Origin: a virus | Virus record (IMG/VR): IMGVR_UViG_3300015360_000024 | Span: 129,959-193,958 of that record | Reading direction: 5' to 3' (one strand) | Length of the DNA stretch: 64,000 bases | Part shown: piece by piece, positions 1 through 64,000 of the stretch | How positions within the stretch are numbered: the stretch's first letter is position 1 | How the letters are laid out: each line of letters starts with the position of its first letter | Notes under the pieces: generated by a model | Told to the model about the DNA's origin: nothing | What the model saw: the letters and a program-made list of their open reading frames with translations, nothing else | Database searches by the model: none | Translations under genes and position numbers: made by a program

Positions 1-2640
1 TTAGTTCTCAGCGGTAACTTGAATTCGAGCGGTGTGGGCATTCAGATCACCGACGCTGGATCCGGCACCAGCATCAAGGTTACGAAGTCGAATGCTGGGT
101 CTGTGTATTTCGCAGACCTGACAAACGCAGGCGCTAAGGCGCTAGAGGTTGTGGTCACGGCTGCGCCGACGTCGGTCTCGCCGGTATCCATCGTTGCCAA
201 TACGACCGGCACAACGGCCGCACTACTGTCGGTTTCGAAGATCCCAGGCGCCACGACGGCTGGTAATGCGATCTCTGTCTCGATGGGCGCCAACACGACA
301 GGCGCTGGCATTGTTTCGACGAATGCAGGTCCAGGAGCGGCAGTTTCTGCGATTAACTCGTCGTCGACCTCTGGCGCGATGTCGATTCAGAATACGAACG
401 TATCCGGCCCCGTCGACTTCTATGCGATTGACAGTGCCGGCACCGCTCAGATGTCGTGGGGCGTCGGTAATGCAAGCTATTCAGACACCGCGCGTGTTGG
501 CAGGGGTTACGTCTGGCGGAATGCCGGGAAAGATTTTGTCTTTGCTCGTACCAACGTTGTTGATGCGATCCTGAAGGCTGACGGCAAGCTTGGAATTGGA
601 ACGTCCACGACGCTAACCGCGCAGCTGGAAGTCAACGGCGCGACGCCAGATGTCTTCATTAATGGATCGACGAGTTCTTTTTTGCGCTACCCGGCGCTTG
701 GCGTGGCTGCGCCGACTTTTACGACGCGCAGCGTGGGTACTAAGATCGTCCTGTACCCAGCGGTCGCAGGAGCATCGGCCGATTATGCGCTTGGCATTGA
801 GGGTAGCACGCTGTGGCATTCGGTCCCGACTGCAACCAGCTCAAACCATCACAGATGGTACTGCGGCATCACCGAGCGCATGAACTTGCGTGGCGACGGC
901 GTTCTGAGCATCACGCAGTCGCTGGCGGATCCGGCTGACGGCAGCGGTATCATCACGCTGAAGAACACGCTGAGCACTAGCATGGCGCAGATTTCCTGGC
1001 AGAACCACACAAGCACATTCCAGGCGGCACTGGGACGCGCAAACACCGCCTCTCAGGGTCAACTTTATTGGTACTTCGATAGCCCGACCAGTGCAGGACT
1101 TCTGTTTAGCGGCCCTGGCGGGACGAATATGAACATCTTCGCCGGAGTGGCGAACGGTGCCGGTTTCCAGATGCACAGTGGCAGCGCTGTGGTTGTCAGT
1201 GACGCGAACACCGGCCGTATGCGCTACGTCACGGCGGGTCAGAAGTTTCAGTTCTCGTTGAACGGCGGCGCCTACGTTGACGTCCCGGTTGCCGCAGCAG
1301 CGTTTACGACCAGCTCAGTTTTGTTCGCGAACGCCTCTGGGCAGATCGCTCAGGACAACGCCACATTCAGATGGGTTGACGCGACGAATAACTTGCAGGT
1401 TGGCACGAGCGCCGTCACGAACAACTTCACGGGATTCCCCCTTACGGTTTCGGTGTCGTCGACCGACATCGTTACGTACATGTGGAACACCAACGCGGCT
1501 GGATTTAGCGCGATGGGCGTTCTGGATAACGCCCTTGCGTTCAAGGCCAACTGGGGCTACGGCAACGCGAGCACTCCGGCGCCGTTTGCGAACAAGGCAT
1601 TTTTCCAGACCAGTGGCTGTGACTTCGTGCTCGTCGACTCAGCGAGCACATACAAGTTCTTCTTCGGCATGGCCAATAACTCGACGGTCATGCAGATGGC
1701 CAACGGGTCTAGCGGCGCTGTCAGCGAGGCCAGCACTGGAAGGATTCGCTACAACACCACTGGTCAGAAGTTCCAGGTTTCAGCAAATGGCGCCGCCTAC
1801 GTTGATCTCGCAACTGGCGGCGGGACCGGCATGGCGATCGGTAACGCGATCACCAGCGCGACGGCTGGTTCTGTTCTGTTTGCTGGCGCAGCTGGAATTC
1901 TCCAACAGGACAACGCGAACTTCTTCTGGGATGACACCAACAACCGGCTAGGTATCGGAACGGCTACTCCATCGGCGACGCTGCATGTGAAGGATACCGA
2001 AGTCTTCACCACAGCTGTTCGGCTTGAGCATACTGCGACGTCTGGAATCTCTGGCGCCGATCTAATCGACTCAGCAGCCGCCTATAAGGGTTCAATTGGC
2101 TACGCTGGTTCTACGACGACTATCACGCATATACAGAGCAAGATCTTCATTCATTCGGCTGGTCCAGATGTTGTTATTACGAATGCTACGAATGCAGCAT
2201 TCACATTCGGGATGACAGCTTCATCGATCGCGTTGCAGATGCAGAACGGCAGCGGTGCAGCGATTGGCGCCGCCAGCACGGGTAAGCTGATCTACAATAC
2301 AACTGGTCAAAAATTCCAGGTTAGCGTCAACGGATCGTCGTATGTAGATCTATCCCCTGGTGTCGAGCGCCTATCTGCCGATGGTGCAGCCGATCCGGTT
2401 ATTCAGACCACGTTTGTCTCAGGCGCAGGAACCGATCTGACGCTTGCCAACGGTGCGGTCGACGGGTTCATAAAGAACTTCGTTGTAACCAGCGGCACTG
2501 GAACAATTACCCCGACAAACCTGGCGGATGGAAATGTTCTCACTTATTCGGCGGCTCCTGCGAATGTTAGTTTCGTTTGGGATGCGACTGGTGCGACGTG
2601 GCACGTCTACGGCAACCCCTACAACATGGTTACCACCTGA
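1..2640 (+). CDS. Tail fibre-like virion protein, 5'-truncated by the window edge
   Basis: Frame 1 is open from base 1. Gly/Ala/Thr-rich, with GIGTxTP fibre motifs and a thrice-repeated TG[RK]xxYxTxGQKFQxSxNGxxYVD module. Confidence 0.7.
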   Translation, partial: LVLSGNLNSSGVGIQITDAGSGTSIKVTKSNAGSVYFADLTNAGAKALEVVVTAAPTSVSPVSIVANTTGTTAALLSVSKIPGATTAGNAISVSMGANTTGAGIVSTNAGPGAAVSAINSSSTSGAMSIQNTNVSGPVDFYAIDSAGTAQMSWGVGNASYSDTARVGRGYVWRNAGKDFVFARTNVVDAILKADGKLGIGTSTTLTAQLEVNGATPDVFINGSTSSFLRYPALGVAAPTFTTRSVGTKIVLYPAVAGASADYALGIEGSTLWHSVPTATSSNHHRWYCGITERMNLRGDGVLSITQSLADPADGSGIITLKNTLSTSMAQISWQNHTSTFQAALGRANTASQGQLYWYFDSPTSAGLLFSGPGGTNMNIFAGVANGAGFQMHSGSAVVVSDANTGRMRYVTAGQKFQFSLNGGAYVDVPVAAAAFTTSSVLFANASGQIAQDNATFRWVDATNNLQVGTSAVTNNFTGFPLTVSVSSTDIVTYMWNTNAAGFSAMGVLDNALAFKANWGYGNASTPAPFANKAFFQTSGCDFVLVDSASTYKFFFGMANNSTVMQMANGSSGAVSEASTGRIRYNTTGQKFQVSANGAAYVDLATGGGTGMAIGNAITSATAGSVLFAGAAGILQQDNANFFWDDTNNRLGIGTATPSATLHVKDTEVFTTAVRLEHTATSGISGADLIDSAAAYKGSIGYAGSTTTITHIQSKIFIHSAGPDVVITNATNAAFTFGMTASSIALQMQNGSGAAIGAASTGKLIYNTTGQKFQVSVNGSSYVDLSPGVERLSADGAADPVIQTTFVSGAGTDLTLANGAVDGFIKNFVVTSGTGTITPTNLADGNVLTYSAAPANVSFVWDATGATWHVYGNPYNMVTT

Positions 2641-2647
2641 GGGTGAT

Positions 2648-3976
2648 ATGACGCGCATCATTCCATTGACTGAGACGACGGACCCGGCTGCGGTAGCCGA
2701 CCAGGCCGTTCTTTATTCGAAAGACGTGGCTGGCGTAACACAACTCTTTGTACGACTTAGTGACGGTACTATCGTACAGATTAGCGGTGTAGGCGGGACT
2801 GCGTCACCTATTGTAGTTTGGACTGCCGCGAAGACGTGGGCGCAGGTCTATACTGAGATCACGTCGTTCAGCTCAAAGTGTGTCGTGCTCATTGAACCGA
2901 GCGGCGCCAATCGCAACATCACGACGGGAACCTACGACATCAACGGCGTGCGGTTTATCGGCATGCCGCAGCTGACCGCAGCCACGGTTGGATATGGCGC
3001 GGTTAAGGTTGTGGTCGATGCGGCCGTCACGTTCTCACAGGACGGAACCACTCTCTTTGCGGTGATTTCAAGCCAGGATGTGTTCTGGTATTTCAATAGT
3101 GCCGTCCAGCCTGTGCAGCTAGACAAGATTCGCATCCGTCTTGACGGCGGCAAGATGCATGCAGACGCAGGTTCTGTGTTTACAAACATCACAGAGGCGC
3201 GCATCTGCCTGACAGGCGGAGCACATCTTCAGGGATACAGCAATGCGACGGATGCACTGATCCAGTTAAGTGATGCTGCCACGTGCGTGATCGAATCCTA
3301 TACAGGACATGTCATGCAGGACATCGTCAATACGCCAAAAACCGCGTTTAGTACAACCGTTGAACTGTGGACTGACCCCGCTAGCGTGGTGTACACGTCC
3401 GGCAGTGGAGGTTGGTTTCGATCTGCCAACACCACGCCTACCTATAAGAGTTTCTGGGGCGGAAGTTCCACCCCTGGCGCTGATGCGAATTCTCTTGCGA
3501 AGGTGTCGGCCAACGGCACATTCCATAAACCATATGTAGACAACAGCGGTAACTGGGGCAACATCGTCGACCCCCTCACCCTTAACAACGTCGTAGTTAA
3601 TACGATGTTGACCAGTTATGGCATCACGCTGCTCGGGGCAGAGCTACAACTGAACTCACAAGCGGATGTTGCTTCGCCTGGTACCAAGCCAATCGATGAT
3701 TACGCGCTTTCGTACACTGGATCAATTTTTATCATGCAGAACACCACTGCAGGAGGCACAACGATTAACAGTCTCGCCACGATTGGCAGTGGGTTGACGT
3801 TGTTCATGTTAATGAACGTTGGGTCGTCAGGAACCCTGACGCTAAAACACGAGACGGGAACGACACCGTCTTATCGTTTCTCGCTCGCAGGTGCGGTAGA
3901 TCGTGTTCTTGCAGTCGGCGAAGGTGTTTGGGTTCTGCGAGATTTTGTGCGAAATCGCTGGCGGCTAGTTGGTTGA
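2648..3976 (+). CDS. Putative virion structural / tail-associated protein
   Basis: ATG at 2648, just after the upstream stop, is preferred over the 2528 ORF start. Beta-rich composition; structural-gene context. Confidence 0.55.
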   Translation: MTRIIPLTETTDPAAVADQAVLYSKDVAGVTQLFVRLSDGTIVQISGVGGTASPIVVWTAAKTWAQVYTEITSFSSKCVVLIEPSGANRNITTGTYDINGVRFIGMPQLTAATVGYGAVKVVVDAAVTFSQDGTTLFAVISSQDVFWYFNSAVQPVQLDKIRIRLDGGKMHADAGSVFTNITEARICLTGGAHLQGYSNATDALIQLSDAATCVIESYTGHVMQDIVNTPKTAFSTTVELWTDPASVVYTSGSGGWFRSANTTPTYKSFWGGSSTPGADANSLAKVSANGTFHKPYVDNSGNWGNIVDPLTLNNVVVNTMLTSYGITLLGAELQLNSQADVASPGTKPIDDYALSYTGSIFIMQNTTAGGTTINSLATIGSGLTLFMLMNVGSSGTLTLKHETGTTPSYRFSLAGAVDRVLAVGEGVWVLRDFVRNRWRLVG

Positions 3977-4008
3977 TGCGATTTATTGCCTTTCATAAGT
4001 AGGATTTC

Positions 4009-4842
4009 ATGAAGACCGCGCATCAGATCACGCCAAACCCGCAGCAAAATCAGGACGTATCTAACAAGCAATACGTTGATGCTACGGCTGCGGGTGATGC
4101 GGCAGTAGTCTTTGATGACGCCGTTCCAGCAAACCAGCTAAATATTAGGTCTGATCGCGGAAGTAATCAGAGTCCGATAAACAACGCGCAGTCGCAGATT
4201 ACAAACTTTGGATCACAGGACGGCCTCGTTGATCCTGCGGCCGTTGGCGCCACCGCCAAGGGAGCCGTGATTGGCGGTGGTGACGACAACACGGCCTCAG
4301 GTCTCTACTCAACGGTGCCCGGTGGCGCTGGGAACAAGGCGACTGGGCAGTATGCGTTCGCGGCAGGGCTTCGCGCACTGGCGAATAAGAGCGGACAGAT
4401 TGCCACCGCAGGCGGTGCCTTTAATGTCGCTGGCGACGCGCAGACCGGATGGATGGTCGTTCGTATTGGAACGCCAGGTGTTGGTGCTGGCGAGTCGATG
4501 GAACTCGGCGCAGGTAACTCGTCAGACCAGTACATCCTATTGGATGACGACAAGGCATACACGATCGTCGTCTCCGCAGTCGCTCGTGGTCTCGTGAGCG
4601 GAAATCCGTGCATGCAGAGCTTCAGGCAGACGTTCGCCGTTCGACGTGAGTCTGGAACGTCAATTATTGCTGCCTCTGGCGTACTGGAGCAGATGGGCGA
4701 CGCGGCAGCGAACTCATGGACTTTGGTGGCATCTATCGGTGCCGGACCAGATCGATTCAGCCTGACCGTAAACACTGGGATTACGACGAGTTCAGTCCGA
4801 GTTGTCGCCAAAGTTGAGCTGACTGAAGTGCAGAACCCCTGA
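4009..4842 (+). CDS. Putative tail fibre-associated protein
   Basis: NKQYVD motif and GGxxNxA repeats typical of phage fibre/adhesin heads. Confidence 0.55.
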   Translation: MKTAHQITPNPQQNQDVSNKQYVDATAAGDAAVVFDDAVPANQLNIRSDRGSNQSPINNAQSQITNFGSQDGLVDPAAVGATAKGAVIGGGDDNTASGLYSTVPGGAGNKATGQYAFAAGLRALANKSGQIATAGGAFNVAGDAQTGWMVVRIGTPGVGAGESMELGAGNSSDQYILLDDDKAYTIVVSAVARGLVSGNPCMQSFRQTFAVRRESGTSIIAASGVLEQMGDAAANSWTLVASIGAGPDRFSLTVNTGITTSSVRVVAKVELTEVQNP

Positions 4843-4860
4843 TAGTCTGAGCTAGAGATC

Positions 4861-5733
4861 ATGACCAGCACGAACAAGATGTTGTGGCCGTACCCGAACA
4901 AGGATTCAGATCCTTGGTTTGCCGGGTTCGAGTCGATGACCGGAGCGATGGATGCTTCCGGCTACGCGGCGCGCGAAGACCGCAATATCCTGATCTCTGG
5001 CGGTGGGACGGTGTCGTTTGTTGCTTCGACCGGGCTGCTGACCTGGTCGGCGGCGATCGTCCTCATGTCTCCGATCTCAGGGTACAAGCTGACGCTGCCA
5101 GCCGGATCGGCTGTTCTGGTGGACGGTGCGAGCCTGTATGTAAACGTTGTTAGGGCACCAACAGGCAACTCTTCACTGGCGTCGTTCGTATCCGCTCAGG
5201 TTCCAAACACCGATAGCGCGATGTTGTTGGCGGTTCGAAACGGGGCTGCTGTCTACTTTCGAAACGGATCCGAGGTTGGGGACGGACAGTCGAAAACGCT
5301 CTTTAGCTCCGGAGGTCTGCAGACCGGATCGTCTCTCATCTCGATTGTTAAGATGGCGACGCGTGAGAGCCACGGCTCGGATACAGCTCTCGTTTGCGGT
5401 GGTGATGCCTTAGATCCGGTTGCGTTCGATATCCCTGGCTTTACAAAGACCATGGTATTTCGAGCAGTTGCTGCAAACGGCGATATTGGACTTAGCACCA
5501 CCGTCAAGTTGTACAATCTAACGGACAGCGATCTGATCGCGACGCTGACCTTTACTTCGACTTCCCCAACCAAGATGGATGCTGTCCTTACCCAGGGAAC
5601 TGGCGTCGGACAGATCGATCCAGGGTACAAGATCTACGAAATAAGAATCGCACTCGGCGCCCCGTCCGGAGGGCCAACGGAGACTGTCGAGCTGTACGCA
5701 GCTGAAATAATCATCACCAATACAGCTACTTAG
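4861..5733 (+). CDS. Putative virion structural protein
   Basis: 290-aa ORF in the structural cluster with a WPYP..DPW N-terminus. Confidence 0.5.
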   Translation: MTSTNKMLWPYPNKDSDPWFAGFESMTGAMDASGYAAREDRNILISGGGTVSFVASTGLLTWSAAIVLMSPISGYKLTLPAGSAVLVDGASLYVNVVRAPTGNSSLASFVSAQVPNTDSAMLLAVRNGAAVYFRNGSEVGDGQSKTLFSSGGLQTGSSLISIVKMATRESHGSDTALVCGGDALDPVAFDIPGFTKTMVFRAVAANGDIGLSTTVKLYNLTDSDLIATLTFTSTSPTKMDAVLTQGTGVGQIDPGYKIYEIRIALGAPSGGPTETVELYAAEIIITNTAT

Positions 5734-5832
5734 CGGACGCCGCTTAGTTTCGCAACGTATTCCATGGTTCGGGATATCCTGATCGTAACCGAAATGAGCG
5801 TCCACTCCGATAAAGAGACAGGTTGGTGACCA

Positions 5833-6315
5833 GTGCCACCGCCTGGACGCACGCTCGTTCGTTATGAGCAGCTCAGACGAACTGAGCCAGTTGGAGTCGA
5901 GCCTCTAGATGATGGCAAGCTCGCTAAGGGTAGGTATTTCTTGGCAGATTGTCTCATGACGGACGTGATTGGTCATTGCGTTTATGTTACAGGGGCCGCC
6001 GTTCTTGGATTTCCGCAGGTCACCAGGACCGACATCAAGACAATCGGCCTTGTGAAGCCTGCGCTCGGGATCATCGTTGAGAAGTCAGCGGTTACTCGCT
6101 GCCTGGTGATGACGTTCGGCGAGGCGGAGGTGTCTCCGGCGATCCTAATTCCAGGCCAGCCTTACTGGGTTGGCGATGACGGAAAGATTACCGACGTATT
6201 GCCGGTGCCAGATCCAGGAGGCAAGATTGCTTGCCAGATTATCGGTTCGGCCATTGATGTAGGACGGCTACTGATCAACCCAGAGCGACGCCCAACAATC
6301 AGAACAGATCCGTGA
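5833..6315 (+). CDS. Small beta-rich protein, capsid cement/DUF2190-like
   Basis: ALGIIV..GEA..LIPGQPYWVGDDGKI pattern resembles the C-terminus of the 6789 protein. Confidence 0.4.
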   Translation: MPPPGRTLVRYEQLRRTEPVGVEPLDDGKLAKGRYFLADCLMTDVIGHCVYVTGAAVLGFPQVTRTDIKTIGLVKPALGIIVEKSAVTRCLVMTFGEAEVSPAILIPGQPYWVGDDGKITDVLPVPDPGGKIACQIIGSAIDVGRLLINPERRPTIRTDP

Positions 6316-6332
6316 TAGTAGAGGAGCCGTAG

Positions 6333-6770
6333 ATGCCGCCGCGTAAAAAGATGAACGGCACCGAGCCCAAAAAGAATGGGACGGTACCAGATGCAACAAA
6401 GCATGTTGATGATGATGGCTTCCTTTGCCTGAAGGGTGACCTGTTTTGGCGATGGCGTGCTCTCGACGCTGAGCTAAGAGCGGCCATCGCTGAGATGGAA
6501 TCAGCGCAGCAGCAGATCCAAGTTGAGATAGCCAAGCAACCAGAACTGTCGGCGCTCCTTCAGAGGAAGGCCGCGCTTGCTGGTACTATTTCTACGGCCA
6601 AGACCGAACTACTAACGGTGCAGGGAGAGATCGAGAACGCCCTTGGTATCTCTCTCAAAGAGCATGCGTTTGACGACAAAACCGGGCGACTCTATAATCT
6701 AACAGCTGAGGGCTCTCAAGGAGATCCAATGAAGCCGAAATCTCGTAGGCAGAAATCGGCATCAGTATAA
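6333..6770 (+). CDS. Hypothetical coiled-coil protein
   Basis: GAGGAG RBS; helical, charged composition. Confidence 0.7.
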   Translation: MPPRKKMNGTEPKKNGTVPDATKHVDDDGFLCLKGDLFWRWRALDAELRAAIAEMESAQQQIQVEIAKQPELSALLQRKAALAGTISTAKTELLTVQGEIENALGISLKEHAFDDKTGRLYNLTAEGSQGDPMKPKSRRQKSASV

Positions 6771-6788
6771 CCTCAGGGGAGAATTACC

Positions 6789-8030
6789 ATGGCACTGCGT
6801 AAGTTTCTATTTCAGAACCAGACCGAAGGATTCCACGAGGAGTTCTCAGCCGGTGATTCTCTCAATATGGTTGGCAGCAAGATCGAGAACCTTCTCGATC
6901 CTACTGGACCGCAGGATGCTGCAACCAAGTTCTACGTCGATAGCGTTGCGACTGGACTCGATCTGAAGGCATCGTCGCGCGTATCGCCGACCGCCGACTT
7001 CAGCACGTACACCAGCGCAGGTTCCGGCGTCGGCAAGACACTGACGGCGCCGACTGCCTCGGCCACACACAACACGCAGGACGGCGTTCTGCTCGTTGTT
7101 GGCAACCGTGTTCTCGTCACGACGGCCGGCGGTAACACCACGACCCCGGACCTGGATAACGGTATCTATACGGTCTTCTCGCTCGGAAACGGCGCAGGCA
7201 CCAGTTTCGTGCTGACCCGTGCTACCGACGCAGATCAAAACGCCGAGGTCACAGCTGGTCTATTCACCTTCGTCACTGAAGGCACTGCGAACGCAGATAC
7301 CGGCTGGGTGCTGGTTACGAATGATCCGATCACTGTCGATACGACTGCACTGCAGTTCACGCAGTTCAGTTCAACGAATGCGTATACGTTTGATCAGGGT
7401 CTCTCGAACACGGGCGGATCGATCAAAGTCGAACTGGATACGGCAGCGGACGCCCAGGGCGCTGGTGCTGGTGGCGGTAGCTCGGGCCTTGAGTTCGACG
7501 TCAATACAGCCGCTGGCAAGGTCCGCGTTGCTGTGTCGACTACCGGCAGTATTAATCGCCTGGCCGACGGTATTGGTCTGGAGTTGGATCCGACCGCCAA
7601 CACGGCAGGCAATAACTTCTCGCTGTCCTCGACGGCAACTGGTCTCAAGGTGCTGCGTGCGCCGAAGACCGAAGAGAATTACATCGCCAACGAGGCGTTC
7701 GCTGTTGGCGATCCAGTTGCGTGGGCGGCAGGCGTCAATGACAAGCTTGCCAAGGGTCGTGCTGATACCGACGCGAAGAGCCGCATTGTCGGCATCGCGC
7801 GTACGGCATCTACCGCACTCAACGATACGGCTGCAATCGTGTCTGAGGGCGTTGCAACCGGCACGCTGACTGGCGCAACGGCCGGCGATCCGTTCTACCT
7901 GCAGGCTACCGGCGGCGTCGGAACGTTTGCCTCGATCACTTCAGGCAAGCGCGTCGTTCGTCTTGGCTTTGCCAAGAACGCGACCGATCTGTTCGTCGAC
8001 ATCATGGATCTCGGCAAGAAGGCGGCGTAA
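6789..8030 (+). CDS. Virion structural protein with a C-terminal cement-like domain
   Basis: GGGGAG RBS; DAATKFYVD and NGIYTV..LTRATDAD motifs common in phage fibre/decoration proteins. Confidence 0.65.
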   Translation: MALRKFLFQNQTEGFHEEFSAGDSLNMVGSKIENLLDPTGPQDAATKFYVDSVATGLDLKASSRVSPTADFSTYTSAGSGVGKTLTAPTASATHNTQDGVLLVVGNRVLVTTAGGNTTTPDLDNGIYTVFSLGNGAGTSFVLTRATDADQNAEVTAGLFTFVTEGTANADTGWVLVTNDPITVDTTALQFTQFSSTNAYTFDQGLSNTGGSIKVELDTAADAQGAGAGGGSSGLEFDVNTAAGKVRVAVSTTGSINRLADGIGLELDPTANTAGNNFSLSSTATGLKVLRAPKTEENYIANEAFAVGDPVAWAAGVNDKLAKGRADTDAKSRIVGIARTASTALNDTAAIVSEGVATGTLTGATAGDPFYLQATGGVGTFASITSGKRVVRLGFAKNATDLFVDIMDLGKKAA

Positions 8031-8032
8031 TC

Positions 8033-8242
8033 GTGCCTTCTGTTCCTCGCAGGGGCCGCTTGCTGGATAAAACCAAGTTCGCCACTCAGCGTGGCGGCAT
8101 GACCCAGCAGGAGTTGGCCGATGAGGCTGATATTCCACTCTCCTGCGTCGTTAAGGCTGAGCGTCTAGGTCGGCGAACGAATCAGACGGTTATCTCCAAG
8201 CTCGTTGAAGCGCTTGGCTGCGCAGAGAATCAGATCGTCTAA
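8033..8242 (+). CDS. XRE-family helix-turn-helix protein
   Basis: GMTQQELADEADIP..VVKAERLG..KLVEALGC matches the XRE/Cro HTH pattern; GTG start. Confidence 0.8.
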   Translation: MPSVPRRGRLLDKTKFATQRGGMTQQELADEADIPLSCVVKAERLGRRTNQTVISKLVEALGCAENQIV

Positions 8243-8250
8243 GGAACTAA

Positions 8251-8802
8251 GTGGCTGTCGGACCCGATCGCGTCCAGGTTATCAAGCGAGAGTCTGCAGC
8301 CCTGGGCGGGGATGCAGCCGAGGACGTTGATTACCTGGAGCCAATCAGCGCCCAGGAAGACGCGATCGAGGCGGCCGGCATTTACATGCAGGACGCCTCG
8401 AATCGCGATGAGGCCGTGTGGATCGAGCGCAATGGCTCGAACATGCGGTTCTTCGACGTTGCCAACCCGGGCGGATATTCACTGACACAGCTCGCCACTG
8501 GCGGCGCTGGCATCACGTACAACGAATTCCTCCTCGATAACGAGCCCACAGCTGAGACTGGCGCGACCGACTGCACCTATACGCCCACGTACACCGGCAT
8601 CAAGGTCACGAAGGAGGAGTGGAAGAGGAACGATACGACGCTCGTCAAGAGCATCGACTACACGTACACTGGGATCTCGGTGACCTCAGAAGTACGGAAG
8701 GTGTTCGCGGCCGACGGGACTACCATTGTGGCCCAGGTGACGTGGACGCATTCATACACGGGGATCAATCTGACGGGCTCGACTATGGTAAGAAACGTGT
8801 GA
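8251..8802 (+). CDS. Putative structural protein
   Basis: AAGGA RBS, GTG start, tight packing with neighbours. Confidence 0.6.
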   Translation: MAVGPDRVQVIKRESAALGGDAAEDVDYLEPISAQEDAIEAAGIYMQDASNRDEAVWIERNGSNMRFFDVANPGGYSLTQLATGGAGITYNEFLLDNEPTAETGATDCTYTPTYTGIKVTKEEWKRNDTTLVKSIDYTYTGISVTSEVRKVFAADGTTIVAQVTWTHSYTGINLTGSTMVRNV

Positions 8803-8803
8803 G

Positions 8804-10504
8804 ATGGGCGTAGTCGTCAACCCAGTGATCTCCATCCTGTACGACGCAAACGGCGTCGCGATGGCCGTTCAGGTTGGTGCTGCGATTCCTGGCAGCACTC
8901 CAGCTATTATGGTTGCCGGCAGTGACGGCACCAACGCGCGCTACATGCGGGTGGCGGCCGATGGCACCGTCCGTATAGATCCGACCGGGACCACGACTCA
9001 GCCAATATCAGCCGCATCGCTTCCGCTGCCAGCTGGCGCTGCTACGGCTGCCCTGCAGACACAGCCTGGCGTCGATATTGGTGACGTTACTGTCAACAAC
9101 GGCACTGCTGGTGCGGCCGTCAATATTCAAGATGGCGGCAACTCGATCACTGTCGATGCGACCTCGTGGCCGCTTCCAACTGGAGCCGCTACAGAGGCGA
9201 CGCTTCTGACGATGCTCACGTTGGCTGGTTTTCAGGCGAGGATAAATACCCTCGGCCAGAAGAACATGGCCAACTCGACGCCGTTCGTGATCGCTTCCGA
9301 CCAGACGGTCATCCCGATCTCTGACAATTCTGGATCACTGACCGTTGATGCGACCTCTTGGCCGCTTCCGACAGGCGCAGCGACTTCAGCGCTTCAGACC
9401 ACAGGCAACACCAGCCTCAACAACATCGATACCAAGATGCCCGCGCAGGGCCAGGCGACGATGTCCGCGAGCACGCCGGTCGTCATCGCAAGCAACCAGA
9501 GCGCGGTTGCTTCGAAGAACGCTGCCGCATCACAAGACGATGGGCATTCGGCGTCTATCGGAGCGACAGCCGATGCCGACACGGCGCTCACGGTCATCGG
9601 ACGGCTCAAGCAGATCATCACACGCCTCGCGGGAGGTCTGCCGGCCGCATTGGTCGGAGGTCGGCTCAATCAGAACATGGGTTCGTGGTTCGGCTCGACG
9701 GTGCCAACCGTCGGCCAGAAGGTGATGGCGCAGTCGATCCCGGTCTGCATGCCGACCGATCAGACGGCGGTGCTGGTCACGTTCACCGGCACGCGTACGG
9801 GTGCGGTTGGGTCGATCGTTTCTCTTGGTGGCTCCACGGCCGGCATACTCCAGACCATGCGGGCGACCGCTTATACCGAGCAAGGGTCGCAAGCACAGCG
9901 TTCATTCAAGTCGAACAACGTCAACGACACGTCTGCGGGCACTGGCGCTCGCACGGTCAAGTTCATCTACTACAGCAACACGGGTGCCGGACCGTTCACC
10001 GAGACGGTGACGCTCAACGGCACCACGGCGGTCGCCACGGTCGCCACGGACATTCGCTTCATCGAATCCATGGAGGTGGTCACTTCTGGATCCGGTGGTG
10101 CGAACGCTGGAACGATCACGATGTCCGTCAACAACGCGGGCGGTGGTGGAACCATCGGTTCTATCGGCGTCAGCAGTATCGTCACAGGCCTCGGGGACAA
10201 CAAGACGTTGTGGGCGCACCACTATGTTGCTGTGGGTGTCATTGCGAGCTTGTCCACCTTGATCGTCGGAGCGCAGTCCAGCGGCTCTGGTACTTCAGCT
10301 CGATTTTTCGTCAAGGCACAGTCCGTGCTGACAGCCAACGCAACAGAGACACTCGTCGGTGACGTTCTGCTTGTGCAGGGCGCATTCTCGCGCCTCTTCA
10401 ACTTCTACGTGAAGGTCACAGGGTTCTCACGTCTCACTGTGTATGCAGTTCCATCCAACAACAACGCAACGCTCTCCGCAGCGTTTGACTACTCGGAGAC
10501 CTAG
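8804..10504 (+). CDS. Putative virion structural protein with internal repeats
   Basis: Three xxLP[TA]GAAT repeats and three GQxxMxxSxPVxIxxDQ-type repeats. Confidence 0.65.
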   Translation: MGVVVNPVISILYDANGVAMAVQVGAAIPGSTPAIMVAGSDGTNARYMRVAADGTVRIDPTGTTTQPISAASLPLPAGAATAALQTQPGVDIGDVTVNNGTAGAAVNIQDGGNSITVDATSWPLPTGAATEATLLTMLTLAGFQARINTLGQKNMANSTPFVIASDQTVIPISDNSGSLTVDATSWPLPTGAATSALQTTGNTSLNNIDTKMPAQGQATMSASTPVVIASNQSAVASKNAAASQDDGHSASIGATADADTALTVIGRLKQIITRLAGGLPAALVGGRLNQNMGSWFGSTVPTVGQKVMAQSIPVCMPTDQTAVLVTFTGTRTGAVGSIVSLGGSTAGILQTMRATAYTEQGSQAQRSFKSNNVNDTSAGTGARTVKFIYYSNTGAGPFTETVTLNGTTAVATVATDIRFIESMEVVTSGSGGANAGTITMSVNNAGGGGTIGSIGVSSIVTGLGDNKTLWAHHYVAVGVIASLSTLIVGAQSSGSGTSARFFVKAQSVLTANATETLVGDVLLVQGAFSRLFNFYVKVTGFSRLTVYAVPSNNNATLSAAFDYSET

Positions 10505-10506
10505 AC

Positions 10507-10797
10507 GTGATCAGCTTCGGCAACCTTCCACAACGCTCCGGTGACTGGACGTACTTCAAACCGTTCATCGCGTCCAAGACACTCAAGGTCCAGTACGAGG
10601 ACGACGGCTTCGTGTACCTGATTTACGGATATGACGGTCCGGAGGTTCTCGTGTGTACGATCTGGAGGAGCATCGTCCCTCCGTCGGTCGTCAATGGCGG
10701 CTACAGCCAGGCGCAGAACGACACTGACAAAGCAGACTTCGAGACCAACTACAAACCGACAGCGAACGGCTGGATTCAGGGCGCGTCCAAGACGTAG
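10507..10797 (+). CDS. Hypothetical structural protein; possibly the N-terminal part of a read-through product ending at 11286
   Basis: GTG start; ends in TAG and the same frame stays open to 11286. Confidence 0.6.
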   Translation: MISFGNLPQRSGDWTYFKPFIASKTLKVQYEDDGFVYLIYGYDGPEVLVCTIWRSIVPPSVVNGGYSQAQNDTDKADFETNYKPTANGWIQGASKT

Positions 10798-10848
10798 CTA
10801 AAGACCTACGTCGTCGAAGTTGCGCTCGCGGGCGCCAACGCCAAGGAC

Positions 10849-11286
10849 ATGCTTTCGATCTTCAATCCCGCAGCATCGGGAAAGATCGTCAAGCTTCGTG
10901 AAGCCTGGGCAACGGTTCCATCTTCTTCTGGCGCTATGGTCATCATTCCGTTCGAGATTCGACACGCGACTGCCATTACAACCGGAACTGTCGTCAACGA
11001 GAAATCGTTGGACATAGGAGATGCCAACAGTGCTGTAGCTGTTGTGCGTCAGGCTCCGACAGGGATTACCGATCATGCGATACCTGTGTGGTGGACATGG
11101 GTTGAGCAAATCAACACGGTGCAGGGATCTACCAACGCGCATAGTGAAACACTGAGCGACAGTTCATCAATCTCAGAGATAAAACCGTTGACCTTACGTG
11201 AGGGGAACGGCGCGTACCTGCGACAAATCGCTACGAACACGAGTACATTCCGTATGGGCTTTCTGTTCACAGAGGAGATTCCGTGA
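10849..11286 (+). CDS. Hypothetical beta-rich protein; likely the C-terminal part of 10507..11286
   Basis: Same frame as 10507..10797. The AAGGA before its ATG is only 1 nt away, so there is no usable RBS. Confidence 0.6.
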   Translation: MLSIFNPAASGKIVKLREAWATVPSSSGAMVIIPFEIRHATAITTGTVVNEKSLDIGDANSAVAVVRQAPTGITDHAIPVWWTWVEQINTVQGSTNAHSETLSDSSSISEIKPLTLREGNGAYLRQIATNTSTFRMGFLFTEEIP

Positions 11287-11480
11287 GTCTTGAATTCTTT
11301 CCACTGGTAACCGAGGTCTCTGAGAACACGGCCGTTACGGAACGCATGCAGGTCTATCGCGCCAAGATTCTTGGCGGGTGGCTCGTGCTAGTAACAAGCC
11401 AGGTCGCTGGATATCAGCATGAAAAATTAACGTTTGTGCCCGACGCTGATCACACCTGGAATGGAGAATCGCTGCCATGA
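11283..11480 (+). CDS. Hypothetical protein
   Basis: AGGAG RBS; GTGA overlap upstream and ATGA overlap downstream. Confidence 0.65.
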   Translation: MSLEFFPLVTEVSENTAVTERMQVYRAKILGGWLVLVTSQVAGYQHEKLTFVPDADHTWNGESLP

Positions 11481-12391
11481 AGAAGATGTTTTTGATCGCC
11501 CTTGTTTGCTTCGTTGCTGGGTGTGAAGACACCGCAACGCCCAACCTCGTCTCAGTTGCTGAGGCCAGTATGACCACGTGTCAGACGTGTACGAATGTAA
11601 CGCCGGCCCAGCCAGCAATCCTCGTGCATGGACGCAACGATACGTCGGCTCGGTGGAATACCCTGGTAACTAACTGGGCAGCCAAGGGATACACCGAGAA
11701 CACCAACCTGTTCCGGATCAACATGGCTGCATACTGCACGAGCAACTCGTTCTGCGCGATGTTGCCCGCCCCTGACGGAACGGGCGCGACGTACGTTAAC
11801 GAGAGTTACGCCAACTGCCTAAAGCGGTACATCGACGAGAAGGTGCCATGTGTAACCGACGGCGCCGGTGGTGTTAACTGTCCCGCAGTTGATATCGTAA
11901 CGCACAGTCAGGGCGGCGTGGTCGCGCGCTACTACACCCGCTTCCTCGCAGGCACGCGGCAGGTCAACGACCTTGTCGTGATGGCAGCGCCGATCGGCAA
12001 CGGCATCACGAACTGCACGCTCGCAGGAGCATGTCCGGGCGTCAATCCAGAGGACTGTCCTGATAGCGCTTTCGCGCGCAAGCTCAACGGCGTTGCACCG
12101 CAAGGCGATGGGACAAACGACGAGACCCCGGGCGGACACGCAACGGGGCCGATTCACTATTCGGCCACGCTGTCGACAGGAGACAAGACCGTCGTGCCGT
12201 GGTGTACGGCCTACTTCATCTCGAACCCGCAAACCCAACAGGGTGATGATCTGAGCTGCTCGGGTGCAGGCAACTACACGCTCGATCCCGACGCAGATAG
12301 CTGCAAGCTATCAAGCGTGATGCACCTGGTAATTCCAACGAACACCACTGCGATCAACGATGCGTACTGCAAGTTGAACAATCCAGAGTGA
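11477..12391 (+). CDS. Lipoprotein alpha/beta-hydrolase (lipase/esterase-like)
   Basis: Signal peptide with VAGC lipobox; ILVHG oxyanion motif; VDIVTHSQGG nucleophile elbow; late VMHL histidine; Cys-rich. Confidence 0.85.
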   Translation: MKKMFLIALVCFVAGCEDTATPNLVSVAEASMTTCQTCTNVTPAQPAILVHGRNDTSARWNTLVTNWAAKGYTENTNLFRINMAAYCTSNSFCAMLPAPDGTGATYVNESYANCLKRYIDEKVPCVTDGAGGVNCPAVDIVTHSQGGVVARYYTRFLAGTRQVNDLVVMAAPIGNGITNCTLAGACPGVNPEDCPDSAFARKLNGVAPQGDGTNDETPGGHATGPIHYSATLSTGDKTVVPWCTAYFISNPQTQQGDDLSCSGAGNYTLDPDADSCKLSSVMHLVIPTNTTAINDAYCKLNNPE

Positions 12392-12422
12392 TTCACGGCT
12401 ACGATGTTCTGATGGCTGAGCG

Positions 12423-15086
12423 GTGATTCGAGTAACGATCAAAAATACAGGCAGCGTGCAGATCGTGCCTGGTGGGCATCCCGCGCTGCCTCCTCCGTTT
12501 CACCTGGTCGCATTGTGGCCGGGTGAAATGGAGGAGTCGATCTGCACTATGGAACAGGTGCAGGCTGAGTGGCCTCATAATTCAGGTTTTAAGGTGCTGG
12601 ATCTGTTGAGGCAGCTGGTTCAGCAGAGTGTGATTCGAGTTGACATTCGTCCATATCAGGAGAATTCTCCGGCGGTTCCTGCAATAGCACGGGCAAGCGA
12701 GATCCTGACGCCTCCGCCGCCGGCACCTCCTAAGCCAGAGACCGTCGCTCAGGTGTTTAGAATGGCACCGCCCACCGTTGAAGATGACCCAGATGAAGAC
12801 GAGGACGAGCCCATGAGCAACAAGGACGACCTGCCTGATTTCGTTGATCCGCTCTATAACGCGCCGACGACCAAGAAGGCTAAACCTGCGCCTGTTGAGG
12901 AGGTTGTGCCAGCAAGGCCCGCTCCCGTACAGAGTCCCACTGCAATCGACATCCCAGACCCAACTGTGGCTGCGTATCGTGGCAAGAAGAAGGAATCCAG
13001 GAAGGACGCCTTCGACTCTGCAGTGCAGATGGCGTTCGTGGGCGCTGGCCAGGGAGGCGGTCGGATTGCCCAGTCGTTCTACGACATGGGCTACAGGCGC
13101 GTCTGCGCGGTCAACACGACCCAGCAGGACTTGTCGTCGCTGACTATCGCCGACCAGCTTGTTATCGGCAGGAACCGTGGCGGCGCCGGCAAGGACCCGG
13201 AACAGGGCAAGCTTGCTGCCAAGGAGTCGTACGAGGAGATCATGGACCTCCTTAACCGCTCATGGGGTGAAGGCGTCGAGCAGATGTTCGTCTGCGTCGG
13301 AGCTGGTGGCGGAAGCGGTACTGGCAGCTGGCCGGTCCTCGTCAAGGCGATGCGCGAGTTTGGTGAGAGCACAAACATCGAGAAGCCCATCGAGAAGCAC
13401 CTCGGCATCATCATGACGATGCCCAAGCGGTCCGAGGGCTCACGGGTTCAGCAGAACGCGCTGACGGCACTCAAGCAGGCTGTCGAGCTGGTTGAGGAGA
13501 AGAAGATCAGCACGCTTGTCATTGTCGACAACGCGAAGATCCACGACCTGTACCCCGGTCTGCCGGTGAAGCAGTTCTGGACGGTGGCCAATCAGAACTT
13601 TGCTGCCATCCTGCATACATTCAACATCCTCGCGGCCAAGGATTCGCAGTACAACTGCGTTGACGCAGATACTGAAGCATTGACCAAACGCGGCTGGGTC
13701 AGAGGGTTTGATCTTGATCCACGAGACGTGCTTCTGACTAAGAATGCAGAGACCGGCGAACTTGAGTGGCAGGCTCTGACGGATCTCAAGCTCTGGCCAG
13801 ATTACGAAGGGCCACTCGTAGAGTTGAAAAATAGAACGTTCAGTGCCGTGACGACGCCAGACCATCGCTGGTTAGTAACCGAGTCCTATGGTGGCGAAGA
13901 CGTTTGCAAGCTGACCAGCGAGTTGTCGTTGACCGGCCACGATCGTATTCATCGGTCTGGCACTTATCGTGGTCCAGATACCTCTATATGGACCGATGAT
14001 TTCGTTGAGTTGATGGGGTGGTTTTTGACGGATGGAACTTGTACCGTTACGCCTGAGTGCGAGGTCAAGAAGCAAAAGAACAGAACGTATGCAGGGCCTC
14101 GTGTAAGTGTTCAGATCTATCAAAGTGAGAGGGCTAACCCAGGGAAGGTTTCCCGTATAGATTCGCTATTACAGCGAATTGGGTGCCAGGCCCACAGGGG
14201 ATTTTACGACAGAGATCAGCGTGTAACATGGCGACTTGACCGATCTACGTCAGAGATTTTGAACGCTCTGTTCCCAGAGAAGGTTCTAACTCCTGAGGTT
14301 GCAGCCCAGCTGACAGCGTCACAGGCGAAGAGACTTCTTGAATCTATGATGCTTGGAGACGGTAATCTTGCTGGGACTGATGAGCGACAGCAGGTATTTA
14401 CTTCTGGCTCCGAAGCCGGGATTGAGGCATTTCAAATGCTCTGCACTTTATGTGGATTTGCCAGCACTTCGCGATGGCGTGATATGTCTGGATACACGCC
14501 TGTGTCTGACAAGATGCCAAACATTCCAAAGATGAGCGGCGTTTGGGCTTCGACCATTCTTCGGAGGCCGACCGTACAGCTTCAGAAGGAACATAAGAGA
14601 GAGTTCAACGCAAAACAGGGCGTCTGGTGCCCTGTTGTTCCCAATACGTACTTCGTGGCACGCCGTGAAGGAACGGTTTACGTTACTGGCAACACGTTCG
14701 ACCGGGCTGACTATCGGTCGGTGCTCCGCAACGGCATTATGATCTTCGGCATGACACGAGTCGAGGAGTGGGTGAACAAGGAAGACGTCTCGGTGGCCAT
14801 CCGCCAGAACCTCGCCGGGTCACTTCTGGCTGATGGGTTCGATCTCAGCAAGGCGAACATGGCTGGCGCAATCGTCGTGGCTCACGACAATGTGCTTGAA
14901 GAGGTGCCAATGGAGAACATCGACTACGCCTTCCATAGCCTCGGACGCGCGCTTGGCAACGATGGGATCACGCTCCACAGCGGCATCTACGAATGGAACA
15001 AGCCGGGCATGATGGTTTTCACAATCGTCTCCGGCCTTCAGCCGCCGCAGTCGAGATTTGACGAGCTGGAGAAGCTCTCAACCTGA
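12423..15086 (+). CDS. FtsZ/tubulin-family GTPase precursor containing an intein
   Basis: FVGAGQGGGRIA, AVNT, GAGKDPEQG, GAGGGSGTG signature, MPKRSEG and VDNAKI follow the FtsZ/tubulin motif order. Spliced length would be 541 aa. Confidence 0.9.
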   Translation: MIRVTIKNTGSVQIVPGGHPALPPPFHLVALWPGEMEESICTMEQVQAEWPHNSGFKVLDLLRQLVQQSVIRVDIRPYQENSPAVPAIARASEILTPPPPAPPKPETVAQVFRMAPPTVEDDPDEDEDEPMSNKDDLPDFVDPLYNAPTTKKAKPAPVEEVVPARPAPVQSPTAIDIPDPTVAAYRGKKKESRKDAFDSAVQMAFVGAGQGGGRIAQSFYDMGYRRVCAVNTTQQDLSSLTIADQLVIGRNRGGAGKDPEQGKLAAKESYEEIMDLLNRSWGEGVEQMFVCVGAGGGSGTGSWPVLVKAMREFGESTNIEKPIEKHLGIIMTMPKRSEGSRVQQNALTALKQAVELVEEKKISTLVIVDNAKIHDLYPGLPVKQFWTVANQNFAAILHTFNILAAKDSQYNCVDADTEALTKRGWVRGFDLDPRDVLLTKNAETGELEWQALTDLKLWPDYEGPLVELKNRTFSAVTTPDHRWLVTESYGGEDVCKLTSELSLTGHDRIHRSGTYRGPDTSIWTDDFVELMGWFLTDGTCTVTPECEVKKQKNRTYAGPRVSVQIYQSERANPGKVSRIDSLLQRIGCQAHRGFYDRDQRVTWRLDRSTSEILNALFPEKVLTPEVAAQLTASQAKRLLESMMLGDGNLAGTDERQQVFTSGSEAGIEAFQMLCTLCGFASTSRWRDMSGYTPVSDKMPNIPKMSGVWASTILRRPTVQLQKEHKREFNAKQGVWCPVVPNTYFVARREGTVYVTGNTFDRADYRSVLRNGIMIFGMTRVEEWVNKEDVSVAIRQNLAGSLLADGFDLSKANMAGAIVVAHDNVLEEVPMENIDYAFHSLGRALGNDGITLHSGIYEWNKPGMMVFTIVSGLQPPQSRFDELEKLST
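13656..14693 (+). mobile_element. Intein with LAGLIDADG homing endonuclease (346 aa) in the tubulin gene
   Basis: Starts CVDADTEALTKRGW; block B TTPDHRW; LAGLIDADG-like LMGWFLTDG and LESMMLGDG; ends VYVTGN followed by Thr(+1). Confidence 0.9.
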
Positions 15087-15090
15087 AGCT

Positions 15091-15318
15091 ATGCCGAAGC
15101 CATGGATCGAGAAGCTGTCCGGCCCGGTCAATGGCGTCAATCTAACCTTCGAGACGCCGCAGAATTTCGTTCCAGGCAGCGTGAAGGTATTCGTGAACGG
15201 GATCGTTCTCGTGGCGGACATGGATGACGGTTGGACAGAGCTTGGGACCAAGAAGGTGGTCATGAAGATCGCGCCGATTCCAGGCGACGTGCTTCAGGCT
15301 TACTATCTGACGGTTTAG
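15091..15318 (+). CDS. Small beta-domain structural protein
   Basis: ATG at 15091 just after the tubulin stop. SGPVNGVNLTF..VFVNG..DDGW is paralogous to the 15379 ORF. Confidence 0.65.
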   Translation: MPKPWIEKLSGPVNGVNLTFETPQNFVPGSVKVFVNGIVLVADMDDGWTELGTKKVVMKIAPIPGDVLQAYYLTV

Positions 15319-15378
15319 TCGGATCTTACCTCCAGTTGCACATATCGATCCGGTTAGGGTAGAAGTGTACCTGGGCGC

Positions 15379-15840
15379 ATGCCGAGTCCAAGATTTGAAG
15401 TTCCGTCCGGAACTGTGGATGGTTCCAACACAGTCTTCACTGTGTCGATGCCGTATTCGGCTGGAACTACTGCCGTTTTCAGAAACGGTTTGCTCCAAGA
15501 GAAGAGCCTGGACGATGGCTGGCTTGAGACGAGTCCAAACCTAGGCATTGTGACGTTAAAGATCGCGCCGAGTGCCTTTGGATACCCAGATGTCATTCAG
15601 ATCTTCTTCCTGGACCAGTCACCATCTCCTGCTCCGCTTCCAGAGTCACTGGTCTTCAAGCTCAAGGGCATCATCCGAGCGCAGCCATCCATGAGGGGCT
15701 CGCTGGATATCCAGCAACGGATGACTGCTCACATGGAAGCCAACAAGCCGCTCGTAGGACATCTGGAGGAACGCAAGGACTTGCGCGGCTCCATCAAGGC
15801 GCAGCCGAAAATGAAGGCCTTCATCAAGGAGTGTGTCTAG
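15379..15840 (+). CDS. Small beta-domain structural protein (paralogue of 15091)
   Basis: SGTVDGSNTVF..VFRNG..DDGW..KIAP shared with the upstream ORF. Confidence 0.65.
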   Translation: MPSPRFEVPSGTVDGSNTVFTVSMPYSAGTTAVFRNGLLQEKSLDDGWLETSPNLGIVTLKIAPSAFGYPDVIQIFFLDQSPSPAPLPESLVFKLKGIIRAQPSMRGSLDIQQRMTAHMEANKPLVGHLEERKDLRGSIKAQPKMKAFIKECV

Positions 15841-16671
15841 GTGCCTGCAGTCTCCCAGGAAGAGGCTGTGCGTTTTCGCCTGATGTACGACGCTCGTATG
15901 TCGATGAAGCAGATCAGCGAACAAACCGGGCGTGGTCTGGAAACCATCTGGCGTCACCTCAGGGCGTCTGGAGCGACTCGAACGCTGGAAGCTGGTTGGG
16001 CGATGGCGATGGATGAAGGTCGCGTCCCGGCCCCTCCGGTGAACCGTAGACATACATTCGACCAGCGCTTTTTCGAGGTCGTAGACTCCTCGGAGAAGGC
16101 GTGGGTTCTCGGGTTGATGTTCGGCGACGGTAACGTTCGTTCTAGTGGCCGTGTGTTGCTGGCGTGTGGCAAGGACAAGGATGTCGCTCGCAAGGTCGCG
16201 GATCTGTTTTCTTACAGCGGTCCGCTGGTCTTTAAGTCGAGCTGTTGGATGCTGGAGGTTGGCTCTGTTGCGATGGTAAGGGATCTTGCCGCACTTGGTG
16301 TGGTTCCAGCTAAGACGTATACGATGAAGTTCCCATCGCTACCTGACGGTCTGTTGCCGCATTTCGTGCGCGGCCTCTGGGAGAGCGACGGAACCATGTC
16401 GCGCTTGAAGACTGGCGGCCTGTATATGAAATATGTCAGCGCCAGCAGATGCTTTGTGGTTTCACTGCGCGACTTGCTTATCGACACGGTTAATGTGGTG
16501 GCCAAGGTTCAAGACCCGAGAGGACTTGATAGGCGTGGCGTTCCAGATCGCACATCTGTCATATCGTATGGCTCATCAAGTGCTGAGCGGTTGAGCGAGT
16601 GGGTGTACGGTTCATCTACTAAGCAGATGCGTTGTGATAGAAAATGGCACATTCATCGAGGTGATGTATGA
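15841..16671 (+). CDS. Free-standing LAGLIDADG homing endonuclease with N-terminal HTH
   Basis: AWVLGLMFGDG and HFVRGLWESDG motifs; N-terminal SMKQISEQTGRGLETIWRHL HTH; AAGGAG RBS. Confidence 0.85.
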   Translation: MPAVSQEEAVRFRLMYDARMSMKQISEQTGRGLETIWRHLRASGATRTLEAGWAMAMDEGRVPAPPVNRRHTFDQRFFEVVDSSEKAWVLGLMFGDGNVRSSGRVLLACGKDKDVARKVADLFSYSGPLVFKSSCWMLEVGSVAMVRDLAALGVVPAKTYTMKFPSLPDGLLPHFVRGLWESDGTMSRLKTGGLYMKYVSASRCFVVSLRDLLIDTVNVVAKVQDPRGLDRRGVPDRTSVISYGSSSAERLSEWVYGSSTKQMRCDRKWHIHRGDV

Positions 16672-19600
16672 GCCCGGGCTTTGGCGAAGGACCGTTTGGC
16701 AGTGGCTCATTCGGAGAGTGGCCGTGGTCGCTGTTCACGCTCATTGGCGGCATCCCGGCCGTGTACAGGGAGCAGGACGATCTCGCTGGCGCTGGGACTC
16801 TAAGGGCCCTTCTTGAGGGTCTGGTTCCTTCGCTGGATGGACTTAGACAGAAGATCCGTGACTACGACGATCTTCGTGACCCACTACGCGCTCCGATTGA
16901 TACGGACTTCTCGGTCTCTCTGCTCATCATTAGGACCGATAATCAGGGCGACGGCACATCGATCGTGTTCTTGAGCGAGGGCCCCGACGGCGATAAATTC
17001 AAGGGAATCCGGCCAGGAATGGTGCTGATCGACCTGACTGGGTTCAGGTTCACGATCAGTAAGGTGAACAGCTCTGCGCTTCCGGTGGACGTGGACGATC
17101 CTCCGATCGACCCAGAGACCGGAGAGCTGACAGGTCGCCACATAGTCGTCGACAACATCGGTCAGTCCAGCACGGAGTTGGTCCCATTCTCATCGTCGGT
17201 ACTCATCACGAACGAGAATCCAGCCCCAGTCGGGGCTACTGGAACGATTCAGGCTGTTGCGTTTGCGTCACTGATCGATGGTCAAACCTTTACGCTTAAC
17301 GACGCTGTTCATCCAGTGGTCGTCTTCGAGTTCGATACGGTCCCGGATGGCGTAACTCCTGGTCGGATTGCGGTCGACGTCAGTGGATTAACAACAGACG
17401 TTGAAGTTGCCAATGCGATGGTTGAGGCCATCAATGCCGCGCCTAATCTAAATCTAACCGCGTCCAACGGCGGCGGCACCCTGTCACTGGTGACGATTGT
17501 CAATTTTGGCGCTGGCCTCAAGGGTAACTCGCCCACGACAACATGGTCAGAGACCGTTATTGACGCAGGGTTTGTTATTGCGCAGCCGAGTGGTGGTTCG
17601 GCTGGAGCGTTCCCACTGGATACCATCGTGTTGGGCTACGCAGGGCATGACGACGGCGTTTCGCTTCCGCCGTACGTGTTCAACACGGTTGGTTCGTACG
17701 TTGGCGGGCTCGATATCGCCCCGAATAGGGTGACGATTACCTGGAACGAAAGCGGCATTCTAAAGACTGGGTTCTTCACTGGAGAAGGACTTCCTGGTGG
17801 AGATCTCGCAGATACGAGCACGCTTAATCGGTCGTCGTCCGGTCCTGCCCTCGCAGCTGGTCAGATCAAGCTCTATAACGATAGCGGAGCCGTGATCGAC
17901 GCCGATTCGATCAATATTACCTACACCAAGATTCCGTTCATCCAGGCTGAGGATTCTGAGATTCGGGCGCAGAATATCCTCGCGTTCCTGTCCGGCGATT
18001 ACGGCATCAAGCTTGATCGCAACGACCCGGAGTTCCTCCAGAGGTCGTACGTCAATAACTCGTTCAAGATTTGGGACATCAAGGGAACCGAACTTGGTTA
18101 TGACGTGCTCGGTCAGTACGCCGGTTATTTTGTTAGCGCGAAGCCGCTGTATGCGATTAGTGCGGCGGTCGCAGCGAGCTTGCCTCCTGAATACGTATTT
18201 GAGTTCCCCGAAGGGGATCCGTCGGTCGGTAGTATCGTTGCCATCGCGCCAGGTGACATTGTAGAAGGCGAGACGTTTACGCTGGATGACGGCGTGAGCG
18301 CACCCGTGACGTTCGAGTTTGACGTTCCGCCCGATGGCGTTTTTGGCGCCAATATCGTTGTCGATATCAGCGCGGCAGTTACAGCCTTGGATGTCGCAAA
18401 TGCAATGGTGGCGGCGATTAATGGAGCCGTTGGCCTTGATCTGACTGCGACGAATGGCGGCAGCACGCTGACCACGGTGACGATCACGAACGCCGAGAAC
18501 GGCGCGTTCGGCAACGTCACGACGTGGACGGATTCGGTTGCCGATGTCGGTTTCGTTATTGCGCAACCAGTTGGCGGCGTGGACAGCGATCTATTCACGA
18601 CGATCAATCCTGGTCGTGGCCTCTTTGACGAGATCGCCATGGATGCGATTCCACTCGACCTACTCTGCTCAGACGTCACATACCCTCAAACCGTGCAAGT
18701 TGTTACCGCGACGACCGTCGAGCAACTTCAGCTGGAAGGCAGCAACAAGCGCTCGCGCGTCACCGTCACGACGGCCGCCATGTATCAGTCGTTCGCCACG
18801 GATGGCGTGTTCACGGATTTCAATGGACAGAATTTTGACGTTCTAAGCTACGAGCGGATCAACGCGACTACCTACACGTTCGAGGTGTCGGCGTTCTTGC
18901 TTCCAGTCGTTGGCGTCGGCTCGATGACGTGGAACGTGTTCGCGTTCACTGCGCCAAACACGGTGACGATTGTCGGTCTCGGAACTGATGTTGTTGATCT
19001 CGGCGTTCAGTATGTTGGGTATACCGGGCGCAGGTATCGGATCACGAAGACATTTATAGATCCGGTGCTCGCTGGCGTCGGCAACTGGACGTTCATTGAT
19101 AGTGATGGAGTAGCTTCGTACATCGAGTCATTCGAGTTGGTGACGGGGACGACGTACCAGTTTGAGATCATCAGCGCGACAGCTCCGGCAACCGGCCCAG
19201 CGAATATTTTTTATCACTGCGAGATTGTTACGTCGTGCGACTTCTGTAGGGCTAGTTCAATTCTGATCAAGATCAGCCCGAGCGCCATTCTTAGCTTCCC
19301 CGAAGCTCTAGAGGGCGACGCCCTGAGCCGTCTTGTGATCAGACTCCAGCAGATGATCCCTGGTCATGTCAGGATCGCGGCGTTTATTTACGATCCTGGT
19401 CCTGCGGTTGCCTCATGGGGGCCGATCGTCGCGTCCGTGACTGACAGCGTCGTTGAGAGTAGCTCTGAGGATGCGCTATACACGGCTGTCTACGACGAGG
19501 ATGAGTATCCCGCCGACGAACTTCCAACGGACGGAGCCCCGATTACAGCCTCTTCTGAGGTCACCATCACGAACGAGAACGTGTTGGAGGAGTACCTTGT

Positions 19601-20105
19601 TGAGGAGGATCCGCTTATTGCTGGAACATGGCTAGCCGGCGGCCAGTGGCAGGTTACGGAGTATCGCTCGTCGACTTCGTTCCGCTCGTTCAACTACGGC
19701 GCCGATGACGTCGGGATGGTCACTCCTCCAAACTATGACAATGGAGCGATCTCCACGGGCACCCTGACATCTCCGACGGTCAATATTCCGGCTGCGACCA
19801 CTGTACTTCTGAAGTTTAGGCACTTTGGACAGATGCGGGCAGGCGGCGCGAACGACGTTGTGAGCGTCCTCGTCGTTGACGAGACTGGTCCGTCGACGGT
19901 TCAGACGATTACAAAGACAGATCTCGGCCTGTTTGGATCTGGTACCAACGGCGGATTCACGTCATTCAGCGTTCCGATCGGCCCTGCTGTCATCGGAAAC
20001 GGCAACTTCCACTTAGAATTCGTCTTTAATTCGGTTACAACCACGCTGGGTCAGCTGGGCGAAGGCTGGTACATCGATGACGTCGAGATCCAGGTCATCC
20101 CGTAG
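16668..20105 (+). CDS. Baseplate wedge-like protein with an internal duplicated domain
   Basis: W.IKGT..GY motif recalls P2 gpI/T4 wedge-type proteins; two copies of a ~115-aa domain; C-terminal GWYIDDVEI jelly-roll motif. Confidence 0.6.
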   Translation: MSPGFGEGPFGSGSFGEWPWSLFTLIGGIPAVYREQDDLAGAGTLRALLEGLVPSLDGLRQKIRDYDDLRDPLRAPIDTDFSVSLLIIRTDNQGDGTSIVFLSEGPDGDKFKGIRPGMVLIDLTGFRFTISKVNSSALPVDVDDPPIDPETGELTGRHIVVDNIGQSSTELVPFSSSVLITNENPAPVGATGTIQAVAFASLIDGQTFTLNDAVHPVVVFEFDTVPDGVTPGRIAVDVSGLTTDVEVANAMVEAINAAPNLNLTASNGGGTLSLVTIVNFGAGLKGNSPTTTWSETVIDAGFVIAQPSGGSAGAFPLDTIVLGYAGHDDGVSLPPYVFNTVGSYVGGLDIAPNRVTITWNESGILKTGFFTGEGLPGGDLADTSTLNRSSSGPALAAGQIKLYNDSGAVIDADSINITYTKIPFIQAEDSEIRAQNILAFLSGDYGIKLDRNDPEFLQRSYVNNSFKIWDIKGTELGYDVLGQYAGYFVSAKPLYAISAAVAASLPPEYVFEFPEGDPSVGSIVAIAPGDIVEGETFTLDDGVSAPVTFEFDVPPDGVFGANIVVDISAAVTALDVANAMVAAINGAVGLDLTATNGGSTLTTVTITNAENGAFGNVTTWTDSVADVGFVIAQPVGGVDSDLFTTINPGRGLFDEIAMDAIPLDLLCSDVTYPQTVQVVTATTVEQLQLEGSNKRSRVTVTTAAMYQSFATDGVFTDFNGQNFDVLSYERINATTYTFEVSAFLLPVVGVGSMTWNVFAFTAPNTVTIVGLGTDVVDLGVQYVGYTGRRYRITKTFIDPVLAGVGNWTFIDSDGVASYIESFELVTGTTYQFEIISATAPATGPANIFYHCEIVTSCDFCRASSILIKISPSAILSFPEALEGDALSRLVIRLQQMIPGHVRIAAFIYDPGPAVASWGPIVASVTDSVVESSSEDALYTAVYDEDEYPADELPTDGAPITASSEVTITNENVLEEYLVEEDPLIAGTWLAGGQWQVTEYRSSTSFRSFNYGADDVGMVTPPNYDNGAISTGTLTSPTVNIPAATTVLLKFRHFGQMRAGGANDVVSVLVVDETGPSTVQTITKTDLGLFGSGTNGGFTSFSVPIGPAVIGNGNFHLEFVFNSVTTTLGQLGEGWYIDDVEIQVIP

Positions 20106-20114
20106 GAGAATGCA

Positions 20115-20570
20115 ATGCCTCAGGTCGTATCAGCAGTAGTCACCACCGCATGGCGGACGAAGCTTGCCCGGATCTACGCCGGCCTGGACGCGTTCTCGTT
20201 GCCGCTGTCGTTTCAGATTGGTGAGGGCGGCTGGACTAATCCAGGCGGCGGCAAGGAGCCGATTCCTCCAAGCATTGCGCTGACAGCGCTGACGGCTTCT
20301 GGGTACCCGTCTGGCAGTCAGTACATCTTCACGAAGGCCCTGACCGGCGGAGATCTGACGTTTACCTCTCCAACGCGGCTTGAGATCAGATGTTTCGTTG
20401 CATCTTCCGAGGCGAACGACGACGGGTTCGGTGCCCCGCCCGAGTTCTTTGAGCTTGGAATCTTCAGCCAACCAGCAGGCGGTGGGACCTTGCTCGTCTA
20501 CTCAACGTTTCCGATCGAGATCAAGACGTCCAGCAAGGCCCTTGAGCACGTAATCTTCGTGGACTTCTAA
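20115..20570 (+). CDS. Baseplate/tail-fibre attachment protein
   Basis: FQIGEGG..EFFELGIF..LLVYSTFP..K resembles fibre-proximal anchor domains; AGGAG RBS. Confidence 0.55.
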   Translation: MPQVVSAVVTTAWRTKLARIYAGLDAFSLPLSFQIGEGGWTNPGGGKEPIPPSIALTALTASGYPSGSQYIFTKALTGGDLTFTSPTRLEIRCFVASSEANDDGFGAPPEFFELGIFSQPAGGGTLLVYSTFPIEIKTSSKALEHVIFVDF

Positions 20571-20574
20571 GCAC

Positions 20575-22506
20575 ATGCCGCCAATCACGCTGAGCCCGAT
20601 CTCCAACGCCACCGTAAAGGTGCGATGGAAGGAGCCGTACGCCTCGGAAGGCCTAAACCGCAAGATGGCGGTCGTGGTTCCGGCTGGTGTGTATCGCGGC
20701 CTGAAGCTTGGGGTGAGCGCCAGCAATCTATCTGTCGATTTGCTCCCTGACGCAGTCGGGGATCACGTCGCCGTTCAGGAGAGTTCCGACGGATTCCAGA
20801 CGACGTATGTGGATGACACGTCTGGTACGATCACCCTGCCGCTGACGGGGTTCGCCACCAACGACGTGGTTGTGATCTGCCTGGTTATTGGTTACGCGGT
20901 CGGCGCTACAACGACGGCTGAGTTCCGTGGTTATGTGCTGGCTGACTACGATGCGCTATCGGATGCAGCCAAGAGCGACCTGGTGGTGCTCGGAACGGTT
21001 CTTCGTCCAGCAGCCGGCATTATTCCGGCGGTCAACATCACGCACGATCGTCGGACCTTGCCGTTTCTTCGTCGCACCGATGAAGCCACGCCATGGAACC
21101 CGCTGGTTCGTAACGGCGGGTTCGAGCTTGGCGCTACGAATGCGACCAATGCCGGCGCATCGCCATTCTGGACTACGTACGCCTCGAACGCGAACTTCAC
21201 GATTCGTCCGGTGACGACCGAGTCTCACTCGGGCGCCAAGAGCCTGGAGATGACTGCGTCGGGTGCTGGCGCGGTGACGGCTACGATCTGGCAAGACCTG
21301 TTCATACCAGTGACGCCTGGCCGCTTCATGATGGGTCGCTTGTTCAAGAAGGTAATCCAGACAGCGACGCTATCGAGCGGCAGGATTCGGTTCACGTTCG
21401 GAGATCAGGACGGCATCAACGACGTCAACGAAGATCTGCTATTCGATGTGTCTGCTATTGATGGATCATTCGAAGAGTTCTCTGGGATCATTAAAGTCCC
21501 TACGACTGCGCGCGTGCTCAAGGGTGTGTTCATTGTCATCGCTGGCACATATGCTGGCACCGGCCCGTGTATCCGAATTGACGATGCCCAGGCTTGGATG
21601 CAGGTTGATGCAGCCAACTGGATGGATGTCCTCGATGCTCGCGCTGGCGAGGGTGCGTTCGGAAGGCTGCTCCTTGGTACTGCGAATAGCTTTTCGACTA
21701 GTGGCGCGAAGCTGTCGAACCCCGGAAACCTTGTTGAGGTAGAGCGATCTGACTCAAACCTCCTGGTCCTCCCTCCGGCTATCTCGATTCCGGCTCGCGC
21801 TTCAGTGAGCCTCAAGTACACGTTGGTCTTTCAGAGCCTGCCGCCGGGAAATCCTGGTTATAGAAAGTACGTGTCCCGGGTTGGGCACTTGCTCGAAGTC
21901 GTGAACGCATCCTACGACTCGACGACGGATACATGGACGAAGGATGTCGCTGGCGTCAACGCGCTCAGAAGCGAAGTGGCGGCTAGCGGAGTCCTTGTTT
22001 ACGAACGTATTTCTGATGTTGCCTGGTTGGATTCCGCCTGGGCTGCTCAGTACACCGTTGGAACGTCGCCTCTATTCACGCAGTCGATCAGGCACGGCGA
22101 CCGCCCGCTTCAGCTGGGGTCGAACTGGTTTCAGTACGATACGACCTCAGGTGGAGAAGATTTCGTTTTCAGGGATGGTGGCTTCATCCAGATCATGGCC
22201 GCGACGACGATTTGGATCGAGCTGCCGTTGATAGTTGGCGATAGAGTGAAGTCGTTCACGATTCAGGTCAGCGGAAACGGTGCGTCTGATATCTCTGCGA
22301 TTAGGTTTCAGCGTGCCGGTCTAGGCAGCACGTTAGCTGAGCTGACGACGGCGCTTAACAATCCTGGCGCCGGTTGGGCCAGCTATCCGTTCGCGCTGCC
22401 AGGTGGCGAGACATTGCTGGCTAATGAATCGTTCGTGATCGAGTTTGTCATCACTGGGACGATGCAGCTTGCAACTACAACGGTGATCTATGATCACCCA
22501 GTCTGA
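20575..22506 (+). CDS. Tail fibre / receptor-binding protein paralogue 1
   Basis: Shared N-terminus KVRWKEPYASEGLNRK..GVYRGL and VRNGGFE carbohydrate-binding-module-like domain. Confidence 0.65.
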   Translation: MPPITLSPISNATVKVRWKEPYASEGLNRKMAVVVPAGVYRGLKLGVSASNLSVDLLPDAVGDHVAVQESSDGFQTTYVDDTSGTITLPLTGFATNDVVVICLVIGYAVGATTTAEFRGYVLADYDALSDAAKSDLVVLGTVLRPAAGIIPAVNITHDRRTLPFLRRTDEATPWNPLVRNGGFELGATNATNAGASPFWTTYASNANFTIRPVTTESHSGAKSLEMTASGAGAVTATIWQDLFIPVTPGRFMMGRLFKKVIQTATLSSGRIRFTFGDQDGINDVNEDLLFDVSAIDGSFEEFSGIIKVPTTARVLKGVFIVIAGTYAGTGPCIRIDDAQAWMQVDAANWMDVLDARAGEGAFGRLLLGTANSFSTSGAKLSNPGNLVEVERSDSNLLVLPPAISIPARASVSLKYTLVFQSLPPGNPGYRKYVSRVGHLLEVVNASYDSTTDTWTKDVAGVNALRSEVAASGVLVYERISDVAWLDSAWAAQYTVGTSPLFTQSIRHGDRPLQLGSNWFQYDTTSGGEDFVFRDGGFIQIMAATTIWIELPLIVGDRVKSFTIQVSGNGASDISAIRFQRAGLGSTLAELTTALNNPGAGWASYPFALPGGETLLANESFVIEFVITGTMQLATTTVIYDHPV

Positions 22507-22518
22507 TGGAGATAGAAA

Positions 22519-25020
22519 ATGCCCCCGGTAACCATCTCGGCGATTGTTGATCTCTCGAAGGTCAAGATGAAGTGGAAGGAGACGTATGTCTCCGAGGGGC
22601 TTAACCGCAAGGTGATCCCTGCGATGCCGAAGGGTATCTACAGCGGCCTCAGGCTGATTCAGAACATCTCGTCACCACGTCAGGTTGAGGTGTCTGCTGC
22701 GCCTGACGTAACGCATGCTGCTGTCCACCAGAGCGCGACTGGATACTCCACGACATATCACGACGTTGCTGGTGTTTCTACGATACTTGATCTGAGCAAC
22801 GCGGCGCTAAACAACCAGGAGACGGTCATCGCGCTGTCGATCACCTATGTGATCGGTGCTGATACGACGGCTAGCTGGATTGCCTATCCGATTGCTGATT
22901 GGAACGCGCTGACCGACGCGCAGAGGGCTGAGCGGATCGTCCTTGGGACGGTAAGCGTTCCAGCTCCGGCCACGAACATTACGACAGCGATGATCACTCC
23001 GAATCGTCGCACGGCGGCTTGGGAGAGTGAGTCGCCTGGCTCGGTGCCATGGTCTCCAATCGTTAAGAATCCAAGCTTCGAACATGGTGGTACAGGTTCC
23101 AGCGGCTCCGGTCAGTATCTGATCTCTGACTGGCGCAATCGGGTCGACTTGGACGTCAACGGGCGCTTTGAGTTAGGCGTGGCCACTGTTCGTTCTGGTG
23201 CCAAAAGCTTGGCCTTCAACAAGACAATTGTTGGAGCGAGTACTGGAAAGATCGAGCAGTACCAAGAGGTTCCCGTTACCCCTGGGCAGCTGGTTCGCGT
23301 GACGGGTTGGATTAGGCAGCTCATCGCCCCGACGGGCGGGTCATATACATTCAACGTCTACTGGGGCGATCTGGACAGCCTTGCCTCGGGGAGTCTTACC
23401 ATCACCGCATCGGCGGCTGGCCTTGACGCCGCATTCCGTAAGGTTGAGTCGACGTTCAAGGTGCCGGCGGGTAAATTCGTTATCAAGACGGTCACGATCG
23501 AAGTTGTCGGTGTGACGTCTGCATCAACCGGCGTTGCCGCCGTCTTCGATGATTTTCAGGTGTTTATTGAGACCGGCTCACCGCTTACGCGGCAGGCAGC
23601 TCTCGCAAACAGCTTGCGCCAGCAAATGGTAAGCGCGCTGTTCTTCGAGGATCCTTCAACATACGCAGCCAATGGACAGCTATCAGCTCTTCTGCGTTAC
23701 GACAAGTCGACGCCAGTCGGCGAAGGGTCTCTCATCGGTCAGCGCAAAGACCTCGCAGACAATTCGGCGCAGCCAGCGCTCTCATGGATGGGGCGTATCA
23801 TCGACCTCGGCAAGTTCATGTTGTTCGGCTCCGCCGAGTCAAACCAGCCTCGCATCGAGGGACCGTTTTCATCGAATGAGCCGTTCACCCTAATGTTTGA
23901 GACCAGACGCGAAGGACCAGCTGGCAAGGGGCTGCGCTTGTACGCTGGGTATCTGTTCGGTGGCTCCACGGAACCTGGCTTCTTCTTGACGGTTAACGCA
24001 AAGCATGACGGGACGAACTGGACGAGGGACGTTAACGGCGAAGGTTCGTCTGGTGTGTATATTGACGCTGACGAGAATCGCGGCAATATTGTATCCAGCA
24101 ATGGTGCACCGTGTTTGACGACTTATGTTCACAGGGCAGCTGATCCTAATACATGGACCACATGGCAGGAGGCCGTTTCCCTTATGGGGCTAAACGATCC
24201 AGAGGGAGGATCTGCTCTCCAGACGTCACAGATCTTGATCCCTCGCTATTTTGATCAGACCAAGCCTGTTATTGTCATTAGCGGTGCGCCGGAGCCTAGA
24301 GGCCCTGTTCTACAGGGAGATGGGGATTCTATTCTGGTCGGCGGAATCGACCACGCTGGAATTTATTTCTACCCGGATTCCAGAGTGGTTCACGAGGACT
24401 TCGATGACTCGACGCTCGGCTACTACCTGCGCCAAGACATTGTTAATGTTGGCAGCACGACCCTCAGTCCAGCTAACAGCAGGGCTACGCTAGTCACAAA
24501 CGCAGCCAGCGGTAGCATCAGCGTATTTCGTCCAAACGTCGCCTATCAGAACTGGGGTTCCAATGGCGGGCTGTTCAGGCTAGGTTTCCGCGCCAGGATT
24601 GCCATCGGCGGTATCACCAATACCGAGCAGTACATTGGGTACTGGTGCCCTGGCCAGGGCAACCCGGACAACAACGCCGCATTGGCTATGGCGTTCAAGA
24701 TTGTGAACGGTGTCGTGTCAGTGATTGCCGATGGTGGTGCGGCGACAGCTTCTACCGGAGTCACAGTTGGCGTCGGTCAAATTCGCTGGTTCACCCTGGT
24801 CTTCGATCCGACCAACGGAGTGGTCCAGTGGCATATAACGGGCTCTGGTGGAACCATTGCCAGTGGTATGGTCGGCGGGACTTATGGGACTCTCGCAGCC
24901 TCCGCAGAGGCCGGTGATCCAAACTATCCATTTATCGGTGTGAAGACGACAACTGCGGCAACGTCTTCGATTACGGCTGACTGTTTGACCGCCTGGATGG
25001 GCGACAGAGAGGGAATGTAA
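22519..25020 (+). CDS. Tail fibre / receptor-binding protein paralogue 2
   Basis: KMKWKETYVSEGLNRK..GIYSGL and VKNPSFE; divergent C-terminus; GGAG RBS. Confidence 0.65.
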   Translation: MPPVTISAIVDLSKVKMKWKETYVSEGLNRKVIPAMPKGIYSGLRLIQNISSPRQVEVSAAPDVTHAAVHQSATGYSTTYHDVAGVSTILDLSNAALNNQETVIALSITYVIGADTTASWIAYPIADWNALTDAQRAERIVLGTVSVPAPATNITTAMITPNRRTAAWESESPGSVPWSPIVKNPSFEHGGTGSSGSGQYLISDWRNRVDLDVNGRFELGVATVRSGAKSLAFNKTIVGASTGKIEQYQEVPVTPGQLVRVTGWIRQLIAPTGGSYTFNVYWGDLDSLASGSLTITASAAGLDAAFRKVESTFKVPAGKFVIKTVTIEVVGVTSASTGVAAVFDDFQVFIETGSPLTRQAALANSLRQQMVSALFFEDPSTYAANGQLSALLRYDKSTPVGEGSLIGQRKDLADNSAQPALSWMGRIIDLGKFMLFGSAESNQPRIEGPFSSNEPFTLMFETRREGPAGKGLRLYAGYLFGGSTEPGFFLTVNAKHDGTNWTRDVNGEGSSGVYIDADENRGNIVSSNGAPCLTTYVHRAADPNTWTTWQEAVSLMGLNDPEGGSALQTSQILIPRYFDQTKPVIVISGAPEPRGPVLQGDGDSILVGGIDHAGIYFYPDSRVVHEDFDDSTLGYYLRQDIVNVGSTTLSPANSRATLVTNAASGSISVFRPNVAYQNWGSNGGLFRLGFRARIAIGGITNTEQYIGYWCPGQGNPDNNAALAMAFKIVNGVVSVIADGGAATASTGVTVGVGQIRWFTLVFDPTNGVVQWHITGSGGTIASGMVGGTYGTLAASAEAGDPNYPFIGVKTTTAATSSITADCLTAWMGDREGM

Positions 25021-25287
25021 ATGATGGAGAACAAGATGAACGAGAAGACGATTAACAACATCCCGGTTTCCGAGGAGACCTTCAACAAGATGATCCTTCT
25101 GCAGGAGAGGTCTCGGCGGATCAATGCTGAGGCTGCTATCCTTCAGCGCGAGAAGGTCGATACCGAGGCAGCGGTTGCTGCGCTCATGGCCGAGATCGAA
25201 AAGAGCGCTCCTACCAAGGAGGGTAACGGCCTGGCACAGCAGATTTCTGCTGTCGCTCCGGCTGCGCAGCAGACCCCGACCGCATAG
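25021..25287 (+). CDS. Small coiled-coil protein, possible fibre chaperone
   Basis: Starts directly after the fibre stop; GAGGG RBS; helical. Confidence 0.55.
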   Translation: MMENKMNEKTINNIPVSEETFNKMILLQERSRRINAEAAILQREKVDTEAAVAALMAEIEKSAPTKEGNGLAQQISAVAPAAQQTPTA

Positions 25288-25296
25288 GTGATTTGA

Positions 25297-27894
25297 ATGC
25301 CCACGGACATCCTCGCGCTGCCATCGAGCAGCCTCAACACGAAGTGGAAGGAGCCGTATGCCTCGGCGAGCCTCAACCGGAGGTCCGTTGGCATCACTGC
25401 GCCGGGAATCTATCGTGGTTTGAGATTGCAGCCGGATCCGTCCCTGGGCGACAGGACAATTCAGGTCGAGGCTGACCCGGATAAGCTTGATCACGTAGCC
25501 GTTTACGAGAACGACAGCGGATTCTCGGTGACGTATCGGGACAGCACGTCAGGTGACATCATCCTGTCGCTGGCTGGATACGCCAGCGTTAATGTCGTCG
25601 TTTGTATTTTCGTGGACTATCAGACCGGCGTCTCCACGACTGGCGCCTTTCGGATCTTCACGGAGGCCGAGTTCAGCGCACTGCCTTTGGCTGTCAGTAA
25701 CGCGTTGGTGATCATTGGGACTGTGACGGTTCCGGTGTCCGGTGCCATCTCGGCATCGAATATATCGCTCCTGCGTCGCACGCTTGCGTCATCGAATCTG
25801 TCACGCGGAACGATCCCCAACGCTCCGTTGGTTCGTAATCCTGGGTTCGAGTCCGGCGAGACCAATGCGACATACGCCAAATCGAGCTTGTTCTGGGACA
25901 AGTCGATGACGGTCGGCACGGGAACATGGAAGACCAGTACGGCGCAGGTCTCGACGGGCATGAAGTCCATCGAGATGAACGTGACAGCTGGACCTGTTAC
26001 TGGAGAGATTTCTCAGCAGGTTGGTGTCGAGACGGCGGAGGGTGAGCTGTTCTTGATTGCCGTTACGATCAAGCAGCTGAAGACGATCTCCTCTGGAAGT
26101 TTGGTCTTCTTTTTGGAGTGGTCTGACGTCAACGACGCCTTGCTGACCACGACAACCATTGGCCTCGACGGTGGCGGAATCGACTCGTCGTTTAGGACGG
26201 TGGAGACAATCATTCCGGCACCGGCTGGTGCGTCTTCGTTGCGTTCTGTTGGTATTCGGGCAACGGGCTTCAGCCCGGCAAGCACTGGGATTTTTGGGTA
26301 CGTAGATAACGTCGATGTATTCGTTGAGCCGAGAGATCCACGGTACCCGTACGCATTCGACCAAACGTTCCGTAGAGCGGTGGCCGCGACTGCTGTTTCG
26401 CTTCTGGACAGGACGGGGAATTTCGCAAGTCAGATCGCGTCCCTTCGGTTTGATCCAACAACACCGTCAGGCGAAGGTCGCGCGCTATTTGAGCCAGGCA
26501 ATCCGGCTAATATTCCACCAGCGCTTGCAGTGCTTGGTAGGCTGTACAAGCTCGGATCTAGTCTCCTTGGGACTGAGGCGAATGCGCTGAAGCCGCGCGT
26601 CAGCGCCGACGTGAGCGTTGCGGTTGGTACCGAGTACACGCTCATGTGGGAGTCGGTTCGCGACGGGGAGTCTCCTGGTGGCTACACCCAGGCGGTTGCT
26701 CGTATCTATGGCGCTCCGGCTGGGCAGTGGACGCTAACAGTGAATGCTGCGTTCGACGGGACCAACTGGATCAAGGATGTCAACGGTCAAGTTGCGTACA
26801 GGACGACATTAGCGCGAGATCAATTCGTCATCTCTACCCAGATCGGAGGCACCAACACGTGGCTCGATGCGGCTTGGGTGAAGGTGTCGGAGGCGCTTCC
26901 TGGGGCGGTCAATCTGCTGCTTGGTACAGGTTCGAACCAGTTCGTGTTCACACCGACGCAGCTCACGCACGATGCAGATATCGTCCCAGCAATCACTGGC
27001 ACGTTTAGCGTTGGTTCTGCGGCCGTACAGCTCGACAAGATGTGGACGCGGCGCATTGGGCTTGGAGCCGATGGGACTGGCGCGGCTCCAGCGAACACCC
27101 CGCTTGGTCGATCACTGTCGATCATCGGAAGTCATGCTCCGTATCAGGGCGAGTACATCAGCAAGCGGTTCGGGATATGGGGCCGTAAGGGCCTGCGTTT
27201 TGTCGATGACTTCTTCAGCGAGACGACGGTTCCCGATGGATGGAACTCTGGCTCGATTGGTGCCGGCGCCTCGATTGTTCGTGATGGATCAATACCTCAT
27301 ACCCTCAACGCTGTTCATACCGGAGCTGCGAATGGGACAGCGTATATCTATACGGCCAACAGCTTTCGTTTGACGGATGGCTTCGTGGCTCGTTGGAGAT
27401 TGGTATGGAACAACGGCGGCACGATTGGAACTACTGGAGCTGTTGGGTTTGGTGATCCGATCGGCGGTACGAACGGCATGTCGTTTCATGCCATCGTTGA
27501 CAACGTAACCTCTGGTGGTCCGTACTTCGGGACTGGATTCCGTTATGGCGGGACGCTCGATGCGACATTCAAACAGCCGGCGGGCGGAACGTTGATTGAT
27601 ATCGACGCCGTTACTGGATCCGGAGAAGGCGCATTCGGCAGTAACACGCTAATGCGTTGGTACACTCTCGCCGTTGTTAGTGGTGTGGCCTATTGGGAGG
27701 TCTACACGACCGAGCCAGACGGCGAGATCAATGACGACAGCTTCCTGACCGCGATCGGAAATACTGGGGCCATCACGGTTCCGTCGGGCCTCTATCCGTT
27801 TTACGTGAGCGCTCCTGGTGTCAGCGGCCTTGGCGGAACCACAATGAAACTGGATTACTTCGAAGTGATCACCGGAGGTCGCGATGGCGGTTAA
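25297..27894 (+). CDS. Tail fibre / receptor-binding protein paralogue 3
   Basis: NTKWKEPYASASLNRR..GIYRGL and VRNPGFE; divergent C-terminus. Confidence 0.65.
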   Translation: MPTDILALPSSSLNTKWKEPYASASLNRRSVGITAPGIYRGLRLQPDPSLGDRTIQVEADPDKLDHVAVYENDSGFSVTYRDSTSGDIILSLAGYASVNVVVCIFVDYQTGVSTTGAFRIFTEAEFSALPLAVSNALVIIGTVTVPVSGAISASNISLLRRTLASSNLSRGTIPNAPLVRNPGFESGETNATYAKSSLFWDKSMTVGTGTWKTSTAQVSTGMKSIEMNVTAGPVTGEISQQVGVETAEGELFLIAVTIKQLKTISSGSLVFFLEWSDVNDALLTTTTIGLDGGGIDSSFRTVETIIPAPAGASSLRSVGIRATGFSPASTGIFGYVDNVDVFVEPRDPRYPYAFDQTFRRAVAATAVSLLDRTGNFASQIASLRFDPTTPSGEGRALFEPGNPANIPPALAVLGRLYKLGSSLLGTEANALKPRVSADVSVAVGTEYTLMWESVRDGESPGGYTQAVARIYGAPAGQWTLTVNAAFDGTNWIKDVNGQVAYRTTLARDQFVISTQIGGTNTWLDAAWVKVSEALPGAVNLLLGTGSNQFVFTPTQLTHDADIVPAITGTFSVGSAAVQLDKMWTRRIGLGADGTGAAPANTPLGRSLSIIGSHAPYQGEYISKRFGIWGRKGLRFVDDFFSETTVPDGWNSGSIGAGASIVRDGSIPHTLNAVHTGAANGTAYIYTANSFRLTDGFVARWRLVWNNGGTIGTTGAVGFGDPIGGTNGMSFHAIVDNVTSGGPYFGTGFRYGGTLDATFKQPAGGTLIDIDAVTGSGEGAFGSNTLMRWYTLAVVSGVAYWEVYTTEPDGEINDDSFLTAIGNTGAITVPSGLYPFYVSAPGVSGLGGTTMKLDYFEVITGGRDGG

Positions 27895-28429
27895 TTTTCC
27901 TCCGCTTACTCCAGAGGAGCGCACGGTTGTAATCGATTGGATCAACGAGCGAGTGATCCCCTGGCCTGATGTCTGGGCCTTGCTTGATCGGGCTATCGAG
28001 CACTTCGGCTTCCGTACAGGACCGCCGGAGATGCGTGAGTACGCGGAGAGTCTTCCGATTCAAATTGTCGGAGTCAACGGTGGTCTTTCTTGGAAGACCG
28101 AGCCGTCCTATGCCGATATTGATCTCGCTGTTGTATTGGACCGCGATTTCAATAAGGGGGATCTGGCCTTCCTGACCTGGGTTGGCAAGCAGCGGATCTC
28201 GGCAGAGGAAATCGTCATGCAGACTTCGCGCTGTACGATTCCAGGCATCGAGCTGGAGATCGATGGGGTTTGGCGACGCATCGATGTTCTGCGACCCATG
28301 AAGGAGCATGGTGGCCGACTATGGGTGTGTCCTGGGACGTGTCGTCACTGTAGTAGGTTGTTTTACGACGCCAATTTCGTTCTCGTAGGCGGTGTTATCA
28401 CGCACGAATCCTGCCTCACAGGAGTCTGA
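27884..28429 (+). CDS. Hypothetical protein with a C-terminal Cys/His cluster
   Basis: GGAGG RBS; CPGTCRHC..HESC possible Zn site. Confidence 0.65.
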   Translation: MAVNFPPLTPEERTVVIDWINERVIPWPDVWALLDRAIEHFGFRTGPPEMREYAESLPIQIVGVNGGLSWKTEPSYADIDLAVVLDRDFNKGDLAFLTWVGKQRISAEEIVMQTSRCTIPGIELEIDGVWRRIDVLRPMKEHGGRLWVCPGTCRHCSRLFYDANFVLVGGVITHESCLTGV

Positions 28430-28464
28430 TTGCGTCGCGCACATCATCGTGCGAAGCTTCCGCC

Positions 28465-28806
28465 GTGACCAAGCGTCTGCCAACGCAACGTGATCGGTCC
28501 GCCGGAAGAGCGGTTTCCCAGGGGGACGGAACCCCAAGGGACGAGATCGATGAAATTACCGATCGACTGGAGATGCTTGAGGCTAATCCTCTGCCAACGC
28601 CGCCTCCGATGTCACCCCGAGATCTTAGTATGGTGATGGCCTCCTTTGAGGCTAAACTATGCGAGCTGAACAAGTCCCTGACCAAAGAAACCAGGGCAAA
28701 CCGAATCACCCTTCGCAACTTCACTACCGAGTGTGAAAAGACGAAGGAATCGGTGGAAGATCTCAACACGGAGCTGAATCTTGTCATCAGGAGAGAAGTC
28801 GGATAG
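28465..28806 (+). CDS. Hypothetical coiled-coil protein
   Basis: 113-aa ORF filling the gap on the coding strand. Confidence 0.5.
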   Translation: MTKRLPTQRDRSAGRAVSQGDGTPRDEIDEITDRLEMLEANPLPTPPPMSPRDLSMVMASFEAKLCELNKSLTKETRANRITLRNFTTECEKTKESVEDLNTELNLVIRREVG

Positions 28807-29335
28807 CTACGTCACTGCAGTTGCGACCCAACTGTTTCAGACGCAGGCGCTTATCCAGACGCTGCTGACCGAGATTAGAGAGAACTCAACCGAACAGGCT
28901 GCGCTCAATGCGGAGCTAAAGAATCTCCGTCTAAACGTCAACACTCTGTCGAATATCATCCGGGGCGGCGACGGGAACACGAAGCCACTCGTCCTCGAAG
29001 TGGAGATGATGAAGCACGCCGATATTCACCTCGACAAGAGGATTACGGCGGTGGTTGAAGACATCGAAGACCAGATTCTTTCCTTGGCAAAGAACCTGGC
29101 TGAGTCAGTTGCTCGCGCTGAAGGCAAGATTGAGGCAGCCGATAAGTCACGGCGTGACTGGGAGGCCGCCAAGCTTGCAGCTGATACGGCGACCAATAAT
29201 GCAAAGCTTGCAGCTGATACGGCGATCAGCAATGACCTGCGTCTGGATAGCCGAACTCGGTTTGCGACTAAGGCCTCAATTGTTATCGCGATCATCTCCA
29301 TGATAGGAACGATCTTGGCGCTTGCTCTCAAGTAG
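28781..29335 (+). CDS. Coiled-coil protein with a C-terminal transmembrane helix (holin-like topology possible)
   Basis: Heptad-rich body; C-terminal ASIVIAIISMIGTILALAL; internal AKLAADTA repeat. Confidence 0.6.
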   Translation: MSSGEKSDSYVTAVATQLFQTQALIQTLLTEIRENSTEQAALNAELKNLRLNVNTLSNIIRGGDGNTKPLVLEVEMMKHADIHLDKRITAVVEDIEDQILSLAKNLAESVARAEGKIEAADKSRRDWEAAKLAADTATNNAKLAADTAISNDLRLDSRTRFATKASIVIAIISMIGTILALALK

Positions 29336-29347
29336 ACAGACACACCA

Positions 29348-29385
29348 CGCACTTTGCTCCGCGTTCGGTCGGAAGTGCGATTTTG
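29348..29385 (+). terminator. Possible intrinsic terminator
   Basis: CGCACTT...AAGTGCG stem followed by ATTTT; weak U-tract. Confidence 0.35.
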
Positions 29386-29454
29386 GGGTAGCGCAGCCGG
29401 CCTGAAACGAGCGTCTATCTAGTGTATAGGTAGCGTTGTAAGAGGAGAATCACC

Positions 29455-29850
29455 ATGGGCGTTCGCGTCACCTTTGAAGTTCTTGTACAGATTTCGGAGA
29501 ATACCCAAGAACTCAAGGAGCTTGGAAAGAGCCCTCCTTGGAAGGGAACGTCGGATCTACTGGACGACGGTGGGACATGGCGGCAGAGGATTGTTGCCGG
29601 TGCCGTCAACGTACCCGTAGATCTGAATGGTCTAGCCAATGGACGCCTGCTTGCCATCAAGACCAACCAGACCATCACGTTCAGGAAGAACCTGATTGGC
29701 GGCGAGCCTTGGACGATTCGCCCAATGGGCACAGGAGCCCTGGATGGTGTGTTTTTGGCGACAACAGACGGAATTACGTCGCTCTTCTTTTCTAACGCCG
29801 GATCCCTTGATGCCGAAGTGACCATCTCCATAGGTGGAATGGTCGTCTAG
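29455..29850 (+). CDS. Hypothetical beta-rich protein
   Basis: GAGGAG RBS. Confidence 0.7.
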   Translation: MGVRVTFEVLVQISENTQELKELGKSPPWKGTSDLLDDGGTWRQRIVAGAVNVPVDLNGLANGRLLAIKTNQTITFRKNLIGGEPWTIRPMGTGALDGVFLATTDGITSLFFSNAGSLDAEVTISIGGMVV

Positions 29851-29944
29851 ATCTCGGTTGCTTGCGTAAACCAAGGCAAAAGGTTAGCTTTCGCTGAGTT
29901 CGAACCCGGGCCGTTGGCCCAAGACAGAAAATCTGGAGAAGACC

Positions 29945-30232
29945 ATGCTTACTTTGAACCTGACCAACACCTCGGGCGTCGCGATCGTTGCCGGCGACGG
30001 CGTCCTCCCCAAGATGTTCAGCTGGATGTCGATCGCGATTGCCGGCAATGCGAATGCCGTCATTCAGGTCGGTGACCTGACCAAGGAAGACCAGCCGAGC
30101 GCCGGCTTTACGGTTGGCGAGATGCTGCAGTCGCTCAAGCAGCGCGGCAAGATCACGTACAACGTCACCGACGTCGGCGACAGCGAAGACACGGGCAGCG
30201 TTGCTGACCACGTCGTCGCAACCGCTGTCTAA
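29945..30232 (+). CDS. Hypothetical protein
   Basis: GGAG RBS; strongly biased codons. Confidence 0.7.
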   Translation: MLTLNLTNTSGVAIVAGDGVLPKMFSWMSIAIAGNANAVIQVGDLTKEDQPSAGFTVGEMLQSLKQRGKITYNVTDVGDSEDTGSVADHVVATAV

Positions 30233-30243
30233 GTGGTCGACTA

Positions 30244-30278
30244 AATAGGGCTTCTAGGCTTGACCTAGAAGGCCTATT
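30244..30278. promoter_or_regulatory. Long intergenic inverted repeat
   Basis: AATAGG-G-CTTCTAGG/CTTGA/CCTAGAAG-G-CCTATT: 14 bp with one G-G mismatch. Confidence 0.55.
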
Positions 30279-30312
30279 CCTGCGAATCTTCGATCACTGA
30301 AGAGGTGGATCG

Positions 30313-30639
30313 GTGTCTTCTGACTACCTAAAGGAATACCGGAGGTTAACCATACCTCTCATGCAGCAGCTATCCGAGGCAATGCCTGGTGGTAGCGCGC
30401 CTGGCGTTCCTGGGTACACAGGTGGGCAGGCAGATCTTACGCCTCTAAAGAACAAGGCTCGCGAGGCCGTCGAGGCGTTGAACGATGCCCAGAAGGCAGC
30501 TGACTCGGGTCGAACTGAGGACACACTCGACGCTCTTCGTAGGGCTCGTGCTGTCATCGATGCTGCACTGGGCGGTAGTCTCGGCGCTCATGGCGCTGCG
30601 ATAGCGCCAACCGGCGGTCCTGGGTATGGACGGTACTGA
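30313..30639 (+). CDS. Hypothetical protein
   Basis: GAGG RBS, GTG start. Confidence 0.65.
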   Translation: MSSDYLKEYRRLTIPLMQQLSEAMPGGSAPGVPGYTGGQADLTPLKNKAREAVEALNDAQKAADSGRTEDTLDALRRARAVIDAALGGSLGAHGAAIAPTGGPGYGRY

Positions 30640-31064
30640 TGAATGCCGTGGCGATAAACCGTCAGTTGGTTGAGCCTCATCGGCGTCCAGAACCGCTCAG
30701 TGAGAACGACCACATCCTGACCATCAGGCCGTGCGTCGTCCGACGAGGTCGGCTCTTTCCTGATGGTGATGCACAGGATCTCAACATCAGGGAAGCGGTC
30801 GACCTTCTTGCACCGAGCAAGAGGCACCTGGCGAGGACCAACGTACTTCGGGCCAAGACAGGCCAGTACATTGGGGTCAAGTCAGATTCGTCGAACTTTG
30901 TCATTGTAAATCCTACAAGTGACGGCGATATTCGCTGGCTCTTGAAGAAGTATCCAGATCTACAATTCCAGATCCGTGATGTATATCTGGTGGAGTCGGT
31001 CGTCATCCGAAGAAACGCTATTGACCTTCCGTCGGACGGCGAAGGTAACGGAGATCGCACATGA
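30639..31064 (+). CDS. Hypothetical protein
   Basis: TGATG stop/start overlap upstream and ATGA overlap downstream. Confidence 0.65.
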   Translation: MNAVAINRQLVEPHRRPEPLSENDHILTIRPCVVRRGRLFPDGDAQDLNIREAVDLLAPSKRHLARTNVLRAKTGQYIGVKSDSSNFVIVNPTSDGDIRWLLKKYPDLQFQIRDVYLVESVVIRRNAIDLPSDGEGNGDRT

Positions 31065-31783
31065 GCAAAGCTTCAGACCTGCTTGAGGAAATGAAGGGGA
31101 TCTTCGGAGGTACGTTTGGTCGCACGACCAGCCCGACGTTGATCTCGGAAGCTCAACGTCCAATGCCGTCGCAGAACCGCTCCGACAAGGGGCTGGTCAA
31201 GGGCAAGAAGGGCGGATTTGTTCCGTCTGGCCGTGGCGACAAGTCGAAGAGCGGTTCAACGATCACCGCGAAGAAGGTCATGAAGGCTGCTGCTCGTGCT
31301 GCGAAGGACGATCCGAAGCACAAGGAGAAGCAGGCCGACGACGAGAAGCGCTTCCAGGGTGTCATGAAGGACATCCGTGGCGAGATGGACAAGTCCCACC
31401 AGAAGTCGCTCGCCAAGAAGGCTGTGCCGTCTACCGGCGGTGGTGGTGATAGCGCTCCATCCGACAAGAAGGGAAGCCAGGCAAGCAGCGCTTCCAAGTC
31501 TGGTCGTCGTCACTTCCCGTTCAAGCGCAACGCTAACCTTGGCCCTGGGCCTCGTGGAGAACACCACGACGAGACCAAGTGCTGGAAGTGCAAGTGCGGA
31601 AACGTCTATAGCGACGGCTGCAATTGCGTCGCTTCCGGCAACGGCGAGAACTGCCCTGACAAGGGCACGACCAAGAAGATCAGCTACAAGAAGGAATACA
31701 AGCGTAGCTACAACAACGAGTACCACGCTTGGAGAGCCAGGCAGGGTGGCGCCGTTACTCAGCGTCTCGGTTCCACCAGGTAA
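31061..31783 (+). CDS. Lys-rich protein with a C-terminal Cys cluster, putative internal head protein
   Basis: Basic low-complexity body; CWKCKC..CNC..C motif; GGAG RBS. Confidence 0.65.
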   Translation: MSKASDLLEEMKGIFGGTFGRTTSPTLISEAQRPMPSQNRSDKGLVKGKKGGFVPSGRGDKSKSGSTITAKKVMKAAARAAKDDPKHKEKQADDEKRFQGVMKDIRGEMDKSHQKSLAKKAVPSTGGGGDSAPSDKKGSQASSASKSGRRHFPFKRNANLGPGPRGEHHDETKCWKCKCGNVYSDGCNCVASGNGENCPDKGTTKKISYKKEYKRSYNNEYHAWRARQGGAVTQRLGSTR

Positions 31784-31800
31784 CTTTCAGCGAGGAATTT

Positions 31801-31998
31801 ATGGACATTTCCAAGGTAAACGATCTTCTCGGCCAGGTTCGCGTCAAGTTGGAGTCGCTCGATCCCAACAACGAGGGCATTGAGGTCATCGGCAACAAGA
31901 GCGGCGGAAGCGTCAGTACGGCCAACGGCAAGATGGCCAACCTGATCGCGAAGCTCGCGCGCAAGCCCAAGGTGACTGGTACCAACAAGCGCAAGTAG
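31801..31998 (+). CDS. Small hypothetical protein
   Basis: GAGGA RBS before ATG 31801. Confidence 0.65.
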   Translation: MDISKVNDLLGQVRVKLESLDPNNEGIEVIGNKSGGSVSTANGKMANLIAKLARKPKVTGTNKRK

Positions 31999-32000
31999 TC

Positions 32001-32954
32001 ATGATTCACTTCTCGCCGACCGTCGATCACGTCGCCAAGAAGATTGCCCGGCTCCCTGGAGTTGAGGCGTCTTTTATTGGTCGTGACGGCGCAATCGACG
32101 TGGTGCTTGAAAAGGCACACGATCGACCGCTACGCGAGCACGCAATCCAGATTGGGATGCGTGCGATGGTTCCAGTTCGGGTGTTCTACAGGATGCCTGA
32201 CGGAAACATCGTTGGCGAAGCGAAGGCCGGCCAGAAGATCGAAGCCATCGAGGACTTCTACACCAACATTCACGTTGCTGGTTTCGCCGGCAGCGAGCCG
32301 TCCGCTCCGCCTGAGAAGATCGCAGGCGATGCGCAGGGCGACCAGAAGGTTGGGTCCGAGAAGGACACCAGGGACGACGCTGGACAACTGAAGCTCGCCA
32401 GGATTCGTTCTACGTCTCGTGGTCGAGAAGTGGTTGGCTGGCGTTACGGCACCAAGGCATTGCGCTCCGGCGACAAGGTCAAGTTCAAGGAGGCATGCGT
32501 GCTTCAGTGGACGGCTGGCCGTACTGTCAAGGTTCCCGTTGGGATGACTGGCAAAGTGTCGAAGGTCGCCTCAAAGAGTCCGATGGCCTACCTGTCCATG
32601 GGTGGGCACGACGGTATTGAGCTGCCGATACATGCGATAGGTCACGTCTACGACGTGATGGTTGATCCCGCATTGGAGTCGAAGGCGACAACGGTGACCT
32701 CGCGACAGGCTGGCCTGCCAACGCAGATCGCCAAGCTAGTGTCGACCATTGGATTTGGTCGTCCTCATCATGAGCCGTCAGAGACGCCAAACAACGGCCC
32801 AAACTTCAAGGGCAAGGAAAAGATCCCGACGGAGGCTACCGACGACATGCTCGTCCCGAAGTCCGCTAAGAAGACGCCTGGCGGCAAGGACGATGACCGT
32901 ACGATCCACACATCGACTGGTGAGCCACCGAGGGTGCTCCTAGCTCGGAAGTAG
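32001..32954 (+). CDS. Hypothetical protein
   Basis: 317-aa ORF, tightly packed. Confidence 0.7.
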   Translation: MIHFSPTVDHVAKKIARLPGVEASFIGRDGAIDVVLEKAHDRPLREHAIQIGMRAMVPVRVFYRMPDGNIVGEAKAGQKIEAIEDFYTNIHVAGFAGSEPSAPPEKIAGDAQGDQKVGSEKDTRDDAGQLKLARIRSTSRGREVVGWRYGTKALRSGDKVKFKEACVLQWTAGRTVKVPVGMTGKVSKVASKSPMAYLSMGGHDGIELPIHAIGHVYDVMVDPALESKATTVTSRQAGLPTQIAKLVSTIGFGRPHHEPSETPNNGPNFKGKEKIPTEATDDMLVPKSAKKTPGGKDDDRTIHTSTGEPPRVLLARK

Positions 32955-32991
32955 TGCGCCCTCGCCAGCGTTGATCTATCCTGTTGTGTAG

Positions 32992-33732
32992 ATGAGCGCA
33001 TTTACCACCATAGCCAGGGCATTCAGAGGCGGTCTCGCCCAGAAGCCTGCACGCGCGTATCTAATCCCGCTCGATGGGTTCAAGGGCGACGAGCCGAGGC
33101 TTAACTGGCTTCGCTCGTTTCAATATTTTCCAGCGACCATTGCCGATCACCAGGGTACGAACTATCAGACCAAGGTGATTCCGGGTCTGAGTCATCCGCT
33201 TTATCAGTGGACGTCTGGCCAAGAGAGAACTATCTCCTTCGAGGCAATCTTCACTCGTGATCGGACCTATACAGAAGCTGAAAAGAAGTCCATCGCGGAC
33301 GGGTCGAAGGCGTTTTACGCAAGCTCAATCGCCTCGAACAATGACTTCAGAAACGTCGACATTCCAAGTGCGGTTGCATGGCTTCGGTCGCACTTGCTTC
33401 CAGAGTACAGCTCCAATGGCAGAGGAACATTTTCATCGACCCCTCAGCGTCCTCATCCTCCAGCCAAGCTGATCCTTGGAATGCCAGGGGTGAGATTGAA
33501 TTGGGGCGTTCCAGATCTTCCCCCAGATGAGATGTACGTCATCATGAAGGGTTGCGAAGTGGCATACGATGGATTTTTCCATGACGGAACGCCGCGTATG
33601 GCAAAGGTCGCTTTGGTGTTTGGCGAGATCATCCAGATTGGCGGGAAGATCAAGGTTCAGGACGGAGGCACCAAGCGTAGACTTGGCGCATCTGCTTACA
33701 ATCTGAGCACGCAACGAGGGAAGGGCGGCTGA
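32992..33732 (+). CDS. Tail tube initiator / CIS-tube-like baseplate protein
   Basis: FQYFP..I......Y....IPG...P..QW.SG..RTISFE..F..D and P..PP..IL patterns typical of contractile-tail tube-initiator proteins. Confidence 0.65.
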   Translation: MSAFTTIARAFRGGLAQKPARAYLIPLDGFKGDEPRLNWLRSFQYFPATIADHQGTNYQTKVIPGLSHPLYQWTSGQERTISFEAIFTRDRTYTEAEKKSIADGSKAFYASSIASNNDFRNVDIPSAVAWLRSHLLPEYSSNGRGTFSSTPQRPHPPAKLILGMPGVRLNWGVPDLPPDEMYVIMKGCEVAYDGFFHDGTPRMAKVALVFGEIIQIGGKIKVQDGGTKRRLGASAYNLSTQRGKGG

Positions 33733-33734
33733 TT

Positions 33735-33989
33735 GTGGCGGCCCCCAAGAAAGCCTTCGGCAAGGGTAGGTCGCCAACGCGATTCTCGTTCACGTACGAG
33801 GATTTTGCCCATGCCATGGGTTGCTCGATCGAAGCAGCTCGCAAGCATGCCCAGCGTGGCAACTACAATCCGAAGGACTTGATGTCGATCTTGGAGTTCG
33901 TCCAGGTGAAGCTCTCCAAGGAGAGCGGGGACAGCCTTCAGACGCTCGTAGAGAAGGCTCGCGACGTTGTTCAGGGCAACGAGGAGTAG
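33735..33989 (+). CDS. Small putative DNA-binding (HTH-like) protein
   Basis: FTYEDFAHAMGCSIEAARKHAQRG helix-turn-helix pattern. Confidence 0.55.
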   Translation: MAAPKKAFGKGRSPTRFSFTYEDFAHAMGCSIEAARKHAQRGNYNPKDLMSILEFVQVKLSKESGDSLQTLVEKARDVVQGNEE

Positions 33990-33992
33990 GTT

Positions 33993-34247
33993 GTGGCCTG
34001 GGTTTGTCCTCGCTGTGAGAAGCGAATCTTCGCGCCGAGAGAGGCTGCGATCCGATTCGTTTTTCATTGGAAGTATACGAAATCTAACGAAGAACTGACG
34101 ATGGATCTGAAGAATCTCAGGGACATCAGGGACGGCTATGTGGTGACCCACCTCCACTGTCCTGATCCAGAAAAACCTGGATTCAAAGAACGGATCAAGG
34201 CAATGCTCAAGATGCCTGACCATCGAGAGCATCCACTGCTATTCTAG
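33993..34247 (+). CDS. Hypothetical protein with a CxxC motif
   Basis: GAGGAG RBS; WVCPRCEK. Confidence 0.6.
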   Translation: MAWVCPRCEKRIFAPREAAIRFVFHWKYTKSNEELTMDLKNLRDIRDGYVVTHLHCPDPEKPGFKERIKAMLKMPDHREHPLLF

Positions 34248-34254
34248 GAACACC

Positions 34255-34440
34255 ATGAGCGATTTCACTTGCCCCAGCTGCACCGCGAAGATTCAGAATG
34301 CCCGATCTGTCGGCTGCCCGGCGTGCGGCTTTGGGAAGCCACACGATCACAAGCACGAGCAGATCAAGCAGCCGACGACAAAACCGACCGTCGAGGCCCC
34401 TCCAGGCTTTAACGGGGACTACCTCACCGAGACTCGTTGA
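34255..34440 (+). CDS. Small Zn-ribbon protein
   Basis: CPSC..CPAC; AGGA RBS. Confidence 0.6.
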   Translation: MSDFTCPSCTAKIQNARSVGCPACGFGKPHDHKHEQIKQPTTKPTVEAPPGFNGDYLTETR

Positions 34441-34465
34441 CGATTGGGCGGTTCGCTCCTAGGGT
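34437..34465 (+). promoter_or_regulatory. Sigma70-type promoter
   Basis: TTGACG-17 nt-TAGGGT upstream of the helicase gene. Confidence 0.55.
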
Positions 34466-34489
34466 CGTCCTCCTTGTCGAGGATCCCCT

Positions 34490-35746
34490 ATGGCCACGCC
34501 ACCTGATATCAACTGGAACCAGCAGCAGCGTGACGCGATCGATCGGCTTCGTGGCTGGTCAGACAAGTCCGAGGCTGGCCTCCAAGTCGCGTTGACCGGA
34601 GCCGCCGGTACCGGCAAGACGACAGTCTTGTCTGCGGTGAAGCCATTCCTTGATGGAAAGGGCGTTGCCTGGACAGCGATGACCGGCAAGGCGGCCCTGC
34701 GCATGCGGGATGCTGCTGGCATCGAGGCGAGGACCCTGCACTCAATCCTCTACAAAAGGCCGTCCAAGGGAAGAAACAACAAGCTGTATTTCAACAGCTT
34801 GAAGGAGCCTGACTGCAAATACCTCATCATCGACGAGGCTTCGATGATGACGCCAAAGATCTACAACGATCTCCAGGCCTGGGCGGCTCAAGGCGTCAGG
34901 ATCCTGTACGTAGGCGACGGGTACCAGCTGCCGCCCGTGCTCGACTACAAAGAGGTCAAGGAGTACGGCGAGGACTTCTCGATCTTCTGCAAGGTCGATG
35001 GTCCAGCGCTCAGCCAGGTCATGCGCAGCGGCGACGACATCATCAAGGTCGCCACCCAGCTTCGTGAGGAGAACGAGGTCCCGAAGAAGAACATAGGCGA
35101 GTCCTACAGGATCTGCCGGTCGGCGACGCCTGGCATGGACGCAATCGAATCCTGGCTCAAGGACAACGACGACCACATTCTCATCACGTGGCGCAACAAG
35201 CTGCGGATGGCAGCTAACCGGCTCGTGCGGAAGCGCCTCGGATACGAGGGGGTGATCCCCAATAAGACCGAGCCAGTGATGCTCTGCAAGAACGGCGAGA
35301 CGGACTCTGGGCCGATCTTGAATGGCGAGATTCACTACGCCGAGGAGTTTAGGGAGGGCGCCCACTTCGGCAAAGAAGTGAAGTGCATGAACTTCTACAC
35401 GGACTTGGGGTTGAACATCTTCGCCAACACCCAAGGACGGGACGAGCCGATGGACGGCGGATTCCCGAACGTGAAGGACTGGAAGGAGTACATGCACCAT
35501 TTCAAGGTGAGTCGTCTCCCAGATCCAATCCCACTTACCTACGGATACGTCAGCACGGCCCATAAGGCCCAGGGCAGTGAGTACCGCAGGGTCAGCATCT
35601 TCCTGGCCGCTGAGGATCTTCAGAACGAGCACTTCCGCAAGGACACCGTCCTGCCGAACGGACAGACAATGCCCTTTGCTACTCGTTGGCTCTATACCAG
35701 TTTGACGCGTGCGCGCCAACAAGTCAGTTTGATTCTAGGATCTTAG
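34490..35746 (+). CDS. SF1 DNA helicase, Dda/RecD-like
   Basis: GAAGTGKT, IIDEASM, VGDGYQLPPV, STAHKAQGSEY and LYTSLTRAR motifs. Confidence 0.9.
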   Translation: MATPPDINWNQQQRDAIDRLRGWSDKSEAGLQVALTGAAGTGKTTVLSAVKPFLDGKGVAWTAMTGKAALRMRDAAGIEARTLHSILYKRPSKGRNNKLYFNSLKEPDCKYLIIDEASMMTPKIYNDLQAWAAQGVRILYVGDGYQLPPVLDYKEVKEYGEDFSIFCKVDGPALSQVMRSGDDIIKVATQLREENEVPKKNIGESYRICRSATPGMDAIESWLKDNDDHILITWRNKLRMAANRLVRKRLGYEGVIPNKTEPVMLCKNGETDSGPILNGEIHYAEEFREGAHFGKEVKCMNFYTDLGLNIFANTQGRDEPMDGGFPNVKDWKEYMHHFKVSRLPDPIPLTYGYVSTAHKAQGSEYRRVSIFLAAEDLQNEHFRKDTVLPNGQTMPFATRWLYTSLTRARQQVSLILGS

Positions 35747-36383
35747 CTCTGTATTTCCCCCGCCCGGCTTTGTCGATTCGACCCTGGTGGAAGAGTGAAA
35801 TCAATGCCTGGTTGCACCAGAGCTTATTCTTGCCAGCTGATTGTTCTCGACCCTGAAAGTCATTCGCTTGGAATGTTTTGACCGGGTTAGAATTGATTTC
35901 TTCTAGGATCCAAAGAAAAGGATCTTTTGTTGGTGCTGTTTTATTCTCGCCACGTGATGCCGTCCTGATTCTGTGACAACAGGCGCAGACGACCTCGCAC
36001 TTAGCGATCTCTTCCTTAATCAATTCGAGCTTATATGCTCCAGACACGTAGCTTGAGATGCTCTTGATCTTGTCACCGCGCACGTGATCGAAATCCATGG
36101 CGACAGGTGGCCATTTCTTCCCGCAGTCGGCACACGGAACATCCTTGGCTGAGTTGATGTAGTCCTTAGCGATCTTTCGACGCGATTCCTGGTCAAGGTC
36201 TCGCTTAGGCCTGGTTCGCTTGTTGTACTCAACCCGATACGCCTTCATCTTCTCGGCGTTGTCCGTGTAGTACTTATTGCGGCAGTTCCAGCACTCTCCG
36301 CGACGACCGATGCTGCCATCACGTTGACGGAAAGTTGCGAAACGGTTTCGCGGGGTTTCGTTTCCGCACTTCTTACATATCAT
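35724..36383 (-). CDS. HNH endonuclease-like protein
   Basis: CADC..DFDHVRG..CEVVCACCHRIRT; antisense to neighbours; visibly AT-richer. Confidence 0.8.
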   Translation of the reverse strand: MICKKCGNETPRNRFATFRQRDGSIGRRGECWNCRNKYYTDNAEKMKAYRVEYNKRTRPKRDLDQESRRKIAKDYINSAKDVPCADCGKKWPPVAMDFDHVRGDKIKSISSYVSGAYKLELIKEEIAKCEVVCACCHRIRTASRGENKTAPTKDPFLWILEEINSNPVKTFQANDFQGREQSAGKNKLWCNQALISLFHQGRIDKAGRGKYRAKILESN

Positions 36384-36470
36384 TGGTTATATAGATAACA
36401 CGATTTTGGTATAGCCAACAGGATCCCGTTTATTTTCGGTAGGTAGCGGTAAAAAATCGAATGTTGTAGT

Positions 36471-36740
36471 GTGGCCCCGGTGGGAGCGCTCCTACAACTA
36501 TGCGAGTCCGTTCGGGACGCAATCGAAGACGACGGCTGGAAGGGATGCTTCCAGAAGTCCGTCTTTGCGTATCATCAGAAGACTGGCCTGCCCATTCCAG
36601 GGCTATGGGCTGCGGTCGAGGCTGTCGTGAGCGGACAGACTCCTGGTAAGGTTCTCAAGCGCCTCCAGAAAAGCTGGGGCGGATCTCCTGAGGATTGGGT
36701 CCGATGGTTTACCATCGCTAAGCAAAGGCCAGACTGCTGA
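36471..36740 (+). CDS. Hypothetical protein
   Basis: GTG start; TGATG overlap with the next gene. Confidence 0.5.
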   Translation: MAPVGALLQLCESVRDAIEDDGWKGCFQKSVFAYHQKTGLPIPGLWAAVEAVVSGQTPGKVLKRLQKSWGGSPEDWVRWFTIAKQRPDC

Positions 36741-37015
36741 TGAAAGAAATCCTTTTAATACTCGGCGGCGTTGGGGCTACAGGTCTCGTCCTCTTCCTCA
36801 TGAAGATGTTTGGCGGGAAGAAGGGTGAAACCGTTGCAGCACCCGATACAGCCAAATCCGCAGCTGCCCTGGAGACTGCAGCTGAGCTGCTGGGTCGGCG
36901 CGCTATGGTTGAAGCTAAGGCTGACGCTGATAAAGCGCGCGTTGAGGAAAAATTGGCGATCGAAGACCCGGCCAAAAGAGTAGAAGCTCTGGCTGAAGAA
37001 CTGAAGGATCTCTAA
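36740..37015 (+). CDS. Single-pass membrane protein (N-terminal TM plus charged helix; i-spanin-like topology)
   Basis: ILLILGGVGATGLVLFLM then an Ala/Glu/Lys helix. Confidence 0.6.
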   Translation: MKEILLILGGVGATGLVLFLMKMFGGKKGETVAAPDTAKSAAALETAAELLGRRAMVEAKADADKARVEEKLAIEDPAKRVEALAEELKDL

Positions 37016-37017
37016 CC

Positions 37018-38469
37018 ATGTCAGCTGGAATTCAACACCTCCTCAAGGGCGGACGCGAGTCGAACCGCATCGGCGAGTCCCGCGTCGACAAGATTGAGAC
37101 CGACAGGCTCAATTCGATCGTCGAGCGCATTTCCGGGGTGAATCCAAGCAAGCTTGCCGCCTTGGTCACCAAGGAAGAGGTCCAGACGTTTCCGGGAGCA
37201 CGTGTTGCCACTTCTCCGGTTGAGAAACAGGCAGCCGGTCCCGGGCCTCGTCTTGGATCCAGTCTGCCGTGGGGCGGTGAGTCCGGCGGTAACGCTACCG
37301 TTGACCAGCTCTCCAAGCAGGTCCAGATGCTCGAACAGCGTCTCGCCAAGTATGAAGTCTTTAACGGGAATGACAATGATGTCGTCTCGACTACGACCAC
37401 CCCAGCAGGCAAGCTGAACCGTGGCGCGGATTCGTCCGCGTATGGTAGTGGTGCGATCCGCAAGAAGAATGCGAAGAGCAAAGATCCTGTGGACGGCAAG
37501 CCCGACAAGCAAACGGAGCCCAATATGGCTGGAGAACGCGTCAATATCCTCGGAATTTCAATGAACGAGTGGAGGTCCATGGCTGGACTCTCGGCACCCG
37601 TTCTTCCGGTCCTCAAGGCGCCAGCCGTCGTTGAATCCTATGAGGACGAAGACGAGATCGAGGAGGATGACTCGACGCACGCCAGTAAGGCGAATCTCGA
37701 TGCGTCGACTCGCGCTAGCGTAAAGCGCATGCAGGACAAGGCACCTCTTTATTCGAAGTTTCCACCCCCCACGAAGGGCGGAAGTGGAACGCGAGTGTCA
37801 CCAAGTGAGGTGACGAGGGGGCATCTGAATCAGAAGGCCTTTGAGGGTTCAGAGCAAGATCTGTGGGCTGAGTTCCTCTCTCACTACGACATGACGCCTG
37901 CTGAGTTCGCTGAGTTCGTCGAGGCTGCGGATGACGCAGGTGACGAAGAAGCTCTCTTGGCGGTTATGGAACTTGAGGATGAGTTCATTGAGGCGATCGG
38001 CGCCGAAACGGACGCCCCGATCGAGGAGGACGTCGACCAGCTCTGGTCGCAGTGGCTTGAAGCCCGTGACCTTTCCGTCGACATGTTCAACGCTCTTGTT
38101 GACGCCGTAGAGACCGAGGAGGACGTCGCGACCTTGGAGTCTCTCCAGGCGATGTTCGAGGCGGAGATCGCAGGACAGCGTATTGCTGGCTCATCTCCTG
38201 CGCCTGGTGACAAGGAACTGAATGTTCCCGGCAAGGCGCCACAGAAGCTTCAAAGCCTGGCCCATGGTCAGGTCAAGCCGTCCCGCAAGGGCAATTTCTC
38301 GCTTCCTGCCTCTATGAGGGCGAAGATGGGTCTGCCCAAGGAAGAGGACGAGGATTTCTTCGAGTGTGACTCGGATGAATCCGGTGGTCCCGACATGAAG
38401 CACCCAGGCTGGGCTAAGGCGATGTCGAAGTTAAAAAAGGGTAGCAAGAAGTCTGGGAGGAAGTCGTGA
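37018..38469 (+). CDS. Acidic low-complexity protein, putative prohead core/scaffold-like
   Basis: Two copies of an acidic helical repeat and an ILGISMNEWRSMAGL motif, both shared with the next gene. Confidence 0.7.
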   Translation: MSAGIQHLLKGGRESNRIGESRVDKIETDRLNSIVERISGVNPSKLAALVTKEEVQTFPGARVATSPVEKQAAGPGPRLGSSLPWGGESGGNATVDQLSKQVQMLEQRLAKYEVFNGNDNDVVSTTTTPAGKLNRGADSSAYGSGAIRKKNAKSKDPVDGKPDKQTEPNMAGERVNILGISMNEWRSMAGLSAPVLPVLKAPAVVESYEDEDEIEEDDSTHASKANLDASTRASVKRMQDKAPLYSKFPPPTKGGSGTRVSPSEVTRGHLNQKAFEGSEQDLWAEFLSHYDMTPAEFAEFVEAADDAGDEEALLAVMELEDEFIEAIGAETDAPIEEDVDQLWSQWLEARDLSVDMFNALVDAVETEEDVATLESLQAMFEAEIAGQRIAGSSPAPGDKELNVPGKAPQKLQSLAHGQVKPSRKGNFSLPASMRAKMGLPKEEDEDFFECDSDESGGPDMKHPGWAKAMSKLKKGSKKSGRKS

Positions 38470-40019
38470 AGAAGAACATTCTCGGAATGAACATGACGGA
38501 GTGGAAGCACCTCTCCGGCCTCGCAGATCCGTACAAGCTTGCGCTCGCTGAGGCCGGCGTCGACGCTGGCGTTCCTCCAGTCGTTGAGTCCAAGGCTGAA
38601 GTTGCCGAGGACGACGATGACTCCGGCGTCCCCAGGGAGATCCAGGTCGCCCAAGCGGCTGCCGGCAAGAAGCAGCGCCTTGATAGTATCAAGCGTGCTG
38701 CGCGGAATCTCCGTGGCAAGACCAGGAACGCGATCGACAAGGCAGCGAACACGCCTGCCAAGGATCGCCACCAGGACTATCTGACCCGCATGAAGGCAAA
38801 GTCAGTTGCCAAGGCGGAGGATATTGAGGGTATCGACCCAGATATTCTCTGGGCGGTCTACCTCGAAGATATCGGCAGCAGCCCGGAGGAGTTCTGTAAG
38901 CTTCTCGATCTGGCGATCGAGAGTGATGACGAAGATCTGGCCATCGAGCTGATCGCGATCGAGGATCAACTTGACGAGATTCTTGGTGCCATCGGCGCAG
39001 GTGTAGCCAAGGTCGGTTCGGCCGTTGGCAAGGGCGCCATGGCAGTAGGTAAGACCGTCGCCAAGGGAGCCATGGCGGTCGGCAAGGGTGTCGTGAAGGG
39101 CGCCGAGGCTGCCGGTGGTGCTCTTAAGCAAGGATTCAAGGCTGGAATGGGCGGAGGATCGCCTGCCGCTGGTGGCGCAGCCCCCGCTGCTGCAGCACCG
39201 CCAGCCGGAGAGCCTCCAGCTGCTACGCAGTCGGCTCCAGCTGCCCCTGCTACTGCGGCAACGGCCGCTGCGCCTGCTGCTGCACCTACTGGATCTGCCG
39301 GCGCGCAAACCGCTGGCAACGCAAACGGCGGCCCTGCCGCTGCGGCTGGTGGTGCTCCTGGTGCGGCCAAGGAGCCGAAGAAGATTGGCCTCCTCGGCAC
39401 GCTCGGACGTGGCATCGGCAAGGTTGCCAAGGGTGTTGCCGGTATGGGCGCGGCTACCGCTGGCATCGCCGGCAAGGTTGCGTCTGGCGTAGGCCAGGTC
39501 GCCCAGGGAGCTAAGGCTGGCTACAAGGAAGACGTCGAAGCGTGGGAAGAGTTCGTCTCGGAGGAGTTTGGTGTCACCGCCGAGCAGTACGTCGAGATGT
39601 TCGACAAGGCTATTGCTGAGGACGATCATGACATCCTCGGAAACGCCCACCAGATCGACGAGATCTTCGCTTCGTGGCGAGCCAAGAAGGCCGCTGCCGC
39701 TCAGGATCAGCAGGCGAGGGTGAAGGCCGGCTATCAGGCTGCCAAGGCAGTCATCGCAAAGCACGGCGTTGACCAGGTGAAGGCGGCGAGCCTTCGCGGC
39801 AAGGCCGTCGATGTTCCGAAGCCCAAGGTAGCAGCCGGCGGCGGTGGCACCAGCATTCACGCCAAGAAGGCGGAGAGCGTCGAGGACATCGCCAACCAGA
39901 TCATGGAGTCAACGGCGCGCGAGCCTCGCGTAAAGCCGTCGACTCTGAAGGATCTGATGAGTGACCAGCTCCGGTTCTCGGGCTACACCGACGAACACAT
40001 CGCTCGCAAGAGGGGCTAA
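38466..40019 (+). CDS. Ala/Gly-rich protein with acidic helical repeats, putative internal head protein
   Basis: ILGMNMTEWKHLSGL motif; duplicated GxGVxKVAxG segments; GGGAGG RBS. Confidence 0.7.
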   Translation: MKKNILGMNMTEWKHLSGLADPYKLALAEAGVDAGVPPVVESKAEVAEDDDDSGVPREIQVAQAAAGKKQRLDSIKRAARNLRGKTRNAIDKAANTPAKDRHQDYLTRMKAKSVAKAEDIEGIDPDILWAVYLEDIGSSPEEFCKLLDLAIESDDEDLAIELIAIEDQLDEILGAIGAGVAKVGSAVGKGAMAVGKTVAKGAMAVGKGVVKGAEAAGGALKQGFKAGMGGGSPAAGGAAPAAAAPPAGEPPAATQSAPAAPATAATAAAPAAAPTGSAGAQTAGNANGGPAAAAGGAPGAAKEPKKIGLLGTLGRGIGKVAKGVAGMGAATAGIAGKVASGVGQVAQGAKAGYKEDVEAWEEFVSEEFGVTAEQYVEMFDKAIAEDDHDILGNAHQIDEIFASWRAKKAAAAQDQQARVKAGYQAAKAVIAKHGVDQVKAASLRGKAVDVPKPKVAAGGGGTSIHAKKAESVEDIANQIMESTAREPRVKPSTLKDLMSDQLRFSGYTDEHIARKRG

Positions 40020-40022
40020 CCC

Positions 40023-40262
40023 ATGTTCCGCAAGCTCGTTGAAGAGATCAGACTGGAAGCGCGCTCGAAGGCGCAGCAGTACCACGGCATGATGGCGCAG
40101 CATCCTGATAAGGGAATTCGCGGCGCAGCAGCGACTTCTGCCGGAAAGCAGAGCGCTGCCGGATTGGTTTCGAAGGCTAATGATCGCAAGAACCAGCTTG
40201 CCCCGCAGCTCATCAAGGCATTCCGCGCCGACAACAAGATAGGAAAGGCGATTCGCAAGTGA
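40023..40262 (+). CDS. Small basic protein
   Basis: GAGGGG RBS; GTGA overlap with the next gene. Confidence 0.65.
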   Translation: MFRKLVEEIRLEARSKAQQYHGMMAQHPDKGIRGAAATSAGKQSAAGLVSKANDRKNQLAPQLIKAFRADNKIGKAIRK

Positions 40263-40729
40263 AGGCCGTAGCCATCATCATGTTGTTCGCAATCGGCTGT
40301 AGCGCATCTACGCCGGTTCTGCAGTATCCGAATCTCAGCGACAAGCAGCGCGTTGAGGACAAGAAGCTGCCAGACAGGCCTGATGCGATTGCTATCGCGC
40401 CTGAGAACGACTGGGTGAAGGCAGTGAAGGCCGGCGACGTCGCCGACAAGCCCGGAGTGCTCTTGTCTCCAGACAAGGCCGCACGCGCCAAGAAGTGGCA
40501 GGACGGGTACAACAGCCTTCGGGACCTGTATGACCTGGACCGTCAAGTCTGGCAGCAGCATCGAATCGTCTATGAAGAGAGAACTTCACAGGCGAACGCA
40601 GAGATTAAGCGTCTCTCGCCATCGTGGTGGGATGAGAACAAAGCAACCATCGGATGGGTCGGCGGGTTCGTTATGGGCGCCGCGTGTTCGGTGGCCATCG
40701 TGTACGCGCTCGACAACGTACAGAACTAG
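40259..40729 (+). CDS. Lipoprotein with a C-terminal TM helix (unimolecular spanin-like topology)
   Basis: MKAVAIIMLFAIGC signal with lipobox-like AIGC; C-terminal hydrophobic IGWVGGFVMGAACSVAIVYAL. Confidence 0.55.
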   Translation: MKAVAIIMLFAIGCSASTPVLQYPNLSDKQRVEDKKLPDRPDAIAIAPENDWVKAVKAGDVADKPGVLLSPDKAARAKKWQDGYNSLRDLYDLDRQVWQQHRIVYEERTSQANAEIKRLSPSWWDENKATIGWVGGFVMGAACSVAIVYALDNVQN

Positions 40730-40738
40730 GAGAACGTC

Positions 40739-41662
40739 ATGCTCAAGCCCCGCTACGGAAACGTGTCTGAGTCGGTCTCGGACTTCAATCGCATGCTTGA
40801 TGGCATGAACAAGACCCAGCCTCTTGAGAGGACGTTCGCGGACGACCTCTCTGAGATGTTCAACGTCGAGCAGCAGCTCGTTCAGCTGGAGCAGCAGATC
40901 GAGCACGTCACCAAGGTGATTACTGATTCGTCTGTTCAGGTCAGCGAAGAGGACGCGAACAACATCTCCAAGATGCACACCCACGCTGCCAACATGTACG
41001 GCCAGGCCGCCAACAAGGCGAAGCACCGCATCGAAGCGGCTCAGCGCGTCGGCAACCGCACGATGATGGCGAAGATGCAGGAAGTGCATGATCGCCTCCG
41101 CCAGATGTCGAATGACCACGCACAGAAGGCCAAGACTCGCATCGAGAACAAGATCATCTCCGAGTCGGTTCAGTCCAGGACGTCTGACGCGATGCGGAAG
41201 ATGCGGGTACTTGCCGGCATCGATGGAACTGGTCCGTTGATGCCTCGCGACCCAGGCGTGTTCGGCACGACTCGCTTCAACGAGGGCTACGACTCAATGA
41301 TGACGCCGTTTGCCGTCCGACCTTCCGCGAAGGGCGCTCATGACCATGTTGTTGTGAAGGAAAAGGATCCGGGCGAGGCAGTTCGACTCAAGAAGTCGAT
41401 CGACTTCGTTAGTGGGCGCAAGACCAGGAATGAGGCCCGCGATAAGGATGTCGAGGAGGGCAGATCCAAAGATCAGCAGATCAAGGGTCAGGAAGCGATG
41501 ATGAAGCGCAGCTTCCCCAAGAGGCATGCGCAGTGGTCAGCGGACAGGGACGCGATCATCGCTGGCAGCGGGAAGATTGACGACGGCGAGCGGGCAGTGC
41601 CGAGGTTCTTGAACCAGAGAGCTGGCAAGGCGAAGGACACCCCCGAGAACGATAAGAAGTAG
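40739..41662 (+). CDS. Helical protein, putative internal head protein
   Basis: AGGAG RBS; MRKMRVLAGI motif. Confidence 0.7.
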   Translation: MLKPRYGNVSESVSDFNRMLDGMNKTQPLERTFADDLSEMFNVEQQLVQLEQQIEHVTKVITDSSVQVSEEDANNISKMHTHAANMYGQAANKAKHRIEAAQRVGNRTMMAKMQEVHDRLRQMSNDHAQKAKTRIENKIISESVQSRTSDAMRKMRVLAGIDGTGPLMPRDPGVFGTTRFNEGYDSMMTPFAVRPSAKGAHDHVVVKEKDPGEAVRLKKSIDFVSGRKTRNEARDKDVEEGRSKDQQIKGQEAMMKRSFPKRHAQWSADRDAIIAGSGKIDDGERAVPRFLNQRAGKAKDTPENDKK

Positions 41663-41696
41663 ATCGTCGTCACATCTCTCCAGAGAGTTGACATTC

Positions 41697-41733
41697 CATC
41701 AGTCACCTTGCAAAAGGTGACTGATGTTTTTTT
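41697..41733 (+). terminator. Intrinsic terminator
   Basis: Perfect 13-bp stem CATCAGTCACCTT/AAGGTGACTGATG, GCAA loop, T7 tract. Confidence 0.9.
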
Positions 41734-41751
41734 CGGCTAAGGAGAAGCTGA

Positions 41752-42069
41752 ATGCTGACGAGTAAGAAGATCCCGCGTCGGAAGAAGCCGTGGGAGAAGG
41801 ATCTTCCGAATGCCCCAAGTAAGGGCACGGTCATACGGTCGATCGTTCTCGATCACATCCTCTGGTACGAGATGAGGCTGGTGCCGCAGATACACCAGTT
41901 CGTAGTCGAGGACTACGGCGTGATCACGTGCAGGTCCGTATACCGACATATCAAAGCGTTGGTAGACGATGGCGTGATCAAGAAGGTCCACGACGACAGC
42001 GAGGATACGTTCGGTTACGTACGTGCGAATCGCCCGCGCTGGGATCGCACCGAGCAAGTCTACGCGTAA
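41752..42069 (+). CDS. Winged-HTH-like protein
   Basis: AAGGAG RBS; RSVYRHIKALVDDGVIKKV recognition helix and wing. Confidence 0.6.
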   Translation: MLTSKKIPRRKKPWEKDLPNAPSKGTVIRSIVLDHILWYEMRLVPQIHQFVVEDYGVITCRSVYRHIKALVDDGVIKKVHDDSEDTFGYVRANRPRWDRTEQVYA

Positions 42070-42106
42070 TTGACAATAGCTCGCTGCGCGGCGAGTCTCC
42101 GCCGCG
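42070..42106 (+). promoter_or_regulatory. Promoter for a probably leaderless gene
   Basis: TTGACA-17 nt-GAGTCT-8 nt-ATG; no SD. Confidence 0.55.
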
Positions 42107-42628
42107 ATGAGTGAAGATCCAAAGAACAATCTGGCTATCCTTGACGATCTCAACATCGAGAAGATCTTCACAGCTCCCATCGGTTCCCTAACCGACGAAC
42201 AGGCGGCAGGCGCATGGGCGACGATCGATCTCCTCGAAAAGGTCATCGAGGAACGAAAGAAGAACCTACGGGAACACCTACTGGTCCGAGCGAACGAGAC
42301 CGGGAAGAAGAAGGAGAACGGCTCCTACGAGGTGGAGATGGGCCCGGTGACGGTGATCAGCGAGAGACGCACGGCGAAGCTACCGGACGAGGACGTCGTG
42401 AAGGCTTGCTTGAAGGAAGCGGGCCTGGAGTACGAGGACGCGTTCACGGCACAGATGGTGTGGACGATGGACGGGTCGAAGGTCGACTTCCTGGTTCAAG
42501 GCGGGAAGCTGCCGGCCGAGAAGATCGAAGCTTCCAAGAAGGTGACGTTCGCGCTCAAGGTGAAGCTGGACAAGGCGCTCAAGAGCCAGCTAGAGGGCGT
42601 CAAGAAGCGACTGACGAGCGTGGGATAG
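42107..42628 (+). CDS. Hypothetical charged helical protein
   Basis: 173-aa ORF with strongly biased codons. Confidence 0.75.
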   Translation: MSEDPKNNLAILDDLNIEKIFTAPIGSLTDEQAAGAWATIDLLEKVIEERKKNLREHLLVRANETGKKKENGSYEVEMGPVTVISERRTAKLPDEDVVKACLKEAGLEYEDAFTAQMVWTMDGSKVDFLVQGGKLPAEKIEASKKVTFALKVKLDKALKSQLEGVKKRLTSVG

Positions 42629-42672
42629 TCTTCTACTCCTGTCAGGCGAAGGACGGCGGTCAGCTCGGAGTC

Positions 42673-42825
42673 ATGCCGATCCCGCGCAAGCGCTTGCGTG
42701 TATGGATCGAGAACCGCTACAGGGACGGCACTCGGATGTCGATGGAATCGATCGAGATCGATCGATCGGAAGTGCTAAGGCTGATACATTGCCTGGCCGA
42801 TCTGCTTGATGAGAAGGATAGATGA
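42673..42825 (+). CDS. Small hypothetical protein
   Basis: 3' part of the 42214 ORF fills the gap; start uncertain. Confidence 0.4.
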   Translation: MPIPRKRLRVWIENRYRDGTRMSMESIEIDRSEVLRLIHCLADLLDEKDR

Positions 42826-42826
42826 A

Positions 42827-43201
42827 ATGGTAAAAAAGGAACCGAAGAAAAAGGCCAAGGCAAAGGTCTCTAATGGGGCCAAGGTCTCGAACGGTAGCAA
42901 TGGAGTACATGCTCCTGTTCCTGTTCAGCCTCCTCCTGCGCCGCCATCATTCAGAGCCATTAAGTGGGAGATGGAAGAAGAGGTTCGCGAGTTCAGGGAG
43001 CGCATGGTTGCCAAGTACTCAAACTTCCATGGCCACGATCTTCGCAAAGACCTCTCCTGGTACATGGAGCAGATGGGGATCGGAATTCACAGTGATATAG
43101 AGCGAGCCAAGCGTGATGAGCGCAATAGGCTGATCGCTGCGAATCAGACCGCCGAGAAGCTCGCTGCTGAAACTCAAAAGCTCGACGGCGAGAAGAAATA
43201 G
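42827..43201 (+). CDS. Hypothetical protein
   Basis: AAGGA about 8 nt upstream of ATG 42827. Confidence 0.65.
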   Translation: MVKKEPKKKAKAKVSNGAKVSNGSNGVHAPVPVQPPPAPPSFRAIKWEMEEEVREFRERMVAKYSNFHGHDLRKDLSWYMEQMGIGIHSDIERAKRDERNRLIAANQTAEKLAAETQKLDGEKK

Positions 43202-43215
43202 TCGCAATTTCCTGC

Positions 43216-43243
43216 TTGACTATTTCGCCACCATCCGTAAAGT
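43216..43243 (+). promoter_or_regulatory. Sigma70-type promoter for the ncRNA/Ro60 unit
   Basis: TTGACT-16 nt-TAAAGT; predicted start near 43250. Confidence 0.6.
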
Positions 43244-43252
43244 CACTTCCCA

Positions 43253-43410
43253 AGCGAGCCGAAGTTAGAAGGTTACCAAACCACGAGAAAAACCATGCAG
43301 GGGGACCTGCATGACCCTAAACAAAAGACAGGGCCATCCAAACACGTGTGGGGATACACGTGACTCGCCGTAAAAAGCGAGACATCCAAACCTCCTTCTG
43401 ACATCCCGCT
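43253..43410 (+). ncRNA. Putative Y-RNA-like structured RNA (may extend to ~43500)
   Basis: 5' GCCGAAG; terminal pairings 43264-72/43394-402 and 43253-56/43407-10; four internal hairpins; adjacent to Ro60. Confidence 0.6.
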
Positions 43411-43527
43411 TCCCGGAACTTGTTCGCTAAATTTTTTCAGCAATAGTCGCGGCAAACGACAAACGCTTTCGGGCCCATAACGGGCCCGTCCTTGTCCGAG
43501 GGATCGGACCGAAAAGGAAGCAGCCAG

Positions 43528-45165
43528 ATGACGACCCATTACTCAGATCACGTCAACGAGAAGAAGACCCCGCAGAACCAGAAGGCCAAGGCCGGACAGG
43601 TTCTCAACCAGGCCGGTGGTTTCGTGTTCGCTGTGGACCAGTGGGTCCAGCTGGACCGATTCCTGATCCTCGGCACCGAGGGTGGCACCTACTACGCCTC
43701 CGAGAAGGAGTCGACGGTCAAGGCCGCCGCATGTGTGGAGAAGTGCATCGCCACGGACGGTCTAAAGACTGTTGCTCGCGTCCTTGAGATCAGCGACGGT
43801 GGCCGTGCGCCCAAGAACGATCCGGCACTGCTGGTTCTGGCGATGTGCGCCAAGAAGGGCGACGACGCCACCAAGGCCGCAGCTCGCGCCGCGCTGCCGA
43901 AGGTCGCGCGTATCGGCACGCACCTGTTCACGCTCGCTCAGAACATCGAGGCGTTCGGTGGCTGGGGTCGTTCGACCAAGCGTGCGTTCGCGGACTGGTA
44001 CCAGACGAAGACCCTGTCCTCGGCTGCGTTCCAGGCTGTGAAGTACCAGTCGCGTAACGGCTGGTCGCACCGGGACATCCTGCGTCTAGCGCACCCGAAG
44101 CCGAAGGACGATGGCTTCAAGGCGCTCTTCAAGTGGATCACCAAGGGTGAGCTGGAGGATGTCGCCATCGAAGGCCTGGAGATCGTCAAGGCGTTCGAGG
44201 TCGCGAAGAAGACCAAGGACAAGAAGGAAATCGTTGCGCTGATCAAGGCTCACGGCCTGCAGCGTGAAATGATTCCGACCGAGTTCCTGTCGGAGCCGGA
44301 CGTCTGGGAGGCAATGCTTCCGTCGATGGGCGTCACTGCACTCGTGCGCAACCTGGCGAACATGACGCGTATCGGGCTTCTGAAGCCGATGTCGTCTGCA
44401 ACCAAGTCCGTTATCGCCTCGCTGGAGGACGCGGAGAAGCTGCAGAAGGCGCGTCTGCACCCGATCGCTGTTCTGTCGGCCCTGCTGACGTACAAGTCGG
44501 GCGGCGGTGGTCTGTACTCGAAGTCCCAGCACACCTGGACTCCGCTGACCTCCATCGTCGACGCACTCGATGCAGCGTTCTATAAGACCTTCAAGGCGGT
44601 CGAGCCAGCTGGTAAGCGCACGCTTCTGGCTCTCGACGTCTCGGGCTCGATGGACGGCGGCGTCATCGCGGGCGTGCAGGGTCTAACCCCGCGTATGGGT
44701 TCCTGCGCCATGTCACTCATCACGGCGGCGACCGAGAAGGACCACCACTTCATCGGCTTCACGTCGGGTAGCGGTGGCTGGGGCCGGCCGAAGAGCGGCA
44801 GCGACGACGGCATCACGCAGATCGACATCTCGCCGAAGATGCGTCTGGACCAGGTTGTTCAGAAGGTCAGCGCCCTCCCCATGGGAGGCACGGACTGCGC
44901 TGCGCCGATGGTCTGGGCTCAGAAGCACAAGATCGAGGTCGACACCTTCTGCGTCTACACGGACAGTGAGACGTGGGCTGGCACCATCCAGCCGTTCCAG
45001 GCACTGAAGGAGTACCGCCAGAAGATGGGCATCGGCGCAAAGCTGGTGGTCATCGGAATGACCTCTACGGAGTTCACGATCGCTGACCCGAGCGACGCAG
45101 GTATGATGGACGTCGTTGGATTCGACACGGCAGCCCCGGGTCTGATCAACGACTTCTCTCGGTAA
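43528..45165 (+). CDS. rsr: Ro60/TROVE-domain RNA-binding protein (Rsr-like)
   Basis: NQAGGFVF..LDRFLILGTEGGTYY, GWGRS, KYQSRNGWSHRDILRLAHP, and vWA DVSGSM..GGTDCA..YTDSETW. Confidence 0.95.
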   Translation: MTTHYSDHVNEKKTPQNQKAKAGQVLNQAGGFVFAVDQWVQLDRFLILGTEGGTYYASEKESTVKAAACVEKCIATDGLKTVARVLEISDGGRAPKNDPALLVLAMCAKKGDDATKAAARAALPKVARIGTHLFTLAQNIEAFGGWGRSTKRAFADWYQTKTLSSAAFQAVKYQSRNGWSHRDILRLAHPKPKDDGFKALFKWITKGELEDVAIEGLEIVKAFEVAKKTKDKKEIVALIKAHGLQREMIPTEFLSEPDVWEAMLPSMGVTALVRNLANMTRIGLLKPMSSATKSVIASLEDAEKLQKARLHPIAVLSALLTYKSGGGGLYSKSQHTWTPLTSIVDALDAAFYKTFKAVEPAGKRTLLALDVSGSMDGGVIAGVQGLTPRMGSCAMSLITAATEKDHHFIGFTSGSGGWGRPKSGSDDGITQIDISPKMRLDQVVQKVSALPMGGTDCAAPMVWAQKHKIEVDTFCVYTDSETWAGTIQPFQALKEYRQKMGIGAKLVVIGMTSTEFTIADPSDAGMMDVVGFDTAAPGLINDFSR

Positions 45166-45187
45166 GTTGTAGAGCCCTCCCTAGGGG

Positions 45188-45228
45188 CGGCCCGGTCAGG
45201 ATGTTCCTGACCGGGCTGTTTGTTTTTT
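45188..45228 (+). terminator. Intrinsic terminator after Ro60
   Basis: Perfect 11-bp stem GCCCGGTCAGG/CCTGACCGGGC followed by TGTTTGTTTTTT. Confidence 0.9.
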
Positions 45229-45238
45229 GAGGTAACCC

Positions 45239-45592
45239 GTGCCCACTTTGGCCTGCTATCTCCTGCGCGAAGACGGCCAGTGGTACGAGCTGGGCAACCA
45301 TCCGCATTGGCGCACGACATTCGCCGTGTTTCCGGGTGAGGCCGACGGTTCGGTGATGCTAGGGCCGGATGATGTCCCGCTGCTTGCTCTTCGCTTGGAA
45401 GGGTACGGCTACGAGAGCGCAGTGCTGGAGCGCTTGGCGGCCGATATTATTCGTTGGGCGAACGAGGGGAAGAGTCCTCGGGCGACGTGGATTGACCAAG
45501 CCATGGGCAAGTTCAGGTTCATGACCGAACTATGCGCCGAGGTCCCCGTCGATGGATTGCCGTCGCCGATCACAGGTCGCTTTCAGCCGTGA
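45239..45592 (+). CDS. Hypothetical protein
   Basis: GAGG RBS, GTG start. Confidence 0.6.
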   Translation: MPTLACYLLREDGQWYELGNHPHWRTTFAVFPGEADGSVMLGPDDVPLLALRLEGYGYESAVLERLAADIIRWANEGKSPRATWIDQAMGKFRFMTELCAEVPVDGLPSPITGRFQP

Positions 45593-45615
45593 TCTGGCCC
45601 TGGTAAGATGGCGGC

Positions 45616-46038
45616 ATGGTCAAAGATATTCCAGACCTTGATACGCCGTACGTCTATAACGCGATCCTGGTAAGGATTCTGGACGGCGATACGGCCAGGC
45701 TCAAACTGTGGCGGCCGTTCAAGGCGGAATGGGATTTCGGCTTCTATATCAAAGAGGAAATCCACAGCGTCCGCAGCATCGAGATGAACTGCCGAATGCT
45801 TGGCATCAACACGCCAGAGATCCATGGCGTCTCTAAGGAGATTCAAACCAAGGGTCAGGCTGCAGCGGCGGAGCTGACGAGACTGTTGGGTTTGGGTGAG
45901 ATCCGAGCGAGGACAGCCAAGCCAGACAAATACGGCCGGTGGTTGGCGGATCTATGGGTTACGGATAGCGACGGTAACGTAACCCACGTGAATTCATGGC
46001 TTGTTGAGCATGGGTTCGCAATCTCTTACATGGAGTGA
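45616..46038 (+). CDS. Thermonuclease (SNase-like) family protein
   Basis: ILDGDT, RMLGINTPE, DKYGRWLA and VN.WLVE.GFA motifs. Confidence 0.9.
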   Translation: MVKDIPDLDTPYVYNAILVRILDGDTARLKLWRPFKAEWDFGFYIKEEIHSVRSIEMNCRMLGINTPEIHGVSKEIQTKGQAAAAELTRLLGLGEIRARTAKPDKYGRWLADLWVTDSDGNVTHVNSWLVEHGFAISYME

Positions 46039-46379
46039 TTGCTGATATGGTGCGATCCATGATGATCGCAATCTGGCCTCTGGTTATTTGTGTTGTTGGC
46101 GCTCTTGTCTATGCATTGACGGAAGGTAATCCGTCAGAGCTTGGTCGCATCACGTATGGCGTCGGGTTGCTGTGGTTGACCTTTTCATTGATCGGCCATG
46201 CGCTCAAGCTTGACAGTATGGCCCTCGCCGTCTGGCCACTCGTTATTGCTGTTGTTGGGGCGCTCGTCTTTGCGCTGTCTGGACACACCAAGATGAAGGA
46301 GATGGGGCGTATCGCGTTTATGGTCGGCATGATCTGGCTGGTTTATAGCCTCGTCGGCAAGACCATGACGATGGGCTAG
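46035..46379 (+). CDS. Four-TM membrane protein built from a tandem duplication
   Basis: WPLVIxVVGALVxAL..ExGRI..VG..WL occurs twice. Confidence 0.75.
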   Translation: MIADMVRSMMIAIWPLVICVVGALVYALTEGNPSELGRITYGVGLLWLTFSLIGHALKLDSMALAVWPLVIAVVGALVFALSGHTKMKEMGRIAFMVGMIWLVYSLVGKTMTMG

Positions 46380-46422
46380 GATCCGTTGACAATGGGGCTT
46401 CCGTCGGGCTTCATCCGCGCCC

Positions 46423-46785
46423 ATGGAAACCGATTACCTGATCTCCGAGCTGATTAACGAGTCGTACAAGACCGCCGTCGAGAAGGGCTGGTGGGAGAGC
46501 AACGCCGAACGCGAGGTCGGCACCGCCTTGATGTTGATGGTCACCGAACTGGCCGAGGCAATGGAGGAGCACCGAAGCGGGCGTAGCCTGGACGAGATCT
46601 GGCATCAGCCAGAAGGTCATCCGAAGGTTGGCAAGCCGGAGGGTGTTCCGGTCGAGCTTGCCGACGTGATCATCCGCATCTGCGATCTCGCTGGGCACCA
46701 CAAGATCCCACTGAACCGTGCCCTACGCGAGAAGCTCGCCTACAACAAGACCCGTTCATACCGGCACGGTGGCAAGAAAGCCTGA
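46423..46785 (+). CDS. MazG-like nucleotide pyrophosphohydrolase
   Basis: LMVTELAEAMEE..VELADVIIRICD..K.AYN..R pattern. Confidence 0.85.
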   Translation: METDYLISELINESYKTAVEKGWWESNAEREVGTALMLMVTELAEAMEEHRSGRSLDEIWHQPEGHPKVGKPEGVPVELADVIIRICDLAGHHKIPLNRALREKLAYNKTRSYRHGGKKA

Positions 46786-46825
46786 TTAGGGCTGGATTTT
46801 TCCGCCATGGTAGTATCGCGCGCAT

Positions 46826-47059
46826 ATGGCCAGTGGATCCAAATCCAAGCGCATCAGCGAGGCTCAGGCGGAGTTAAACCGCCTGGCGCTCGTTGATATC
46901 GGCAAGCGACTTGCCGAGCTTGAGAAGAAGTTCTGGGATCTTGAGCGCGAGGCCGAGGATTTGAAGTACTTCAGCCAGAACACGCTGGATACAGCCAAAC
47001 GCCTGCAGGTCATCGTTGCGAAAATAGTTGCGAATATGAAGGTCAAGAAGAAGACATGA
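46826..47059 (+). CDS. Small coiled-coil protein
   Basis: TGG-TAGTAT extended -10 just upstream; ATGA overlap downstream. Confidence 0.6.
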   Translation: MASGSKSKRISEAQAELNRLALVDIGKRLAELEKKFWDLEREAEDLKYFSQNTLDTAKRLQVIVAKIVANMKVKKKT

Positions 47060-47490
47060 CCAAGACTTCTGATTTGGACGATGAGAACACGTCCGGCCGG
47101 CAGTGCGCCGCGAGCGTGGAGTACAAAGATCGTCAGGGCGCTTGCCAGCGCGAGGGCAAGCATCCTGATCCAGATGGTGTTCGTTGGTGGTGCGGGTTGC
47201 ACACGCCAGATCGGAAACCGAAGGTCAGGCTGGCGCCACCCGAGAGCGGCAGCGCCTCAAACGTTGATCGCGACGTATTGCTTGGGATGCGGAACCCAGA
47301 TGCTGACGAGATGTTGGAAGCGCTCGAACAGGCATGGGCTGCACTGGGAGAGATCTCCAATATTCGCGACGTTGGATGGCCGACTAACACACCGGCCGAG
47401 AAGTATAAAATCATGATGGCCCACATGGCTGATCGAGCCAAAGAGGTCCACACAGCACTGAGCGACAAAATCGCTCGGTTCAGGTCTTGA
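47056..47490 (+). CDS. Hypothetical protein with a C/H Zn-finger-like motif
   Basis: QCAA..ACQR..WCGLH. Confidence 0.6.
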   Translation: MTKTSDLDDENTSGRQCAASVEYKDRQGACQREGKHPDPDGVRWWCGLHTPDRKPKVRLAPPESGSASNVDRDVLLGMRNPDADEMLEALEQAWAALGEISNIRDVGWPTNTPAEKYKIMMAHMADRAKEVHTALSDKIARFRS

Positions 47491-47515
47491 CGGCATCCAC
47501 AGGTAGAAGTATTCT
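47487..47515 (+). promoter_or_regulatory. Sigma70-type promoter for the vWA unit
   Basis: TTGACG-17 nt-TATTCT. Confidence 0.7.
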
Positions 47516-47534
47516 CCGTCGTGAAAGTCGCGCC

Positions 47535-47626
47535 CCTGTGGGGTTTTGGACCTTCGAGCTAGCCTCGCCGCGCCTGTAAGGGTTTTGGGCTCTGCTAGAC
47601 GGACATCGTCACAGGTCGAGGTTTTG
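47535..47626 (+). repeat. Three GGTTTTG motifs at exact 39-nt spacing in a structured leader
   Basis: GGTTTTG at 47542, 47581 and 47620; the first two extend to CCTGT-N2/3-GGTTTTGG. Confidence 0.6.
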
Positions 47627-47736
47627 AAGAGCCGTCCAGCTCTTGCGCCACGATCGTCACAATGAATTCGTCGCAGAGACAGCGCGCCACATGTTGTGGT
47701 GGCAGCGGCGTGTTCGCAAAAAGGAACAACAAGGCT

Positions 47737-49245
47737 ATGAAGATCACAACTCAGTTCACCTACAACAAGGTGGACTTCAGCAAAGAGAACGAAATCCACG
47801 CGGTTATCACGCTCAAGGCACCGAAGATCGAGTGGGAAAAGAAGCGTCAGCCAATCTGCGTCATTCCAGTGATCGACGTCAGCTCATCGATGGCTGGCGA
47901 CAAGATCGAGTACGCGAAGCAGACCATCCTCAAGCTCATCGACCACCTGGCGCCAGGTGACTACTGTGGGCTCGTGGCGTTCGACTTGAACGTGCATCCG
48001 ATCGCTGAGCCGCGCGAGCTGTCGCAGGGCAATCGCGAGCAGCTCAAGGCGAAGGTCGGGCAGCTGCGTCATAACGGGTCCACCAACTTCTCTGGCGGTA
48101 TGCGTCAGGCATTGGAGTGGATCAATAAGGTCGACGTTGGCAGCGGCATGACGCTCCGTGTGATCATGCTAACTGACGGGCAGGCGAATCAAGGCGAGGC
48201 GACGAAGCGCGAGCAGCTGATCCCGCTATGCAAGAACCTCCTGGGCAAGGCGTCGTTGAGCGCGTTCGGCTACGGCACGGACTGCGACCAGGAACTCCTG
48301 GCTGACCTCGCGAAGGAAGCCAAGGGAAACTACGCATTCATCCGAAACCCGGACGATGCGCTCACGGCGTTCGCCAAGGAGCTTGGCGGCTTGCTGTCCA
48401 GGTACGCACAGGACATCGTCATCGACGTGGCCCCGCACAATGGGCACACAATTGAGGAAGTCCTCAGTGACGTCGATGCGACCGAGGATGGCAAGAAGGT
48501 CTTGGTGAAGATCCCAGAACTTCTGTCCGAGGAGGAGCGGCATATCGTCCTCAAGATCAAGACCTCTGTACAGAGCAAGGCGCTCCCCCGAGAGCTGAAC
48601 GTTCTGGACATCAAGGTCGAATACGATCAGGTCGGCGACGGGAACAAGAAGCACGAGATGCAGGAGTTCAAGGGCAAGCTCTCCTTCGTTAAGTCGGATG
48701 ACGCGCAGAAGGAACCGACCAAGGAAGTCATGGCGATCGTCGGTATCGCGATGACGGTGCAGGCGCAGATCAAGGCAGAGGAGCTGGCCAAGCAGGGCAA
48801 CTTCGTCGGTGCCAGTGCAGCGCTGGTTTCGAATGCTGTGCATCTGGATTCGTTTCAGTTGCACGACCATGCCGGGATGTCGCGTGGTCTGTCGGCCAAG
48901 TACGACAGCCACACTAACTACTCATCGAGTAGTGGTTATCGTGACGTCATGAAAAAGGGGCTGACGCGCAGCTCGGGAACCTCCGACGGTGAAGCCGTCC
49001 AGGTACTCGCGTCAGTCGGCTTGACGTCGTCGAATGCAGCAATGGATCAGCAGGTTCAGAACTTCACAGCTGGTGTGGCTGGCGCTCCGCAGGGGAACGA
49101 TCTGGTCAGCCTTCATGGAAGCATTTCGATCCCTGGAGTTCCGCTGTCTCCTCCAACGCCTGCGCCGGCTGGCGTGAGCCTCAAGGAGGAGCCGAAGACT
49201 AGCGCGAAGTCGCCCGTCTCGAAGAGCAAGTCAAAGCGCTGGTAA
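47737..49245 (+). CDS. von Willebrand factor A domain protein
   Basis: MIDAS DVSSSM, GSTNFSGG, MLTDGQAN, GYGTDCDQELL; ATG 47737 preferred. Confidence 0.9.
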   Translation: MKITTQFTYNKVDFSKENEIHAVITLKAPKIEWEKKRQPICVIPVIDVSSSMAGDKIEYAKQTILKLIDHLAPGDYCGLVAFDLNVHPIAEPRELSQGNREQLKAKVGQLRHNGSTNFSGGMRQALEWINKVDVGSGMTLRVIMLTDGQANQGEATKREQLIPLCKNLLGKASLSAFGYGTDCDQELLADLAKEAKGNYAFIRNPDDALTAFAKELGGLLSRYAQDIVIDVAPHNGHTIEEVLSDVDATEDGKKVLVKIPELLSEEERHIVLKIKTSVQSKALPRELNVLDIKVEYDQVGDGNKKHEMQEFKGKLSFVKSDDAQKEPTKEVMAIVGIAMTVQAQIKAEELAKQGNFVGASAALVSNAVHLDSFQLHDHAGMSRGLSAKYDSHTNYSSSSGYRDVMKKGLTRSSGTSDGEAVQVLASVGLTSSNAAMDQQVQNFTAGVAGAPQGNDLVSLHGSISIPGVPLSPPTPAPAGVSLKEEPKTSAKSPVSKSKSKRW

Positions 49246-49274
49246 GTCGGGTTCACTGAACCCCATTGCCAATA

Positions 49275-49323
49275 CCCCCGGCATGTGTTGTAACGCACCA
49301 CATGCCGGGGGATTTGTTTTTTC
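49275..49323 (+). terminator. Intrinsic terminator after vWA
   Basis: 13-bp stem CCCCCGGCATGTG/CACATGCCGGGGG followed by a T-rich tract. Confidence 0.8.
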
Positions 49324-49652
49324 TATTGACCAGGGAGCATGCGATCCTTGGCTCGTTCGACACGATCTCAGAAGCACGCGCGAGGCTGCATGCAATGCAT
49401 TCAGCTCAGTACGTAGCCAGACTGGATGGTGTTGTGCTCGCGTATATGTCACGCGAGGGCCAGTCGTGGAGGGCTATCCATAAGGTCTCCCCTGAGACCA
49501 AAAAAGCACTGGCCGTGTACGCGGACATTAGCCCTGACGTAGAGCCTGAGGCGGCTGACGATATCGAAGAGGTCTACGAGTTGCCGGTCAGACGTGCTGT
49601 TCTGTATCCGCCGGCAGAGCCCGACCTTACAGAAGCTGCATTTGATCTGTGA
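49302..49652 (+). CDS. Hypothetical protein
   Basis: Open frame; start uncertain (an ATG lies inside the terminator stem). Confidence 0.45.
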   Translation: MPGDLFFLLTREHAILGSFDTISEARARLHAMHSAQYVARLDGVVLAYMSREGQSWRAIHKVSPETKKALAVYADISPDVEPEAADDIEEVYELPVRRAVLYPPAEPDLTEAAFDL

Positions 49653-50286
49653 CGCGAAAATCAAGCGGCTTATACGCCTTGCGGACGGCGAGTGGCGTGT
49701 TGTCGAGCAGCTCGATGGTTCCCTTGGAGCGCTTGCGTTGCTCCGGCTGCAACCAGAGAAACCACGCGTACTCGATGCTGTCGGTGCCCTCGCCGTCGAA
49801 GCTCGGACGCTCCGGAATGACATAGATGTCCGGCATGAACTCCTTGAAGAACGGCGTGCGCTCGGAGCTGCCGACGTAGTTTAGGCGTAGCAGCATCGCG
49901 ACGTAATCGGCCAGCTCCAGGCTCTTACGGATGATCGGCATCGCGAGCGAGAACGGTGGGTTCGTGATGATGACGTCGAACTGGGTCGGGCTTCCAGGTG
50001 AAGGCGTTTCCCAGGCGATGAAGTCGCTGATCGTGACCTGGTTCGCCATCTTTCTGAGACCCGGTTCTGTCTCGGATCTGATCTCGTTGGCGTGCCAGTA
50101 GATCGGGCTCTTGTGGATGTCGTTGACGCCCTGGATGATGTCACCGTTTCCCGCGCACGGCTCCAGCCAGGTACCCTTCGGCAACTGGGCGCGTTCGATG
50201 AACCGATGCACGCACCAGCCGGGCGTTGGGTAATACTCGCTGACGCTGATTGCGTCGTCCTTCTTCTTCCGGCCCTTGGAACTCAT
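49627..50286 (-). CDS. Amino-type (N6-A/N4-C) DNA methyltransferase-like protein
   Basis: YYPTP, LEPCAGNG SAM-binding motif, IITNPPF catalytic motif. Confidence 0.85.
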   Translation of the reverse strand: MSSKGRKKKDDAISVSEYYPTPGWCVHRFIERAQLPKGTWLEPCAGNGDIIQGVNDIHKSPIYWHANEIRSETEPGLRKMANQVTISDFIAWETPSPGSPTQFDVIITNPPFSLAMPIIRKSLELADYVAMLLRLNYVGSSERTPFFKEFMPDIYVIPERPSFDGEGTDSIEYAWFLWLQPEQRKRSKGTIELLDNTPLAVRKAYKPLDFRVTDQMQLL

Positions 50287-50334
50287 GGCATGGAAGTATC
50301 TCGAAGGATCCTGATTGTCTAGATGCGGCTGCCG

Positions 50335-50415
50335 TCAGGGCGTTGACGGGCGCCGGTCCAGAAGCTTACTGAGTCCCCTGCGGTCAATCTCGAACCAGTT
50401 CTTGGAGTCGGTCAT
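50335..50415 (-). pseudogene. 26-codon ORF, possible truncated gene remnant
   Basis: MTDSKNWFEIDRRGLSKLLDRRPSTP; below the ORF-track cutoff. Confidence 0.35.
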
Positions 50416-50491
50416 GCCCTTACTACATTCGGACTTGTCGTTTTTTTCATGAAAGAAATCGAAACTTGAATTGTAGATAGGACATCCGCAC

Positions 50492-51100
50492 TTAGCGGAA
50501 TCTGTCAGCGACCAACTGGCAGAACGCCACGAATTCGTCGTGGGTCATGTCGTTCTTCATGCGATTAACTTGGACGGTAACCCAGCGGAAATTTGGCAGT
50601 TCGTCCCGTCCTCCTCTGGAGCTTGGCGTTTGGTGATCAAGTCCAGTATTCGCACCCGGGATTAGATCCTTATGTGAGTACCAGCATTTTCCGTTTTGAT
50701 TTTCGAATGATTCTACTAGAGCTTCCGTTTGATCGAAGTTGCCGAAGATTTTCATAGATATATTTCTGAACCAACACGCCGTGCAGAACCTTGCGCAGGT
50801 TGCCCGCTCACTGCACCAGACGCATTGTCCGGACCGCCTTCTTTTTGCGTAGAGAGCTTTGGTCGCTTCGGTGACGATCTGTTTGTGAAAATCACAAAGT
50901 CGACCAGATTTAATTTTGGTCGGGCACTGCGTACACACACCACGATCTTTACGTTTTCGTCGGCTGCTTTTATTGCGAGCTGACTGAAGCGTTCGGCACG
51001 CCGTACACCATTTCCGTGGCAGTGCATCTCTAACCCCGCCGCAATGCGGGCAGAGTTCGTTAGCTAGGCGTTGATGATATAGAGCCCTCGGAACGGCCAT
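50492..51100 (-). CDS. HNH endonuclease with N-terminal Zn ribbons
   Basis: Several CxxC pairs; CWYS..LDHQTPSSRGG..N.RWVTVQVNRMKND; AT-richer. Confidence 0.85.
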   Translation of the reverse strand: MAVPRALYHQRLANELCPHCGGVRDALPRKWCTACRTLQSARNKSSRRKRKDRGVCTQCPTKIKSGRLCDFHKQIVTEATKALYAKRRRSGQCVWCSERATCARFCTACWFRNISMKIFGNFDQTEALVESFENQNGKCWYSHKDLIPGANTGLDHQTPSSRGGRDELPNFRWVTVQVNRMKNDMTHDEFVAFCQLVADRFR

Positions 51101-51149
51101 GTTCTCACGGTAACATTGAAGCAGATCCGAACAAAGCAGATCTTTACGG

Positions 51150-51186
51150 TTGACAATGAGATAGACGACTCGTAGCGTGCGCGGCG
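51150..51186 (+). promoter_or_regulatory. Promoter for a probably leaderless gene
   Basis: TTGACA-17 nt-TAGCGT-8 nt-ATG. Confidence 0.65.
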
Positions 51187-51573
51187 ATGGGTGACACCGA
51201 GCCGTACGAAGTATCTGTGCCCAAGTACGTCAGCGTGGAAGATCTGCGGAAGATGCTCGGAAACGAGCACTTCGCCACCACGATGATGGCGTGTTGGAAG
51301 ATCTACGACCACAAAGGCAACGACTACACTCGCGGCAAGGGCGACCTAGACCGCACCGACAACTTCAAGCAAGCCGCTGAGAACAATGGGGTAACGCCGT
51401 TTCAGGCATGGGGCGTGTATTTTTACAAACACGTCTCGGCCGTGTGGCGATTCCTGAAAGATGGCAAGGTCGAGTCCGAGCCGATCGACGGCAGACTCCA
51501 CGACGTCATCAATTACTCGATCTTGCTTCTGCTGCTCGTTAGGGAAATGCGAGCGACCAAGGACTCAAAATGA
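51187..51573 (+). CDS. DUF1599-like (nucleotide-modification-associated domain) protein
   Basis: KGNDY..NF..K..EP..GRL.D.INYSILL pattern. Confidence 0.7.
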   Translation: MGDTEPYEVSVPKYVSVEDLRKMLGNEHFATTMMACWKIYDHKGNDYTRGKGDLDRTDNFKQAAENNGVTPFQAWGVYFYKHVSAVWRFLKDGKVESEPIDGRLHDVINYSILLLLLVREMRATKDSK

Positions 51574-52796
51574 GCACGACAAGAACACCATGGTGGACCG
51601 GCATTTCTGATCTTCCAGCTCCACCGAAAGGTGGCGGCGCGCTCCAGGACTGGGCAGAGAGACGGCTTGAGCAGATCGCCGTCGAGCAGGGCATCTCAAT
51701 GTTCCAGGGAAGTACCGGAGGGCACGTCAGGGACATCAACCAGATCGTGAAAAACATCGAGGCCTTCAGACCGACGGCCAAGTTGGTGTTTGGCAGACTC
51801 TCCACCAAGGAGAAGTCTCCACCGACAACATTCTGGGCCTGGGAGGACGGTGCGATGGAGATATCCGTTCACAAGTCCGATGGTGATTCGACCGGACAGG
51901 TCAGCGTCTGGATGATGTGCGCGGAACAGGACGTGATCCAGAAGATCATCGACATGATCTCCAACAACCTGGTCCCGATGCGGGAACGGTCTAGGGGTCG
52001 TGTCTACGTCATTGGTCGCGGCATGATGGGCTACGACTTCTATAGCCTCGGTGTCGCGTCGGTTCCGCTGGAGCGAGGGAACTATGCTGGCGAGGTTCTC
52101 AAGGCGTACGACGACGCCGTGGTGGACATGAATACGATCGCACCGAAGGGTCGCCTGACCATTTTCGACGGTCCGCCTGGCACCGGCAAGACGTTCCTGG
52201 TTCGCGCTCTGATTGACGCGATCAAGGATGCGATCTTCGTGTTCGTCCAGCCCGGCATGGTCGACTTCCTGGCGAGCCCGGAATTGATTCCGATGCTCAT
52301 CCAGAAGAAGAGTTCGAACTACGTCGACGGGCCGATCGTCTTCATCCTCGAAGACGCCGACAATATTCTCACCCCACGAGGCAAGGACAACCTAAGCCTC
52401 ATCAGCACGCTGTTGAACATGACGTCCGGCATCCTCGGCTCGATGCTCGACATCCGAGCAATTGCCACGACGAACAGCCCAAAGAAGGACATTGATCCAG
52501 CGTTGATGCGACCGGGCCGGCTCTCGTCTCATGTGACCGTCAATGGTCTGGACAAGGCAAAGGCGAGGGAGATCTACAAGCGGCTCACCGGCAAGTCCGT
52601 CGTGGACGGATCAATGCTCGGAACCGATGGCATTTCGTTGGCCGAGGTCTATCGATTGGCGCGAGAAAATGGCTGGGAGCCGCCGAAGGATACCGGCAAG
52701 AAGTCGTCTTTTGCCTCCTTTGAGGGTGTCTCCGCACCCGCATCGCTCTCTGAGAGCGTCGCGATTTACCCAGGAAAAGAGCGGTCGTACCTGTGA
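51570..52796 (+). CDS. AAA+ ATPase
   Basis: GPPGTGKT Walker A, ILEDAD Walker B, ATTN sensor, IDPALMRPGR SRH. Confidence 0.9.
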   Translation: MSTTRTPWWTGISDLPAPPKGGGALQDWAERRLEQIAVEQGISMFQGSTGGHVRDINQIVKNIEAFRPTAKLVFGRLSTKEKSPPTTFWAWEDGAMEISVHKSDGDSTGQVSVWMMCAEQDVIQKIIDMISNNLVPMRERSRGRVYVIGRGMMGYDFYSLGVASVPLERGNYAGEVLKAYDDAVVDMNTIAPKGRLTIFDGPPGTGKTFLVRALIDAIKDAIFVFVQPGMVDFLASPELIPMLIQKKSSNYVDGPIVFILEDADNILTPRGKDNLSLISTLLNMTSGILGSMLDIRAIATTNSPKKDIDPALMRPGRLSSHVTVNGLDKAKAREIYKRLTGKSVVDGSMLGTDGISLAEVYRLARENGWEPPKDTGKKSSFASFEGVSAPASLSESVAIYPGKERSYL

Positions 52797-53110
52797 TGCT
52801 TGACGCGGCCTCAGATCTAGCTGTACGACGTGCTCCAAAGAGCGAGTACGACATGAGTGATTGCAAGCTAGTTACGTGGCATGGACTTTCGGTTGATGGC
52901 CTTCACAAGGTGTTCCCGGACGTTGTTTTTCTTGGAGGCATGGACGTCGAATTCGATGCCCTGGAGATGGCGATCTATCGCTACAAGGACGCAGTCGGCA
53001 ACTCCGCGTTCGCATTCGATAAGGGAAACGGCCTGGCATCCCATGGGTCACAGATCCTAACCAGCCAGATGGTTAGCACTCTGAGGCAAATGGGCGCCCA
53101 GGTCAGTTAA
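52793..53110 (+). CDS. Hypothetical protein
   Basis: GTGA overlap with the AAA gene. Confidence 0.55.
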   Translation: MMLDAASDLAVRRAPKSEYDMSDCKLVTWHGLSVDGLHKVFPDVVFLGGMDVEFDALEMAIYRYKDAVGNSAFAFDKGNGLASHGSQILTSQMVSTLRQMGAQVS

Positions 53111-53118
53111 AAGGAAAT

Positions 53119-53394
53119 ATGGGTTCTCAGAACAGAGGCATTCGGACGTTCCATTTTCAGCGGGACGAGGACGCGTCCGGTGTCAGCGGCACGGGTGTCG
53201 TCGCCGAGGGCGCAATCTTCTCGAACACGAAGATCGTCCTCAGTTGGCTGACGGTCCATAAGTCAATGGCCATCTACGATTCGCTGGCTGAGATGCTGGC
53301 GATCCACGGTCACGACGGACGAACGAGGTTGGTCTGGGACGACGAGGTTCCAGTCGTGAAACAGGCCAGAAAGACAGTTCTGGACGAGACCTGA
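53119..53394 (+). CDS. Conserved phage hypothetical protein
   Basis: AAGGA RBS; F...RDEDASGVSGTGVVAEG..F..HGHDG.T..W is a pattern I recognise from other phages. Confidence 0.75.
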   Translation: MGSQNRGIRTFHFQRDEDASGVSGTGVVAEGAIFSNTKIVLSWLTVHKSMAIYDSLAEMLAIHGHDGRTRLVWDDEVPVVKQARKTVLDET

Positions 53395-53407
53395 TATAAG
53401 GGTCTCC

Positions 53408-53614
53408 ATGTTCACTTCGCTCATCGGATCACTGCGCGAGGCTCTCGACGAAGAAGCCAAGAAGCTGATGCCGTTCAGTATGTCGGCCCAGAAGATCCGA
53501 GACGCCAATGAGCGCCTGAAAAAGCTTCGCCGTGACGGTGGCTACTCAGAAAAGCCGGACGTAAACACCAAGAAGAAGGTGCTTATGCGGTTTGGATCCT
53601 CCAGCGGCCAGTGA
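53408..53614 (+). CDS. Small hypothetical protein
   Basis: AAGGG RBS. Confidence 0.6.
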   Translation: MFTSLIGSLREALDEEAKKLMPFSMSAQKIRDANERLKKLRRDGGYSEKPDVNTKKKVLMRFGSSSGQ

Positions 53615-53676
53615 TCTACAGCTGGAAGTATATCTGTTCGTTGCAGATCCCGTGATGAATTGATAAGTTCGACGCG

Positions 53677-54276
53677 ATGAAGGATGGCGTGCCCATGCAT
53701 ATGTTCGAAGATCTCCTACGGCAACTGCACGAGGTAAACGCCCATCTAAGCGAAGCTGCACCTCCGCCGTTGAAGGCTGCAGATCGGGCAAAGGAAGGCA
53801 TGAAACCTCTGCCAGGCCCGGCCCTGAAGGGTCGGACTGGTGCGACACCGCCTCCAATTCCCAAGGCTAAGCCGAAGGAAGTAAAGCCGCTTGCTCAGTT
53901 CGGCAAGAAGGCGATCGTCCAGGCGCCAATGCCCAAGGGTGACAAGAGCCTCGGTATCAAGCGCGGCTTCTCTATGCACACCGCCTCAGGTTCCACGGGA
54001 AGCCCAGAGGCGAAGCAGGCACTCAGATGGGCCAAGGACAAGGTTCAGGCTCGTGCGGCCAAGGGCGAGTCCTTGAGCGCTGCAGTCGGCGAGATTAGGA
54101 GCCTGTTTGGCGAGACATCAAACGCGCAGTATGCAGGCTCGCGGATCTCCAACCAGCCCGTTATTCGGAAGCCGAGGAAGCTGATCCTTCGTCCGAAGCC
54201 GTTGGTTGCCGCAGGCTCCAAGCTCAAGTCCGGTACGTCGCCTGGCGGTATGGCTGGTCCAGGTTCTGGGATGTGA
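53677..54276 (+). CDS. Basic Lys/Pro-rich protein, putative internal head protein
   Basis: Low-complexity basic body; alternative start at 53701 (MFEDLL). Confidence 0.6.
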   Translation: MKDGVPMHMFEDLLRQLHEVNAHLSEAAPPPLKAADRAKEGMKPLPGPALKGRTGATPPPIPKAKPKEVKPLAQFGKKAIVQAPMPKGDKSLGIKRGFSMHTASGSTGSPEAKQALRWAKDKVQARAAKGESLSAAVGEIRSLFGETSNAQYAGSRISNQPVIRKPRKLILRPKPLVAAGSKLKSGTSPGGMAGPGSGM

Positions 54277-54327
54277 TTTGTCACCCTTTCTGTGCGGCAG
54301 TTAAGCCGCTTGGAAAGTGAGGCAGCG

Positions 54328-54594
54328 ATGAAGAGAACATTGAGCAAGGGAATGACGGTTAAGGTGGTCAACGAGGTCGGCAAGACTTTCGATGGCCTTG
54401 TCACGAACAACTGGGGCAACACGGAAGTCGAGGACGGTAAGGCCGGCCCGACGATTAACGTGCTCTATGTGTCCGATGACGATTCCAAGACCGACCCGTA
54501 CGGTAACCAGATCGAGCGCCTGTCGTCGTGCAGCCACAAGCTGAACTCGCATGCGCCTGGCCGGTACTGGTACTTCCCCGACGAGACGTTCTAG
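54328..54594 (+). CDS. Hypothetical protein
   Basis: GAGG RBS before ATG 54328. Confidence 0.65.
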   Translation: MKRTLSKGMTVKVVNEVGKTFDGLVTNNWGNTEVEDGKAGPTINVLYVSDDDSKTDPYGNQIERLSSCSHKLNSHAPGRYWYFPDETF

Positions 54595-54685
54595 TCTGAG
54601 CTGGAAGCGGCGCCGATGAGGGGCCGTAAAGCTTCCGTACTGCTTCACTGTCGCACAGAGAGGGTGACGCCTATTTGATGGGGAG

Positions 54686-55168
54686 ATGATGATGGCCGAC
54701 GATGACGTGAAGAAACACCTACCCCAGTGGGCGAGACGGCTGATTGTCATCGTCTCCATTGTTGGCCCGCTGGCCGGCGTAGCCGTTACGCTGACGTCGG
54801 CGTACTACGACATCAAATCGAAGGCGCGCGACGCAACCAGTAAGACCGAGGCGAGCTACGACACGCTGGCCCCGGCGATGAAGGAGTTACAGGAACTCCT
54901 CATAAAGACGCAGGACGCCGTCGACGCTCAGGATAAGGAGATCACACTCCTGAAGGCTGACCGTGTCGACAAAGAGAAGCGCATTCTTCGCCTTGAGGCC
55001 TACATCGACATCCTCGGCCGCAAGCCAAACCTGCCTGACGCTCCGCCCGAGGTGCTTCCGGCTCCGCCTGTTGTCGTCTCCGGGTTGCGCAAGTTCCACC
55101 CGCCGGCAAAGCCGATTCCGTCAGACGTAGCCGGCGCTCAGCAGCTCCAGGAGATGTCGCCGCCTTAG
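54686..55168 (+). CDS. Membrane-anchored coiled-coil protein
   Basis: GGGAG RBS; N-terminal TM LIVIVSIVGPLAGVAVTL; stop overlaps the stop of the convergent gene. Confidence 0.65.
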   Translation: MMMADDDVKKHLPQWARRLIVIVSIVGPLAGVAVTLTSAYYDIKSKARDATSKTEASYDTLAPAMKELQELLIKTQDAVDAQDKEITLLKADRVDKEKRILRLEAYIDILGRKPNLPDAPPEVLPAPPVVVSGLRKFHPPAKPIPSDVAGAQQLQEMSPP

Positions 55169-56250
55169 TCGGCGTTACTGGCGATGTAAACGCAGAGCCG
55201 GTCGAGCGCTTCGCGGTCAGGGGACTTCGGCAGGCTGCTCTCCGCATAGAGCTTCTCCATCTTCTTGTCCTGATCCTCGGCCCACGAGATGAGCTTCTCG
55301 TAGCTCCAGGCGCCGTTGCGGATCTCCAGCAGCTCCTTGGCGTCAGGGCGCTTTACGAGCACGCCTTGGCCGCTCAGGATCTCCTCACACATCCTCAGGA
55401 GACGTACCAGGTGCATGCCGTGCTTCGTGTCGTAGCCGTGCTGGCGCTCCAGGTCTGCCCGAGCGACGTTTCGGGTCTTGAGCCAGCCCTGGTACTTGTC
55501 CCACTCGCTCTTTGCGGTGCGGTAGGCGCGCTCGCGACGCAACAGCTCCAGGAAGTTGTCGTCATAGCCGATATTACGGGCGGCCAGCTCCCACTCGAAG
55601 GTCTTGCTGACCCCGATCTCTGCCAGGTAGGCCGCGACCTGGTTCGATAGATTGATCTTGTCGGACTCGTCGAGCGCATCGAGCGCCAGATCCCAGGACT
55701 CCATCTTCTTCTTGATGTACTCCTCGGCAGCTCCAAGCTGGTCCTTGGGGATCAGCTTGGTCTCAGGAAGCTCGAAGGAGGCCCTGGTGGGCGCTTCGGC
55801 CGGCGGGCTGAACAGCCAGCGATGGTGTGTATTGATGCGCTTGAGCTGACTCAAGGCGTATCCAGCGAAGGTGAAGCGAGCCTTCTTGGACAGGAACTGA
55901 TCCCGGTGCTCCACGAGTCCCTGGCCGGCCGCTCCGATGTGAAGGACGTCGGTTGGATCTGTGTGCAGCAGCTCGATGATGTTCGGGTTGCAGTCGGCGG
56001 CGAGCTTGAAGAACTTCCGCAGCTCGAACAGCGTGATGTCTACCTTGTTGCTCTGGTACTGCTCGAAGTTTTGGTTGAACCCAAGCCGGAACTCGGTGGG
56101 CGCCACGACGATCCCGCGAAAGTCCTCGTCGCTGGTTGGCGTGTTGGTGCCGTAGGCATGAGAGCCGCCACGACACAGGAATGCCACGCGGTTCGGCATC
56201 CACTTGGGGTAATCGCCAACGCGGTCGAGGATTTCTGCGAGAGTCGTCAT
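55165..56250 (-). CDS. RlaP-like pol-beta-family nucleotidyltransferase
   Basis: GGSHAYGTNTPTSDEDFRG, NPNIIELL and YDTKHGMHLVRLL motifs; ATG 56250 preferred. Confidence 0.9.
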   Translation of the reverse strand: MTTLAEILDRVGDYPKWMPNRVAFLCRGGSHAYGTNTPTSDEDFRGIVVAPTEFRLGFNQNFEQYQSNKVDITLFELRKFFKLAADCNPNIIELLHTDPTDVLHIGAAGQGLVEHRDQFLSKKARFTFAGYALSQLKRINTHHRWLFSPPAEAPTRASFELPETKLIPKDQLGAAEEYIKKKMESWDLALDALDESDKINLSNQVAAYLAEIGVSKTFEWELAARNIGYDDNFLELLRRERAYRTAKSEWDKYQGWLKTRNVARADLERQHGYDTKHGMHLVRLLRMCEEILSGQGVLVKRPDAKELLEIRNGAWSYEKLISWAEDQDKKMEKLYAESSLPKSPDREALDRLCVYIASNAD

Positions 56251-56258
56251 TGTAGTTT

Positions 56259-56720
56259 CTACCTGCTGCCGATCATGTAGTCGTGCTTCCACCAGGGCGG
56301 GATGAGCTTCGTGTGCTCGGTGAGACGCTGGTGCATGTCGATGCACGCCTTGAGCGGCGTGCCGTGGGTATTGCGGGCATGCGCCGTGACGGGGTCGTAG
56401 AGGAAAGTCACAATCCGGACGTTGTGCCCATAGACCAGGCCGACCTGAGCGTACGGGCCGAATTCCGAGAGCGTCGTGTTTGTGTTATCAACGATAACCG
56501 TCGCGTTGACGAATTTATCGCCAGGCGCCCGACACAGCTCCACGAATCCACGCAGGCACTCGGCGTGCGCATCGCCAAGCTTCATGTGATCGAAACGGTA
56601 GACGCCATCGGCGTCCATGAAGAACGTGTCCGCCGAGAAAATGACGGCGTCTGGGTGGTTGCTCTTGGCCCAGGTGGACTTGCCAGCCCCTGAACCGCCT
56701 CTTGTGATGATGATGTTCAT
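56259..56720 (-). CDS. P-loop kinase (polynucleotide-kinase/AAA_33-like)
   Basis: RGGSGAGKST, SAD, VIVDNTN, RNTHG.P motifs. Confidence 0.8.
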   Translation of the reverse strand: MNIIITRGGSGAGKSTWAKSNHPDAVIFSADTFFMDADGVYRFDHMKLGDAHAECLRGFVELCRAPGDKFVNATVIVDNTNTTLSEFGPYAQVGLVYGHNVRIVTFLYDPVTAHARNTHGTPLKACIDMHQRLTEHTKLIPPWWKHDYMIGSR

Positions 56721-56760
56721 TGTGTTTGATAGACGCGTGCAGGTCGTCGCTTCTGACAGC

Positions 56761-57003
56761 TCAGAACGTCTTGTCCTGCATTTTCTTGATGGCAGCCTTG
56801 AGCTGCTTGAGTCGCGCGGTCCTCATCGCCTCCGCCTTGGTGACGGCCTCCTCGCGGGTCTTTGTCCACTCGCGAGTAAAGAGGTTGCGACCCATTGGGG
56901 TCTTTCCCTTGGCGTAGATGTGGAGTTCGCCGCGATTGACGATTTCGGCGTTCATCTCGAAAAGGCCCTGCGTCAAGGCGTACTTCGTAACCCAGACCTT
57001 CAT
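56761..57003 (-). CDS. Hypothetical protein
   Basis: GAGGGA RBS. Confidence 0.7.
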   Translation of the reverse strand: MKVWVTKYALTQGLFEMNAEIVNRGELHIYAKGKTPMGRNLFTREWTKTREEAVTKAEAMRTARLKQLKAAIKKMQDKTF

Positions 57004-57038
57004 GTTCCCTCTAGCTACAGGCGAGGCGCCCGAATCTT

Positions 57039-57224
57039 TCAGCCTTCTTCGATTTTTGCGGTCGGGGCAGCTGAAACGGCCACCTCGGTGCGGATAACCT
57101 CAGGCTCCGCCGGGGCAGGCTCTGCTGCCGGTGCGGGTTCGGCCGGAGTGGGTTCTATTGCCGGGGTGGGCTCGGATATGGGGGTTGGAGTGATTGGGGC
57201 GGTGATCGGATCTGGTTCGTTCAT
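57039..57224 (-). CDS. Pro/Ala/Glu-rich small protein
   Basis: ATG 57224 lies 31 nt after a TTGACA on the minus strand. Confidence 0.5.
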   Translation of the reverse strand: MNEPDPITAPITPTPISEPTPAIEPTPAEPAPAAEPAPAEPEVIRTEVAVSAAPTAKIEEG

Positions 57225-57273
57225 GGCCACACACGGGACACCCAGGCCGCCATAATGTCAACGAGATGCGTGG

Positions 57274-57471
57274 TTAGTCACATTCCCCATGGGTGATCAT
57301 CGCCTTCACCAGGGCATGGTGGGTGATCGACATCTTGAGCTTCTTCTCGAAGTGCTCGATCACCTTCTGCGAAGACAGCTTCTTGTTATCGGACCAGTAC
57401 TTGACGAGGGCCTTCTGCTCCTTGGCAGTAAGGCTTCGCGTCATCGTCTTTACGAGCTGGCGGGTGACCAT
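57274..57471 (-). CDS. Small putative DNA-binding protein
   Basis: LTAKEQKALVKY..LSSQKVIEHF..KMSITHHAL pattern, HTH/CENP-B-like. Confidence 0.6.
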   Translation of the reverse strand: MVTRQLVKTMTRSLTAKEQKALVKYWSDNKKLSSQKVIEHFEKKLKMSITHHALVKAMITHGECD

Positions 57472-57502
57472 GCTCTGCCTACAGGCGAGCCGGCCAACGC
57501 TT

Positions 57503-58048
57503 TCACTTCGGTGCCATTGTCATGGTCATCGTCTTGCCCTCGTATCGGGCTACGGTGATCAGCTTGGCGATATCCATCAGCTCTTTCGCCACCCGGTCGA
57601 GGACGAGCCTGCCGACCTCTGGGTGGGCGTTCTCGCGGCCCTTGAAGCGAACCTCGAACTGGACCTTGTGACCTTCTTCGATGAACCCGCGCGAGTTCTT
57701 GATTTTGAAGGCCATGTCGTGCTCGTCCGTCTTGGGACGGAAGCGGATCTGTTTCAGTTCAGCCTGGAACGAGTTGCGCTTCTGTTCGTTCGCCTTCTTC
57801 GCTGCCTCGAACTTGAACTTCCCGAAGTCGACGATCTTGCACACTGGAGGCTGTGCAGTCGGCGAGATCTCAACGAGGTCAAGGTCAAGCTCCTGCGCCT
57901 GTGCCAACGCTTCGCTGGTTGGAATCACACCAAGCTGCGTTCCGTCGTCCATGATCACGCGGACTGGCGACACACGGATGCGGTGATTGATTCGGGGTCC
58001 ATCGTTTCGTGGACGACTGCGGTCTCCTCTGCTCTGGAACGGTGGCAA
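57503..58048 (-). CDS. infC: Translation initiation factor IF-3
   Basis: PRINHRIR..VRVI..LGVI..EAL..DLDLVEISP..PPVCKI.DFGKFKFE and KQIRFRP.TD.HD..K..GHKV..F.GRE; GAGGAG RBS, TTG start. Confidence 0.95.
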   Translation of the reverse strand: MPPFQSRGDRSRPRNDGPRINHRIRVSPVRVIMDDGTQLGVIPTSEALAQAQELDLDLVEISPTAQPPVCKIVDFGKFKFEAAKKANEQKRNSFQAELKQIRFRPKTDEHDMAFKIKNSRGFIEEGHKVQFEVRFKGRENAHPEVGRLVLDRVAKELMDIAKLITVARYEGKTMTMTMAPK

Positions 58049-58073
58049 CTTCTAGCTCTCCTCGTTGGTGTCA

Positions 58074-58250
58074 TTATTTTGATGGGTCATAATCGAAACC
58101 CCTATCCAAGCACACATCTCTGATGTCGTCAAAGTCCCTTGTGAATTCTTCGTTTCTGCCCTCGAATGGAATCTGTCGTGTACGGAGACTTTCGATCAGC
58201 TTCCAGACCAGCCAATATTGCCTTTTGCTAAGTTGTTTCTTGTTGTTCAT
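58074..58250 (-). CDS. 58-aa hypothetical protein not in the ORF track
   Basis: MNNKKQLSKRQYWLVWKLIESLRTRQIPFEGRNEEFTRDFDDIRDVCLDRGFDYDPSK fills the SNF2-infC gap. Confidence 0.55.
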   Translation of the reverse strand: MNNKKQLSKRQYWLVWKLIESLRTRQIPFEGRNEEFTRDFDDIRDVCLDRGFDYDPSK

Positions 58251-61032
58251 CTTTGTTTGGTCTCAGTTGGATGATATTTGCGAGGTTCGTGGGCTCTTTG
58301 ATTTCTAGGCCACGCTGACGGAGGAATGACTCGGCGAGCTTCCTGACGTCGTGGTCGCTGGCTTGTCCTGCTTCAATCAGGTCGGCGTTCGGGTCGCGGA
58401 TACCCTGCATCTGGGAGCGCTTCTCGCCGAGGGTGTCTGACATGACCGGATCGCTGCCGTAGTCCGACAGGAGGAAGTACGCCATCACGGGGTCGGTCTG
58501 ACCGTCGCGATGGACGCGGCCGATGCACTGGTCATGAACACCTGGGCTCCAGTCCAGCTCGCCGAAGACGACGGTCCGGCAGACGTGCTGAAGGCCGTCG
58601 AGTCCTGCGCCGGCACGGAGGGACATCATCAAGATCTTCGACTCGCCATTGAGAAATCGTTGGACGGCCGCAGCCTTCTGATTGCTCGATTCGCTGCCCG
58701 TGTACATCACGGGTCCCAAGTCGGCGAGCTTCGCGTTGAGGATGCTGTAGACCTCTCGGTGCCACGCGTAGAGTAGGACCGGCTCCTCGGCCTCCGCGAG
58801 CATACGGACGAAGTCGGCGACGTAGGGAGCCTTGGCGATGCCCGTGGCCTGACGGACGATGTTCGACAGCTCCTCGGCAGCCTGCATCTTGACGCCCTTC
58901 TTGAGGGAGTTCTGAGACAGGATGATCTTTGCCAGCTCTGCTGCCGAATCCTCGATGTTGCTGAGGGCTTCCGGGTCCGCCTCGATAGCCTGTGGGATCT
59001 TGGTGAGGGGCTCCAGCTCGCGACCGACTTCGCTACGGGTGCGGCGAATCATGATGCCCTGCTCGCGCAGGTACGAGCCGAAGGCCTTGGGGTCGCGGAT
59101 CTTCGGGCGGTCAGACATGTACGAGTCACACCACTCGCGCATGAACTCGTCCTTCTCGCCCAGGCATCCTGGGTCGATGGCGCTGACGACGCTATAGATC
59201 TCTCCGCCGTAGTTGTAGATTGGCGTTGCTGATAGGCCGATCTTTAGCGTGGCCGCTTCGGAGATGTGAATAGCGCCAGCGTATTTGAGAGACTCAGAGC
59301 GGCGCAGCTCCTGAACCTCGTCATAGACGACGGTCTTTACGATCCCTGCGAGCGTCTCGGCCCAGCCGGTTAGCTTATGGTAGTTTATGAGAATTACGTC
59401 AGGAAATAGAACCTTCTCGCCGTTCTTGCCCTTACAGATATCGTAGGGCGTTCCCTTTTTGATGACGTGGGTGCGTAGCTTCGGCGCGAATTTCTCGACC
59501 TCCCGCTGCCACTGTTTTGGCAGGTGGGCGAGGGTCACGACAAGCGCAGGTAGATTCGCTGGGTCGGTGAACGTGCAGATGGCCTGAGCGGTATTGTGAG
59601 TTAGGATGGCGTGCTCTGTGGCGTACAGGCTGTCTTGCGCTGCCACTTTGATGCAAACGGATTCGCAATGGCGAGTGTATTCAATTGATTCGATGCTTCT
59701 TGTAGGATGCGTCCGGTTGGTTAGCTTGTATCTGAATGATTTACGCCCTGTTGTGAAAGGCGCAAGATAATGCGGCAGCCGCAGGCTGACGACGTATTCC
59801 GTTGGCTTATCCTCGGAGCGCCTGTCGTACGTGTGAATCGTCGCTGAGCATCCGAGACATTCGGCTAGATTCTGGAAGTCGCTAGCGAGTGTTATGCTGG
59901 TCGTGCAGTAGGCGACCTTGTTGCCGGTTTTGGAAATGGTTCCATCGCAGTCCATGAGGCCATGGAACAGATCGATCCTGTTTTCTACCCTGGAATGAAG
60001 ATATGTTTCTGGAATGAATTTCTGATTACTGACGACGTTTAGTTTCATATCCCGAAGGATCTTCGAGACTCCAGGTATTCCGATATGAACGGAGCCTTTA
60101 TCGCGCCTTATCGCGCCGATTTCGATACGTTTTGCTGCTAATGCGACCATGAAGTCATCGTGGTCTGATTTGTTTATTGTGATTCTTGGCGTGTGCTTGG
60201 TGTCGCCGTTTGCGATCAGGCATCCAAACAAATAAGGGTCGATCGGTAGTTTCGCATCGCTGACGGCGAATCTTGCAGGCCACGATAGCGTTGGAATAAA
60301 CAGCGTAGGCTTTGATAGGTCCAACCAAGAGACCTGCCCGCTCGCTCTTGTCTGTTTGATTTTCTGACTAGTTCTAATCTGATCGGACGTGACTACGATT
60401 GAATCCAGTTTGCGTCCGCCTTTCCAATACATGACGGTCCAGAGATGGTCCGGCCCGCATTCGACGGAAGAGTGGTCGCTGAATTTAATGCGGTAGCATG
60501 GCCTATTGCCCTGGGGAAACACTCCGGTCACCATGGTGGGTTCGCCAGTTGAGCCAGTGACCATATCGCCGACCTTCAGCGATCCGATTTCTCTATATCC
60601 GTATGGGGTAAGAACTTTTGCATCTACTGGCTGCTGTTTGCCGAGTCCAACGTCGTCGGCGATTAGCAGTCGGCCGGTCTTCATGGCCAGGTCGGCTGAG
60701 ATTCTCTGGTAGTCGCGTGGCTGAACTGCCAGCTCGAATACAGGAGCCGTGTAGTCACCGCCGAGAATCTGCCCGACCAGAAGCTCGGTCTCCAGGTGCT
60801 CGACGGTCAGCTCGTCAAGTCGCTCCTTGTCAACGGCCTCCATGGTCATCGGGTACCGCTTGAGGAACCATTCAAGCTCGCGCGTATTCTCCGGTGTGGC
60901 CGACAGCGTCAGCTTGCCGTACTGGTTCTTCTTGATCTTCTGGAAGACGCGTTTGATACGCAGGGCAACCTGTGGTTCTGTTTCAATGATCCACTGGCGC
61001 CCATTGAGCGTGACGGTTCCATACAGTCTCAC
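58228..61032 (-). CDS. SNF2-family SF2 helicase precursor with an intein
   Basis: IADDVGLGK|T, YDEVQ, LSATPIYN, MSLRAGAGLDGLQ, ELDWSP..QCIGRVHRDGQ; GTG 61032 forms a GTGA overlap. Confidence 0.92.
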   Translation of the reverse strand: MRLYGTVTLNGRQWIIETEPQVALRIKRVFQKIKKNQYGKLTLSATPENTRELEWFLKRYPMTMEAVDKERLDELTVEHLETELLVGQILGGDYTAPVFELAVQPRDYQRISADLAMKTGRLLIADDVGLGKQQPVDAKVLTPYGYREIGSLKVGDMVTGSTGEPTMVTGVFPQGNRPCYRIKFSDHSSVECGPDHLWTVMYWKGGRKLDSIVVTSDQIRTSQKIKQTRASGQVSWLDLSKPTLFIPTLSWPARFAVSDAKLPIDPYLFGCLIANGDTKHTPRITINKSDHDDFMVALAAKRIEIGAIRRDKGSVHIGIPGVSKILRDMKLNVVSNQKFIPETYLHSRVENRIDLFHGLMDCDGTISKTGNKVAYCTTSITLASDFQNLAECLGCSATIHTYDRRSEDKPTEYVVSLRLPHYLAPFTTGRKSFRYKLTNRTHPTRSIESIEYTRHCESVCIKVAAQDSLYATEHAILTHNTAQAICTFTDPANLPALVVTLAHLPKQWQREVEKFAPKLRTHVIKKGTPYDICKGKNGEKVLFPDVILINYHKLTGWAETLAGIVKTVVYDEVQELRRSESLKYAGAIHISEAATLKIGLSATPIYNYGGEIYSVVSAIDPGCLGEKDEFMREWCDSYMSDRPKIRDPKAFGSYLREQGIMIRRTRSEVGRELEPLTKIPQAIEADPEALSNIEDSAAELAKIILSQNSLKKGVKMQAAEELSNIVRQATGIAKAPYVADFVRMLAEAEEPVLLYAWHREVYSILNAKLADLGPVMYTGSESSNQKAAAVQRFLNGESKILMMSLRAGAGLDGLQHVCRTVVFGELDWSPGVHDQCIGRVHRDGQTDPVMAYFLLSDYGSDPVMSDTLGEKRSQMQGIRDPNADLIEAGQASDHDVRKLAESFLRQRGLEIKEPTNLANIIQLRPNKDEQQETT
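59593..60636 (-). mobile_element. Class-3-type intein with LAGLIDADG endonuclease (348 aa)
   Basis: Starts QQPVDAKVLTP, block B DHLW, block F SVCIKV, ends LTHN followed by Thr; LFGCLIANGD and FHGLMDCDG motifs. Confidence 0.88.
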
Positions 61033-61424
61033 AACAGGCTTCCGATGAGACTGTGGCAACGGATCGGCTTGTGGTTCATCTCTTCAGGCAGATTAGCCAA
61101 TCGCGCCTTCGAGGTCACCACTAAGATTCCGAGAATCGAGTCGTGCTGCGCGTACCGGAATAGCTGACGCGTCAGGTCCGATAGCGAGTGGTCGATCTTC
61201 GCCTCGATCCCGACCTTCTTCTCGGGGAAATAGAAGTCAACGATGTCCTCGTCCGAGAGGTGGTGCTCGGCAAAGAACTCCACTCCCAGGGCCGTGAACA
61301 CCTTACCCATGCCGCCCTGCAGATCCTTCTCGTTCGAGAAGTTGAACCTGTACCTGCTGAGGGTTTTGCTCAGGCTCTCGATCCACTCAATCGCGTCAAC
61401 CCGCGCGTGGGTGATATCGCTCAT
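61029..61424 (-). CDS. PD-(D/E)XK nuclease-like protein
   Basis: NEKDLQ..E..L...IVDF..VGIEAK..QL.RY; ATG 61424 forms an ATGA overlap. Confidence 0.65.
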   Translation of the reverse strand: MSDITHARVDAIEWIESLSKTLSRYRFNFSNEKDLQGGMGKVFTALGVEFFAEHHLSDEDIVDFYFPEKKVGIEAKIDHSLSDLTRQLFRYAQHDSILGILVVTSKARLANLPEEMNHKPIRCHSLIGSLL

Positions 61425-61810
61425 TCGCTGGGCGTTGGAGCGTCCGGGACGAGCACAGGGATGCCGTCTTGGGTGGTGGTCTTCCAGCCAGCCGGCACCT
61501 GTCCCGTGAGTTCGTCGGGCGACGGGACGGCCGAGTCGAACCGATCTGCGCCCTTCGACATGGCGACCACGATGCCGTCCAAGAGCATCGTGCGCTGCGC
61601 TTTGCAGAACGCCTCGCAGGAGTCCTTGAAAGCGTCGATGCGATCCATCAGCTTGCGAACGCTGGTACTGCTCCACTCGAAGCTGTGCGTCGCTTGGACA
61701 TCGAGTTGGAGCAGTGCGAAGGCCGCGAACATGTCGGTCTCTGCTGTGGAGGCCTTGTCACGAGCCCTTTGAACTTGTTTCGTCTGGTCCTCGATCGTCA
61801 CTCTCGCCAT
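61421..61810 (-). CDS. Hypothetical protein
   Basis: GGGA RBS; tight packing. Confidence 0.65.
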   Translation of the reverse strand: MARVTIEDQTKQVQRARDKASTAETDMFAAFALLQLDVQATHSFEWSSTSVRKLMDRIDAFKDSCEAFCKAQRTMLLDGIVVAMSKGADRFDSAVPSPDELTGQVPAGWKTTTQDGIPVLVPDAPTPSE

Positions 61811-62108
61811 CTTTCCCTGCTTTCATTTTCTCGATTTTGGTTGCTACGCCCACCATAAAGTCCTGGAGCTTCTCGTCTCCGATCCAGCAGCAGAACAATT
61901 TGCCGCCGCTGACCTTCTCGATGGTACGGATGACCGACTCGTTGTCTGGCCTGGTGCCGTTCGGAGATCGCGTTCTCCAGACGTCAGCGAGAGAGTTCAC
62001 TACCTGATGGTAGATCTCTTCCGGTGAAACGCCGTTGTTCCTGAACAACTCCGCGTGCTTCTCGCACCATGCGGCTTTGTCGCCAGCATCTTTCCAGCCG
62101 TCATCCAT
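61758..62108 (-). CDS. Hypothetical protein
   Basis: ATG 62108 lies 30 nt after TTGACA. Confidence 0.55.
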   Translation of the reverse strand: MDDGWKDAGDKAAWCEKHAELFRNNGVSPEEIYHQVVNSLADVWRTRSPNGTRPDNESVIRTIEKVSGGKLFCCWIGDEKLQDFMVGVATKIEKMKAGKDGESDDRGPDETSSKGS

Positions 62109-62144
62109 GGCGACGAAGCTGTACCCCGATGCCGTGATTGTCAA

Positions 62145-62513
62145 CTACGGGGACAGCTCGACCATGATCGTATCGCGTAGTAGGGCGAGCTTGAGGTTGG
62201 CGTCTCTGATCTGCTCCAGTGTCCTCGGCGAGATGTCCTCCAGCGTCGTGACGACGTACCACTCGTCGCCGCACATATAGAAGCCGCAAGGTCCGTAGAA
62301 GCCGTCCTTGATCAGGAACTGCCGGCGTCCCATGCCGCCAAAGGCGACGTCGGACACCATGTGCTTGAAGGGTTCCTTCTGCTCGGGAATAGCCGACGCG
62401 AAGGCGATTAGGTGCTGGAAAATACGACCGGCGATCTCAGGGGTTATCGCGATCCTCGGTGGCTGGCAGTGGCCAGGGAATGGAGTTAGATCAACGCCGA
62501 GGATGGAGCCCAT
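62145..62513 (-). CDS. Hypothetical protein
   Basis: 122-aa ORF on the coding strand. Confidence 0.55.
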   Translation of the reverse strand: MGSILGVDLTPFPGHCQPPRIAITPEIAGRIFQHLIAFASAIPEQKEPFKHMVSDVAFGGMGRRQFLIKDGFYGPCGFYMCGDEWYVVTTLEDISPRTLEQIRDANLKLALLRDTIMVELSP

Positions 62514-62525
62514 GCGCGCATCATA

Positions 62526-62693
62526 TCATCGAGTGCAGGTTCGGACCGGAGCCCACGGATTCACGGGCTTCTGGAGCGCCGGACGGCATTGGGCGTCGGC
62601 CTTCTCTCCCATGTAAACGGCCCCGGCAATGATGAGGGCGAAGACGATCTGAAGAGCGATGATGCCTAGGATTGTTTTTATGGAACTGTGCAT
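62526..62693 (-). CDS. Small membrane protein
   Basis: TM segment ILGIIALQIVFALIIAGAVYM; ATG 62693 preferred. Confidence 0.55.
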   Translation of the reverse strand: MHSSIKTILGIIALQIVFALIIAGAVYMGEKADAQCRPALQKPVNPWAPVRTCTR

Positions 62694-63010
62694 GTGCCTG
62701 TGAAATTGCCGGTCCAGATCGGAAGGTTTTTGTCCCAGTTCACCGTGCGATCTTGGGTGACCTGGTCTTCCATGTTCATCGTGTAGTCGTAGCACTCGAT
62801 GGGATCGAAGTTGTCGCCGTTGGCCGCAACGTAGTTGATGAATTCCTGCTTGGGAGTTCGGTTGTCGCCCACGTAGTACGGGAAGATCTCGCCGGTCAGG
62901 GTGTTCCTGATGCGGATCATCCACTGGGCACCACGCTCTCGGCCCTGTTGCAGCTGGAGCCGAATGAGCGGGTAGAGCTTCGCCTTTTCTTCGTTAAAAT
63001 ACTTTGCCAT
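62678..63010 (-). CDS. Hypothetical protein
   Basis: ATG 63010 (MAKYFNEE) preferred. Confidence 0.6.
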   Translation of the reverse strand: MAKYFNEEKAKLYPLIRLQLQQGRERGAQWMIRIRNTLTGEIFPYYVGDNRTPKQEFINYVAANGDNFDPIECYDYTMNMEDQVTQDRTVNWDKNLPIWTGNFTGTCTVP

Positions 63011-63011
63011 T

Positions 63012-63476
63012 TTACACCGACGGCCAATATTGGCGGCTTGCGATCCGACTGATGTGCGATCGGTCGACATGAAACCTGACAGCCAAACTGGAATGAGTTG
63101 CGCCTTTTACGAGTTCGCTACGGATTTCCAGTATCTGTTCGCGCTTCAGCTTTGCTGGACCGCTGCGTTCTCCATGATGCATGCGACCCTTCTTTATTGC
63201 GTCGTGCGTGTTGTCGTGTTTTGTCCCCATAAACAGATGATCTGGATTTACACAGATCGGCGTATCGCATTTATGTAGCGCACATAAGCCAGACTGGACT
63301 GCGCCGTGGCGCCTCTCGTACGAGAAGCGGGTGGCTAGCACGACTTTCCATTTGTCGTTAATCTTGCGACTCAGCACGCCGTAGCCCTTATTATTGGTGG
63401 CGCCAAGCCAGATCCAGCAACCGCTATTCGGTTCAGGAATGTAACGATCCTCGAACGGGCTGCCGCGTTTGATCAC
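63012..63476 (-). CDS. HNH homing endonuclease with C-terminal HTH
   Basis: SGCWIWLGA..GYG..LHKCDTPICVNPDHLFMGT..DN; C-terminal HSSLAVRFHVDRSHISRI. Confidence 0.9.
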   Translation of the reverse strand: MIKRGSPFEDRYIPEPNSGCWIWLGATNNKGYGVLSRKINDKWKVVLATRFSYERRHGAVQSGLCALHKCDTPICVNPDHLFMGTKHDNTHDAIKKGRMHHGERSGPAKLKREQILEIRSELVKGATHSSLAVRFHVDRSHISRIASRQYWPSV

Positions 63477-63491
63477 GGCATTATCTTACCA

Positions 63492-63881
63492 TCAGGCGGG
63501 CGTATTTACGTCGTGCTTGTCCAAGATGAGGTGTGCCGGCGCGTGGTTGCCATTGCCCCAGAGTCCGTTCTTGTCCTTGTGCTTGACGAGCTTCTTGTAG
63601 ATCGTCGCGTTCACGTCGATGGGCCTAGGATCTCCGCAGGTGCGCGTGTACTCATCTGGGGTGGTTTCGCCCAACTGCGCCTTCTGACGCCTCCAGAAGA
63701 CTTCCACGTACGCCTTGCAGGCCTCCTTCGTCAGGTGGAGAGTGAAGCCGTCCGGGCGAGTGCCCCGGCCACGTTCAGACTCTTCCCAGTCTTGGGCAAT
63801 GACGGAGTAAATCTTTGGTGCCTTTGCCGGCTTTGCCTTGGTAGCAGACCGACCCTTCGCCTTCTTGACCTTGGTCGCCAT
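63492..63881 (-). CDS. Hypothetical protein
   Basis: AAGGA RBS; WEESERG.GTRPDG..LHLT motif. Confidence 0.7.
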   Translation of the reverse strand: MATKVKKAKGRSATKAKPAKAPKIYSVIAQDWEESERGRGTRPDGFTLHLTKEACKAYVEVFWRRQKAQLGETTPDEYTRTCGDPRPIDVNATIYKKLVKHKDKNGLWGNGNHAPAHLILDKHDVNTPA

Positions 63882-64000
63882 AATCCATCCTTATGGACTA
63901 TGTATAGATTGTCAAGACTCTGATAGTCGAGCACGTTCAACATCTGCTGGCGAAAGACCGACTGCTAAAATGCTTTCTTAGCCGCATCCAGGGCACACGA

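Follow-up and report, generated by a model that had tools for sequence, protein, structure and literature searches.

The window analysed here, a DNA stretch of 64,000 nucleotides, belongs to the 194-kb genome of an uncultured phage and carries a tubulin/FtsZ-like filament gene that is interrupted by an intein within the loop responsible for triggering GTP hydrolysis (Table 1). Homologues of the encoded protein open with MIRV at the same position as the precursor start. The N-extein consists of a folded N-terminal domain (residues 1-95) and a disordered linker (approximately residues 110-185), followed by the GTPase domain through helix H7. The intein occupies precursor residues 412-757; it opens with CVDADTEAL and closes with VYVTGN, after which the host protein continues with TFDRADYRSVL.

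Table 1. Features of the interrupted tubulin/FtsZ-like gene, in window coordinates
Feature	Position	Strand	Remarks
Precursor gene, tubulin/FtsZ-like GTPase with intein	12423..15086	+	887 aa; GTG start
N-extein, residues 1-411	12423..13655	+	Final residue is T7-loop Asn411
T1 loop	13041-13061	+	GAGQGGG; N-extein GTPase domain
T4 signature	13299-13328	+	GAGGGSGTGS; N-extein GTPase domain
Intein, 346 aa (Cys1 to Asn346)	13656..14693	+	HINT splicing domain and nested LAGLIDADG endonuclease
Block A	13656..13658	+	Cys1, invariant; presumed first nucleophile
Block B	13854..13871	+	T67-P-D-H70-R-W72 (TxxH and Trp at B:12), invariant
LAGLIDADG motif 1	14001..14039	+	FVELMGWFLTDGT; Asp126
LAGLIDADG motif 2	14334..14366	+	LLESMMLGDGN; Asp235 invariant
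Block F	14625..14630	+	W324-C325, Cys at F:4, invariant
Block G	14685..14693	+	T344-G345-N346 (TGN), invariant, without penultimate His
C-extein, residues 758-887	14694..15086	+	Thr+1, remaining T7 loop, TubZ-like C-terminal domain, stop codon
T7-loop remainder	14694-14711	+	C-extein; catalytic Asp760 and Asp763

The sequences flanking the intein matched the Pfam family PF00091 at residues 204-377 (E 1e-15), and the C-extein matched the TubZ-like_C family PF22453. The flanks were also recognized by the TIGR00065 ftsZ model (E 2e-24), with a score of 86.6 bits that lies under the curated cut-off of 295 bits. Alignment to Methanocaldococcus jannaschii FtsZ (MjFtsZ) covered the motifs that, with a C-terminal domain, define the tubulin/FtsZ superfamily (T1 GxGxxG, T4 GGGTG(S/T)G, and T7 NxDxxD), and in an alignment of 17 homologues the exteins were found to keep all family-invariant residues, including D760 and D763. 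The modelled host protein matched the fold of TubZ, CetZ, and FtsZ (PDB 2xka, 2xkb, 4b45, and 1fsz; Foldseek E ~1e-24, target-normalised TM 0.7-0.8). It resembles these proteins in its T1, T4, and T7 motifs and its TubZ-like C-terminal domain but shares only 21-25% identity with them and is extended by the additional folded N-terminal domain and disordered linker (~195 aa). Among the PHROGs, one of unknown function was matched, and this only weakly; the clade of the host protein comes from uncultured large phages. Its score places the host protein outside FtsZ proper (the TIGR00065 equivalog), as a divergent paralogue of phage origin.

The preliminary description of this locus had placed the intein in the T7 loop and had stated that removal of residues 412-757 restores YN/TFDRADYRSVL (the slash marks the insertion point here and below), and both statements were confirmed. 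Excision of C412-N757 yields DSQYN/TFDRAD, a junction identical to that of approximately 34 natural intein-less alleles, and in the alignment of 17 homologues the intein-less alleles show this sequence exactly where the others have C...TGN. HMMER alignment of the intein-less allele P0012 with MjFtsZ (1w5e/1fsz) paired N411, D414, and D417 with N233, D235, and D238, the counterparts of N411, D760, and D763 of the precursor. In the AlphaFold model of P0012, the insertion site is predicted to lie in the loop that connects H7 (helix 382-404) to H8 (helix 415-422). On sound structural grounds, the unspliced precursor would be without an intact T7 loop; since the insertion splits this catalytic loop, the precursor should fail to complete the inter-subunit GTPase site.

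Searches with the insert alone against Pfam, NCBIfam, and PDB sequences returned only chance matches to anti-CRISPR proteins (E ~0.1-1), so its assignment as an intein is based on homology, fold, and motifs. The sequence combines an in-frame insertion, an N-terminal Cys, TxxH, a C-terminal Asn, Thr+1, and a reading frame that is open over 887 codons. The AlphaFold2 model of the intein (pLDDT 94, pTM 0.91) predicts a splicing domain together with a LAGLIDADG homing endonuclease, and its best matches in the PDB were the TliVMA (7qsu, 6e-15), PI-PfuI, and PI-SceI inteins, as well as I-DmoI. The insert aligns end to end (residues 1-346) with 54 homologous inteins from unrelated hosts; the family occurs in phage genes for DNA polymerase I, portal, terminase, and methylase, and also in a GGDEF protein. 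Ten residues are invariant in the 54 members (C1, T67, H70, W72, D235, W324, C325, T344, G345, and N346), and the +1 residue is Thr or Ser without exception. Matches were obtained to 312 phage records, and 263 of these spanned 80% or more of the intein. Together with the boundaries, which agree exactly with the intein-less alleles, these homologues and the modelled fold bear out the original reading of the insert as a real intein with Cys1, a Gly-Asn end that lacks a penultimate His, and the W/C/T residues, all of which proved to be invariant across the family.

The intein differs from its host gene in composition, with a GC3 of 51% compared with 70-78% in the exteins. Its distribution on the extein tree is scattered, and the starred branches force at least five gains or losses. 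The intein-bearing protein P0001 is sister to an intein-less protein (P0013) at 0.003-0.006 changes per site on this tree, and the closest intein-less allele is less than 0.01 changes per site away from the window protein in the GTPase core. When the synteny of intein-plus and intein-less phages was compared across five IMG/VR loci, the T7 site was empty in four viral contigs and occupied in one; the empty-site DNA of L003-L006 reads TACAAC/ACGTTCGAC. The foreign composition, the patchy distribution, and the presence of the same element in unrelated genes identify the intein as mobile. No further copy was found in the same phage genome. In a comparison of the window with L002, the exteins, each half of the HINT domain, and the endonuclease gave pN values of 0.10-0.23 and pS values of 0.67-0.94; no dN/dS ratio is given because synonymous sites were saturated. 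On these values the intein, with its nested endonuclease, is under purifying selection, and the exteins show the same excess of synonymous change. Inteins also occur in the T1, T2, and T4 loops of related phage tubulins. A common endonuclease target for the T2 and T7 sites was considered and rejected, as the two share only a 7-nt CAAC/ACG core (16 of 42 positions identical), which is too weak.

Based on these results, we consider it very probable that positions 13656-14693 hold an intein that is full-length, seems to be active, and belongs to a phage-borne family characterized by Cys1, TxxHRW, WC, and TGN followed by Thr or Ser, that it has invaded a tubulin/FtsZ-like GTPase gene between Asn411 and Thr758, and that it splices, most likely by the class 1 route, with homing to be expected. 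For the window intein we infer splicing, the initiating nucleophile, and endonuclease activity as follows. Translation of the gene would give an 887-aa precursor whose GTPase domain and H7 are parted by the intein from the C-terminal domain and the catalytic Asp-x-x-Asp, and the intein would excise itself through protein splicing. In the standard class 1 route, an N-S acyl shift at Cys1 would be followed by transfer to Thr+1, then by cyclisation of Asn346 without the aid of a penultimate His, and finally by an O-N shift. The spliced product would comprise 541 aa, read YN-TFDRAD, and be practically identical to the natural intein-less alleles. During co-infection, the nested LAGLIDADG endonuclease would be expected to cut empty alleles (TACAAC/ACNTTCGAC), leading to copying of the intein into them.

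A relative that has been shown to splice is the RDF intein of mycobacteriophage Bethlehem (gp52), with which the window intein aligns end to end (E 2e-13; C...VWC...TGN/S). The Bethlehem RDF intein splices completely with a penultimate Gly, replacement of this Gly by His slows splicing, and its endonuclease is toxic and therefore active (PMC5050341). Its class 1 status appears to be the authors' assignment from sequence rather than the outcome of a Cys1 mutant (PMC5050341). The N-terminal Cys expected of class 1 is present in 54 of 54 family members, and in the window intein it may serve as the first nucleophile. By the original definition, class 3 inteins have no N-terminal Cys, Ser, or Thr nucleophile (PMC2807308). 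The window intein possesses the WCT triplet of this class (W72, C325, and T344) but neither the absence of Cys1 nor homology to class 3: BLAST against the class 3 archetype, the Bethlehem TerL intein, gave E 0.1 for the window intein versus 6e-24 for the class 3 SNF2 intein encoded by the phage of the window, and no kinship was detectable between the window intein and either of the two. The combination of a Gly-Asn end, Cys1, and W/C/T residues remarked on in the preliminary description is indeed present, although phage inteins ending in Gly-Asn are nothing unusual. Homology places the window intein in the Cys1 'TGN' family, apart from the class 3 archetype.

Because Cys F:4 and Trp B:12 are hallmarks of class 3, Cys1 may nevertheless not be the sole or the initiating nucleophile. 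In a class 3-like or dual-nucleophile mechanism, Cys325, aided by Trp72 and Thr344, would attack the N-terminal junction to give a branched thioester at block F. Cys1 would then be superfluous or play an auxiliary part, and the family would stand as a living link from class 1 to class 3. We regard this route as unlikely. It is in keeping with the invariance of W72, C325, and T344 in 54 members, some of which share only 25-30% identity, with the location of C325 21 residues ahead of the terminal Asn, which equals the Cys320-Asn341 spacing of the class 3 archetype (PMC2807308), with the restriction of the +1 residue to Thr or Ser, which class 3 inteins share (PMC5222942), and with the occurrence of Ser1 or Cys1 in 3 of 37 WCT inteins (Tori et al., PMC2807308). 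However, the equally strict conservation of Cys1 would be unexpected if this residue were dispensable, and the similarity to the TerL archetype that a true class 3 intein displays is lacking. In addition, Trp B:12, invariant in the window's subfamily, is missing from the mycobacteriophage homologues (the Lilac and Bethlehem RDF copies), Thr G:5 is also found in the class 1 intein gp41-1, and WCT grafted onto gp41-1 did not lead to class 3 splicing (PMC7664689).

The proposal in the preliminary description that splicing could act as a conditional switch is not supported. Of nearly identical alleles, some have the intein and others lack it, and its occurrence on the extein tree is scattered, a pattern that marks a selfish homing element and not a retained regulator. 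In a fuller version of the switch, the intein would be kept because it responds to redox, temperature, or a ligand, possibly through a Cys1-Cys325 disulfide, and keeps the phage tubulin from becoming active before a particular stage of infection. The expected lack of a complete GTPase site in the precursor would suit such a role, the two invariant active-site cysteines are expected to lie close together, and disulfides of catalytic cysteines render other inteins redox-sensitive (PMC4031507, PMC6195587). Still, we find the switch very unlikely: the intein-less alleles, the conserved endonuclease under purifying selection, and the spread of the same intein family through many unrelated phage genes fit selfish persistence, and no feature peculiar to the tubulin copies was found. 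A dead intein, or one unable to splice, which would effectively leave the tubulin gene a pseudogene or two-domain fusion in this phage, is extremely unlikely. The failure of standard profile libraries to recognize the insert would agree with decay, but all splicing residues are intact and invariant, the frame is open throughout, the exteins retain each family-invariant residue, and a strong synonymous excess is seen in exteins and intein alike. A bolder reading, which we think quite unlikely, is that the invariant Cys1 and the class 3-type Cys F:4 (with Trp B:12 and Thr G:5) mark a large two-nucleophile phage intein family or a built-in Cys1-Cys325 redox latch; T7-loop splicing would then set when in infection the tubulin cytoskeleton of the phage becomes active.

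Among known systems, full-length homology links the window intein to the Bethlehem RDF intein (phosphoesterase gp51/gp52) and to its relatives in methylase, portal, and TerL genes of mycobacteriophages and Gordonia phages (PMC5050341, Kelley et al. 2016). All of them share Cys1, the block F WC, a TGN end, Ser or Thr at +1, and a nested LAGLIDADG endonuclease, and all are phage-borne and use many insertion sites. The window intein differs from this group by an identity of only ~25-33% and by its host, which is not a nucleic-acid enzyme but a tubulin/FtsZ-like GTPase. With the class 3 (WCT) inteins MP-Be 'DnaB' (TerL), Dra Snf2, and Msm DnaB-1, it has in common Trp B:12, Cys F:4, Thr G:5, Thr+1, the Cys-to-Asn spacing, and the association with phages (PMC2807308, PMC5222942, PMC6195587). 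In contrast to these, it has a Cys1 that is invariant, it ends in TGN instead of THN, with Gly in the penultimate position, and it interrupts a GTPase T7 loop and not an ATPase P-loop. Like the P-loop inteins of DnaB, Snf2, TerL, RecA, and VMA, it sits in the most conserved and catalytically essential loop of an NTPase, and the T1, T2, T4, and T7 sites used in related phage tubulins all contact the nucleotide; the host fold, however, is tubulin/FtsZ and not the P-loop NTPase.

Published surveys locate nearly all inteins in enzymes of replication, repair, and nucleotide metabolism, mostly P-loop ATPases. A literature search for inteins in FtsZ, tubulin, TubZ, or PhuZ retrieved only inteins used as purification tags, and an intein in this family is mentioned neither in the main text of the Novikova 2016 survey nor in the FtsZ/tubulin survey of Santana-Molina 2023, as the preliminary description had suggested. 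In other respects the window element is a selfish intein of the conventional sort, and as selfish DNA it is ordinary. It belongs to a large phage family that retains the nucleophiles of both class 1 and class 3, and for which no mutational test of their use was found in the literature, and it therefore offers a convenient subject for studying the origin of class 3 splicing. The tubulin/FtsZ-type GTPases of large uncultured phages, too, have been invaded repeatedly, at four nucleotide-contacting loops, so that the rule by which inteins insert into conserved catalytic loops now covers a second NTPase fold. The near-identical intein-plus and intein-less alleles constitute a natural matched pair for asking whether an intein delays the assembly of a cytoskeletal filament.

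The insert interrupts a tubulin/FtsZ-like gene of a large uncultured phage, whose source record (an IMG/VR virus of 193,958 bp) has an estimated completeness of 91%; the window covers the final 64 kb of this record. Within the precursor, residues 204-377 matched the Pfam Tubulin family PF00091 (E 1e-15) and residues 758-873 the Pfam TubZ-like_C domain, and the TIGR00065 ftsZ equivalog hit the whole precursor at 2e-24, far under the model's cut-off. The AlphaFold2 model of an intein-less allele, P0012 (pLDDT 87), was matched by TubZ, CetZ2, and FtsZ structures at E ~1e-24. The first 195 residues gave no match in the Pfam search and are missing from more distant family members; within them, residues 1-95 form a conserved domain (pLDDT >90), followed by an acidic/Pro-rich linker that is disordered and by a DDLPDFVDPLYNAP motif that is again conserved. 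The coordinates and sequence of the insert given in the preliminary description proved correct.

Features of the tubulin locus and of other elements in the window (a slash marks an insertion point)
Feature	Position	Strand	Description
Tubulin/FtsZ-like ORF	12423-15086	+	887 aa
Tubulin N-terminal region	12423-13007	+	residues 1-195
Tubulin intein	13656-14693	+	residues 412-757; starts CVDADTEAL, ends VYVTGN, then TFDRADYRSVL
LAGLIDADG homing endonuclease	15841-16671	+	free-standing; N-terminal HTH
Three large ORFs in a row	20575-27894	+	643, 833, and 865 aa
Ro60	43492-45165	+	TROVE and vWA domains
SNF2 helicase ORF	58231-61059	-	
SNF2 intein	59593-60636	-	348 aa; P-loop GLGK/T

A search of 5.8 billion proteins divided the close homologues into forms with the insert (nine further clusters of the same protein, 62-100% identical) and forms without it (~34 clusters of 500-550 aa). 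All short forms in the alignment read ...DS[QE]YN/TFD[RK]AD... exactly at the position of the C...TGN segment of the long forms, and the empty site TACAAC/ACNTTCGAC is present in four of five related IMG/VR contigs, the fifth being occupied. Both the clusters and the four contigs supply the intein-less alleles that the preliminary description had proposed to seek, with the sequence restored exactly at the junction. In the HMMER alignment of P0012 with M. jannaschii FtsZ (1w5e, 1fsz), N411, D414, and D417 correspond to N233, D235, and D238, which belong to the T7 loop; D414 and D417 are D760 and D763 of the window protein. In FtsZ, the GTPase site of one subunit is completed by acidic T7-loop residues of the adjoining one. 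In the P0012 model, the junction falls in the loop joining the long helix 382-404 (H7) to helix 415-422 (H8). Together, the exact match of the short forms, the FtsZ alignment, and the position between H7 and H8 confirm the T7-loop insertion proposed from the sequence alone.

Standard profile and PDB sequence searches did not recognise the insert. Four concordant lines of evidence, namely homologues in unrelated hosts, invariant residues, fold, and known phage relatives, identify it as an intein, as first suggested. Fifty-four homologous segments, lying within phage DNA polymerase I, a GGDEF protein, and portal and terminase proteins, align with residues 1-346 from first to last, and are followed by Thr or Ser in every case. 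Invariant in all 54 are C1, T10, G13, W14, D24, W38, T67, H70, R71, W72, W122, Q156, D235, G267, W324, C325, R336, R337, T344, G345, and N346, positions that mark the intein blocks A, B (TxxH), F, and G and two LAGLIDADG motifs. The AlphaFold2 model built from this alignment (pLDDT 94, pTM 0.91) best matched the intein homing endonucleases TliVMA (7qsu, 6e-15), PI-PfuI, and PI-SceI, followed by the free LAGLIDADG enzyme I-DmoI, whose match covers the middle part of the model. A tblastn search of 50,697 phage genomes matched 312 records over the full length at 25-33% identity, and most of these relatives lie in methylase, portal, and terminase genes of mycobacteriophage and Gordonia phage. One of them (E 2e-13) is the 317-aa intein carried by the RDF phosphoesterase gp52 of Bethlehem. 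This intein splices completely, performs better with a penultimate Gly than with His, and has an endonuclease toxic to E. coli (Kelley et al. 2016, PMC5050341). The closest non-tubulin inteins, ~50% identical, all lie at xN/TP[VI]QG in family A DNA polymerases (P0048-P0087), and nearly all host sites of the close family have Asn at -1 and Thr or Ser at +1.

The W/C/T residues noted in the preliminary description were correctly assigned: W72 occupies position B:12, C325 position F:4, and T344 position G:5. These residues would suit a class 3-like or dual route, in which the F:4 Cys starts splicing, and the 21-residue spacing from C325 to the terminal Asn is identical to that of Cys320-Asn341 in the class 3 archetype (PMC2807308), the Bethlehem TerL intein, formerly 'MP-Be DnaB'. 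However, Cys1 is as invariant as the triplet, and no similarity of the tubulin intein to that archetype could be detected (E 0.1), whereas the SNF2 intein of the same phage, a genuine class 3 element, is homologous to it over the full length (E 6e-24). The demonstrable relatives are inteins of the Cys1 'TGN' type, assigned to class 1 by Kelley et al., and some of them lack the B:12 Trp. The class 1 intein gp41-1 likewise has a G:5 Thr, and grafting WCT onto it did not yield class 3 splicing (PMC7664689). Ser1 or Cys1 was present in three WCT inteins noted previously by Tori et al. (PMC2807308). No mutant at Cys1 was found for a family member in the accessible part of the literature. On these grounds, splicing most probably starts at Cys1, as in class 1, and a dual or class 3-like route is unlikely, if far from negligible.

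The intein has 51% GC and 51% GC3, compared with 58% and 70-78% for the exteins. On an extein-only maximum-likelihood tree of 45 rows, well-supported branches call for a minimum of five gains or losses of the T7 intein, and each of four intein-bearing alleles has an intein-less sister; intein-bearing P0001 and intein-less P0013 are only 0.003-0.006 changes per site apart. On the same tree, the exteins of P0001 and P0004 are nearly identical, but identity between their inteins is only 76%, which points to separate invasions or recombination. Between the window and the related viral contig L002, pS is saturated (0.67-0.94) and pN far lower (0.10-0.23). This is true of each extein, of the two splicing-domain halves, and of the endonuclease domain, indicating purifying selection on all of them. 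All family-invariant host residues, including D760 and D763, are kept in the intein-bearing alleles. Taken together, composition, distribution, divergence, selection, and host integrity are typical of an active homing intein in a host gene that is still needed, one that probably splices and cleaves DNA.

The earlier proposal that splicing gates filament activity and could act as a conditional switch holds in its first part as a structural inference, since the T7 loop of the precursor cannot be normal and splicing must precede normal filament GTPase activity. Nothing suggests that a regulatory role keeps the intein in place: it is gained and lost among near-identical alleles, has retained its endonuclease, and occupies many unrelated host genes. 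By analogy (PMC4031507, PMC6195587), the two cysteines of the catalytic site could conceivably confer redox control, but this is speculative.

The SNF2 intein is unrelated to the tubulin intein; it starts with Gln, so it has no N-terminal nucleophile, and carries the full class 3 WCT signature (block B DHLW, F VCIKV, G LTHN/T). The free-standing endonuclease (Pfam PF14528, phrog_4645) lies ~750 bp 3' of the tubulin gene, with small ORFs on one side and a putative tail protein of 1145 aa on the other. The phage also encodes a Ro60 protein (E 2e-62) and three ORFs that share an N-terminal module with a weak match to phrog_19162 (PHROG, function unassigned) and whose products seem to be virion or fibre proteins related as paralogues.

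When 1.84 billion representative proteins were scanned in full by HMMER with an intein-less allele as query, 208 clusters were retrieved at E <=1e-30, and seven of the best 150 representatives were long with a split match. Across the scan representatives and the 90%-identity clusters of the 5.8-billion-protein search, Pfam-recognised inteins ending in HN occur at the T4 motif GGG/[ST]G in six proteins (P0047, P0106, P0121, P0168, P0187, P0201) and at the T1 loop GQGG/S in P0110. A 37%-identical tubulin, P0046, carries a member of the window intein's TGN family in its T2 loop (AVN/TT). The phage tubulin family therefore hosts inteins at four nucleotide-contacting loops (T1, T2, T4, and T7). T4 is the commonest of the three further sites in metagenome tubulin/FtsZ-like relatives; at the DNA level, the T2 and T7 sites have only the core CAAC/ACG in common. 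Full-text literature searches for an intein in tubulin/FtsZ gave nothing relevant; none is mentioned in a bacterial and archaeal intein survey (PMC4760082), in a mycobacteriophage survey, in two jumbo-phage reviews, or in an FtsZ/tubulin family survey (PMC9871819). The element is a real, mobile, and apparently active intein; its host family and insertion site are new to the searched literature, but as a type of element it is an ordinary selfish member of a known phage intein family.

What the first reader, a model, noticed from the sequence alone, without database searches (positions are those of the whole stretch)
43253..43410. Modular Y-RNA-like ncRNA upstream of phage Ro60, lacking the tRNA-like domain
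Seen: right after a TTGACT/TAAAGT promoter the transcript begins AGCGAGCCGAAG. Its ends can pair (GTTAGAAGG 43264-72 with CCTTCTGAC 43394-402; AGCG with CGCT). The interior is a structural tandem duplication, linker CCAAAC - 8-bp stem with GGGA loop - short stem with A-rich loop. Copy 1: CATGCAGG-GGGA-CCTGCATG (43294-313), then CCCT/AGGG. Copy 2: CACGTGTG-GGGA-TACACGTG (43343-62), then CTCGC/GCGAG. CCAAAC recurs at 43276, 43338 and 43386. Different stem sequences with the same shape argue for selection on structure. Known: Ro60/Rsr binds Y RNAs encoded next to its gene; I recall the bacterial 5' motif as GNCGAAN(0-1)G, matched here by GCCGAAG; YrlA types carry a tRNA mimic, which is not visible here. 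Inference: a new Y RNA class whose effector domain displays GGA-loop hairpins, either CsrA/RsmA-sponge-like or GNRA docking, tethered by Ro60.
Basis: partly seen in the sequence, partly recalled or inferred. Interest (0 to 1): 0.85.

Follow-up and report, generated by a model that had tools for sequence, protein, structure and literature searches.

The report
Phage Y RNA with repeated hairpin modules
Just upstream of a giant phage's Ro60 gene lies a real, conserved small RNA with the classic Ro60-binding handle of Y RNAs, but its variable part consists of one to three copies of a hairpin module not described before; what the module does is unknown.

Summary
Window 43252-43428 (+), 18 nt longer than flagged, is a strongly structured non-coding RNA. 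It lies behind a conserved TTGACT/TAAAGT promoter and 100 nt upstream of a phage Ro60 gene (TROVE + vWA).

Twelve metagenomic relatives fold into the same architecture: 95.7% of cells pair, 16 pairs show compensatory changes, and 0/500 shuffles reach this.

One pairing was mis-assigned. The 5' AGCGAGC pairs with GTTCGCT at 43422-28, not with CGCT at 43407-10. This gives a 7-bp helix followed by a single bulged C, the canonical Y RNA handle.

A covariance model built only from other Ro60-linked Y RNAs matches the one-module orthologues end to end (E 8e-8 and 2e-5).

The interior holds 1-3 tandem modules. Each is an 8-9 bp hairpin with an invariant GGGA loop (25 hairpins, at least 16 different stems), then a small A-rich or GNRA hairpin, then a CAUCCAAAC linker. 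No tRNA-like domain is present.

However, the same phage carries five more Y-like RNAs in its tRNA array, and one of them is tRNA-like.

Verdict: a genuine Y RNA with a new effector-domain variant. What the effector does (tether, sponge or gate) is inferred only. This scan has already noted multi-copy Y-like RNAs beside phage Ro60-like genes on other DNA.

The parts
43216..43243 (+). Sigma-70-like promoter, TTGACT (43216-21), 16-nt spacer, TAAAGT (43238-43). The predicted transcription start lies 1-3 nt before the RNA's 5' helix.
   Evidence: the only such site in 42800-43700. TTGACT and a -10-like hexamer are kept in all 12 homologous loci.
43252..43428 (+). Y RNA, 177 nt in full extent.
   Evidence: No conserved ORF across it.
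43253..43262 (+). 5' strand of the Ro60-binding handle: AGCGAGC (7-bp helix), bulged C43260, then G43261 A43262. It contains GCCGAAG, which fits the GNCGAAN0-1G motif.
   Evidence: G-C to C-G covariation; CCG invariant. Motif definition from PMC4201824.
43264..43277 (+). Upper-stem 5' strand GTTAGAAGG (43264-72) running into GGTTACC, the counterpart of the GGGUUAUC/UUAUC motif of Y RNAs and sbRNAs.
   Evidence: 5 pairs in this helix change on both sides. Motif comparison.
43294..43313 (+). Module 1, hairpin A: 8-bp stem with a GGGA loop at 43302-05.
   Evidence: (5 of 8 pairs change on both sides).
43315..43333 (+). Module 1, hairpin B: CCCT/AGGG stem with an 11-nt A-rich loop, followed by the linker CCATCCAAAC.
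43343..43362 (+). Module 2, hairpin A: 8-bp stem with a GGGA loop at 43351-54.
43364..43381 (+). Module 2, hairpin B: CTCGC/GCGAG stem with loop CGTAAAAA, followed by the linker ACATCCAAAC.
43394..43405 (+). Upper-stem 3' strand CCTTCTGAC (43394-402), then A, then TC, which pairs with G43261 and A43262.
   Evidence: The GA/UC pair becomes GG/CC in L002 and GU/AC in L008 and L021.
43406..43416 (+). Small optional hairpin inside the 3' bulge. Present in 9 of 12 homologues with different stems.
43419..43428 (+). CTTGTTCGCT: the 3' strand of the handle. GTTCGCT (43422-28) pairs with 43253-59. TTGTTCG is near-invariant.
43432..43437 (+). T-run after the closing helix, probably a leaky terminator. 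T-rich tails also follow the homologues and the five paralogues.
   Evidence: Not called by the simple terminator scan.
43443..43527 (+). Very conserved Ro60 5' leader with two hairpins and the Shine-Dalgarno AAGGAAG. This is context and the subject of a separate note; no separate promoter is seen.
43528..45165 (+). Ro60 gene (TROVE + Ro60 vWA domains), 545 aa.
   Evidence: PF05731 6e-39, PF25045 2e-62; phrog_850.

Best explanation
This is a Y RNA, the non-coding partner of the phage's own Ro60. It is transcribed from the TTGACT/TAAAGT promoter so that its 5' end is the 5' strand of the handle. It ends at, or is processed near, the T-run at 43432-37, and read-through supplies the Ro60 mRNA. 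Ro60 binds the handle: a 7-bp helix, a single bulged C, and conserved CCG on the 5' strand and UUG on the 3' strand. The rest of the RNA is an effector domain made by tandem duplication of a ~48-nt module: an 8-9 bp hairpin with an invariant GGGA tetraloop, an A spacer, a short hairpin with an A-rich or GNRA loop, and a single-stranded CAUCCAAAC linker. My most likely mechanism is inferred by analogy with the Deinococcus RYPER complex and Thermus phage phiLo. In it, the modules are repeated docking sites that tether Ro60 to a partner, most plausibly a host exoribonuclease such as PNPase, or else a phage protein. Copy number (1-3) would set the valency. This RNA is one member of a set of at least six Y RNAs in this phage. 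They share the handle and carry different cargo: minimal loops, a tRNA-like domain, or GGGA modules.
For: Shown: Ro60 lies 100 nt downstream on the same strand. The structure is conserved and covaries in 12 loci. Across those loci there are 25 GGGA hairpins with at least 16 different stems. Module number is 1, 2 or 3 in different relatives. The promoter is conserved and there is no conserved ORF. Model R1, built from 11 minimal Y-like RNAs with none from this family, matches the one-module orthologues over its full length: L021 37.9 bits, E 8e-8, and L008 28.3 bits, E 2e-5. Paralogues in the same genome match Rfam sbRNA RF01656 (31.8 bits, below the 38-bit gathering score) and, far below its own threshold, Y_RNA RF00019; the alignments share CCGAAG, GGGUUAYC, CUUG and UUUU at the same spacing. 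The handle signature travels with Ro60: 4 of 4 complete IMG/VR phages that carry it encode TROVE, and 12 of 34 bacterial hits have Ro60 within the fetched locus, on the same strand in all but one. From the literature: Ro60 recognises a 7-bp helix with a bulged C (PMC4726728); the GNCGAAN0-1G motif (PMC4201824); phage phiLo Ro60 binds two upstream Y-like RNAs and host PNPase (PMC12135203); M. smegmatis Y RNAs are processed from the rsr precursor.
Against: No transcript, binding or processing data exist, and the host is unknown. The window RNA itself is not reported by Rfam Y_RNA, sbRNA or YrlA or by R1; the likely cause, which I did not verify, is that these small models cannot bridge the ~120-nt insert. 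Its membership therefore rests on orthology to L021 and L008 plus direct inspection. The strict GNCGAAN0-1G motif holds in the window and five relatives but varies in the others (ACCGAAG or ACCGAAA, GCCGGAG, GCCGUCG, GCCGUAG). The partner of the modules is pure inference: the phage encodes no PNPase, Hfq, CsrA or RtcB. The T-run is separated from the helix by AAA and is not called as a terminator.
Confidence: 0.8

Rival explanations
1. Ro60-stabilised sponge. The GGGA hairpins sequester a GGA-binding host regulator of the CsrA/RsmA type, or another loop-specific RNA-binding protein. Ro60 would serve mainly to protect the decoy from exonucleases.
For: GGGA is invariant in 25 hairpins while the stems drift, which argues for sequence-specific reading of the loop rather than mere stability. 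Repeated units with variable copy number are typical of sponges. Three of the five GGGA-loop hairpins in 194 kb lie at this locus.
Against: Only 1-3 sites, against 5-22 in RsmZ/CsrB (my own knowledge). The GGA lies in a closed G[GGGA]C tetraloop without the A(N)GGA context. A degenerate second hairpin in L002 carries GAAA instead, which fits a GNRA fold better than GGA reading. There is no CsrA in the phage and the host is unknown. There is no genome-wide set of GGGA hairpins to compete for.
Confidence: 0.1
2. Self-contained structural plug. The GNRA-type loops dock into neighbouring helices to build a compact domain that only gates access to the Ro60 cavity, with no external partner.
For: Both hairpin types carry GNRA or GNRA-like loops (GGGA, GCAA, GAAA, GUAAAA). 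The hairpin B stems (CCCU/AGGG, CUCGC/GCGAG) contain typical minor-groove receptor steps (my own knowledge). A gating role for Y RNAs is established (PMC4201824, PMC4726728).
Against: A fold built on docking should not tolerate 1, 2 or 3 modules equally well. The single-stranded CAUCCAAAC linkers are conserved without any partner in the RNA.
Confidence: 0.15
3. Purely cis-acting leader of the Ro60 mRNA that acts in attenuation or stability, not a separate RNA.
For: No second promoter is seen between the RNA and Ro60, and the T-run is imperfect, so read-through is likely.
Against: The same handle occurs in five free-standing copies inside the tRNA array 124 kb away, each followed by a U-run, and in other phages and bacteria. 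Known Y RNAs are cut out of rsr precursors.
Confidence: 0.07

Closest known systems
Bacterial Y RNAs (D. radiodurans Yrn1/Yrn2; Salmonella and M. smegmatis YrlA/YrlB; Rfam RF02553) - Chen et al. 2014, PMC4201824
   Same: Encoded beside Ro60 on the same strand. The 5' GNCGAAN0-1G motif sits in a terminal stem. There are several Y RNAs per genome with different loops. They are likely processed from the Ro60 precursor.
   Different: No T-arm/D-arm tRNA-like domain and no YrlA or tRNA match. The effector is instead 1-3 tandem GGGA-hairpin modules, which the papers I read do not describe.
Thermus phage phiLo Yrl1/Yrl2 with phiRo60 (NAR 2025, PMC12135203)
   Same: Phage-encoded Y-like RNAs directly upstream of the phage Ro60, recognised by a CGAA motif and a stem-bulge-stem shape. 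Shown there to bind Ro60 and host PNPase.
   Different: No sequence relation was tested. The part of that paper I read does not mention repeated modules.
Metazoan Y RNAs and nematode sbRNAs (Rfam RF00019, RF01656; review PMC4726728)
   Same: 7-bp lower helix, single bulged C, CCGA(A)G, a 9-bp upper stem at the same spacing, GGUUAYC right after it, CUUG on the 3' strand and a U tail (alignments).
   Different: The loop is replaced by a ~120-nt modular insert. The window RNA has no GUG-CAC upper-stem motif. Transcription is from a bacterial-type promoter.
CsrB/RsmZ-type protein sponges
   Same: Repeated hairpins displaying a GGA-containing loop, with variable repeat number.
   Different: Few sites, closed tetraloops, no CsrA in the phage, embedded in a Y RNA handle.

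Membership tests
Y RNA (Ro60-associated ncRNA) | Encoded close to a Ro60/TROVE gene, on the same strand | tested here: met
   The RNA ends at 43428. Ro60 (TROVE + vWA_Ro60) starts at 43528 on the + strand. The arrangement is the same in 12 homologous loci.
Y RNA (Ro60-associated ncRNA) | 5' and 3' ends pair into a lower helix of about 7 bp with a single bulged C and the conserved 5' motif (GGUCCGA in animals; GNCGAAN0-1G in bacteria) | tested here: met
   AGCGAGC (43253-59) pairs with GTTCGCT (43422-28), C43260 is bulged, and GCCGAAG fits the motif. CCG is invariant in 12/12. The strict motif holds in 6/12.
Y RNA (Ro60-associated ncRNA) | Matches an independent model of Ro60-linked Y RNA handles | tested here: inconclusive
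   R1, built without this family, hits the one-module orthologues L021 (37.9 bits, E 8e-8) and L008 (28.3 bits, E 2e-5) full length. It does not report the two-module window RNA, nor do Rfam Y_RNA or sbRNA. The likely cause, not verified, is the ~120-nt insert.
Y RNA (Ro60-associated ncRNA) | Physically bound by Ro60 and stabilised by it; a discrete transcript | not testable with these tools
   Needs Northern/RACE, RIP or EMSA.
YrlA-type Y RNA (Rfam RF02553) | Internal tRNA-like domain (T-arm, D-arm, acceptor-like stem) | tested here: not met
   No YrlA or tRNA match at E<=10 around the locus and no ARAGORN hit in the window. Positive controls: YrlA hits upstream of Ro60 in phages Cashline (42 bits) and McWolfish (36 bits), both below the 69-bit gathering score. 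A paralogue elsewhere in this phage does carry a tRNA-like core (tRNA model 34 bits).
CsrB/RsmZ-type CsrA sponge | Many GGA motifs in an A(N)GGA context in loops or single strands | tested here: not met
   Only 2 GGGA loops here (1-3 in relatives), each closed by a G-C pair with no flanking A.
CsrB/RsmZ-type CsrA sponge | A CsrA/RsmA protein present in the system | tested here: inconclusive
   No CsrA (PF02599) in the 194-kb phage record. The host is unknown.

The most novel reading that the evidence does not exclude
The GGGA module is a portable, copy-number-tunable docking site for a specific host or phage factor. This phage clade would then use one Ro60 with a library of Y RNAs (minimal, tRNA-like, GGGA-modular) as a programmable RNP scaffold that points Ro60, or an associated nuclease, at different targets during infection, for example in counter-defence.
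Probability: 0.3. Interest if true: 0.75.

Novelty: new variant of a known kind. Interest (0 to 1): 0.58.

Why it matters
Y RNAs are thought to work as modular adaptors: a constant Ro60 handle plus a variable effector that chooses the partner. Only one bacterial effector type, the tRNA mimic that contacts PNPase, is understood. This locus gives a second, clearly defined effector architecture. It has natural copy-number variants of 1, 2 and 3 modules, an invariant loop and drifting stems. It also sits in a phage that carries five other Y RNAs with the same handle. That makes the idea that the effector decides the partner directly testable by pull-downs with natural variants. It also adds to growing evidence that large phages deploy Ro60-Y RNA particles, possibly against host defences (Bas63 gp130, bioRxiv 10.1101/2024.10.10.617714).

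Tried and rejected
- Rfam at gathering and at E<=10 on the locus found nothing relevant; the only hit was an MS2 operator at E 3.7, which is chance.
- GenBank phages hold no DNA match to the 411-nt region.
- IMG/VR holds no close Ro60 relative. The leader word there found only a coding chance match. A leader pattern found nothing. A handle-plus-first-GGGA pattern gave one chance hit.
- Four of eleven contig look-ups returned no DNA.
- Records behind metagenome loci could not be searched for paralogues.
- R1 on the window does not report the RNA, probably because it cannot span the insert, so that test is uninformative.
- My first genome pattern was off by one base. By luck it exposed the paralogue cluster.
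- Coding potential is rejected: ORF lengths, frames and sequences are not conserved.
- A GGGA-hairpin regulon is rejected: only 5 such hairpins in 194 kb.
- AATAGTCGC, repeated at 43198 and 43443, is no more frequent than chance in the window.
- Base-pairing of the CCAAAC linkers with the GGTTTTG repeats of the vWA leader was considered and dropped, because the words are not complementary in register.
- The resemblance of hairpin B (CCCUGAAAAGAGGG in some relatives) to lambda boxB was dropped, because that loop is not conserved.

Full report
**What is there.**
- The 158-nt stretch folds as described: -52.2 kcal/mol, z -4.5.
- The downstream gene at 43528-45165 is a full Ro60, with TROVE 6e-39 and Ro60-vWA 2e-62.
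- The window is the last 64 kb of a 194-kb IMG/VR phage record, estimated 91% complete.
- Rfam finds no family here at any threshold. ARAGORN finds no tRNA in the window.

**Relatives.**
- The Ro60 protein has a tight clade of metagenomic relatives at 60-94% identity.
- Contig look-ups and one scan for a word in the Ro60 leader gave 12 distinct homologous loci.
- In all of them a 225-350-nt non-coding gap precedes Ro60 and begins with TTGACT plus a -10-like hexamer. This is the only promoter-like site in the window region.
- ORFs across the gap are not conserved in length, frame or sequence.

**Structure and correction.**
- Each homologue, folded alone, gives the same architecture.
- A single bulged C (43260) follows. 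Then come two pairs: GA/UC here, GG/CC in L002, and GU/AC in L008 and L021.
- Nine of the 12 loci also have a small hairpin in the 3' bulge.
- The RNA is therefore 43252-43428, 177 nt, -58.8 kcal/mol, z -4.3. A T-run at 43432-37 follows.
- On the 12-sequence alignment A2, 95.7% of cells pair, against 26-49% when partners are slid. Sixteen pairs change on both sides, against 3-4 when slid and 0/500 shuffles. Every helix contributes.

**Modules.**
- Relatives carry one module (L008, L021), about one and a half (L002), two (window, L005, L006, L012, L016) or three (L003, L011, L014, L018).
- Each module has an 8-9 bp hairpin whose loop is GGGA in all 25 cases, with at least 16 different stems.
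- An A spacer follows, then a 4-6 bp hairpin whose loop varies (GCAA, GAAA, GUAAAA, GAAAAG, AUA and longer A-rich loops), then the linker (N)CAUCCAAAC.
- A degenerate second hairpin in L002 has GAAA.
- Hairpins of 6 bp or more with a GGGA loop are rare in the genome: 5 in 194 kb, three of them at this locus.

**Is it a Y RNA?**
- It also fits the bacterial motif GNCGAAN0-1G (PMC4201824).
- A mistyped pattern led me to a second locus in the same phage, inside its tRNA array of 19 tRNAs. It lies on the minus strand of G000:C1, outside the window.
- That locus holds five more RNAs with the same handle, each followed by a U-run. Four are 60-75-nt hairpins. One, of 126 nt, has a tRNA-like core that scores 34 bits on the tRNA model.
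- Two of the short ones match the nematode sbRNA family: 31.8 and 25.6 bits, against a gathering score of 38. One also aligns to metazoan Y_RNA at only 17.4 bits (E 0.26). The alignments show CCGAAG, GGGUUAYC, CCCA, CUUG and a U tail at the same spacing.
- The window RNA has these same elements: CCGAAG, a 9-nt strand, then GGUUACC.
- I built a covariance model (R1) from these four RNAs plus seven similar RNAs found in IMG/VR phages. It excludes the Ro60-upstream family.
- R1 matches the one-module orthologues over its whole length: L021 at 37.9 bits, E 8e-8, and L008 at 28.3 bits, E 2e-5. The module is treated as a loop insertion.
- R1 does not report the window RNA itself. The likely reason, which I did not verify, is that it cannot span the 120-nt insert of the two-module form.
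- The handle travels with Ro60. Four of four complete IMG/VR phages that carry it encode TROVE.
- Of 34 bacterial pattern hits (Planctomycetota, Deinococcales, Polyangiaceae and others), 12 have Ro60 within the fetched locus. It is on the same strand in 11 of them, and in most it starts 35-450 nt downstream of the RNA.
- As a positive control, the YrlA model detects tRNA-like Y RNAs upstream of Ro60 in phages Cashline and McWolfish, although both hits (42.2 and 36.1 bits) fall below its 69-bit gathering score. It finds nothing in the window or in L017.
- L017, whose Ro60 is 67% identical, has two tandem Y RNAs with this handle but quite different interiors.

**Mechanism.**
- Shown: a conserved, covarying, non-coding structure with the Y RNA handle, its own promoter, beside Ro60.
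- Inferred: Ro60 binds the handle, and the modules form the effector.
- By analogy with RYPER and with phage phiLo, where Ro60, Y-like RNAs and host PNPase form complexes (PMC12135203), I favour a tether with repeated docking sites.
- The invariant GGGA and the conserved single-stranded linker are the likely contact points.
- The phage encodes no PNPase, Hfq, CsrA or RtcB, so a partner from that list would be the host's.
- Downstream genes kept in synteny include an SNase-like nuclease, a MazG-like pyrophosphatase and a vWA protein.
- The sponge, plug and cis-leader readings remain open, with the odds given in the rivals section.

**Novelty.**
- Phage Y RNAs, several Y RNAs per genome, and Y RNAs without tRNA-like domains are all in print.
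- This scan has already noted multi-copy Y-like RNAs with swappable inserts beside phage Ro60-like genes on other DNA.
- What I did not find described is this effector: tandem GGGA-hairpin modules with natural copy-number variation.
- I rate it a new variant of a known kind.

Noticed in passing
Own genome G000:C1:47876-49612, minus strand (outside the window; L031:3877-5613): Five further Y-like RNAs lie inside the phage's tRNA array. Four are 60-75-nt stem-bulge hairpins. One, of 126 nt, has a tRNA-like core (tRNA model 34 bits). All share the CGAGCCG...GUUCG handle with compensatory outer pairs, and each is followed by a U-run. Two match Rfam sbRNA RF01656 below threshold.
   Followed up: partly
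window 43443-43527: The Ro60 5' leader is almost invariant across relatives whose Ro60 is only 76-94% identical, so it is more conserved than the Y RNA. The GGGCCC hairpin shows compensatory changes. The second hairpin has a variable loop (GGGA, GGAU, GGGU, GGAA) and ends in GGACCGAAAAGG next to the Shine-Dalgarno sequence. Another note (e1-5875020) reads it as a permuted Ro60 site for autoregulation.
   Followed up: partly
L033, L035, L037-L040, L043 (IMG/VR) and L050-L083 (bacterial genomes): The minimal Y RNA handle with GGGUUAYC right after the upper stem is widespread in Ro60-encoding phages and in Planctomycetota, Deinococcales, Polyangiaceae and others. The motif equals the UUAUC loop motif reported as functionally important in nematode sbRNAs and vertebrate Y RNAs.
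   Followed up: partly
L023:2570-2641 (Mycobacterium phage McWolfish): R1 gives a weak hit (19.7 bits, E 0.003) about 65 nt upstream of the YrlA-like element and 330 nt upstream of Ro60. It may be an unannotated second Y RNA in Bixzunavirus phages and overlaps annotated hypothetical gene 228.
   Followed up: no
L017:152-420 and 480-637: In a relative whose Ro60 is 67% identical, two tandem Y RNAs share the handle but carry unrelated multi-hairpin interiors of 269 and 158 nt. A third handle-like element lies at 48-113 (R1 16 bits).
   Followed up: partly
window 45616-46038, 46423-46785, 47662-49245: An SNase-like endonuclease, a MazG-like pyrophosphatase and a vWA-domain protein lie downstream of Ro60. 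SNase and vWA are kept in synteny in several relatives, so they are candidate phage-encoded partners.
   Followed up: no
window 45209-45243, minus strand: A hairpin containing GGGUUACC lies just past the Ro60 stop codon and gives a weak partial R1 hit (10.2 bits, E 0.11). It is probably a terminator-like hairpin or chance.
   Followed up: no
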